Shown here: positions 1 through 32,000 of the stretch, piece by piece
Layout of the letters: every line of letters starts with the position of its first letter
Position numbering within the stretch: position 1 is the stretch's first letter
NCBI RefSeq assembly: GCF_023169545.1
Contig: NZ_AP019769.1
Span: forward strand, 540,001-572,000
Direction of reading: 5' to 3'
DNA length: 32,000 nucleotides
Source of the DNA: Nanobdella aerobiophila
GTDB lineage: Archaea > Nanobdellota > Nanobdellia > Nanobdellales > Nanobdellaceae
Position numbers and translations under genes: made by a program
The notes under the pieces: model-generated
Told to the model about the DNA's origin: nothing
Database searches by the model: none
The model's input: only the letters and a program-made list of their open reading frames with translations

Positions 1-607
1 AATTTAACAATTCTTGAACATACTTTGCATTTTCATCCTTTATTGGAGTTATAATTCTAACAGTAACATTCCTTTCTTTTAATTCCATAAATACAGGTTT
101 TAGTACTATTGCATCTCTAACAAAACTTAATTCTGTAGTAACTATATTTACTTGTTTTTCTGCTTCCTTTAACATAGTTTCTAAATGACTTATGATATTT
201 TGTTGTCCCCTCAAAGCTCCTGATTTTTCTGAGATGTCTATTGAAGCAGCACCTGACTTGTGTATAGAATCTAATTCACCTACTAATGGAGAATCCTTTA
301 ATTTCTCTAACTCTGACACTTTCCTATTTACAACTTCTTCATATCTCTTTCTTACCCTCTCAACAACCTCACTTGGAGGTATTGCTAAGTATTTGATTGG
401 CTTCCCAAGCTTCATAACAACAAAACCTTTTTTTTCTAAAGACTCTAGAACGTCATATGCTCTAGATCTTGGTATATCTGCCAAATCTGCTAATTCACCA
501 GCAGTTGCAACACCCTTTGATAGTAATGCTAACCATATCCTGGCTTCATATGTATTCAAATTAAAAGAAGATTTTACTTTATTCACTAACTCATCATTTA
601 CAATCAT
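1..607 (-). CDS. TrmB-family HTH transcriptional regulator (partial; runs off the window start; absent from supplied ORF track)
   Basis: Manual minus-strand translation from the ATG at 607-605 gives MIVNDELVNKVKSSFNLNTYEARIWLALLSKGVATAGELADLADIPRSRAYDVLESLEKKGFVVMKLGKP... This matches the TrmB N-terminal winged-helix pattern (YEA..y.aLL..G..ta.El....giPRs.vYdvL.sLe.kGfv). The frame stays open to position 1. The + ORF 192..611 is its antisense shadow. Confidence 0.7.
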   Translation of the reverse strand, partial: MIVNDELVNKVKSSFNLNTYEARIWLALLSKGVATAGELADLADIPRSRAYDVLESLEKKGFVVMKLGKPIKYLAIPPSEVVERVRKRYEEVVNRKVSELEKLKDSPLVGELDSIHKSGAASIDISEKSGALRGQQNIISHLETMLKEAEKQVNIVTTELSFVRDAIVLKPVFMELKERNVTVRIITPIKDENAKYVQELLN

Positions 608-645
608 ATAATATATATAGATAACAAAGGGTTTAAAAACTATCC

Positions 646-2331
646 TTATGATTTTTGATTCCTATATAGATCGTATAATCTATTTATATCATCTATATCC
701 TCTATAGACTTATCTGGCCTTAGTCTGACGAATCTTGGAAATCTTAAGGCAAATCCAGATGAATATTTAGGACTTTTCTGTATTTCGTCATACAATACCT
801 CTATTACAATTTTTGGAATTATTTTTACCATTTTTCCATCTTCTTCCCTAATCAATGGTTTTAAAATTTTAGTCATATCCTCAAATGTTATATCATCTTC
901 CGATTCTTTCTTTTCCTTTAAACCACTACTAACCTCTCCAACTTCTAATAATTTGCCTGTCTCTCTATCTAATATAGATATTATATATGATGTTAACCAG
1001 CCACCTCTCTTTCCTTCCCCCCATTCTGCACCAGTTATAACAACATCAATTGATTCCTTTACAGGCTTTAATTTTACCATATACCCAACCCTTCTGCCCG
1101 GCTGATATTTTGCATCTAATTTTTTAAACATTATACCTTCTAAACCATTTCTTATAGCATCATTGAAAAAATTATTTGCTTCTTCTTCTGAATCTGTTAT
1201 CTTACCTTCGGATACCGATATCTTATTCTCATCTTCCTTTACTATAGATTTTAATAAATCTCTTCTTTCCTTAAAAGGCACATTTAGTAAGGAATTATCA
1301 TAATAGATTATATCAAATAATCTAACGACAACTGGTATCTCCTTTACCATTTTTTCTATATTATATTTTCTTCTAATTCTTTGTGAGATCTTTTGGAATG
1401 GCAGATATTTTCTATCATGATATCCTACAATTTCTCCTTCGACCAAGAAATCCTTATCCATCGGTAAACATTCTTTAATAAATTCTATAACATCTGGAAA
1501 TTGATCTGTAACATTTTCTAATCTTCTAGTCCATAAAGATATTTCATTACCCTTTTTATGTATTTGTACTCTAAATCCATCATATTTATATTCAATCATC
1601 GCAGGTCTCCCAACAACATCAAATGCTTCTTTAGCACTATCTGCTTTTATAGCCAACATAACCTTTATTGGCCTACCCAATATTGGAGAGATATTGTATA
1701 TAGCTTCACTTCCTTTTTCCAATATTAACTTTACTACTTCTCCGAAATCATTTAATATAAAATATGCTTTTTCAATATCTTCTGATCTAAAATTAAAGGC
1801 TTTAGCTATAGAATCTATTATTATTCCTTCTCCTACTCCGATCTTCAAATCTTCTAAGGATAATCTTGCAATATATCTGGCTTCTAATGGAGTAGAAGAT
1901 ACAAATAAATTTGCTAGGTATCTTATTTTTTTATCTTGAGCGCCCTCTCCCCCTAATAAACCTATTGATCTAAATGTATCATATACATCTTTTATAGATA
2001 GCTTTTTAGTAAATATTGATCTTTGTTTCTTTTCTAAAACTAATTTTTCCGCAACTAAACCCATATCACCTGTTTTAACAAATAAATTTTCAATGTACTG
2101 TTTATCATATCCTGTAGCTATAGATAATGCCTTTATGGTTAATTTTTCAGCAATCTCAGTATCTTTATCCTCCCATGGATAAAATATGTTCCCTCCTATT
2201 AACATAAATGTTTCTTTTATGGAATCTTTATCTATTTCCAATATAAACTTTGATAAAATATCTACTTTTACCAACCTTTCAGACTTATCTTCTAAATTTT
2301 TAAAAACATTAGCTAATCTTTCAAATTCCAT
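646..2331 (-). CDS. lig: ATP-dependent DNA ligase
   Basis: 561 aa. Adenylation motif I around the KxDG lysine (EYKYDGFRVQIH). Length and overall layout fit archaeal/eukaryotic Lig1-type ligases, including an OB-fold C-terminal part (LRFPRFVRLRPDK). Confidence 0.9.
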   Translation of the reverse strand: MEFERLANVFKNLEDKSERLVKVDILSKFILEIDKDSIKETFMLIGGNIFYPWEDKDTEIAEKLTIKALSIATGYDKQYIENLFVKTGDMGLVAEKLVLEKKQRSIFTKKLSIKDVYDTFRSIGLLGGEGAQDKKIRYLANLFVSSTPLEARYIARLSLEDLKIGVGEGIIIDSIAKAFNFRSEDIEKAYFILNDFGEVVKLILEKGSEAIYNISPILGRPIKVMLAIKADSAKEAFDVVGRPAMIEYKYDGFRVQIHKKGNEISLWTRRLENVTDQFPDVIEFIKECLPMDKDFLVEGEIVGYHDRKYLPFQKISQRIRRKYNIEKMVKEIPVVVRLFDIIYYDNSLLNVPFKERRDLLKSIVKEDENKISVSEGKITDSEEEANNFFNDAIRNGLEGIMFKKLDAKYQPGRRVGYMVKLKPVKESIDVVITGAEWGEGKRGGWLTSYIISILDRETGKLLEVGEVSSGLKEKKESEDDITFEDMTKILKPLIREEDGKMVKIIPKIVIEVLYDEIQKSPKYSSGFALRFPRFVRLRPDKSIEDIDDINRLYDLYRNQKS

Positions 2332-2365
2332 AAAAATTATATATAAAAATAAAAAATAAAAGTTT

Positions 2366-3454
2366 CTATATATTTAAAATATCTATTCCTAAATTAGAAT
2401 CTTTAACCAACCTCCCAGTATCCCACTCTTCTTTCCATTTCGACAATATATATGGACTTCTTACACCAGATATAATTATTGTAGCTTTTATCTTTCCTTT
2501 CATATTTTCATCCATTCTTGCACCTAGTATTGTCAAAGAATCTTCACCTAAATATTTCTTTACATGCTCCGCTACTTCATTTACTTCTTTTAAAGTCATG
2601 TCTGGACCTCCAGTTACATGTACTAATGCACCTGTAGCACCTTCATATGACACATCTAATAATGGTAATTCCAATGCTCTCTTTGCTGCTTCTTCAGCTC
2701 TCTTTTCACCATCTGCTACACCTATACCTACAATAGATGCACCACCACCTATGCCCAATACAGTCTTTACATCAGCGAAGTCCAAATTAATATAAGATGG
2801 AACTGCAATAGTTTCTACTAAACCTTTTATCATTTGACCTACTATGTTATTTGCATATCCAAAAGCCTGTGATACTGGCAGATTTCCTGCATATTGCAAT
2901 ATTTTATTGTTATCTATCAATATTACATTATCTGCATATTTTCTTAACTGTGCTAGACCTTCTTCTGCTTTTTCTCTTCTAACTCCACCTTCAGATGAAA
3001 ATGGTAGTGTTGCTACTGCTACTATTAATGGCACTCCTGCTTCCTTAGCAATTTGTGCGACAACAGGAGCGGAACCTGTTCCTGTTCCTCCACCTAAACC
3101 CAATGTAATCCATACCATATCTGCTCCTTCTAATAATTTTCTTAGATCACCCTGGGATGCTCTTGCTGCTTCTGTTCCTTTAGATGGTAAACCACCTGCA
3201 CCTAATCCCCTAGTTACATCCTTACCCAATAATACTTTTTTATGAGCTTTTACTGATTTTAAATGAGCATAATCCGTATTTGCAGCTATTACTTCTGCAC
3301 CTTTTATATCCATCTTATATAACCAATCTGCTATATTTGAACCTGCTCCTCCTGTACCTACTATTTTTATTGTTGGTATCAATTTAAACTCCTCGCCTTC
3401 TTGTACTCCTATTATTTCTACGTCATCTTCTTTATTAGTATAAAGGTCTGCCAT
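2366..3454 (-). CDS. ftsZ: Cell division GTPase FtsZ
   Basis: Tubulin/FtsZ signature GGGTGTGSAPVVA and N-terminal GTGGAGSN nucleotide-binding loop. 362 aa. Confidence 0.92.
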   Translation of the reverse strand: MADLYTNKEDDVEIIGVQEGEEFKLIPTIKIVGTGGAGSNIADWLYKMDIKGAEVIAANTDYAHLKSVKAHKKVLLGKDVTRGLGAGGLPSKGTEAARASQGDLRKLLEGADMVWITLGLGGGTGTGSAPVVAQIAKEAGVPLIVAVATLPFSSEGGVRREKAEEGLAQLRKYADNVILIDNNKILQYAGNLPVSQAFGYANNIVGQMIKGLVETIAVPSYINLDFADVKTVLGIGGGASIVGIGVADGEKRAEEAAKRALELPLLDVSYEGATGALVHVTGGPDMTLKEVNEVAEHVKKYLGEDSLTILGARMDENMKGKIKATIIISGVRSPYILSKWKEEWDTGRLVKDSNLGIDILNI

Positions 3455-3742
3455 AGTAATATATAAAATTTACTATATTAAAAATATTTTCATTATAAAA
3501 AAATCCTTTAAGAATATTTAATAGAATTTTCTGAATTATATAGATAATTTTTAACGTAAAATCAATTCTAATTATATATAGATAATGACAAATAATATCA
3601 AAAATAAATAACATATTAAAGTGTTAAGATAAACATAAAAAGAAATGTTTATAAATAATACTTTATAATCATCGTATAGTAATAAATTTATTGATAAATA
3701 TAAAAAATTATTTTTATAAATCTTTCTATTAATATTACTATT

Positions 3743-4039
3743 ATGAAATCAGAAATGTCTATGAGTATTGGATTGTTAATACCATTTTTATTATTAGCTT
3801 CCACTATGTATATAACAACAAGTTCATTAGTAAATAATATACAAAATATGGATTCTGGTATAATAGCATATGCAAATTGTGCACAAAATATGATGAATTA
3901 TGCATTTATTGGACAAGTATATAACTACACGGCATGTTATGAACAAGAGATAAATCAAACACAATTAAACTGTTCGTATAATAGTACAGATGTTATATGC
4001 AATCTTAATGGAACTACATATTTATATCCATTAAAATAA
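3743..4039 (+). CDS. Small secreted or membrane-anchored Cys- and N-sequon-rich protein (pilin-like N-terminus), unknown function
   Basis: 98 aa. N-terminal hydrophobic stretch (MKSEMSMSIGLLIPFLLLASTMY), then 4 Cys and 5 N-x-S/T sequons (NYT, NQT, NCS, NST, NGT). Composition resembles the small ORFs at 13136-14360. Confidence 0.45.
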   Translation: MKSEMSMSIGLLIPFLLLASTMYITTSSLVNNIQNMDSGIIAYANCAQNMMNYAFIGQVYNYTACYEQEINQTQLNCSYNSTDVICNLNGTTYLYPLK

Positions 4040-4064
4040 AAATTTTTTTCTTATTATTTTTTAG

Positions 4065-5342
4065 ATGAGATATGTTAATATAAAGACAAAAGATAATAAA
4101 TTAAGATCAGGATATATAATAAATGAAACCTCCGATTTTATAATAATAAAATTGAAAAATGGTTATAATATAGGTATTTACAAAGAAGATATAATAGATA
4201 TAGAACAAAAAGAGATATATGATACGAAAAAAGAAGAAATAAGAAATATAATCTCAAAAAATAATAAAAAAATCTCAATAATAGCAACAGGTGGTACAAT
4301 ATTATCAAAAATTGACTATAGAACTGGAGGAGTACATATGCTAACAAATCCAGAAGAATTGATAGATTTAGTCCCAGATCTATTAAATTATACAGAAATA
4401 AAAAATATAGAAATCCCTTTTTCTATAGCTTCAGAGGATATGTTACCAGATAACTGGATTGAGATCGGAAAGAAAGCAGTAAATTTACTAAAAGATAATG
4501 AAAATAATGGTATAACAGTACTACATGGTACAGATACTATGCACTATACATCTGCTGCACTTTCCTTCATTATAAAAAATCTAAATAAACCTATAGCCTT
4601 AACTGGATCCCAGAGATCATCAGATAGACCTTCTTCAGATGCTTTTTTCAATTTATTATCTTCTGCTATATATAATAATTCCGATATTGCAGAAGTTTCA
4701 GTTGTTATGCATGGGAGCTCTTCAGATAAATTTGCATATGCCCACAGAGGTACAAAAGTTAGAAAAATGCATACTGAGAGAAGAGATGCATTTCAATCAA
4801 TAAATGATTTACCAATAGCAAAGATATATCCTTTAGAAAAAAATATGGAGATAATAAATAACAATTATGTAAAAAGGAATAATAATGACCCATATCTAGA
4901 TGATAAAATTGAAAAGAAAGTTGCATTAATCAAAGTATATCCAGGTTCTGATCCAGATATTGTAAAATATTATATAGATAAAAATTATAGAGGGATTGTA
5001 TTAGAAGGAACTGGTTTTGGTCATGTACCAACAAATCCAGTTAAAAAAGAATATTCATGGATAGATAACATAAAAGAAGGAATTAAAAATAATATGGTAT
5101 TTGTTATAGCCTCACAAACTATATATGGTAGAACGAATCCTTTTGTCTATACCAATGGTAGATTATTATATGATTTAGGTGTTATATATTCTCAAGATAT
5201 GACACCGGAAGTTTCTCTAGTAAAACTGATGTATAGTTTAGGACATGCAGATAATTATGATGAAGTAAAAAAGATCTTTCTATCGAATATAGCTGGAGAA
5301 ATAAATGAAAAAAGTCATTATGAATATTTCAATGTACTATAG
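4065..5342 (+). CDS. gatD: Glutamyl-tRNA(Gln) amidotransferase subunit D
   Basis: 425 aa. Asparaginase-type motifs (IIATGGTILSK, LHGTDTMHYTSAAL) preceded by the ~60-aa N-terminal domain typical of archaeal GatD. Confidence 0.88.
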   Translation: MRYVNIKTKDNKLRSGYIINETSDFIIIKLKNGYNIGIYKEDIIDIEQKEIYDTKKEEIRNIISKNNKKISIIATGGTILSKIDYRTGGVHMLTNPEELIDLVPDLLNYTEIKNIEIPFSIASEDMLPDNWIEIGKKAVNLLKDNENNGITVLHGTDTMHYTSAALSFIIKNLNKPIALTGSQRSSDRPSSDAFFNLLSSAIYNNSDIAEVSVVMHGSSSDKFAYAHRGTKVRKMHTERRDAFQSINDLPIAKIYPLEKNMEIINNNYVKRNNNDPYLDDKIEKKVALIKVYPGSDPDIVKYYIDKNYRGIVLEGTGFGHVPTNPVKKEYSWIDNIKEGIKNNMVFVIASQTIYGRTNPFVYTNGRLLYDLGVIYSQDMTPEVSLVKLMYSLGHADNYDEVKKIFLSNIAGEINEKSHYEYFNVL

Positions 5343-5655
5343 AACCTTCTTTTATATCTTTATCAACGGTTAATAAAGATACAAAGTTATCGTATTCCGC
5401 TGCTAACAACATACCTTGAGATTCTATACCCCTAAAATTCTTATATTGTAAATTTGTCACTATTATTATTTTTTTATTTATTAACTCCTCCTTTTTGTAC
5501 CAACTTTTTATCCCGGATACAATTGTCCTTATTTCGCCTCCTATATCTACTTTTAATACATATAATTTATCTGCATTTGGATGATCTTGGACTTCTAATA
5601 TTTTTCCAACTATTAACCTTATTTTTTGTAGATCTTCAATCGTTATTGAATCCAT
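5329..5655 (-). CDS. Stand-alone tRNA-binding domain protein (Trbp111/CsaA/MetRS C-terminal-like OB fold)
   Basis: 108 aa. IVGKILEVQDHPNADKLYVLKVDIGGEIRTIVSG...SQGMLLAA is the canonical tRNA_bind (EMAP-like) domain pattern. Convergent 14-nt overlap with gatD. Confidence 0.75.
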   Translation of the reverse strand: MDSITIEDLQKIRLIVGKILEVQDHPNADKLYVLKVDIGGEIRTIVSGIKSWYKKEELINKKIIIVTNLQYKNFRGIESQGMLLAAEYDNFVSLLTVDKDIKEGSIVH

Positions 5656-5683
5656 TTAAAACTATTATAAACATTATTTATAA

Positions 5684-6625
5684 ATGGAACCAATAAAGGA
5701 TTTAAAGATAAAAAAGGACATTAAAGTATCAGAACTATTAGAACAGTTCAAAAATATAGGAGGATTTCAGGCACAAGAACTATATAGAGGTTATGAAGCA
5801 TTAAAAGATATGTTTAATGATAAAGAAGTTATAAAAATTCTCTCATTCCCAGCAGATATAATATCAACTGGAATTAGAGGGTTAATAAGAGATATAATAA
5901 AAAATAAATTATTTGATATTATAATTACTACAACCGGGACATTAGATCATGATATAGCAAGATTAGTAAATGACTACTATATTGGATATTTTGATTCTGA
6001 TGATATAAAATTAAGGGAGGAGGGTATATTAAGGTTAGGAAATGTATATATACCAGATAATAATTATGGTCTAGCAATAGAAAACATATTAAGACCTATA
6101 TTAAATGATATTTTTGATGAGTTAAATAAAGATAATAAAAAGAGGATAGGAACCTATGAATTAATATATAAAATTGGTGAAAGATTAGAAAATAACCCTC
6201 GAAAAGAAGAAAGTATAGTATATTGGTCCTACAAAAACAAGATACCAATAATAATTCCAGGCATTACAGATGGTGCAGTTGGTACTCAAATATTAATAAA
6301 TGAATATGACTACCCCGACATACAGATATCTGTATGGGAAGATGAAAAACTTCTAGCATCAAAATTCTTCGGAGATAAAAAAGTAGGTGCATTAATACTT
6401 GGTGGAGGTATATCAAAGCATCATACAATCTGGTGGGCCCAATTCTCAGGGGGATTAAAATATGCTGTATATATATCATCTGCGAATGAATTAGATGGTA
6501 GTTTATCTGGCGCAAAAACAAAGGAAGCAATAACCTGGAAAAAGATTAAAAAAGATGCAAAGCATGTGAATATATGGAGTGATATAACAATAGCACTACC
6601 ATTAATAATATCAGATTTTCTATAA
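5684..6625 (+). CDS. dys: Deoxyhypusine synthase
   Basis: 313 aa. LILGGGISKHH and TTTGTLDHD motifs are typical of DHS. Length fits archaeal DHS. Confidence 0.85.
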   Translation: MEPIKDLKIKKDIKVSELLEQFKNIGGFQAQELYRGYEALKDMFNDKEVIKILSFPADIISTGIRGLIRDIIKNKLFDIIITTTGTLDHDIARLVNDYYIGYFDSDDIKLREEGILRLGNVYIPDNNYGLAIENILRPILNDIFDELNKDNKKRIGTYELIYKIGERLENNPRKEESIVYWSYKNKIPIIIPGITDGAVGTQILINEYDYPDIQISVWEDEKLLASKFFGDKKVGALILGGGISKHHTIWWAQFSGGLKYAVYISSANELDGSLSGAKTKEAITWKKIKKDAKHVNIWSDITIALPLIISDFL

Positions 6626-6635
6626 ATATTTTTTT

Positions 6636-7190
6636 ATGGAGGAAATAAAAATTGAAAAAGAAAAAACAATTTTAATAGTCTGGGACGTAATAAATATATT
6701 AGTAAATAGTATATATAATAAAGAAGAGTTTATAAATTCTACAAAAGAAGTGATAGAATTTGCTAGAAAAAACAATATACCTGTAGTATATACAAAGATA
6801 AAGCAATATCCGAAGGGATTTGAACCTAAGAATATATCGAATATGAAATGGAAAAGTTCTACATGGAAAGAAGGAGATTTCGATCTATATATAAAACCAG
6901 AGGATAATGAATTAATAATAGAAAAAAATACCTGGAGCATATTTGTAGGAACAAATTTTGAATTATTATTAAGAAATAGGAATATAAATAATATAATATT
7001 CACTGGTATTGCTACAGAAATAGGAATAGAAACATCTGCAAGACATGCATTTGCACTAGGATTTACACCTATAATAATAGAAGATGCTGTTTCATCATCA
7101 AATAAAGAAGGTCATAATAGGTCTATAGAAAACATGAAAAACCTATTTATAACAGTAAAAGCAAAAAATTTAGAAAACATTATAAAATAG
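6636..7190 (+). CDS. Isochorismatase/cysteine-hydrolase family protein with the catalytic Cys position occupied by Gly
   Basis: 184 aa. Family pattern ILIVWDV (Asp), IIEKNTWS (Lys) and IFTGIATEIGIETSARHAFALGF. The last aligns by eye to GvATeyCVraTAlDA of nicotinamidase/isochorismatases, with G where the nucleophilic Cys is expected. Confidence 0.7.
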   Translation: MEEIKIEKEKTILIVWDVINILVNSIYNKEEFINSTKEVIEFARKNNIPVVYTKIKQYPKGFEPKNISNMKWKSSTWKEGDFDLYIKPEDNELIIEKNTWSIFVGTNFELLLRNRNINNIIFTGIATEIGIETSARHAFALGFTPIIIEDAVSSSNKEGHNRSIENMKNLFITVKAKNLENIIK

Positions 7191-7197
7191 TTTTTTA

Positions 7198-7250
7198 TCT
7201 GTTTACCCTCTTATCATCATTATATCAGTCGACATCGAAATCTTCATCAA
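7198..7250 (-). ncRNA. Candidate C/D-box sRNA (weak)
   Basis: The minus strand reads U-UGAUGA-(15 nt)-CUGA-UAUA-AUGAUGA-(12 nt UAAGAGGGUAAA)-CAGA. The C and C' boxes are exact. The internal D' is exact. The terminal D box has one mismatch, and the first spacer is 15 nt rather than 12. It lies in a 146-nt gap between convergent genes. Confidence 0.25.
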
Positions 7251-7336
7251 ATTTTTATTATTTTTCTATATTTAAATTTTATAGCACCCTCCAATCAATG
7301 AAGTAAGTCTGAGTATGAGGCTGGTGATACTGCGGA

Positions 7337-8089
7337 TTATAACCAGTATCCGCGAATATTTCCTTTGTACCAATCATTTAAAATTATAATACTTATTCTC
7401 TTTATCCAATTTTTATCCTTTATATTATATTTTTTTCTTAATTTATCATATAAATCCTTAAAATTATTAAATTCAATATTATAATAATCTTTAAATGGAC
7501 TTTTTCCTATATGTTTATATAAATAAAATACTGCCTTCTCAGGAAATTTAATATTTTCAATTCTTATACTACCTAGTATTGCCATCTTATATTCTTCTCT
7601 TGGTAATATTATTCCTGGTGAGTCGATTATATAATATCTTCTCGATAATCGTATCATTTGTAATCCTTTTGTAAATCCTGGCGATGGAGAAGTTAATGAC
7701 CTTTTTCTACCAGTTAATAAATTGGATATAGATGATTTTCCTGTATTTGGATATCCGAATAAACCAATATATATTTTTTCTTTATTTTTATTTGAGATAT
7801 CTTTTATCATTTTTCTTAATAATCTACTTCCTCTTCTTGTTTTTGTCGATACATAAACTGTTGGAAACTCATTATTAAATGCATCCACTACTATATCTAA
7901 AAAATCTTCTGGAACTAGATCTGATTTATTCAAAACCAATATCAATTTTTTATTAAAGTTTTTTATATATTTTTCAATACTATATAGTCTACAACTTTTA
8001 GGAAATCTAGAGTCTAATATTTCCAATAATATATCTGATCTTGAAATAATCTCCATGATTTTTTTATCCATATATATTAAAATTAGCAT
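7337..8089 (-). CDS. Circularly permuted GTPase (YlqF/RbgA/Nug-type ribosome-biogenesis GTPase)
   Basis: G4 (LNKSDL) lies before G1 (GYPNTGKSSISNLL) and G3 (DSPGI), which is the permuted order of the YlqF/YawG family. The true start may be an internal Met (MDKK at 8071 or MEII at 8056). Confidence 0.8.
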   Translation of the reverse strand: MLILIYMDKKIMEIISRSDILLEILDSRFPKSCRLYSIEKYIKNFNKKLILVLNKSDLVPEDFLDIVVDAFNNEFPTVYVSTKTRRGSRLLRKMIKDISNKNKEKIYIGLFGYPNTGKSSISNLLTGRKRSLTSPSPGFTKGLQMIRLSRRYYIIDSPGIILPREEYKMAILGSIRIENIKFPEKAVFYLYKHIGKSPFKDYYNIEFNNFKDLYDKLRKKYNIKDKNWIKRISIIILNDWYKGNIRGYWL

Positions 8090-8156
8090 TACAAATTAAG
8101 CCTTTATATTGAAATTATAATATTATATTTATAAATAATAAGGTATATATTATATT

Positions 8157-8354
8157 ATGGCAGCAAGGAAAAAAAAGACTTTAAAGGAACTTATTTTAGA
8201 ATTATTAAAATCTCCAATGTCTGTAGATGATCTAATAAAGGCCGTGAAATCAAAAAGGCCTAGAACAAGGGTAAGGGTTATAAAGACTTTGGTCACTAGA
8301 TTAAAGAAGGATAATGTAGTGAAGGATATGAATGGAAAACTACAAGCTTCCTAG
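8157..8354 (+). CDS. Small basic protein, possible winged-helix DNA/RNA binder
   Basis: 65 aa and Lys/Arg-rich (MAARKKKTLKELILELLKSPMSVDDLIKAV...). It looks less AT-rich than its flanks. No family recognised. Confidence 0.4.
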   Translation: MAARKKKTLKELILELLKSPMSVDDLIKAVKSKRPRTRVRVIKTLVTRLKKDNVVKDMNGKLQAS

Positions 8355-8373
8355 GGCCTTTATTTATATATTT

Positions 8374-9003
8374 TTAATATAATCCATATATAAATCCTAG
8401 CATTCCAATTAATTCTCCAGAATACAATATATATCCATACCCTAGAGATCCTAGTATACCTGTAATGATCAATATCAATATTGCAAAAATCGTCGCCAAT
8501 AATTTTATAGATTTAGATTTTTTCTTAATAAAAGAGTATATTGCAGATCCTAATATTACTACTGAGGCAAATAATTCTAATATTGATGAAATTCCCATGA
8601 CAGAAGCTAAATTTGGAGATGAATAATTCATAGCTATTCCATTCATTATAATATTAAAATTACTAGCTATTATTAAAAAATACAAAAATATTATTGATAA
8701 TACAATTGCAATTATCATAAATGTATATTGTAATTTTTTACTATAATATAATATAGAACCATTAGCGATCAAAAGTAATAAAAAAGCAACTAAGAATATA
8801 TATAATTTTTCAAACAATATATTATAATAATTGATAGAAAATAATATTTGTATTAAACTTATTAAAGAAAATCCTAAAAAGCCTAAAAAATAAAAGAAAT
8901 ACATCTTAGAATTAGTTCTAATATATCTTCTAAGAGATAAATAAACCACACCCAAAGATATTATAAATATTACTATAGTAAATATAGTTATTGACTCCAT
9001 CAT
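8374..9003 (-). CDS. Polytopic integral membrane protein, unknown function
   Basis: Start trimmed to MMESITIFT (ATG at 9003), because the longer ORF to 9183 reads through both tRNA genes. About 6 hydrophobic segments; no recognisable motif. Confidence 0.6.
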   Translation of the reverse strand: MMESITIFTIVIFIISLGVVYLSLRRYIRTNSKMYFFYFLGFLGFSLISLIQILFSINYYNILFEKLYIFLVAFLLLLIANGSILYYSKKLQYTFMIIAIVLSIIFLYFLIIASNFNIIMNGIAMNYSSPNLASVMGISSILELFASVVILGSAIYSFIKKKSKSIKLLATIFAILILIITGILGSLGYGYILYSGELIGMLGFIYGLY

Positions 9004-9007
9004 ACGG

Positions 9008-9016
9008 ATATATAAA
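9008..9016 (+). promoter_or_regulatory. TATA-like box ATATATAAA upstream of tRNA-Ala
   Basis: Lies at -26 to -18 relative to the mature tRNA 5' end (9034). The identical 9-mer sits at -25 to -17 of the next tRNA. Confidence 0.35.
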
Positions 9017-9033
9017 AAATTTATAAAAATATT

Positions 9034-9105
9034 GGGCCCGTAGTCTAGCGGTAGGATGTCGGCCTGGCTCGCCGGAGATCCCGGGTTCAAATCCCGGCGG
9101 GTCCA
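9034..9105 (+). tRNA. tRNA-Ala (anticodon GGC)
   Basis: Hand-folded cloverleaf: acceptor GGGCCCG/CGGGUCC with a G3:U70 pair (Ala identity), D arm GUCU-AGCGGUA-GGAU, anticodon arm UCGGC-CUGGCUC-GCCGG, T arm CCGGG-UUCAAAU-CCCGG, discriminator A. No encoded CCA. Position 37 is U, which is unusual. Confidence 0.85.
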
Positions 9106-9121
9106 TAAAGAAAAACTTATA

Positions 9122-9130
9122 ATATATAAA
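9122..9130 (+). promoter_or_regulatory. TATA-like box ATATATAAA upstream of tRNA-Gly
   Basis: Lies at -25 to -17 relative to the mature 5' end (9147). Same 9-mer as upstream of tRNA-Ala. Confidence 0.35.
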
Positions 9131-9146
9131 TTAAAGATATATTTTA

Positions 9147-9217
9147 GCACTCGTCGTCTAGCGGTAGGATGCGGGCCTTCCAAGCCCGCGGCCCGGGTTC
9201 AAATCCCGGCGAGTGCA
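9147..9217 (+). tRNA. tRNA-Gly (anticodon UCC)
   Basis: Cloverleaf: acceptor GCACUCG/CGAGUGC, D arm GUCU-AGCGGUA-GGAU, anticodon arm CGGGC-CUUCCAA-GCCCG, T arm CCGGG-UUCAAAU-CCCGG, discriminator A. No encoded CCA. Confidence 0.9.
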
Positions 9218-9777
9218 CTTTATAAATGATTATCAGATCTTATATACTGAAATAATCTATTTTTACTTGCCATAGTAAGCAATATTATCTAATAAGCTAT
9301 ATATCTATTGTCTTATTTATTATATTACCAAATAAAACATTTATATTGTATCCGTAGAATATTTTATATAAGAAAGAAGTTATTTATAGATAAATAGCTT
9401 AGTATAATCTGGATAGAAACTAAATAATTATATTGATTTCCAAATCTACTTATTATATAATCAATTTTCTTAAATACATATAAATAAGAATTATATTCTG
9501 ATCTAAAAATATATACATTAGGAAAGATTTTTTTAAACATTTATATATAATATTTTTCTAAATTCTAAAGGTATTAGATTATCTTTCTTATTTTTATCAT
9601 TTTATACTATAAATATTATTATTTGATCTACATATTAGATAAATATCTTTTATTCTATAAAGTTATAGATTGGTCAAATCCTCTCTATAAACAATAAAAT
9701 ATATTTACTACTAATTATCAATTATTATTACAAATTTTTATAGAATTTTTTATTAATTCTAAATACTTTATATAAAT

Positions 9778-11076
9778 ATGGATATAATCGTTGGAAGATC
9801 TATTGATGATCTTGAAAAATATAAATATTCTGGATCTATATTTATAGGAAAACAATATATAAAAATGGAAAATGCAACTTCATTATCTAATAATATATAT
9901 CTAGATGTAAATAATCCACATTTAATATTAATTGCCGGTAAGAGAGGACAAGGTAAAAGTTATACACTAGCATCTATATTCGAAAGCTTAGCTACAATGG
10001 AAGAAGATCTATTAAATAATTTCTCAGGCCTCATATTTGATACAATGGGCATATTCTGGACAATGAAATTTCCAAATTATAGAGATGCAGAAGCTTTAGA
10101 AAGGTGGGGTTTAAAACCACAAGCAATAAAAAACTCAAGAATTTTAGTTCCAGAAGGTTTATCGGATAAATATAGAGATATAGATATGCCAATAGATGAT
10201 AGATTCTCTTTAAATCCTTCAGATTTATCTGGTATAGAGTGGGTGCTATCTTTTAATCTAGATCCTTCATCTCAATTATCTTTATATATTCAGAGAATAA
10301 TTAAAAAAATGCAAGAGAATAATAACAGATATACTATAGAAGATATAATTAATTATATAGAAAAATTAAATATTGACAATAGAATAAAAAATAGTATTAT
10401 AACCTACTTTGATTCTGCTAATTCTTGGGGCTTATTTTCAGATAAAGGATATACTACCAAAGATCTTTTGAAACCAGGATATATAAATATTCTAGATATA
10501 TCATTATTTACAGCGATTACAGGAGGATGGTCAATAAAAAATCTCGTAATAGGATTAATTGCAAAAAAAATATTTTATGAAAGACTACTATATAGAAAAA
10601 AAGAAGAATTGGATGAAATATATATTTCAAGAGATATGAATAATAGAGAATTTCCATTAGTATGGCTAGCAATAGATGAGGCACACGAATCTATACCAAA
10701 TGATAGTATAACTCCCGCAACAGAATCATTGATACAGATAATTAGAGAGGGCAGACAACCAGGAATTACATTAGTACTCGCCACCCAACAACCTGGCAAA
10801 ATGCATACAGATGTAATTACACAAAGTGATATTGTAATATCTCATAGAGTTACAGCGGAAAGAGATTTAAATTCTTTAAATGAAATTATGAAAAATTTTT
10901 CCGCCCAGGATATAGACATATATATGAATGAAAATTTACCAAAAAAGAAAGGTGCAGCACTGATATTAGATGACAAATCTGAAAAAATATATGCTATGCA
11001 AATCAAACCTAGAATTTCTTGGCATGGCGGAGCAGATCCTACATTAATAAGAAAAAGATTATGGCTAAATCAATAA
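9778..11076 (+). CDS. HerA/FtsK-clade P-loop ATPase (DUF87-like), no HAS-barrel evident
   Basis: 432 aa. Walker A LILIAGKRGQGKSYTL, Walker B VWLAIDEAHE, and the HerA/FtsK-type LVLATQQPGKMHTDVITQSDIVISHRV segment (ATQRP-like). No NurA-like partner lies nearby. Confidence 0.8.
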   Translation: MDIIVGRSIDDLEKYKYSGSIFIGKQYIKMENATSLSNNIYLDVNNPHLILIAGKRGQGKSYTLASIFESLATMEEDLLNNFSGLIFDTMGIFWTMKFPNYRDAEALERWGLKPQAIKNSRILVPEGLSDKYRDIDMPIDDRFSLNPSDLSGIEWVLSFNLDPSSQLSLYIQRIIKKMQENNNRYTIEDIINYIEKLNIDNRIKNSIITYFDSANSWGLFSDKGYTTKDLLKPGYINILDISLFTAITGGWSIKNLVIGLIAKKIFYERLLYRKKEELDEIYISRDMNNREFPLVWLAIDEAHESIPNDSITPATESLIQIIREGRQPGITLVLATQQPGKMHTDVITQSDIVISHRVTAERDLNSLNEIMKNFSAQDIDIYMNENLPKKKGAALILDDKSEKIYAMQIKPRISWHGGADPTLIRKRLWLNQ

Positions 11077-13139
11077 TAAAGATATTGGAAGGAGCTATAT
11101 CTATAATAATTTTTATATCATTTTTAATATTTTATATACATTTATATTATGCTTATATATATAATAAAATAGAGAACAATCAATTAAACTACGATAATAT
11201 AGAAATTGATAATGTACTAGATAAAATAAGTCAAAATTATTATATATTATCTATAAATAGTATGATACCAGTATCTATGTATTACCAGTGTCAGGCTAAT
11301 TCATCAATATACAATAATTTAATAAATGAAAATGCATATGAAGATTTTTGTACAGCCTTTCCTATATTCTATCCTTTAAATATCTCTTTCTTAACCAATT
11401 ATACGGGTATATTAAACAATACATATGATACTTACCTTGATCCTAACTATGGATTATATTTTTATCTAAATATTAGTAATTTATCTATAGAAAATAATAG
11501 TCAATATATAATATTAAATATTTCAAATCCTTCAAATAATGTATTTAATCAAACAATATTCATAACAAACCCGGATTTATTCTACTGGTTACAAAATAAT
11601 GACAATATAGAACTATATGATATAAATAATAATCAAACCATAAATTTCTGTTACCAAAATGCAGATTTTGTATGCAATATTTCTAATGATCAATCTTTTG
11701 GTATATGGGCTAATATTTATATACCTAATAATAATTACACATTACTAAATATATCAATTACAAACAGCTCTTATAGTTTAGACGGTAGTAATATTTTTCC
11801 TTTCTATGATCATTTTTATTACTTTAATGAAAATCAATTGAGTAAAAACTGGATAATTAATACGCAAATAGAGGTATATTATAATAACCCCGGAGATATA
11901 ATATATCCTAATAATTCAGATAGTTTTACCATATCTTCAAAAAAGTATATAAATCCTGGAAATTACCTCGTTATATTTAATGCTTCATCTTCATCAGAGG
12001 GCAAAATAACTATTGGTAATTGCAATATAAATATACCAAATAATAATAATAATATTTATTTCTACTATTGTAATTTGACAGAAAATTCGAATATAACAAT
12101 CTATAATAATGGAAAATTATATATAGACTATATTATATTAATTAATTACAATAATAAATATACTATAAATAACCTATATGAACCAAATATAACAGAAAGT
12201 TATAACTTTATAATAGGACCAGATATAAATTACAATTCTAATAATAATCTAATATTAAACCAAAATTATATTGCCAATAATTATATATTATACAATAATA
12301 ATAGCAATAGTCTAGGATATATTACAGAAATAATCAACAACTATCCCGAGTACTATAATCCTTTATTTTATTATTTATATACTAATAGTAATTTTCCAAA
12401 TACATATAATATAAATGACTCAGAAGCATTGCTAAGTATATATAATAATTATAATTTATCGATAAATAATGTAATCTTCCCAAATACATATTGGTTTATT
12501 ATAAATACAAAAAAATATTATAACTCTAACAATATGATATATTGGAATACAAATGAAAATAATTTCGGATTTCAATATGGGCATGCAAATTTTTATAATG
12601 AAATATTTTCTTATATTAATTCCTTATTAAATAATTATCTATATTTACCATATGAAAATGGTATAATCTTATATAGTAAAAGCCAAAACTCTACATCTTT
12701 ATTATTTACAAACTATAACCCATACATAAGATATTACCTATATATACAATATAATCTATTTCTAATAAACTACTATTATCTAATGAATTTAAAGTTATTA
12801 AATAATTATTCTTATGAAAATTATTATTTATATTTTTACGATAATCCATATCTAGATATTAATACGGGAGAATATCTATCTTTTTCTACACAGATTCCAA
12901 TAATAGATATAAATTATATAAAACCAATAAAAGCAATAAACTTAAATAATTTGATACAAGAATCGAGTAATTATAATAATATATATTTCTATATTGAAAA
13001 TGATAATATAACGATATATAATGGATATATATATAGCGGTAATATAGTAAACAACTACTTATATTCTAATATATATAATGAGTACATATTTTATAATAAT
13101 ACTTTATATAATGATAAGATTATAATATATATAAAATGA
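11061..13139 (+). CDS. Large N-terminally anchored Asn/Tyr/Ile-rich, sequon-dense surface protein (unknown family)
   Basis: Preferred start is MAKSIIKILEGAISIIIFISFLIFYI (ATG at 11061, 16-nt overlap with the ATPase stop); the track ORF starts at 11019. About 2.1 kb is free of stop codons in extremely AT-rich DNA, where TAA/TAG/TGA should be frequent, which argues for real coding. One N-terminal hydrophobic helix. I count about 25 N-x-S/T sequons and 7 Cys by eye. Confidence 0.6.
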   Translation: MAKSIIKILEGAISIIIFISFLIFYIHLYYAYIYNKIENNQLNYDNIEIDNVLDKISQNYYILSINSMIPVSMYYQCQANSSIYNNLINENAYEDFCTAFPIFYPLNISFLTNYTGILNNTYDTYLDPNYGLYFYLNISNLSIENNSQYIILNISNPSNNVFNQTIFITNPDLFYWLQNNDNIELYDINNNQTINFCYQNADFVCNISNDQSFGIWANIYIPNNNYTLLNISITNSSYSLDGSNIFPFYDHFYYFNENQLSKNWIINTQIEVYYNNPGDIIYPNNSDSFTISSKKYINPGNYLVIFNASSSSEGKITIGNCNINIPNNNNNIYFYYCNLTENSNITIYNNGKLYIDYIILINYNNKYTINNLYEPNITESYNFIIGPDINYNSNNNLILNQNYIANNYILYNNNSNSLGYITEIINNYPEYYNPLFYYLYTNSNFPNTYNINDSEALLSIYNNYNLSINNVIFPNTYWFIINTKKYYNSNNMIYWNTNENNFGFQYGHANFYNEIFSYINSLLNNYLYLPYENGIILYSKSQNSTSLLFTNYNPYIRYYLYIQYNLFLINYYYLMNLKLLNNYSYENYYLYFYDNPYLDINTGEYLSFSTQIPIIDINYIKPIKAINLNNLIQESSNYNNIYFYIENDNITIYNGYIYSGNIVNNYLYSNIYNEYIFYNNTLYNDKIIIYIK

Positions 13140-13456
13140 GATCTTGGATTATATTAGTAGAACTAGCTTTCTCAGTAATTATATTATCATTATTTTTATT
13201 ATATAATTATTATTATAAAAATAATAATAATTATATAATAAACTATCAATATTATAATACAATATATCTAAACAATTCGTGTAATAATAATCAACTAATA
13301 TATGAAATAATAAATATAACAAATAATAATGCAACAATATGTTATTATGGTAATATAGTAAGCTCAGAATATATACATAATCTAGAACCAGTATATGAAA
13401 TTTTATACCCTGGCCAAAATAATTATAATCCTTATATATTAATAATATTTTCATGA
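13136..13456 (+). CDS. Small pilin-like/anchored protein, N-sequon-bearing
   Basis: 106 aa. ATGA overlap with the upstream gene. N-terminus MRSWIILVELAFSVIILSLFLLY (short basic head, Glu, hydrophobic helix). 3 sequons and 2 Cys. Confidence 0.5.
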   Translation: MRSWIILVELAFSVIILSLFLLYNYYYKNNNNYIINYQYYNTIYLNNSCNNNQLIYEIINITNNNATICYYGNIVSSEYIHNLEPVYEILYPGQNNYNPYILIIFS

Positions 13457-13893
13457 GAAATCAATATATATTACTAGCAACTATGTTTATAACAGTTTTA
13501 TTATCTCTTCTAATTATATATAATAATAAGCCTATTAACTATATAAATCCAGAATTAATAGGAAGTAATTTCCAAAAAAGTATATTATATATATATCAAA
13601 ATTATGGATATAATTATATAGGAAACTATACTAACCTATTTGTAAATTATACAAATACCATAAATTATAATTTTTCTTATATATGCATATCTTCATATAA
13701 TCTATCTTTAGAATCATGTAATGGAAATAATATTAATTGCTGCTATTATTTTAGTGGGTATATAAATATAAATTCAACAATATTAAAGTATTGCGATAAT
13801 AATTTCACCCTATATAACCCACCAGATTGGATATGTTTCTGTTATAATGTAAACAATAGTATAGAACAATATTCAAATTTCTTCTGCACTTAA
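13453..13893 (+). CDS. Small Cys-rich, sequon-rich anchored/secreted protein
   Basis: 146 aa. ATGA overlap with the upstream gene. N-terminus MRNQYILLATMFITVLLSLLIIY. 8 Cys and 7 N-x-S/T sequons. Confidence 0.5.
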   Translation: MRNQYILLATMFITVLLSLLIIYNNKPINYINPELIGSNFQKSILYIYQNYGYNYIGNYTNLFVNYTNTINYNFSYICISSYNLSLESCNGNNINCCYYFSGYININSTILKYCDNNFTLYNPPDWICFCYNVNNSIEQYSNFFCT

Positions 13894-14360
13894 CATCTAT
13901 CAATAAAGAATCCATAAACAGTCTTATTTAATAACAAGCAAATATTATTTCCAGATATAGAATATTCATTTCCAGATATATTAAATGGTAAGGTATTAAT
14001 ACTAAAATTATATAAAAAATCATTTATGGAGATATTGGTTACATTTAAATTTATATATGATGGTACATATATTGAATAATTTATATTAGAATAATAAATG
14101 GCATTTATATATCCTGGATATATATTTATTATTAGATTAGAAGGTATCTGCTCTTGAAACTCATATGTACATGAATAGCAAGAGCCAATCTGATATATTT
14201 CATAATTTAAATTTGATAATAAACTAACCGTATATCTTAAGTTTATCTCAGATTGATTATTGGCTATAGATAAATGAACATAGTATAGAACAAATGACAA
14301 TATTGCTATAGCAAAAGAAGTATATATTAAAAATTCTACCCATAAACTTACACCCTTCAT
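13890..14360 (-). CDS. Small type IV pilin-like protein (class III signal-like N-terminus), sequon-rich
   Basis: 156 aa. N-terminus MKG-VSLWVEFLIYTSFAIAILSFVLYY (basic residue, Gly, then a hydrophobic helix with an early Glu). 7 sequons and 4 Cys. Its start overlaps the rps19e stop by 4 nt. Confidence 0.5.
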   Translation of the reverse strand: MKGVSLWVEFLIYTSFAIAILSFVLYYVHLSIANNQSEINLRYTVSLLSNLNYEIYQIGSCYSCTYEFQEQIPSNLIINIYPGYINAIYYSNINYSIYVPSYINLNVTNISINDFLYNFSINTLPFNISGNEYSISGNNICLLLNKTVYGFFIDRC

Positions 14361-14869
14361 AAATTACCTATATATTCTACTAAATTTTTATTATCTTTAG
14401 TTAAATCTTTATATATTTCATTCGCCAATTTATCTAATATACTTTTTCCTTCATTAGTAATTACTCTTCCTTTATTTTTATTATCTAGAATTTTTGTAAC
14501 TAAACCTGCAGATTCTAATTCTTGTAATATTGATCTCACCATCTTTCCATATCCTCTTCTAAACTTACCAGGTTCCATGCCTCTTTTTCTTAATCCACCA
14601 TAATATTTTCTTAATCTAGACACACCAATCGGTCCTTTAATATATAATCTCCTCAATATAGAAGCAGCTCTATAATACCACCATCCAGGCTCATTGTTAT
14701 ACTCCTCAGCAGGTATATCTGGATTTCTCTCTCTATCAGGACCTGTCTTTACAAAATTTGCCCAATATGGTGGTTTTATCTTATCTCTATAATTTTCGAA
14801 TAAATATTTTGCTAATCTTTTATTGAATATATTTCCAGGTATATCAAGCACATTTACCATATATTGCAA
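14357..14869 (-). CDS. rps19e: 30S ribosomal protein S19e (eS19)
   Basis: WYYRAASILRRLYIKGPIGVSRLRKYYGG and the C-terminal LESAGLV pattern are typical of eS19. The likely start is the internal MVNVLDIP (14860). Confidence 0.9.
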   Translation of the reverse strand: MQYMVNVLDIPGNIFNKRLAKYLFENYRDKIKPPYWANFVKTGPDRERNPDIPAEEYNNEPGWWYYRAASILRRLYIKGPIGVSRLRKYYGGLRKRGMEPGKFRRGYGKMVRSILQELESAGLVTKILDNKNKGRVITNEGKSILDKLANEIYKDLTKDNKNLVEYIGNL

Positions 14870-14902
14870 TATTTATAAAACATTTTTAAAATATAATATT
14901 TA

Positions 14903-15118
14903 ATGAGTCATACTCAAATTCTAAAATCTACTGGAAGATTTGGAGCAAGATATGGAAAAAGTATAAGAGAAGCTCTCCTAGATATAGAAAAAAATTATAG
15001 AAATAAAAGAAATAAGTGTCCATATTGTAATTATTATTCTGTAAAAAGAGTAGCTTATGGAATATGGTCTTGTAAACACTGCGGCAAAGTATTTACAGGT
15101 AAAGCATATTCAATATGA
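14903..15118 (+). CDS. rpl37ae: 50S ribosomal protein L37Ae (eL43)
   Basis: TGRFGARYGKSIRE plus a CPYC...CKHCG zinc ribbon. 71 aa. Confidence 0.9.
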   Translation: MSHTQILKSTGRFGARYGKSIREALLDIEKNYRNKRNKCPYCNYYSVKRVAYGIWSCKHCGKVFTGKAYSI

Positions 15119-15255
15119 CCTACTATATGTGTATAAACTGTAAGAGGACTATAGACCATGAATCTGCGTTAAAGAGGGTTAAGTGTCCATATTGTGGGTC
15201 TAAGATTTTAGTTAAGACAAGACCAAATACTGTAAAAAAAGTTAAAGCTATATGA
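15115..15255 (+). CDS. rpoP: DNA-directed RNA polymerase subunit P (Rpo12)
   Basis: Not in the ORF track (46 aa). Manual translation: MTYYMCINCKRTIDHESALKRVKCPYCGSKILVKTRPNTVKKVKAI. It has the CxxC...CxxC zinc ribbon and KxR tail of RpoP. ATGA overlap with rpl37ae, matching the conserved L37Ae-RpoP gene order. Confidence 0.75.
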   Translation: MTYYMCINCKRTIDHESALKRVKCPYCGSKILVKTRPNTVKKVKAI

Positions 15256-15452
15256 AAATAATATTAACAGGTTTAGACAAGGATTTCATAGAATCTGCTA
15301 AGTTTTTAAAGAATTCTGAAAATATTATGATCGAAAATGATGAAATTATAATAAACTCAGAGTCTATATCCGTTGGTAGAGCTAAAATTAATTTATTATA
15401 TAGACTACTAAGAATATATGATAATTTTAACAGATTCTTGTCCAATTTGTAA
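15252..15452 (+). CDS. Hypothetical small protein
   Basis: 66 aa. ATGA overlap with the rpoP stop suggests coupling. No motif recognised. An equally long antisense ORF exists. Confidence 0.3.
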   Translation: MKIILTGLDKDFIESAKFLKNSENIMIENDEIIINSESISVGRAKINLLYRLLRIYDNFNRFLSNL

Positions 15453-15906
15453 TTCTAAAAATATAGATATAAATAATATAGAGTATGATCTTCCCAAGAT
15501 AGGTAAATCTATATTATATGTATTCAAGTGTAATGATTGTAATTATAAGAGTTCTGAAATAATCCCACTAACTGAAAAAGATCCTGTAAGAATAGAGATA
15601 AAAGTGGATAATAAAGATAAATTTAAGAAAATAATACTAAGATCCCCATATGCAATAATTAATTTGAAAGAAATTGAAATGGATATATATCCTGGAATAG
15701 ATTCAAAATTTGAAATAAAGGCTGTAGACGATTTTATAAATAGTGTAAAAGATAAGTTGGAAGAAATAAAGATATTATATCATGGAGAAGAATATAATAA
15801 AGTTATAGAAAAGATAAAATATTTAGAAGAGGTCTTGGAAAATAAAAAAGAATTAACAATAATAATAGATGACGAGAAAGGCTATTCTACTATATATAAT
15901 TACTGA
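15418..15906 (+). CDS. ZPR1-type zinc-finger protein
   Basis: 162 aa. CPICNS...(~30 aa)...FKCNDCNYKSSEI zinc ribbon, followed by a beta-rich module (VRIEIKV...ILRSPYAIINLKEIEMDIYPG), as in the archaeal ZPR1 (COG1779) family. Confidence 0.6.
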   Translation: MIILTDSCPICNSKNIDINNIEYDLPKIGKSILYVFKCNDCNYKSSEIIPLTEKDPVRIEIKVDNKDKFKKIILRSPYAIINLKEIEMDIYPGIDSKFEIKAVDDFINSVKDKLEEIKILYHGEEYNKVIEKIKYLEEVLENKKELTIIIDDEKGYSTIYNY

Positions 15907-16295
15907 GCATTCTCTTCTCCCTTTATATCTTCTACTGCAGACATTTGGTGTCCTCTCCATATCTTCACATATGCTGGTGTCGCTATAATCCAATCCTTAT
16001 TTACTGCTACAATATCCCCGCCAACGGCATCTACTACAGATTTTATTCTTGATACTACTCTTTTTGCTTCAATTAAATCTTTACTTGCATTTAGATTACT
16101 CAAATCTACAAATACTATAAAATTCCTCTCCCTTAATGAATCTACAACTGCCTTTACCTCTGAAGGATCTTTTAATCTAAATACTCTGACATATATCTTT
16201 ACTTCTTCTGCTTTTTGAGTTGGAACTACTTCTACATATTGATCAGTATTCTCTTCCTTCTTACCTTTAAATATATTTTTAAATGAGATCGCCAT
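15900..16295 (-). CDS. sepF: Cell division protein SepF homologue (FtsZ anchor)
   Basis: 131 aa. The C-terminal ~90 aa fit the SepF/DUF552 pattern (YVRVFRLKDPSEVKAVVDSLRERNFIVFVDLSNL...AKRVVSRIKSVVDAVGGDIVAVNKDWIIATPAYVKI). Confidence 0.65.
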   Translation of the reverse strand: MAISFKNIFKGKKEENTDQYVEVVPTQKAEEVKIYVRVFRLKDPSEVKAVVDSLRERNFIVFVDLSNLNASKDLIEAKRVVSRIKSVVDAVGGDIVAVNKDWIIATPAYVKIWRGHQMSAVEDIKGEENAQ

Positions 16296-16372
16296 ATACC
16301 TATATATTTCATTAGTATTTTTATAGATTTGTTTAATTATATTCTTTTATATTATTGATAATCAATAAAAAA

Positions 16373-16729
16373 TTACTTTTTTTCTAGATTGTCTCTTTTT
16401 ATAATATCCTCCAGTTCTTTTGTCAGTGCTGTTAATTTACCTTTATAAGATTCTGACTGCTTCTTTAAGCTATCTATCTTTATTCTAAATACTTCTTTTT
16501 CTTCCGATAATCTATCTAATACTTCCTTTTTATCTTTTTCTACTAAAACATTACCTACCATCATATATATCTTTTTACCTTCTGGTAAATTTTCTAATTC
16601 TTTTATAGCATTTTCTGCCTCATCTAAATCCTGATTTAACTTTGATATCTGCGCTTCTATAAATAAATAGGCTTGTCTTAATCTTTCATATTCCTCATAT
16701 TTTGAAGTCAATTCTTCCTCATTTACCAT
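16373..16729 (-). CDS. pfdB: Prefoldin beta subunit
   Basis: 118 aa. Two coiled-coil arms flank the central beta hairpins (KIYMMVGNVLVEKDKKEVLDRL). Confidence 0.8.
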   Translation of the reverse strand: MVNEEELTSKYEEYERLRQAYLFIEAQISKLNQDLDEAENAIKELENLPEGKKIYMMVGNVLVEKDKKEVLDRLSEEKEVFRIKIDSLKKQSESYKGKLTALTKELEDIIKRDNLEKK

Positions 16730-16758
16730 TCAATAAAATAATACAAAAAATATTTAAA

Positions 16759-18468
16759 TTATTTATGAAGATAGATAAAAGTATCTTTTTCCCTCTTTAG
16801 AAAACCATACCTTATAGCATGAATTACCTCTCCATCTTTTGTTAAGGTATATATATATCTTTCGGACAAACCTCTATACTTGCCATTTGATTCCCATAAA
16901 TTTATATATTCTTTATATTCATCTGGTATCCACTGAACAATCTTTGCATTAAATTTTTTAGCATCTTCAATAGTTTCAGATATATATTTTCCATATATAT
17001 TATTTCCATCTTTTATAATTTCTATATTGAAACCCTCCATTAATCTAAGGTATTTATTATTTATATCATTATTATCTATATATATAATATTCGAGTTTAT
17101 ATTATATTCTCTATTACCTAGATCTACTTCTGGATGATTTTTAATTATAATTTTCTTTGGTAAATCCAGATTTTCTATTCTTATTTTTACAGGATTTCTA
17201 AGTATAAAAAATCTTTTAGCGGTTTTATCATATATCTCTCTATTATAAGAATAAATTTTATCCCAATTAACATAAACATCTACTGGATTTATATTTATTT
17301 CAATGATATATTTTTTTATAGCTATATTTGATACTCCTCTTCTTTTTAATCCTCTTAGTGTTGGTATAAATGGATCGTCCCACCCAGATATTTTTCCTTC
17401 AGAAATTAATTTCTTTATTTCTGATTTATGTAATGGCATATCTTTAACTAAAAGAGAACCATAATTAATTACAGTCGGAAATTCCCACCCAAGATAATCA
17501 TAGATGTATTTCTGCTTTATAGAATTTACTTCATGTTCTTTCATTCTAAATATATGAGATACGCCCATTAAATGATCATCTATGGATACAGAAAAATTAT
17601 ATGCAGGCCATAACCAATATTTTTCTGCATAATTTTCTCCATATTTCCCTAATAAATATGGATGAATATTTTTTCTAGGATTTACAATCCTAAATGCAAT
17701 CCAATCCCTAACAGAAGGATTAGGATATGATAGATCTGTTTTTATTCTTATAACTGCCTGTTCCTCATCATATTCACCTGATAATATTCTATCAAATTGT
17801 TCAAGGTTCCATTCAACATCTTTATTCCTATATTCTGTTTCTATTCCTTGAAACCTATATTTTGATATAACCTCCTTTGGCGATAAATCTATATAAGCAA
17901 ATCCTTTCTCAAGTAATTCCTTAATATATCTATAATATATTTCTAGCCTCTCTGATTGTATATAAAATTCATCTATTCTGTCATCTATTAACCATTCTGT
18001 ATCATCTTTAATATAATTATAGACAGTAGGATCTGGCTTTTTTACTTTAGGATCTGTATCTTCAATCCTTAATATAAATTTTCCTTTATACATCCTTGCA
18101 TATTCATAATTTATTATTATTGCCCTCGCATGACCTATATGTAAAAATCCAGAAGGGTTTGGAGCAAACCTGGTTATAACTTTCCCCTGAACCGCATCTT
18201 CCAAGGATGGCAACCCTATTTTTTCTTCTTTCTTTTTTTCTTCCAATAATTCTGGATAATCCCTTTTTAAGATGTTATATGCATCTTCTATAGATATATT
18301 AATATATTTATCTGATATTTCCTTAACTTTTTGAATTATCTCTCTTATATTTTTCTTTAATTCTGGATCTTCATATATTAATTTTGATATGACAGAATTT
18401 ATATTTATATTTCCATATTTATATTTATTAAATAGTACCCACTTTTCTACTAATTTATCAAAATCCAT
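16759..18468 (-). CDS. gltX: Glutamyl-tRNA synthetase (archaeal type, presumably non-discriminating)
   Basis: 569 aa. Class I HIGH motif RFAPNPSGFLHIGHARA. Length and layout fit archaeal GluRS. The presence of gatD implies the indirect Gln-tRNA pathway. Confidence 0.9.
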   Translation of the reverse strand: MDFDKLVEKWVLFNKYKYGNININSVISKLIYEDPELKKNIREIIQKVKEISDKYINISIEDAYNILKRDYPELLEEKKKEEKIGLPSLEDAVQGKVITRFAPNPSGFLHIGHARAIIINYEYARMYKGKFILRIEDTDPKVKKPDPTVYNYIKDDTEWLIDDRIDEFYIQSERLEIYYRYIKELLEKGFAYIDLSPKEVISKYRFQGIETEYRNKDVEWNLEQFDRILSGEYDEEQAVIRIKTDLSYPNPSVRDWIAFRIVNPRKNIHPYLLGKYGENYAEKYWLWPAYNFSVSIDDHLMGVSHIFRMKEHEVNSIKQKYIYDYLGWEFPTVINYGSLLVKDMPLHKSEIKKLISEGKISGWDDPFIPTLRGLKRRGVSNIAIKKYIIEININPVDVYVNWDKIYSYNREIYDKTAKRFFILRNPVKIRIENLDLPKKIIIKNHPEVDLGNREYNINSNIIYIDNNDINNKYLRLMEGFNIEIIKDGNNIYGKYISETIEDAKKFNAKIVQWIPDEYKEYINLWESNGKYRGLSERYIYTLTKDGEVIHAIRYGFLKREKDTFIYLHK

Positions 18469-18469
18469 C

Positions 18470-18673
18470 TTAAAATATTTTTATTGCCCACTTACCCTCT
18501 TTAAAATTATATTTTTTAGCGACTTCAGACCTTTCTTCATTTACTATTAATACAAAACCCGAAAAATCCTCGGCTAAATCTGTAGATCCACAATAAGGAC
18601 ATTTATTTGCATCTTTATTTATTATAGCCTTACAATTCCTACAAATCTTCCTTTTTGGTTTTCTATATACCAT
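18470..18673 (-). CDS. spt4: Transcription elongation factor Spt4 (RpoE'')
   Basis: 67 aa. CRNCKAII...CPYCGS zinc ribbon plus a FSGFVLIV tail. Located immediately downstream of rpo7, as in most archaea. Confidence 0.8.
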   Translation of the reverse strand: MVYRKPKRKICRNCKAIINKDANKCPYCGSTDLAEDFSGFVLIVNEERSEVAKKYNFKEGKWAIKIF

Positions 18674-19218
18674 TATTTTTTAGATTTATTCTTATTTTCT
18701 AGCCATTCTATCTTCCCCAAGCCTGGTTGTTTCATTGTTAAAGCAACTCTCGCTGTAGATAAACCTTTATAACTAACACTGGTTATCCTAGCCTTGACCA
18801 GATCATTGACCTTTAATACCTTTTTTGTATTTTTTCCAACCAATGCTTCTTTACCTGATATAGATATATCATCATCCATTATTTGTGATATATGAACTAG
18901 GCCATCTATTGGTCCTATATTCACAAATACACCAAAGTCTGCAACAGAAGATATATAACCGTATACTAATTCTGATACCATCGGTATATATGATATAACT
19001 GTAAATTTAACCCTATAATATATACCTCCATCTTCTGAGATAAGTATACCTTCTGATATATTATCTATAGACTTTATAGTAACTATAATTCCATAATCTT
19101 TACTTACATTACCTATATAAGAATTTATTAGTGCCTTCTCAATCATCTCACTAACATCTTCCTGTATATCTGACGGTGGTATTCTTACGACATCATTAAG
19201 CTGAATTTCATAAAACAT
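18673..19218 (-). CDS. rpoE: DNA-directed RNA polymerase subunit E' (Rpo7)
   Basis: 181 aa. N-terminal MFYEIQLNDVVRIPPSDI pattern and a C-terminal S1 domain (GYISSVADFGVFVNIGPIDGLVHISQI). Confidence 0.85.
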   Translation of the reverse strand: MFYEIQLNDVVRIPPSDIQEDVSEMIEKALINSYIGNVSKDYGIIVTIKSIDNISEGILISEDGGIYYRVKFTVISYIPMVSELVYGYISSVADFGVFVNIGPIDGLVHISQIMDDDISISGKEALVGKNTKKVLKVNDLVKARITSVSYKGLSTARVALTMKQPGLGKIEWLENKNKSKK

Positions 19219-19283
19219 TATTAAATCATCTTATAAACTTTTATAAATTTTGATTTTTAATTTTTATATCATAATTATAGATT

Positions 19284-20675
19284 ATGTCAATATTTGCAGA
19301 TAAATTAATTAAATATTATAATGAAAATAAGGAAATAGTTGATGATATTATAACTATATCACAAAATAGAGAAGTAGGATATTTATTATCTAATGGTTCA
19401 TTTGGTTATAGACCGTCCAAGATCGATTCGAAAGAGGATATAATAAACTTTATCAAAAAAGGTGCAATTTCATTTCATATTTCAATAGAAAGATGGGTTG
19501 ATTTAGATATACTTAAGGAAAAATCCTCAAAAAGAGAAGTAGATGATTATAGACTTGGTTGGGATTTTATAATTGATATAGATTCTAAATCCTTAGACCT
19601 ATCAAAGGTAGCAGCAAAAATAATAGTAGATTACATAAACGAAAAAAATATTTCTCCATTTTACATAAAATATTCTGGAGGAAAAGGATTTCACATAGCA
19701 ATACCATGGGAAATATTTCCAAAAACGTTGAATATAGAAAAAAAAGGAGAGATAATTGAAGAAGAAACTAGAAAACTATTTCCTGATCTAGCAAGATATA
19801 TCGCACTATATATAGCAAATGAAGTAAAAGATAAATTATCAAAAACAATAACAATAAAATTTAGTGAAGAGGAGCTAAAAAATTTTGGAATTGATAATAT
19901 GGATAATTTTGATCCATATAAGATAGTAGAAATAGATACAATATTAATTTCTTCAAGACATCTGTTTAGATCTATATACTCTATAAATGAAAAGACGGGT
20001 AATTTATCTATACCAATAAAATATAATTATATAAGTAAATTAGATCCAAAGGATGCTAATATAGATAATTATTATTATGAAAATGTACCATATTTAACAG
20101 AAGAATTAAAAAAAGAAGAAAATAAGAACTTTAAGGATCTTATCCATGCATCATTACTATTCAAAGCAAATAATGAGATAAATATAAACCAAATGATAAG
20201 ATCTGCCCATGAATACAAAGACAATAGAGAAAATAAAGAGATTGAAAAGGATATAAAGTATATAAAAAACAAAAATTTAAATATAACCGAAGAATTATTC
20301 CCTCCATGTATAAAAAATATATTAAATAATAAGGAAACTGAAGATGGTAGAAAAAGAGCCGTATTTATATTAATTAATTTTTTAGCTAATATAGGCTGGG
20401 ACTGGGATAAAATAGAAAAATATGTAAATGATTGGAACCGAAACCTTGCTGATCCTCTAAAAGATAGATATATTGAATACCAAATCAATTGGCATAAAAA
20501 GATATTCAAAGAAAATAAAAAATATTTAACTCCAAATTGTAGTAATGAAATATATTATAAAGATATTGGAATATGCACACCAGATGATATATGTAAACTT
20601 ATAAAGAATCCAATATCTTACCCAATTAAAAAAATTAAGAATTCAAAATATTCTCAGGATTCTCAAAATAATTGA
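19284..20675 (+). CDS. DNA primase, single-chain PriS catalytic domain fused to a PriL-CTD-like four-Cys domain
   Basis: 463 aa. AEP motifs FIIDIDSK (DxD), YSGGKGFHIAIPW and ISSRHLFRSIYSINEKTG. The C-terminal ~130 aa begin at FPPCIKNIL and carry four Cys in total (PPC, PNC, GIC, DIC), resembling the Fe-S domain of the primase large subunit. Confidence 0.75.
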   Translation: MSIFADKLIKYYNENKEIVDDIITISQNREVGYLLSNGSFGYRPSKIDSKEDIINFIKKGAISFHISIERWVDLDILKEKSSKREVDDYRLGWDFIIDIDSKSLDLSKVAAKIIVDYINEKNISPFYIKYSGGKGFHIAIPWEIFPKTLNIEKKGEIIEEETRKLFPDLARYIALYIANEVKDKLSKTITIKFSEEELKNFGIDNMDNFDPYKIVEIDTILISSRHLFRSIYSINEKTGNLSIPIKYNYISKLDPKDANIDNYYYENVPYLTEELKKEENKNFKDLIHASLLFKANNEININQMIRSAHEYKDNRENKEIEKDIKYIKNKNLNITEELFPPCIKNILNNKETEDGRKRAVFILINFLANIGWDWDKIEKYVNDWNRNLADPLKDRYIEYQINWHKKIFKENKKYLTPNCSNEIYYKDIGICTPDDICKLIKNPISYPIKKIKNSKYSQDSQNN

Positions 20676-21021
20676 TATAAAATTTTAAATCTTCTAAATA
20701 CTTTCTTATATTTTCTATTTCCGATACTCTAAAATAATTAAAGAACCTCTTCCTATAAATATCATTTATTATTATACCTTCGGACTCTAATAAATTTCTT
20801 ATATACTTATATAATTTATTCCCTTTTTTATCATTATCAGTCAATATTATTGCTTTTTTATAATCAATATATATATTTTCACATTTTTTTAGCTCATAAA
20901 TAGTATATACATTCATTATTCCTAAATAAGTCAAAACTTCTTTATCCTTCTTCCCCTCTACAATAATAGCTGTATCTCTCATATATTTTATCGAATATAA
21001 AAAAGATATAGCACCTTTCAT
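20635..21021 (-). CDS. Small Toprim-domain protein (COG1658/RNase M5-like)
   Basis: 128 aa. AIIVEGKKDKEVL (conserved Glu) and AIILTDNDKKGNKLY (DxD) Toprim motifs. Convergent 41-nt overlap with the primase gene. Confidence 0.6.
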   Translation of the reverse strand: MKGAISFLYSIKYMRDTAIIVEGKKDKEVLTYLGIMNVYTIYELKKCENIYIDYKKAIILTDNDKKGNKLYKYIRNLLESEGIIINDIYRKRFFNYFRVSEIENIRKYLEDLKFYINYFENPENILNS

Positions 21022-21096
21022 AATTATTCTTATATTTAATAATATTTAAATCTTAAATAGAAAAAGGTTATATTTTTCAATATACTTAGTTCTATA

Positions 21097-21582
21097 ATGC
21101 CACCAAAGGATAGAGTTGTAGATGGTAAAACATTCTCATACACAGGATTAATTGACTTCCAATTATTCTATAAATCATTGAAAGAATTTTGGGATAATAA
21201 AGGATTCGATTTTTTAGAAAATAAACATGAAGAAAAGGTAAAAGATGATGGATCTAGATCAATAAGTTTAGATTGGCATACAGAAAAAAAAGTTACTGAT
21301 TATGTTACTTATAGTTATGATATTTCGATAAATATAGATAGTCTAAAGATCTTAGAAAATAATAAACAATATATAGAAAACCTAAATATCAAGATAAATG
21401 GAGATATTATAACAGATTATCAAAAATATTTTGGAGATAAACCTTTTAATATATTCTTGAGGAGTTTATTTGAAAGATATTTATATGATAGTGAATTAAA
21501 AGAACATAAAAAAAGTATATCAAAAATTGGAGATGAATTCCTAAATTTAGCAAAAGATTTTAGTGCTTCATTTAAATTATGA
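21097..21582 (+). CDS. Hypothetical protein (first of a tandem pair)
   Basis: 161 aa and soluble. No motif recognised. ATGA coupling to the next gene. Confidence 0.45.
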   Translation: MPPKDRVVDGKTFSYTGLIDFQLFYKSLKEFWDNKGFDFLENKHEEKVKDDGSRSISLDWHTEKKVTDYVTYSYDISINIDSLKILENNKQYIENLNIKINGDIITDYQKYFGDKPFNIFLRSLFERYLYDSELKEHKKSISKIGDEFLNLAKDFSASFKL

Positions 21583-22118
21583 GCGATTGGATAAAAATAT
21601 ATGAAACTAGGGTAAAATCAAAAATAAAATTTATACCACAGGATTTTTATGAAAAATTCAAAAAAACATTAGAAAAGGATAATTGGACTGGTATTTTTGG
21701 AAAGGATAGATATGAGAAATACTACTATCATAAATTAACTCAAGAAGGGATATTATTTGTAGAATCCCAATGGGAATTAAATAAAAACTATTGGAAAGAG
21801 GAACCAAAAATAGATTGGAAACTAGAAATATCAATAATCATAAATGGATATAATTTAAGTACTATGGTAGGAGATCTTGATATAGGTATAAAAACTTCAC
21901 ATAAAATTGAAGATTTTAAAGATTTAGAACCCAAAACTAAAGTTGAAAATATATTAATGATAATTGGATTTAAAGATATAAAAGAAAATTTAAAAAAGAA
22001 TTTAGAAAAGGTTAGAAGTAAAAATAAATTATCTGACCTATCTAAAAGAGACTTACAACTAAAGTCTGAAAAAATAAAGAGTTGGATACTAGATTACTTT
22101 AAATTATATAAATATTAG
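21579..22118 (+). CDS. Hypothetical protein (second of the tandem pair, probable distant paralogue)
   Basis: 179 aa. By-eye similarity to the upstream ORF: I-x-x-x-FY-x-x-x-K, then EK, then W-x-x-x-K, then an I-S-I-x-I strand, then a Lys-rich C-terminal helix. Confidence 0.45.
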   Translation: MSDWIKIYETRVKSKIKFIPQDFYEKFKKTLEKDNWTGIFGKDRYEKYYYHKLTQEGILFVESQWELNKNYWKEEPKIDWKLEISIIINGYNLSTMVGDLDIGIKTSHKIEDFKDLEPKTKVENILMIIGFKDIKENLKKNLEKVRSKNKLSDLSKRDLQLKSEKIKSWILDYFKLYKY

Positions 22119-22489
22119 ATATTAAAAACTTCTATATTTAACTCCTTAGCCCTATTAATTATTTCTTGCCTTTTCTTTTTTCCAACAGTTCTAGCAATTA
22201 TTGCCGATTCTCTATCTTTATCTATTTTTTCTAAATCCATGGTATTATATACTAATCTTCCCATTTTACCATTTGGTAATAGATTCCTAACAACTTTTGG
22301 AGAACCATAACCTACCTCTACCATCTTATGCCTTCCTTTTAGTCTCCTTCTTACTTTACTATGTATACCCCTTGGTCTTCTCCAAGAATCTTTATTATTT
22401 TTTTGTGATATTACTTTCCACCATTGTAACCTAAAATAATTTGGCTTTCTTAATTTTATTCTTCTCCTTAACTTTAATAAATTGCTCAT
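22115..22489 (-). CDS. rpl32e: 50S ribosomal protein L32e (eL32)
   Basis: WRRPRGIHSKVRRRLKG signature. 124 aa. Confidence 0.9.
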   Translation of the reverse strand: MSNLLKLRRRIKLRKPNYFRLQWWKVISQKNNKDSWRRPRGIHSKVRRRLKGRHKMVEVGYGSPKVVRNLLPNGKMGRLVYNTMDLEKIDKDRESAIIARTVGKKKRQEIINRAKELNIEVFNI

Positions 22490-23022
22490 GGTTTTTTAAC
22501 TATGAAAATTCCGTCCTGGAATTTCCTTAAATCTTTTTCTTTTGGCCTTACCGAATTCTCTATTAATCCAGCTAAATTACCCAATAGCTCTATATTATAT
22601 CCTTCTATAGAGATCTCGTTTTCCTTAATATTTATCTTAATATCTTTTGGTATCTCTATCTCTTTTATATCTCTTCCACCCATATAATTTTCTATTAATA
22701 ATTTATTATTTTTATCCAATTTTATCTTCAGAGGAAAATGAACAGATATTGATCTTAATATATATCTATATCCATTAACTAATCCATTAATATCATTCCT
22801 TAGATGCGCAGATAATGTATATAAGTTCTTTATAATCCTTTTAGATGGAAAATATGCTTTTATCACAAGATAATCATTTTCTTTTATAATAATTATATTA
22901 TTATCGTTTATCTTTCTCTCTATGGTACCCTTATTTCCTTTCAATATTATTTTATTATTATCTATATTTATATCTATATTTTCTGGTATCTTAATCTTTT
23001 CCATAACTACAGGTGATCTCAT
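22486..23022 (-). CDS. rpl6: 50S ribosomal protein L6 (uL6)
   Basis: 178 aa. Duplicated L6 module (IKIPENIDINIDNNKIILKGNKGTIE... / IEIPKDIKINIKENEISIEG). Position between L5 and L32e. Confidence 0.85.
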   Translation of the reverse strand: MRSPVVMEKIKIPENIDINIDNNKIILKGNKGTIERKINDNNIIIIKENDYLVIKAYFPSKRIIKNLYTLSAHLRNDINGLVNGYRYILRSISVHFPLKIKLDKNNKLLIENYMGGRDIKEIEIPKDIKINIKENEISIEGYNIELLGNLAGLIENSVRPKEKDLRKFQDGIFIVKKP

Positions 23023-23053
23023 CTTATCATTATATTACCAAAATATTAAAAAA

Positions 23054-23581
23054 TTATTCTGATATATTCACCTTGAACTTTTCTTTTAAAAATTTTATTA
23101 CATCATCCTTATTAGTTCTATGATTTGATCTTATCTTCGATCTTTTTATTCTTCTATATTGTACCCTATATCCTGGTCTCTTTACAGTTACTATAACATC
23201 CATACCGTATATACCAATATCAGGATCATATTTTAAACCAGGAATCCATACATATTCTTTTATGCCGAATCCAAAATTTCCATACTGATCAAACTGAGAA
23301 TTATTTAGTGTATTATTTACAGATTTTAATAGCCAACTTAATACTTCTTCTGCTTTCTTACCCCTTATAGTAACCTTTACACCTATCTCTAATCCAGGCC
23401 TTATACCCCATGTTTGTATTCTCTTTTTGGCCTTTGTCCTTACAGGTTTTAGATCTGGAAACATCTTCTTTAATAACTTTTCGGCTTTTTCTAAAGGTTC
23501 ACCAGGTTTTCCTACTCCAATATTTATAGTTACCTTGTCTATTATTATTCTTCTCATAATATTATCTTTGTTTTGATTCAT
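23054..23581 (-). CDS. rpl5: 50S ribosomal protein L5 (uL5)
   Basis: MRRIIIDKVTINIGVG...GIRPGLEIGVKVTIRG...FGIKEYV pattern. 175 aa. Confidence 0.9.
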   Translation of the reverse strand: MNQNKDNIMRRIIIDKVTINIGVGKPGEPLEKAEKLLKKMFPDLKPVRTKAKKRIQTWGIRPGLEIGVKVTIRGKKAEEVLSWLLKSVNNTLNNSQFDQYGNFGFGIKEYVWIPGLKYDPDIGIYGMDVIVTVKRPGYRVQYRRIKRSKIRSNHRTNKDDVIKFLKEKFKVNISE

Positions 23582-24309
23582 TGTATTTTAATTATTGGTT
23601 CTTTTTCGCCTACAACCATTGCATAATCATATATTGTTTGATCTTTACTATTATTATTCAGATTTTGAAATTCTATAATACGATTATTACCAAAGGTTCT
23701 CTTAAATATTCTAATCGACTCCAATTTTCCAACCGAACCTGCCTTGGCACCATAAAAAACATATATTATACTACCTTCTCCTATCTTTAATATATTTGAT
23801 ATTTTATTGCTAACTGTATTTATTACTAAGCTATCCCCTACTTTTATATCTTTATTATCTATTATATAATTATGCCCATCTATTGTAGTAAGCTGTATTT
23901 TTCCATTTTTAATTAAACTCTTTTTCACTATCCTAACTATCTTTATATCTTTTTCTTCTTCAGGTATTTCTAATAACTTTAATTTCAAATTACTAGATAT
24001 TAAAACTCTATAATACTTTTTCAGTTCCGGAAATTGTATAACATCAAATATACCAACTGAATAGCCAAGATCATTTAATTTTTTATTATTTACCAATACC
24101 CTACCAGATTTAATCAAATATAAAGCTTCTTTCTTATCTTTGGCCAATTTCAAATAATCCCTTAACCATAATAATATAGGCATTGAATAATTAAATTTAT
24201 ATCCAGTGGTAGTTGGTCTTATTATCCAATATCTATTCTTTCTACTTATAGGCCAAGTTTTAGGGGCTGTTATAGCCCTTAAATGTCTTTTATTAGAAAT
24301 ATTAGCCAT
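23578..24309 (-). CDS. rps4e: 30S ribosomal protein S4e (eS4)
   Basis: KRHLRAITAPKTWPISRK...MPILLWLRDYLKLA...GIFDVIQF pattern. 243 aa. Confidence 0.9.
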   Translation of the reverse strand: MANISNKRHLRAITAPKTWPISRKNRYWIIRPTTTGYKFNYSMPILLWLRDYLKLAKDKKEALYLIKSGRVLVNNKKLNDLGYSVGIFDVIQFPELKKYYRVLISSNLKLKLLEIPEEEKDIKIVRIVKKSLIKNGKIQLTTIDGHNYIIDNKDIKVGDSLVINTVSNKISNILKIGEGSIIYVFYGAKAGSVGKLESIRIFKRTFGNNRIIEFQNLNNNSKDQTIYDYAMVVGEKEPIIKIQ

Positions 24310-24340
24310 TGTATTTTTAATTTATGAAATTTTTTTAAAC

Positions 24341-24853
24341 CTACTTAAATTTTTTATTAAGCTCCAAAACTTTGCTTAATTCTTCATCCTTTACAGAATA
24401 ATTATCAATTAGTGAGTTTATTTTATCTTCTGGTATATTTTTAGATCTCATCTTTCTCTTTATAGCTTCTAATCTTTCTTTATCTTTTAAATTCAATCTT
24501 AGTATAAGTAACTTTGAATAATGTATTGGTCTATATCTTTCTTGTCCCTTTTTTGTACTAAATTTTGCATTATCAATATATACCTTATACCTTTTCCTGT
24601 CAATATAGAACACAAAACCTTCCACTTTCCTATATTTACCCCTTAATATTTTCACATAATCTCCAACCCTCAAAGAAAGTGAATTTACACCAATTATATT
24701 TTTTATATCTTTAGACAACATTGAGGATATTATCTTTCCTCTAATATGCAATGGTGCATTTATTAAATATTTCCTTTGCTTCTTTGGTTTGATAGAAGAT
24801 TTCCAAGATTTGCTCCAATTAGAATAATCTATAGAACTATATCTTAATACCAT
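24341..24853 (-). CDS. rpl24: 50S ribosomal protein L24 (uL24) with N- and C-terminal extensions
   Basis: KPKKQRKYLINAPLHIRGKIISSMLSKDI and a KOW motif (VGDYVKILRGKYRKVEG). 170 aa, against the ~120 aa typical of archaea. Confidence 0.85.
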   Translation of the reverse strand: MVLRYSSIDYSNWSKSWKSSIKPKKQRKYLINAPLHIRGKIISSMLSKDIKNIIGVNSLSLRVGDYVKILRGKYRKVEGFVFYIDRKRYKVYIDNAKFSTKKGQERYRPIHYSKLLILRLNLKDKERLEAIKRKMRSKNIPEDKINSLIDNYSVKDEELSKVLELNKKFK

Positions 24854-24854
24854 C

Positions 24855-25256
24855 TTATACTATTATACTTGCTATTTTTCCAATTTCTGCCCACCTTTCT
24901 GTGACCTCTTTTGCTATAGGTCCTCTAATTATCGTACCAGCAGGTGTACCAATATCATCTTTCACAATAACACATGCATTATCTTCAAATTTTACTCTAA
25001 TTCCCTCTCTCCTTAAATATTCTTTTCTTTGCCTAACTATTACAGCTTTTGAAACCTTACCAACCAATGATAAATCTCCATCTATAACAGAAACAGCAAC
25101 AAGATCTCCAATACCTGCTTTTGCATATCTCCTTTTTACACCTTTATAATTATAAACTGCTACTACCTTAGCAAATTTTGCCTTTGAATTATCAGCTACT
25201 TTTAATATAGTACCAATTGTAATACCTTTACTAACCTTAGCACTTATGGACTTCAT
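24855..25256 (-). CDS. rpl14: 50S ribosomal protein L14 (uL14)
   Basis: 133 aa. VADNSKAK...KAGIGDLVAVSV...AVIVRQRKE...FEDNACVIV pattern. Confidence 0.92.
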   Translation of the reverse strand: MKSISAKVSKGITIGTILKVADNSKAKFAKVVAVYNYKGVKRRYAKAGIGDLVAVSVIDGDLSLVGKVSKAVIVRQRKEYLRREGIRVKFEDNACVIVKDDIGTPAGTIIRGPIAKEVTERWAEIGKIASIIV

Positions 25257-25588
25257 TTTTTATTAATAACAACAAATCTTATAGTTTTTGATAATGGCCT
25301 TGTCTCTCCAATCAATACATTATCTCCAATTTTTATATTTAAACATCCGGGGATATGTGCCTTTATTCTAGATATTCTAATTTCATATCTCTCATATTTT
25401 GGCACATAATAATATCTTTTAAACTCTACTAAGGCTATATTATGATTTATCCTCTTAACTTCTCCTTCGAAAGTAAAACCTCTTATTCTAACATTCCCAT
25501 GCCATGGACATTTCTCATCATTACATATATTTTCTGGTCTTTGTATACCTTCTATACCAATATTTTTAACATAAGTAGTACTGTCCAT
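25253..25588 (-). CDS. rps17: 30S ribosomal protein S17 (uS17)
   Basis: Start trimmed to MDSTTYVKNIGIEG (ATG at 25588). CPWHGNVRIRGFTFEGEV...IGDNVLIGETRPLSKT pattern. The 37-codon upstream extension is hydrophobic junk that overlaps the divergent gene. Confidence 0.85.
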   Translation of the reverse strand: MDSTTYVKNIGIEGIQRPENICNDEKCPWHGNVRIRGFTFEGEVKRINHNIALVEFKRYYYVPKYERYEIRISRIKAHIPGCLNIKIGDNVLIGETRPLSKTIRFVVINKK

Positions 25589-25657
25589 TTTATGATATAA
25601 ATTATAAATAAGTTTAAAAATAATGATAATGTGATGAAGGATCAACGATCTGATAAA

Positions 25658-26188
25658 ATGATGATTGATGGGCTGGCTGAAATATATACTCTTGGCCATT
25701 CTAATAGAAATATTAAAGATTTTATAGGAATATTAAAAGAAAATAACATGAATATTTTAGTAGATGTAAGATCCCTTCCAGGATCTAAAAAATATCCAGA
25801 GTATAATAAAGAGAATTTAGAAAAAACATTAAAAGATCATGGAATAGAATATATACATATAAAAGAACTCGGAGGATTTAGAAAACCAAATAAAAATTCT
25901 AAGAATAGTTTTTGGATTAATCCAAGTTTTAGAGGATTTGCTGATTATATGCAATCTGACGAATTTAAAGAAGGGATAAAAAAGTTAATAGATCTAGCTA
26001 AAAATAAGAGGGTTGCAATAATGTGCTCTGAATGGAACCCATATAGATGTCATAGAAGATTAATTTCTGATTATTTATCAATAATATATGATATAAGAGT
26101 TATACATATAATAAATATAAATAAAATAGAAGAACATAAAGTTACAAAATCTGCAAAAATAATTGATGGGAATATTATTTATGAATAA
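25658..26188 (+). CDS. DUF488-family protein
   Basis: IYTLGHSNRNIKDFIGILKENNMNILVDVRSLPGSKKYPEYNKENL...IEYIHIKELGG and a C-terminal CSEWNPYRCHRRLI match the DUF488 pattern. The start is probably the internal MM at 25658, not 25631. Confidence 0.7.
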   Translation: MMIDGLAEIYTLGHSNRNIKDFIGILKENNMNILVDVRSLPGSKKYPEYNKENLEKTLKDHGIEYIHIKELGGFRKPNKNSKNSFWINPSFRGFADYMQSDEFKEGIKKLIDLAKNKRVAIMCSEWNPYRCHRRLISDYLSIIYDIRVIHIININKIEEHKVTKSAKIIDGNIIYE

Positions 26189-27110
26189 TTGATATTAATA
26201 ACTTTTCTGCCTCCTCTAGATAATTGTTATTGATTTTATCTATAGTATCCGCCTCAGAATGATAAGATTTTATCCAGGTATTTATATCCGATTCTGTAAT
26301 CTGTATTGATTTATCATAAAAATCAGTATTCATTATAGGAAATGCTTCTTTAATAAATTCTTTAGTCATTATTGGTTTTGTAGAACCAAACATATCTACT
26401 ACTATAATTTTTTTTGATGAATGCATTAATTTCTTATACTCATATTCAAATAATCTATAACCATAGCCCCAGTAATAAGGTTTATCATAAGATAACTCTT
26501 CAGATCCTGAAAACACAATTAATGATTCTTTTAAATTTATTAAATTATCCAAAATGTTATATAATAATAAGGCAGTACCAGATGAATTGTCTACTGCTCC
26601 ATTAAATATAGTATCAAAATGAGAGAACAAGATATATTTTGGATTATTTATATTCCCAACTAAGATATTCTCTGTTTTAATCAATTTTTTATCAATATTA
26701 ACATAGACTTCTATATTTTCTGAACTAATAACCTTATCTAAATCTTCTTTTTTTATATTTATTACAGGAAAATCATAATATATTACACCTGAATAAGCAT
26801 TATAATACTGATTAAAATTTATATGAGGTATTTTTATGTCTTGATATATATTTTGACTTGAATATATATTTTTATCTTCAAAAGAACCAGAATAAAATGA
26901 ATTTGCTTTTCCAATTATTTTTTCACCTGTCTCTAATTTTATATATGAACCTTTATCTATAGGAATTTCTACATAAAAATATTGATCATTAAAATCTATT
27001 CCATTACCTGTTAATTTTTCCTTTATATAATTTGCAACTTTATCTAAGTTTATTTCATTATTTCTGGGAGAAAAATTTTCTATATCATTTATTATATCTT
27101 TTATGATCAT
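26175..27110 (-). CDS. M28-family metallopeptidase-like protein
   Basis: 311 aa. LFSHFDT...GAVDNSSGTALLL, FSGSEELS and SYHSEADTIDKI correspond to the His/Asp, Glu-Glu and His metal-ligand motifs of M28 aminopeptidases. Confidence 0.6.
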   Translation of the reverse strand: MIIKDIINDIENFSPRNNEINLDKVANYIKEKLTGNGIDFNDQYFYVEIPIDKGSYIKLETGEKIIGKANSFYSGSFEDKNIYSSQNIYQDIKIPHINFNQYYNAYSGVIYYDFPVINIKKEDLDKVISSENIEVYVNIDKKLIKTENILVGNINNPKYILFSHFDTIFNGAVDNSSGTALLLYNILDNLINLKESLIVFSGSEELSYDKPYYWGYGYRLFEYEYKKLMHSSKKIIVVDMFGSTKPIMTKEFIKEAFPIMNTDFYDKSIQITESDINTWIKSYHSEADTIDKINNNYLEEAEKLLISIIHK

Positions 27111-27132
27111 AGAAAAAAATTATTGTATAATT

Positions 27133-27957
27133 TTATAGCCTTATCTTATCTAAAAGTATTTTATATGCCTTTTCTAATGAATTCTTTGACAAAAAGATAA
27201 TATGATTCTCTTCTTTACCCGTTAATTCACTAGATAAATATTTATCTAAATCCAAAGGTAATATTTTTATAGTCTTACCAGTTTTTTCCTTAGCTTCTTT
27301 ATAAAATTCATATATTTTATCTCCAATATGATTAGAAGGATCTTCTTCCATTAAAATTCTATCATATAAATATAATGTTATATAACTGTTTTTTGATCCA
27401 TAAATATTATCTATATTATTATATATTTGACTGGCATCATATAAATTTATCTTTATACTACCTAATTCTAATAATCTACCCGGTATATTATATGAAATCT
27501 TCCCAATTTTAGTATCAAGATCTATATTTATATCTTTTTTATATTCTTTTAATTCACCAATTCCCAAATTTTCTCCTATATATCTTATATATTCTCTCCA
27601 CCAGTCTGTATAGAAATCTATTAATTTTATTTCTCCTTCAACTTTTGGTATATATGGAAATTCTTCAATGCTTATTTTTCTTAATAGATCATCCAATCTA
27701 TCAGGATTTATGTATATATCTTCTATTTTATAATTTCCACTCTTTAATTCTCTAGAAGAAAGATTTGTTACATTAATCTCTGGATTTATAATTTCCTCAC
27801 CTATAAATCTTGGTTTTGCATATATTCCTTTTTCAGGATTTTTTAATGAAAACTGATCGTTACCCCATTGCAATATATGTATATCTCCTCCCAAATCCCT
27901 TAGATATAAAATAAATTCCAATGTTTCTAGATGAAATGGTACTACTTGCCTTCCCAT
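27133..27957 (-). CDS. Hypothetical protein
   Basis: 274-aa uninterrupted ORF in AT-rich DNA. No recognisable motif. Confidence 0.45.
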   Translation of the reverse strand: MGRQVVPFHLETLEFILYLRDLGGDIHILQWGNDQFSLKNPEKGIYAKPRFIGEEIINPEINVTNLSSRELKSGNYKIEDIYINPDRLDDLLRKISIEEFPYIPKVEGEIKLIDFYTDWWREYIRYIGENLGIGELKEYKKDINIDLDTKIGKISYNIPGRLLELGSIKINLYDASQIYNNIDNIYGSKNSYITLYLYDRILMEEDPSNHIGDKIYEFYKEAKEKTGKTIKILPLDLDKYLSSELTGKEENHIIFLSKNSLEKAYKILLDKIRL

Positions 27958-28100
27958 AATAAATTTTCTCTCTTCATTTTCTATATCCTCTTTTCCTAAA
28001 ATTTTATATTCAGATAAGATTCGGTTGTTGGTCCATAATTAAGAATCTTTTATAGTTATATTTATAAATATTTTTCGTTCCTTAAAGGTAACTAAATAGA

Positions 28101-28213
28101 GTGGGCAGCTTCTATGCTTTCCCAGCTATCGCCAGTACTCGCATAGACGTAGGCCGGCTTGACTTCCGTATTCGAAATGGGTACGGGTTTTTCCCGGCCA
28201 CTTTGGCCGCCCT
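28101..28213 (-). rRNA. rrf: 5S ribosomal RNA
   Basis: GC-rich island. The minus strand reads (A)GGGCGGCCAAAGUGGCCGGGAAAAACCCGUACCCAUUUCGAAUACGGAAGUCAAGCCGGCC...GUACUGGCGAUAGCUGGGAAAGCAUAGAAGCUGCCCAC. It has the conserved CCCAUUUCGAA-ACGGAAGU-AAGCC loop C/helix III region, and the termini pair (GGGCGGC/GCUGCCC). Ends are accurate to about 3 nt. Confidence 0.9.
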
Positions 28214-28227
28214 ATATTTTGTAATTA

Positions 28228-28548
28228 TCATATATTTTTTAAGTTTTTTCTTATAATAAATCTCTTTACCTTACCACAGTATAAACAACTATATATAATT
28301 CTACCCTTCCTTATTCTTATTCTTAATGTTTTACCTATTATCCAAGGTGTATAACATCTTTTACAAAACTTATTTCTTATATCATCTGGCAACCTAATCC
28401 TTGCCTTATTTTTAATTTTCCATAATATAAAGATATATCTTCTAGAAAGATCAATATTATCTATATTTTCTATGGATAACTTATATAGATATCTTATCCT
28501 ATCTATTGCAATATTATCGTAAATATATTTTGATTTCTTTTGTTTCAT
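28228..28548 (-). CDS. rnp4: RNase P protein component 4 (Rpp21/Rpr2 family)
   Basis: 106 aa. IDRIRYLYKLSIEN...SRRYIFILWKI..K.RIRLPDDIRNKFCKRCYTPWIIGKTLRIRIRKGRIIYSCLYCGKVKRF matches the Rpr2 helical N-terminus plus CxxC...CxxC zinc ribbon. Confidence 0.75.
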   Translation of the reverse strand: MKQKKSKYIYDNIAIDRIRYLYKLSIENIDNIDLSRRYIFILWKIKNKARIRLPDDIRNKFCKRCYTPWIIGKTLRIRIRKGRIIYSCLYCGKVKRFIIRKNLKNI

Positions 28549-28867
28549 TTTTATCTAGATTTTTAACATATAATAATATATATTCATCTTCTCTATACTC
28601 TAGATTTGGTATTAAAAGCTCTATATTTTCTTTTCTATATTTATCTATATTAATAATTGCCGGACTTATGAAATTATAATATAATCTAAATCTTAGGGCC
28701 ATATATTGATCTTTTAGATTTATGGTTTTTGTACCAATTTCAAATTTTCTAATAAATGGAGAATGATTCTTTATAATTATAATAACTTTTTTACTATATT
28801 TTAGATTATCTACATCTTTATTTATATTTACGGATACATCCCACCTATCTTCTAATTCTTCACTCAT
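28514..28867 (-). CDS. Hypothetical protein
   Basis: 117 aa. 4-nt overlap with pth2 upstream and 35-nt overlap with rnp4 downstream. No motif recognised. Confidence 0.4.
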   Translation of the reverse strand: MSEELEDRWDVSVNINKDVDNLKYSKKVIIIIKNHSPFIRKFEIGTKTINLKDQYMALRFRLYYNFISPAIINIDKYRKENIELLIPNLEYREDEYILLYVKNLDKNETKEIKIYLR

Positions 28868-29217
28868 AATAACTTTAATGTACCTGTAATCTTATCAATC
28901 TTTTCCTCTAGATCTGGGCCTATACCAATACAGGTAATTGTACCTGGCTCTATTTGGGTTAATCCCGCGTCCTGTATCATAACTGTATTAATATTACATT
29001 CTTTAGCTTTTTTATATACTTCTAGCAACTCATTTAAATCTTTTACATATAAAACTACTTTCTTAGCCCCCTCTGATCTCCAAAGATCTACTACTTCCCT
29101 ATCAATAATAAATTTTTCTAATGTGGCTTCTACTGCTGCATGAGCTACCTGAGTACATAATTTACCTTTACCTATATCTAAATCCTTTCTCACAACTATC
29201 ACTAATTTATAATCCAT
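28864..29217 (-). CDS. pth2: Peptidyl-tRNA hydrolase, archaeal type (Pth2)
   Basis: 117 aa. KLVIVVRKDLDIGKGKLCTQVAHAAV...KVVLYV...IQDAGLTQIEPGTITCIGIGP...TGTLKLL is the canonical Pth2 pattern. Confidence 0.88.
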   Translation of the reverse strand: MDYKLVIVVRKDLDIGKGKLCTQVAHAAVEATLEKFIIDREVVDLWRSEGAKKVVLYVKDLNELLEVYKKAKECNINTVMIQDAGLTQIEPGTITCIGIGPDLEEKIDKITGTLKLL

Positions 29218-29569
29218 CTAACATCTTTAATTTTTCTAATAATAATTTATACTTATAATTATCTATTTTTTGATCTATTATATCTTCCGTTATCTTTCTA
29301 TTTATTTCGTCTATTTTCTTATTTATTTCATCTAGCACAGAATAGATATTTTTGATATTATTATCAAGATTATTATACTTATTTTCAATATCTGTCAACC
29401 TATCTTGCATTTTTTTATTTTCTTCCTTCATATTTGTTAATTCTAACTTTAGATTATCTGTTTCTTTTTTTATTTCATCTATATATAATTTGAATCCTTC
29501 AATTAATTTATAATATTCATCATAATTTAATAATTGATTAATTATTTTTGAATAATCCAAATCATCCAT
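29207..29569 (-). CDS. Coiled-coil protein, unknown function
   Basis: 120 aa. Heptad-like, Lys/Glu/Asn-rich sequence (LKLELTNMKEENKKMQDRLTDIENKYNNLDNNIKN...). First gene of the pth2-rnp4 co-oriented string. Confidence 0.45.
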   Translation of the reverse strand: MDDLDYSKIINQLLNYDEYYKLIEGFKLYIDEIKKETDNLKLELTNMKEENKKMQDRLTDIENKYNNLDNNIKNIYSVLDEINKKIDEINRKITEDIIDQKIDNYKYKLLLEKLKMLDGL

Positions 29570-29603
29570 AAGTCTTATTTACTTTTTATAATTAATAAAA
29601 ATT

Positions 29604-30122
29604 ATGATTATCCGTCTTCATCAAACCTTAAGTACACTAATATCATATATCATATTTTATTATATATTGTCAATTAATTATATATCATCTATAATATTTT
29701 CGATTTTCGTAGGGATAATATGTATAATACCGGACCTTGATTACAAATTGTCTATCTGGGCCAATAAACAATATATAACCCTCAGGAAAAGCATCATTAA
29801 ATATATATTATTTCCTTACTATATATTCATTTTATTTATAATCAAAATATTTAAACATAGAGGGATAACGCATTCTATATTTCCGGTTATATTATTTTAT
29901 TTAATTGGAAATTATATACATATATTTTATTTATTTTCTTTGGCATTTCTATTACATATAATAGAAGATTCATTAACAGTATCTGGTACACAACCATTTT
30001 ATCCTATTTTAAAATATAAATTTGTAATACCAATATTAAATAATAAAAAAAATAGAAAATTACAGATATATTTATCCTATATATCTATTTTTATTTATTT
30101 ATACTTGATTATATTTTTATGA
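29604..30122 (+). CDS. Membrane-bound metal-dependent hydrolase, YdjM/DUF457-like
   Basis: 172 aa and polytopic. IIPDLDYK, HRGITHS and LHIIEDSLTVSGTQPFYPI match the DUF457 motif set. Confidence 0.6.
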   Translation: MIIRLHQTLSTLISYIIFYYILSINYISSIIFSIFVGIICIIPDLDYKLSIWANKQYITLRKSIIKYILFPYYIFILFIIKIFKHRGITHSIFPVILFYLIGNYIHIFYLFSLAFLLHIIEDSLTVSGTQPFYPILKYKFVIPILNNKKNRKLQIYLSYISIFIYLYLIIFL

Positions 30123-30643
30123 GGATATTTATAGCTATAGATTTACCAGAAGATATTAAAAAAGATATATATAATATATCAAAAAATATTAGAGGTATAA
30201 GTGGAAAAATAGTAGAAGAAGAAAATATCCATATAACATTAAAATTTTTAGGACAAATAAATCAAGAAACATTAAATAAAATAAATAAAAAATTATCAAG
30301 TATTAATTATAATAAATTTTATATTAATATTGGAGACTTCGGATATTTCAATAATAGAGTCTTATGGATAAAGATCCTAAATAAAGAAAATATAATTAAT
30401 TTACATAATATTATAGATAATAAATTGTATGAATTGAATATACAGAAAGATATTGATTATGAACCTCATATAACAATATATAGAATCAAAAATATAAAAA
30501 ATGATAACTATTTAAAAGAATACCTAAATGAAAATAAAAAAATATATAGTAATATATTGATTGATAAGTTTTATATTAAAGAGAGCATATTGATGACACA
30601 TGGTCCAGTATACAGAAATTTATATGAATATAAACTATTATAA
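30119..30643 (+). CDS. thpR: RNA 2',3'-cyclic phosphodiesterase (2H family, LigT/ThpR)
   Basis: 174 aa. MRIFIAIDLPEDIK start and two HxTx motifs (HITLKFLG, PHITIYR). Confidence 0.8.
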   Translation: MRIFIAIDLPEDIKKDIYNISKNIRGISGKIVEEENIHITLKFLGQINQETLNKINKKLSSINYNKFYINIGDFGYFNNRVLWIKILNKENIINLHNIIDNKLYELNIQKDIDYEPHITIYRIKNIKNDNYLKEYLNENKKIYSNILIDKFYIKESILMTHGPVYRNLYEYKLL

Positions 30644-30668
30644 AACTTACTATTATAATTAAGTTATT

Positions 30669-30866
30669 ATGGCTAATGAATTATTACCTGAGATAAAAAA
30701 TAGAAAATTTGACAGGATATTTATATGTAGAAGATGTGGGTCCAGGATAAGAGCGGACCCTGAAAAAGTAAGATCTGGACTGATAAAATGTAGAAAATGT
30801 AAATCAAAATCGCTAAGATTAAAGAAATCAGAGATAATATTAGTAGCTGCAAAGACTGCTAAATGA
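30669..30866 (+). CDS. rpl40e: 50S ribosomal protein L40e (eL40)
   Basis: 65 aa. ICRRCGSR...CRKCKSKSLRLKK zinc-ribbon pattern of eL40. Confidence 0.7.
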   Translation: MANELLPEIKNRKFDRIFICRRCGSRIRADPEKVRSGLIKCRKCKSKSLRLKKSEIILVAAKTAK

Positions 30867-31966
30867 ATTATCAGTTATCTTTATCAGGCTCTACAGAACT
30901 AGATATATTAATATTATTTTTTGTTGTAAATATTATTTTTATAGTACTAAAAATTTTGTTTAGAAAGAATGTAGATTATAAATTTATATACGGAATGGTA
31001 AAAACTGAAAAATATACATATATAATGGAAAGCTTATCAAAAGGATTATATGCTAAAATATTGTCTATATCATCTTTAATAATTTCCCCTATATTAATCT
31101 TCTCTTCTTTAATATTCTTAATATTTGGCTTAGTAACTAGAACACCGACTTATGCTCCTGTAATACCAGGTGCTTCATATGGACCAATCACATTACCATT
31201 AGCACAAACGATAATATCAATATTTATTGCAGCTTTTATACATGAACTTTCTCATGGAGTCTTATCATTTAGAAATAAAATAAAAATAAAGGATTGGGGC
31301 TTTTTCTATTTAGGACCTTTATTAGGCGCATTTGTTGATCCGAATGAAGAAGAAATAAATAAGACTAGTAAAAAAGAGCAATTAAAAATATATGGTGCTG
31401 GTGCTACAATAAATATAATAGCAGGCTTCATATTTTTGTTTATTTTATTAATATTTAATCAGTTGACTACTACTTTTAATCTTGCAAAACCCTATGTTAG
31501 TATAGTAAGTACAATTCCAGGTACTTATGCTTATGGTGTAATACCAAACGATAGTATACTATATTCCATAAATAATTATAATATATCATATTTAAACCAG
31601 ATTCAGGAAGTATTGAATAAATATTCTCCAGGTCAAAATGTTACAATATATACAAATAAAGGTACATATGATATAGAACTTGTAGATAAGTATAATGAAA
31701 CATTTCTAGGGGTATATGTAGAACAAGAATATAATTATGCATCTAATATTATACCATTTACAGGATCTTTATTATTATGGTTATTTATAATAAATCTAGG
31801 TCTCGGTATAGGAAATATGATACCAATATACCCCTTGGACGGTGGTAGAGCGCTTAAAGCTTTATTAGAAGCGAAATTTGAGGAGAAAAAAGCCAAAAAA
31901 ATAATGAATATAATATCAATTATTATAGTTATATTAATACTATATAATATTAGTTTTCTGTTCTAG
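30863..31966 (+). CDS. Site-2 protease family (M50) intramembrane metalloprotease with PDZ-like insert
   Basis: 367 aa and polytopic. HELSHGV (HExxH) and GNMIPIYPLDGGRAL (NxxPxxxLDG) motifs, with a soluble insert between them. Confidence 0.8.
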   Translation: MNYQLSLSGSTELDILILFFVVNIIFIVLKILFRKNVDYKFIYGMVKTEKYTYIMESLSKGLYAKILSISSLIISPILIFSSLIFLIFGLVTRTPTYAPVIPGASYGPITLPLAQTIISIFIAAFIHELSHGVLSFRNKIKIKDWGFFYLGPLLGAFVDPNEEEINKTSKKEQLKIYGAGATINIIAGFIFLFILLIFNQLTTTFNLAKPYVSIVSTIPGTYAYGVIPNDSILYSINNYNISYLNQIQEVLNKYSPGQNVTIYTNKGTYDIELVDKYNETFLGVYVEQEYNYASNIIPFTGSLLLWLFIINLGLGIGNMIPIYPLDGGRALKALLEAKFEEKKAKKIMNIISIIIVILILYNISFLF

Positions 31967-32000
31967 AAGATTTTCTTATAAATATTTTATCTGTCAATAA

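What the first reader, a model, noticed from the sequence alone, without database searches (positions are those of the whole stretch)
9778..14360. HerA/FtsK-clade ATPase coupled to anchored, glycan-sequon-rich surface proteins: candidate undescribed envelope or host-contact apparatus
Four + strand genes are chained by overlapping stop/start codons: a 16-nt overlap at 11061-11076, then ATGA at 13136 and at 13453. The first is a 432-aa P-loop ATPase with HerA/FtsK-type motifs (GKRGQGKS, LAIDEAHE, LATQQPGK). The next three each begin with a short basic head and one hydrophobic helix, followed by Asn/Tyr/Ile-rich ectodomain-like sequence dense in N-x-S/T sequons and Cys. A fifth similar gene (13890-14360) converges on the cluster. 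In the HerA/FtsK/VirB4 clade, ATPases linked to membrane partners typically power translocation of DNA or protein across envelopes; examples are VirB4/TraG and the archaeal Ced/Ted DNA-import ATPases. A repair-type HerA normally sits beside NurA, Mre11 and Rad50, and none of these is present. No PilB/PilC-type type IV pilus genes are in the window either, so a HerA-type motor with pilin-like substrates would be an unusual combination. In a reduced, probably host-dependent archaeon, this is a plausible attachment, filament or uptake machine. The block also follows two tRNA genes and a 560-nt spacer and looks even more AT-rich than its surroundings. A remnant of an integrated virus or plasmid, with a packaging-type ATPase and glycosylated structural proteins, is therefore a serious alternative.
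Basis: partly seen in the sequence, partly recalled or inferred. Interest (0 to 1): 0.85.

Follow-up and report, generated by a model that had tools for sequence, protein, structure and literature searches.

The report
HerA-like ATPase beside pilus-type surface genes
In the tiny symbiotic archaeon Nanobdella aerobiophila, a widely conserved HerA-like ATPase of unknown role sits next to lineage-specific genes that look like a type IV pilus adhesin and small pilin-like partners; these are most likely two separate units rather than one new machine, but the surface genes are good candidates for host attachment.

Summary
In detail: all five genes, their overlaps, the ATPase motifs, the N-terminal helices, the sequon/Cys richness and the low GC are as described. 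The window is Nanobdella aerobiophila.

The ATPase has a HerA fold. It belongs to a highly conserved family found across Nanobdellota (at least 586 species genomes). About 75 other loci show no membrane or pilin partner, and none of about 90 shows NurA, Mre11 or Rad50.

ORF2 carries a DUF2341 domain (hhalign 98.8%, E 1e-16) and lectin-like β-domains. DUF2341 marks predicted tip adhesins of archaeal type IV pili. ORF3-5 are small, Cys-rich, N-terminally anchored proteins restricted to this family.

In one relative (L090) the same block abuts an ArlI-like ATPase and a split ArlJ-like platform. Two others (L008, L088) have archaellin-type genes next to it. A canonical type IV motor is therefore the likelier assembler.

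Overlapping codons are the norm here (17 of 30 same-strand pairs), and ORF5 overlaps ribosomal S19e. The mobile-element reading is refuted by conserved synteny and the absence of att repeats.

One point stays unexplained: the ATPase→DUF2341 pair survives four different flank contexts, so a lineage-specific coupling cannot be excluded.

The parts
9033..9218 (+). tRNA-Ala(GGC) 9033-9106 and tRNA-Gly(UCC) 9147-9218. This is a conserved upstream landmark, not an att site.
   Evidence: ARAGORN and Rfam. The same tRNA pair lies upstream of the ATPase in 7 of 7 Nanopusillaceae loci. The only repeat involving them is between the two tRNAs themselves (D3).
9219..9777 (.). AT-rich 559-nt spacer with a TATA-like sequence just before the ATPase ATG. 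No gene or RNA was detected in it.
   Evidence: Sequence read; no Rfam hit. An apparent similarity to the NMNAT-like gene of relatives came from the antisense tRNA and is an artefact.
9778..11076 (+). A 432-aa soluble HerA-clade P-loop ATPase (probably MJ1_0636). Walker A is at aa 54-61, Walker B at 297-304, REGRQPG at 323 and ATQQPG at 335. It has a short N-terminal β-domain and a helical insertion.
   Evidence: Pfam DUF87 at 40.5 bits, above the 23.2 cut-off. AF2 model with pLDDT 87.5. Foldseek ranks HerA first. 100% identical to an N. aerobiophila protein. No TM segment.
11061..13139 (+). ORF2, 692 aa: an N-terminal pilin-like helix (aa 1-56 in the model), a DUF2341 domain (aa ~150-256, nt ~11508-11828), lectin/CBM-like β-sandwich domains and a C-terminal β-domain. 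Predicted glycosylated surface adhesin.
   Evidence: hhalign against DUF2341 segments gives 98.8%, E 1.3e-16. The family profile hits DUF2341 proteins. Homologue P0158 passes the Pfam DUF2341 cut-off. AF2 model pLDDT 72, with Foldseek CBM29/CBM61-like hits. 26 sequons.
13136..13456 (+). ORF3, 106 aa: MR[S/G]W..LxE N-terminal helix with invariant E9, and 2 invariant Cys. Small pilin-like or anchored extracytoplasmic protein.
   Evidence: Alignment of 8 orthologues. Single N-terminal hydrophobic segment. No Pfam or NCBIfam hit.
13453..13893 (+). ORF4, 146 aa: M[K/R]xQYIL N-terminal helix without the conserved Glu, and 8 invariant Cys. It has an orthologue next to T2SSF/T2SSE genes in L090.
   Evidence: Alignment. 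hhalign to the L090 130-aa protein gives 90.8%, E 1.2e-6.
13890..14360 (-). ORF5 = MJ1_0640, 156 aa: M[K/R]G[V/I]SLWVEF N-terminal helix with invariant E9, and 4 invariant Cys. It converges on ORF4, and its start overlaps the stop of the S19e gene.
   Evidence: Named MJ1_0640, with only 5 homologues.
14357..14869 (-). Ribosomal protein S19e. It is context only: it shows that ORF5 is chained to an unrelated housekeeping gene.
   Evidence: Pfam Ribosomal_S19e in the gene tables. 4-nt overlap with ORF5.

Best explanation
The region holds two functionally separable units that happen to be co-transcribed in a very compact genome.

Unit 1 is a soluble ATPase of the HerA clade. It belongs to a short (about 430-450 aa) subfamily conserved across Nanobdellota. 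By homology it should form a ring and use ATP (Walker A Lys, Walker B Asp-Glu, REGRQPG arginine) to translocate nucleic acid. Its cellular role is unknown and is probably housekeeping DNA metabolism; it is not linked to NurA, Mre11 or Rad50.

Unit 2 (ORF2-5) is a lineage-specific accessory set of a type IV filament (pilus or archaellum-like). ORF2 is a large glycosylated protein with a pilin-like N-terminal helix, a DUF2341 domain and lectin-like β-sandwiches, and is a predicted tip or decoration adhesin. ORF3-5 are small, disulfide-rich proteins anchored by a pilin-like N-terminal helix, with a conserved Glu in ORF2, ORF3 and ORF5. They would act as minor-pilin-like subunits.

These proteins would be inserted in the membrane, possibly trimmed by a prepilin peptidase, and assembled by an ArlI/ArlJ-type (T2SSE/T2SSF) motor encoded elsewhere in this genome.

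Shown here: fold and family of the ATPase, the DUF2341 homology, the extracytoplasmic signatures, phyletic distribution and synteny. Inferred: filament incorporation, signal cleavage, the adhesin role and the ATPase substrate.
For: ATPase:
- HerA is the best fold match (E 5e-21, TMq 0.69). A profile search of PDB sequences ranks HerAs at 3e-15 to 4e-10, against FtsK and B204 at about 1e-3.
- The family is present in at least 586 species genomes, with 60% mean column identity.
- Neighbours are variable. T2SSE lies within 6 kb in only 2-3 of 85 loci, and DUF2341 only in the Nanopusillaceae-like loci.

ORF2-5:
- DUF2341 homology.
- Makarova 2016 (PMC4858521) places DUF2341 large proteins plus at least 5 minor pilins in methanococcal type IV pilus loci and notes that cognate pilins of nanoarchaea were unidentified.
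- In L090 the block abuts ArlI-like and split ArlJ-like genes.
- L008 has ArlF/G-like genes downstream and L088 has archaellin-type and DUF2341 genes upstream.
- Composition, sequon and Cys signatures fit extracytoplasmic proteins.
- Each has a single N-terminal helix.

Overlaps are uninformative in this genome.
Against: - The ATPase→ORF2 pair, with overlapping codons, persists through four different flank arrangements (Nanopusillaceae, L008, L090, L093). This is the classical signature of functional linkage.
- The -1 residue of the putative class III signal varies (G/S/N/T/D/I), and no pilin Pfam or NCBIfam model hits ORF2-5.
- ORF3-5 show no detectable homology to archaellins or to each other beyond the helix.
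- No structure was obtained for ORF3-5.
- The T4P link to a core motor rests on one locus (L090).
- The rest of the N. aerobiophila genome could not be searched for a second T2SSE/T2SSF or a prepilin peptidase.
Confidence: 0.5

Rival explanations
1. One reading: the HerA-like ATPase is a dedicated cytoplasmic motor of an envelope apparatus built from ORF2-5 (assembly, extraction or substrate translocation). On this view a housekeeping ATPase was recruited in the Nanobdellales.
For: The ATPase→ORF2 pair with overlapping codons is conserved in at least 11 genomes and four flank contexts. No T2SSE/T2SSF lies in the 32-kb window. The protein composition of the Nanobdella/YN1 attachment organelle is unknown (PMC11104419, PMC11420986).
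Against: The ATPase is phylum-wide without such partners. It has no membrane segment. The cytoplasmic part of ORF2-5 would be only about 3-10 residues. L090 carries a canonical ArlI/ArlJ-type motor beside the same genes. Overlaps are the genomic norm. As far as I know, no HerA-clade ATPase assembles pilins (own knowledge).
Confidence: 0.17
2. DNA or nucleotide-scavenging uptake machine: type IV pilus-like proteins capture host or environmental DNA, and the HerA-like ring pulls it into the cell. This would be functionally analogous to Ced/CedB or to Com pili plus ComFA.
For: The gene pair is conserved (as above). T4P genes, including a DUF2341 gene in the epd locus, were hit in the M. maripaludis transformation screen, and the archaeal DNA importer is unknown (PMC10133366). 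The ATPase has a HerA (DNA-translocase) fold.
Against: No channel-type polytopic membrane partner (CedA-, ComEC- or TctA-like) lies next to the ATPase in any of about 90 loci. No HerA-type gene was hit in the M. maripaludis screen. The distribution of the ATPase is independent of T4P genes.
Confidence: 0.1
3. ORF2-5 are ordinary N-terminally anchored (signal-anchor) envelope glycoproteins or S-layer-associated lectins, not filament subunits. Their adjacency to T4P genes in relatives would then be coincidental.
For: The -1 residue is variable and no pilin model hits. ORF3-5 have no homology to archaellins. Kato et al. list many lectin- or Ig-like surface proteins in this genome.
Against: DUF2341 is typically found in T4P loci and in proteins with pilin N-termini, for example P0173 with an N_methyl motif. 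A Glu is conserved in the N-terminal helix of ORF2, ORF3 and ORF5. L093 reads MKRA|ISHIEW with Glu at +5. T4P or archaellin genes lie beside the block in three relatives.
Confidence: 0.18
4. Remnant of an integrated virus or plasmid, with a packaging-type ATPase and glycosylated structural proteins.
For: tRNA genes lie upstream, GC is low, and there are weak hits to STIV B204 and PHROG terminase.
Against: The block and both flanking landmarks are syntenic in 7-8 genomes. There is no att-like repeat or integrase. The ATPase is a phylum-wide core gene. Viral packaging ATPases match much worse than cellular HerA. Amino-acid composition explains the low GC.
Confidence: 0.02

Closest known systems
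Epd-type archaeal type IV pilus loci of Methanococci/Methanobacteria (ATPase, two TadC, DUF2341 large proteins, at least 5 minor pilins; Makarova et al. 2016, PMC4858521)
   Same: A large DUF2341 protein with a pilin-like N-terminus is followed by several small proteins with an N-terminal hydrophobic helix and conserved Cys. In relative L090 these genes lie next to a T2SSE ATPase and two T2SSF-type proteins.
   Different: The small proteins have no detectable homology to Epd pilins or any pilin Pfam family. The -1 residue of the signal is not consistently Gly or Ala. In N. aerobiophila no T2SSE/T2SSF lies within 32 kb. A HerA-like ATPase directly precedes the adhesin gene.
Bacterial PilY1 with minor pilins (FimU-PilVWX), and the T2SS GspH-I-J-K tip complex
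   Same: One large adhesin-type protein plus three or four small pilin-like proteins. A conserved Glu sits near the start of the hydrophobic helix in most subunits but not in one (ORF4, compare GspK).
   Different: There is no sequence homology. The Glu is at about +6 rather than +5 in Nanopusillaceae. Tip-complex formation is untested.
HerA of the archaeal HerA-NurA-Mre11-Rad50 end-resection system
   Same: Best fold and sequence-profile match. It shares the DUF87 core, the helical insertion and the EGRxxG/TQxP motifs.
   Different: It is about 70-150 aa shorter, with only about 45 residues before Walker A and so no full HAS barrel. It is never adjacent to NurA, Mre11 or Rad50 in about 90 loci. 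It scores 30 bits against the 970-bit equivalog cut-off.
Ced/Ted archaeal DNA-import systems (CedB/TedB HerA/VirB4-like ATPase with CedA membrane proteins and VirB2-like pilins)
   Same: A HerA-superfamily ATPase is encoded beside small membrane-anchored proteins.
   Different: The partners here have a single N-terminal helix with large ectodomains. They are not polytopic CedA or hairpin VirB2-like pilins. No VirB4- or TrwB-type match was seen.
ArlF/ArlG (archaellum stator/minor archaellin-like proteins)
   Same: Small proteins with an uncleaved or short-leader N-terminal helix and a β-rich ectodomain. ArlF/G-like genes occupy the equivalent position in L008.
   Different: hhalign finds no similarity between ORF3-5 and the PF01917-type proteins.

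Membership tests
HerA/DUF87 superfamily (Pfam PF01935) | DUF87 P-loop core scoring above the Pfam gathering cut-off | tested here: met
   40.5 bits against a 23.2 cut-off, aa 39-244.
HerA (DSB-repair helicase, NCBIfam NF040819 / NF040937) | Equivalog-level sequence score | tested here: not met
   30.5 and 29.2 bits against cut-offs of 970 and 800.
HerA (DSB-repair helicase) | Overall fold: RecA-like core with a helical insertion domain | tested here: met
   Foldseek matches 9x1m (E 5e-21, TMq 0.69) and 4d2i (E 2e-18). The model has helices 152-215 and 250-282.
HerA (DSB-repair helicase) | N-terminal HAS β-barrel domain of about 100 aa | tested here: inconclusive
   Only about 45 residues (three strands and one helix) precede Walker A at aa 54. 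The protein is 432 aa against 500-590 aa for solved HerAs.
HerA (DSB-repair helicase) | Operon or neighbourhood with NurA, Mre11 and Rad50 | tested here: not met
   None appears among neighbours in 85 loci by clustering. None appears in the Pfam-annotated gene tables. The rest of the genome was not searchable.
VirB4 / CedB / TedB conjugation-type ATPases | Best sequence or fold match to VirB4/TrwB-type ATPases, plus adjacent polytopic CedA/VirB6-like and VirB2-like proteins | tested here: not met
   No VirB4 or TrwB match appears among the PDB sequence or fold hits. TrwB Pfam scores E 0.09. The neighbours have a single N-terminal helix.
FtsK/SpoIIIE | FtsK_SpoIIIE domain above cut-off, N-terminal membrane anchor, γ domain | tested here: not met
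   19.4 bits against a cut-off of 24. No TM segment. PDB FtsK scores E about 1e-3.
A32-like / STIV B204 viral packaging ATPases | Closest match to packaging ATPases, in a context of capsid genes | tested here: not met
   B204 scores E 5e-4 to 8e-3. The best BFVD hits are phage HerA-like proteins (3e-16), and A32-like ATPases reach only about 1e-5. There are no viral genes in the window.
DUF2341 (PF10102) large proteins, predicted type IV pilus adhesins | Presence of the DUF2341 domain | tested here: met
   hhalign of the ORF2 family against DUF2341 segments gives 98.8%, E 1.3e-16, over aa 150-256. Homologue P0158 passes the Pfam cut-off at 24.5 against 23.4 bits. The window protein alone gives no Pfam hit.
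Type IV pilin-like proteins (class III signal peptide) | Short basic leader followed by a hydrophobic helix of about 20 aa at the extreme N-terminus | tested here: met
   All of ORF2-5 and their orthologues show this pattern.
Type IV pilin-like proteins (class III signal peptide) | Gly or Ala at -1 of the prepilin peptidase site, or a hit to pilin N-terminal models | tested here: inconclusive
   The -1 candidate varies (G/S/N/T/D/I). ORF2 also fits E[G/A]|[VIL] at aa 10-12, and L093 reads KRA|IS. No Pfam or NCBIfam pilin model hits.
Type IV pilin-like proteins (class III signal peptide) | Genomic association with T2SSE/T2SSF (PilB/ArlI, TadC/ArlJ) assembly genes | tested here: inconclusive
   Met in L090, with ArlI-like (407 bits) and split ArlJ-like genes. 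L008 and L088 have archaellin-type neighbours. Not met within this 32-kb window.
Type IV pilin-like proteins (class III signal peptide) | Cleavage by an A24 prepilin peptidase and incorporation into a filament | not testable with these tools
   This needs N-terminal proteomics or filament preparations. The genome outside the window could not be searched.
Integrated mobile element | Flanking att repeats, an integrase, and absence from close relatives | tested here: not met
   No att-like repeat. The block is present and syntenic in all relatives examined.

The most novel reading that the evidence does not exclude
In the Nanobdellales, a housekeeping HerA-like ring ATPase has been recruited as the cytoplasmic motor of a type IV pilus-derived host-contact or uptake device. 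The DUF2341 adhesin and small pilin-like proteins would contact the host, and the ATPase would drive translocation of DNA or another polymer. This would give part of the molecular identity of the Nanobdella/YN1 attachment organelle or of the unidentified 15-nm appendage.
Probability: 0.12. Interest if true: 0.85.

Novelty: new member of a known kind. Interest (0 to 1): 0.42.

Why it matters
Nanobdella and its relatives live by attaching to other archaea. The proteins of their attachment organelle, of the decorations on their archaella and of a second surface filament are all unknown. An earlier census could not find the pilins that go with nanoarchaeal type IV pilus ATPases.

ORF2-5 (probably MJ1_0637 to MJ1_0640) are unannotated, and no paper in the searchable library mentions them. 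They now have a concrete, testable assignment: a DUF2341 lectin-like adhesin with three small pilin-like partners.

Separately, the ATPase defines a short HerA-like subfamily that is nearly universal and strongly conserved in Nanobdellota yet lacks the NurA/Mre11/Rad50 context. This makes it a candidate for an unrecognised core function in these reduced genomes.

Tried and rejected
- **Overlap as evidence of coupling:** rejected. In this window 17 of 30 same-strand pairs overlap, including S19e→ORF5.
- **Mobile element:** rejected on synteny, tRNA conservation and repeat analysis.
- **Spacer 9219-9777 as a decayed NMNAT-like gene:** the tblastn hit disappeared once the antisense tRNA was excluded.
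- **Homology among ORF3, ORF4 and ORF5, and to archaellin-type (PF01917) proteins of relatives:** only the N-terminal helix aligns. ORF3 against the L090 92-aa protein is not significant.
- **Defence-system HerA:** PADLOC gives only weak, partial HerA hits and mad8 at 68 bits, with no defence partners nearby.
- **Conserved operon partner of the ATPase across DPANN:** none was found, only loose synteny with DnaG, RFC, FEN1, PolB, HtpX and TYW2.
- **Metagenome scan for more L090-like contexts:** found only one 2-kb contig.
- **Locus-tag and expression data:** the supplementary tables of Kato et al. are not held.

Full report
**Identity of the window and check of the observation**

The ATPase is 100% identical to a protein of Nanobdella aerobiophila, a cultured ectosymbiotic Nanobdellota archaeon with a 669-kb genome. 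ORF5 is MJ1_0640.

All five ORFs are at the stated coordinates. An independent gene call on a Logan assembly gives the same genes and lengths. The 16-nt overlap and the two 4-nt overlaps, the three ATPase motifs (aa 54, 297, 334) and the two tRNAs followed by a 559-nt spacer are all confirmed.

ORF2-5 each have exactly one hydrophobic segment, at the N-terminus. The ATPase has none.

ORF2-5 carry the signature of extracytoplasmic glycoproteins:
- Asn 13-21% and Tyr 11-16%.
- Charged residues 6-10%, against 24-35% in cytosolic proteins of the same window.
- 2.8-4.8 N-x-S/T sequons per 100 aa, against 0-1.1 in the cytosolic proteins, and above composition-matched shuffles for ORF2, ORF4 and ORF5.
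- All Cys lie after the helix and are invariant across eight orthologue sets: 2, 8 and 4 in ORF3, ORF4 and ORF5.

This composition explains the GC dip to 0.17-0.21.

One element of the observation carries no weight. Overlapping stop and start codons are the norm here: 17 of 30 same-strand neighbour pairs overlap, 11 of them by 4 nt. ORF5 itself overlaps the stop codon of ribosomal protein S19e.

**The ATPase**

Pfam places it in DUF87, the HerA central domain (40.5 bits). FtsK, Zot and TrwB score only below their thresholds. No NCBIfam equivalog is approached.

An AF2 model (pLDDT 87.5) matches HerA best:
- T. kodakarensis HerA from the HerA-NurA complex: E 5e-21, TMq 0.69.
- S. solfataricus HerA: E 2e-18.
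- Anti-phage HerAs follow.

A profile search of PDB sequences gives the same ranking, with FtsK and STIV B204 about ten orders of magnitude weaker and no VirB4 or TrwB. Against viral models, phage HerA-like proteins lead and A32-like packaging ATPases are distant.

The protein is shorter than solved HerAs. Only about 45 residues precede Walker A, so a full HAS barrel is doubtful.

The family is large and strongly conserved. More than 4,300 homologues were found, with about 45-50% identity to Woese-, Pace- and Parvarchaeota-labelled genomes. Mean column identity is 60% across 14 diverse members. Relatives occur in at least 586 species-level genomes.

**Genomic context of the ATPase across the phylum**

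I called genes in 85 loci and clustered the neighbours. Outside the Nanopusillaceae-like group there is no recurrent membrane, pilin or nuclease partner. The commonest neighbours are TYW2/Trm5, HtpX, the RFC large subunit, DnaG and FEN1, mostly on the other strand.

A few small genes recur downstream:
- An unannotated protein of about 100 aa, in 11 loci.
- A SWIM zinc finger protein, in 2 loci.

DUF2341 genes occur only in the Nanopusillaceae-like loci. FlaFind-like N-termini lie within three genes of the ATPase in only 4 of the other roughly 75 loci. A T2SSE gene lies within 6 kb in only 2-3 of 85 loci. NurA, Mre11 and Rad50 were never seen.

The ATPase therefore has a function that does not depend on ORF2-5.

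**The downstream proteins**

ORF2 has only 40 homologues, all from Nanopusillus, Nanobsidianus, Nanoclepta, YN1 or unnamed Nanopusillaceae. ORF5 has five.

A profile of the ORF2 family was searched against 1.84 billion representatives. It found full-length relatives only in this group, but profile positions 154-270 matched many other proteins. These turned out to carry Pfam DUF2341 at exactly that place. They include Ignicoccus proteins named DUF2341 and a 3,098-aa protein with a bacterial pilin N-methylation motif.

Several further results support the assignment:
- Profile-profile comparison gives 98.8% probability, E 1.3e-16, for ORF2 residues 150-256.
- A full-length family member passes the Pfam cut-off directly.
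- The AF2 model of ORF2 (pLDDT 72; residues 1-390 and 590-692 are confident) shows a 55-residue N-terminal helix followed by β-domains. Its only fold matches are weak (E about 1e-4): carbohydrate-binding or lectin-like jelly rolls.

According to Makarova et al. 2016, DUF2341 large proteins sit in methanococcal type IV pilus loci. That paper predicts them to be tip adhesins by analogy with PilY1, accompanied by five or more minor pilins. [quoted passage not shown] A DUF2341 gene in the epd pilus locus was hit in a transformation screen of M. maripaludis.

**Context in close relatives**

The five-gene block is conserved in eight Nanopusillaceae genomes. So are the upstream tRNA-Ala/tRNA-Gly pair and the downstream S19e-L37ae-RpoP-ZPR1-SepF array.

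Three deeper relatives, with ATPase identity of about 63-64%, keep the ATPase→ORF2 pair but in other surroundings:
- **L090:** HtpX, ATPase, ORF2 homologue, a 92-aa protein and an ORF4 orthologue (hhalign 90.8%). These are followed by a split ArlJ/TadC-like platform (284 + 496 aa) and an ArlI/FlaI-like ATPase (407 bits).
- **L008:** the pair is followed by ArlF/G-like archaellin-fold genes.
- **L093:** the partner begins MKRA|ISHIEW, a textbook class III-like start with Glu at +5, and has a near-canonical DUF2341.

In L088, itself one of the eight Nanopusillaceae genomes above and the most divergent of them, an archaellin-type gene and a second DUF2341 gene lie just upstream.

These neighbours tie ORF2-4 to type IV filament biology. 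They also show that a conventional T2SSE/T2SSF motor is the natural assembler.

**What remains uncertain**

The -1 position of the putative prepilin cleavage site is not consistently Gly or Ala. No pilin model hits ORF2-5. ORF3-5 share nothing detectable with each other or with archaellins beyond the helix. I could not model their structures. I also could not search the rest of the genome for a prepilin peptidase or a second T2SSE/T2SSF.

From the literature, the genome has ArlBHIJ and aglB/D/E, and 735 of 736 CDS are expressed. The cells carry three structures of unknown composition: archaella with unexplained thorns and a corrugated base, a second 15-nm appendage, and an attachment organelle. 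ORF2-5 are not among the surface proteins discussed there, and no held paper names them.

It survives at least four different flank arrangements, although it is confined to one clade.

**Verdict**

The mobile-element alternative is refuted. The 'HerA motor with pilin-like substrates' reading is possible but is the minority reading.

The best-supported reading is two units. One is a Nanobdellota-wide short HerA-like ATPase of unknown, probably nucleic-acid-related, role. The other is a lineage-specific type IV filament adhesin and minor-pilin-like module.

This is a new member of known kinds. Its practical value is as a candidate for host-contact proteins.

Noticed in passing
window 9033-9777; L003, L005, L006, L086-L089 upstream of the ATPase: The tRNA-Ala/tRNA-Gly pair is conserved upstream of the ATPase in 7 of 7 Nanopusillaceae loci. 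The DNA between and after the two tRNAs carries different genes in each genome: EamA-like, GT1 with DUF5752, prenyltransferase, or an NMNAT-like cytidylyltransferase. It looks like a local insertion or rearrangement hot spot.
   Followed up: partly
window 2366-3454 (-) and 15900-16295 (-): The cell-division genes FtsZ and SepF lie on either side of the block. DNA ligase (646-2331) and a fused PriS-PriL primase (19284-20675) are also nearby. The surroundings are purely housekeeping.
   Followed up: no
whole window: The genome is extremely compact: 17 of 30 same-strand neighbour gene pairs overlap, 11 of them by the 4-nt ATGA type, including functionally unrelated pairs.
   Followed up: yes
L015, L019, L021, L022, L027, L028, L040, L055, L066, L067, L072 (gene just downstream of the ATPase): A protein of about 100 aa (MAFSKSFPK...ALFEKRASH...KEKFD) with no Pfam match recurs on the same strand 1-3 genes after the ATPase in 11 Woesearchaeota-type loci. 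It may be a genuine partner of the ATPase in those lineages.
   Followed up: partly
L001 7326-7631 and L009 (gene +1): A small SWIM zinc-finger protein of about 99 aa directly follows, and overlaps, the ATPase in two distant DPANN genomes.
   Followed up: partly
L040 (gene +1): A tandem paralogue of the ATPase (445 aa) lies immediately downstream of it in one marine Nanoarchaeota MAG.
   Followed up: no
P0178, P0195 (Ignicoccus hospitalis WP_012122952; I. pacificus UXD21754): Two of the few source-named non-family hits of the ORF2 profile (E 7e-11 and 4e-4) are DUF2341 proteins of Ignicoccus. This genus includes the host of Nanoarchaeum equitans. It may be coincidence or shared hot-spring ancestry; transfer was not tested.
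   Followed up: no
L090 10285-12655 (-): The ArlJ/TadC-like platform protein is split into two genes. The 496-aa product matches the N-terminal half of ArlJ and the 284-aa product matches the C-terminal half. They lie next to an ArlI-like ATPase, and no ArlH is adjacent.
   Followed up: partly
window 13179-13454 (-): A 91-aa antisense ORF lies inside ORF3. It is most likely a by-product of the AT-rich, stop-poor complementary strand: the sense frame is the one conserved in orthologues.
   Followed up: partly
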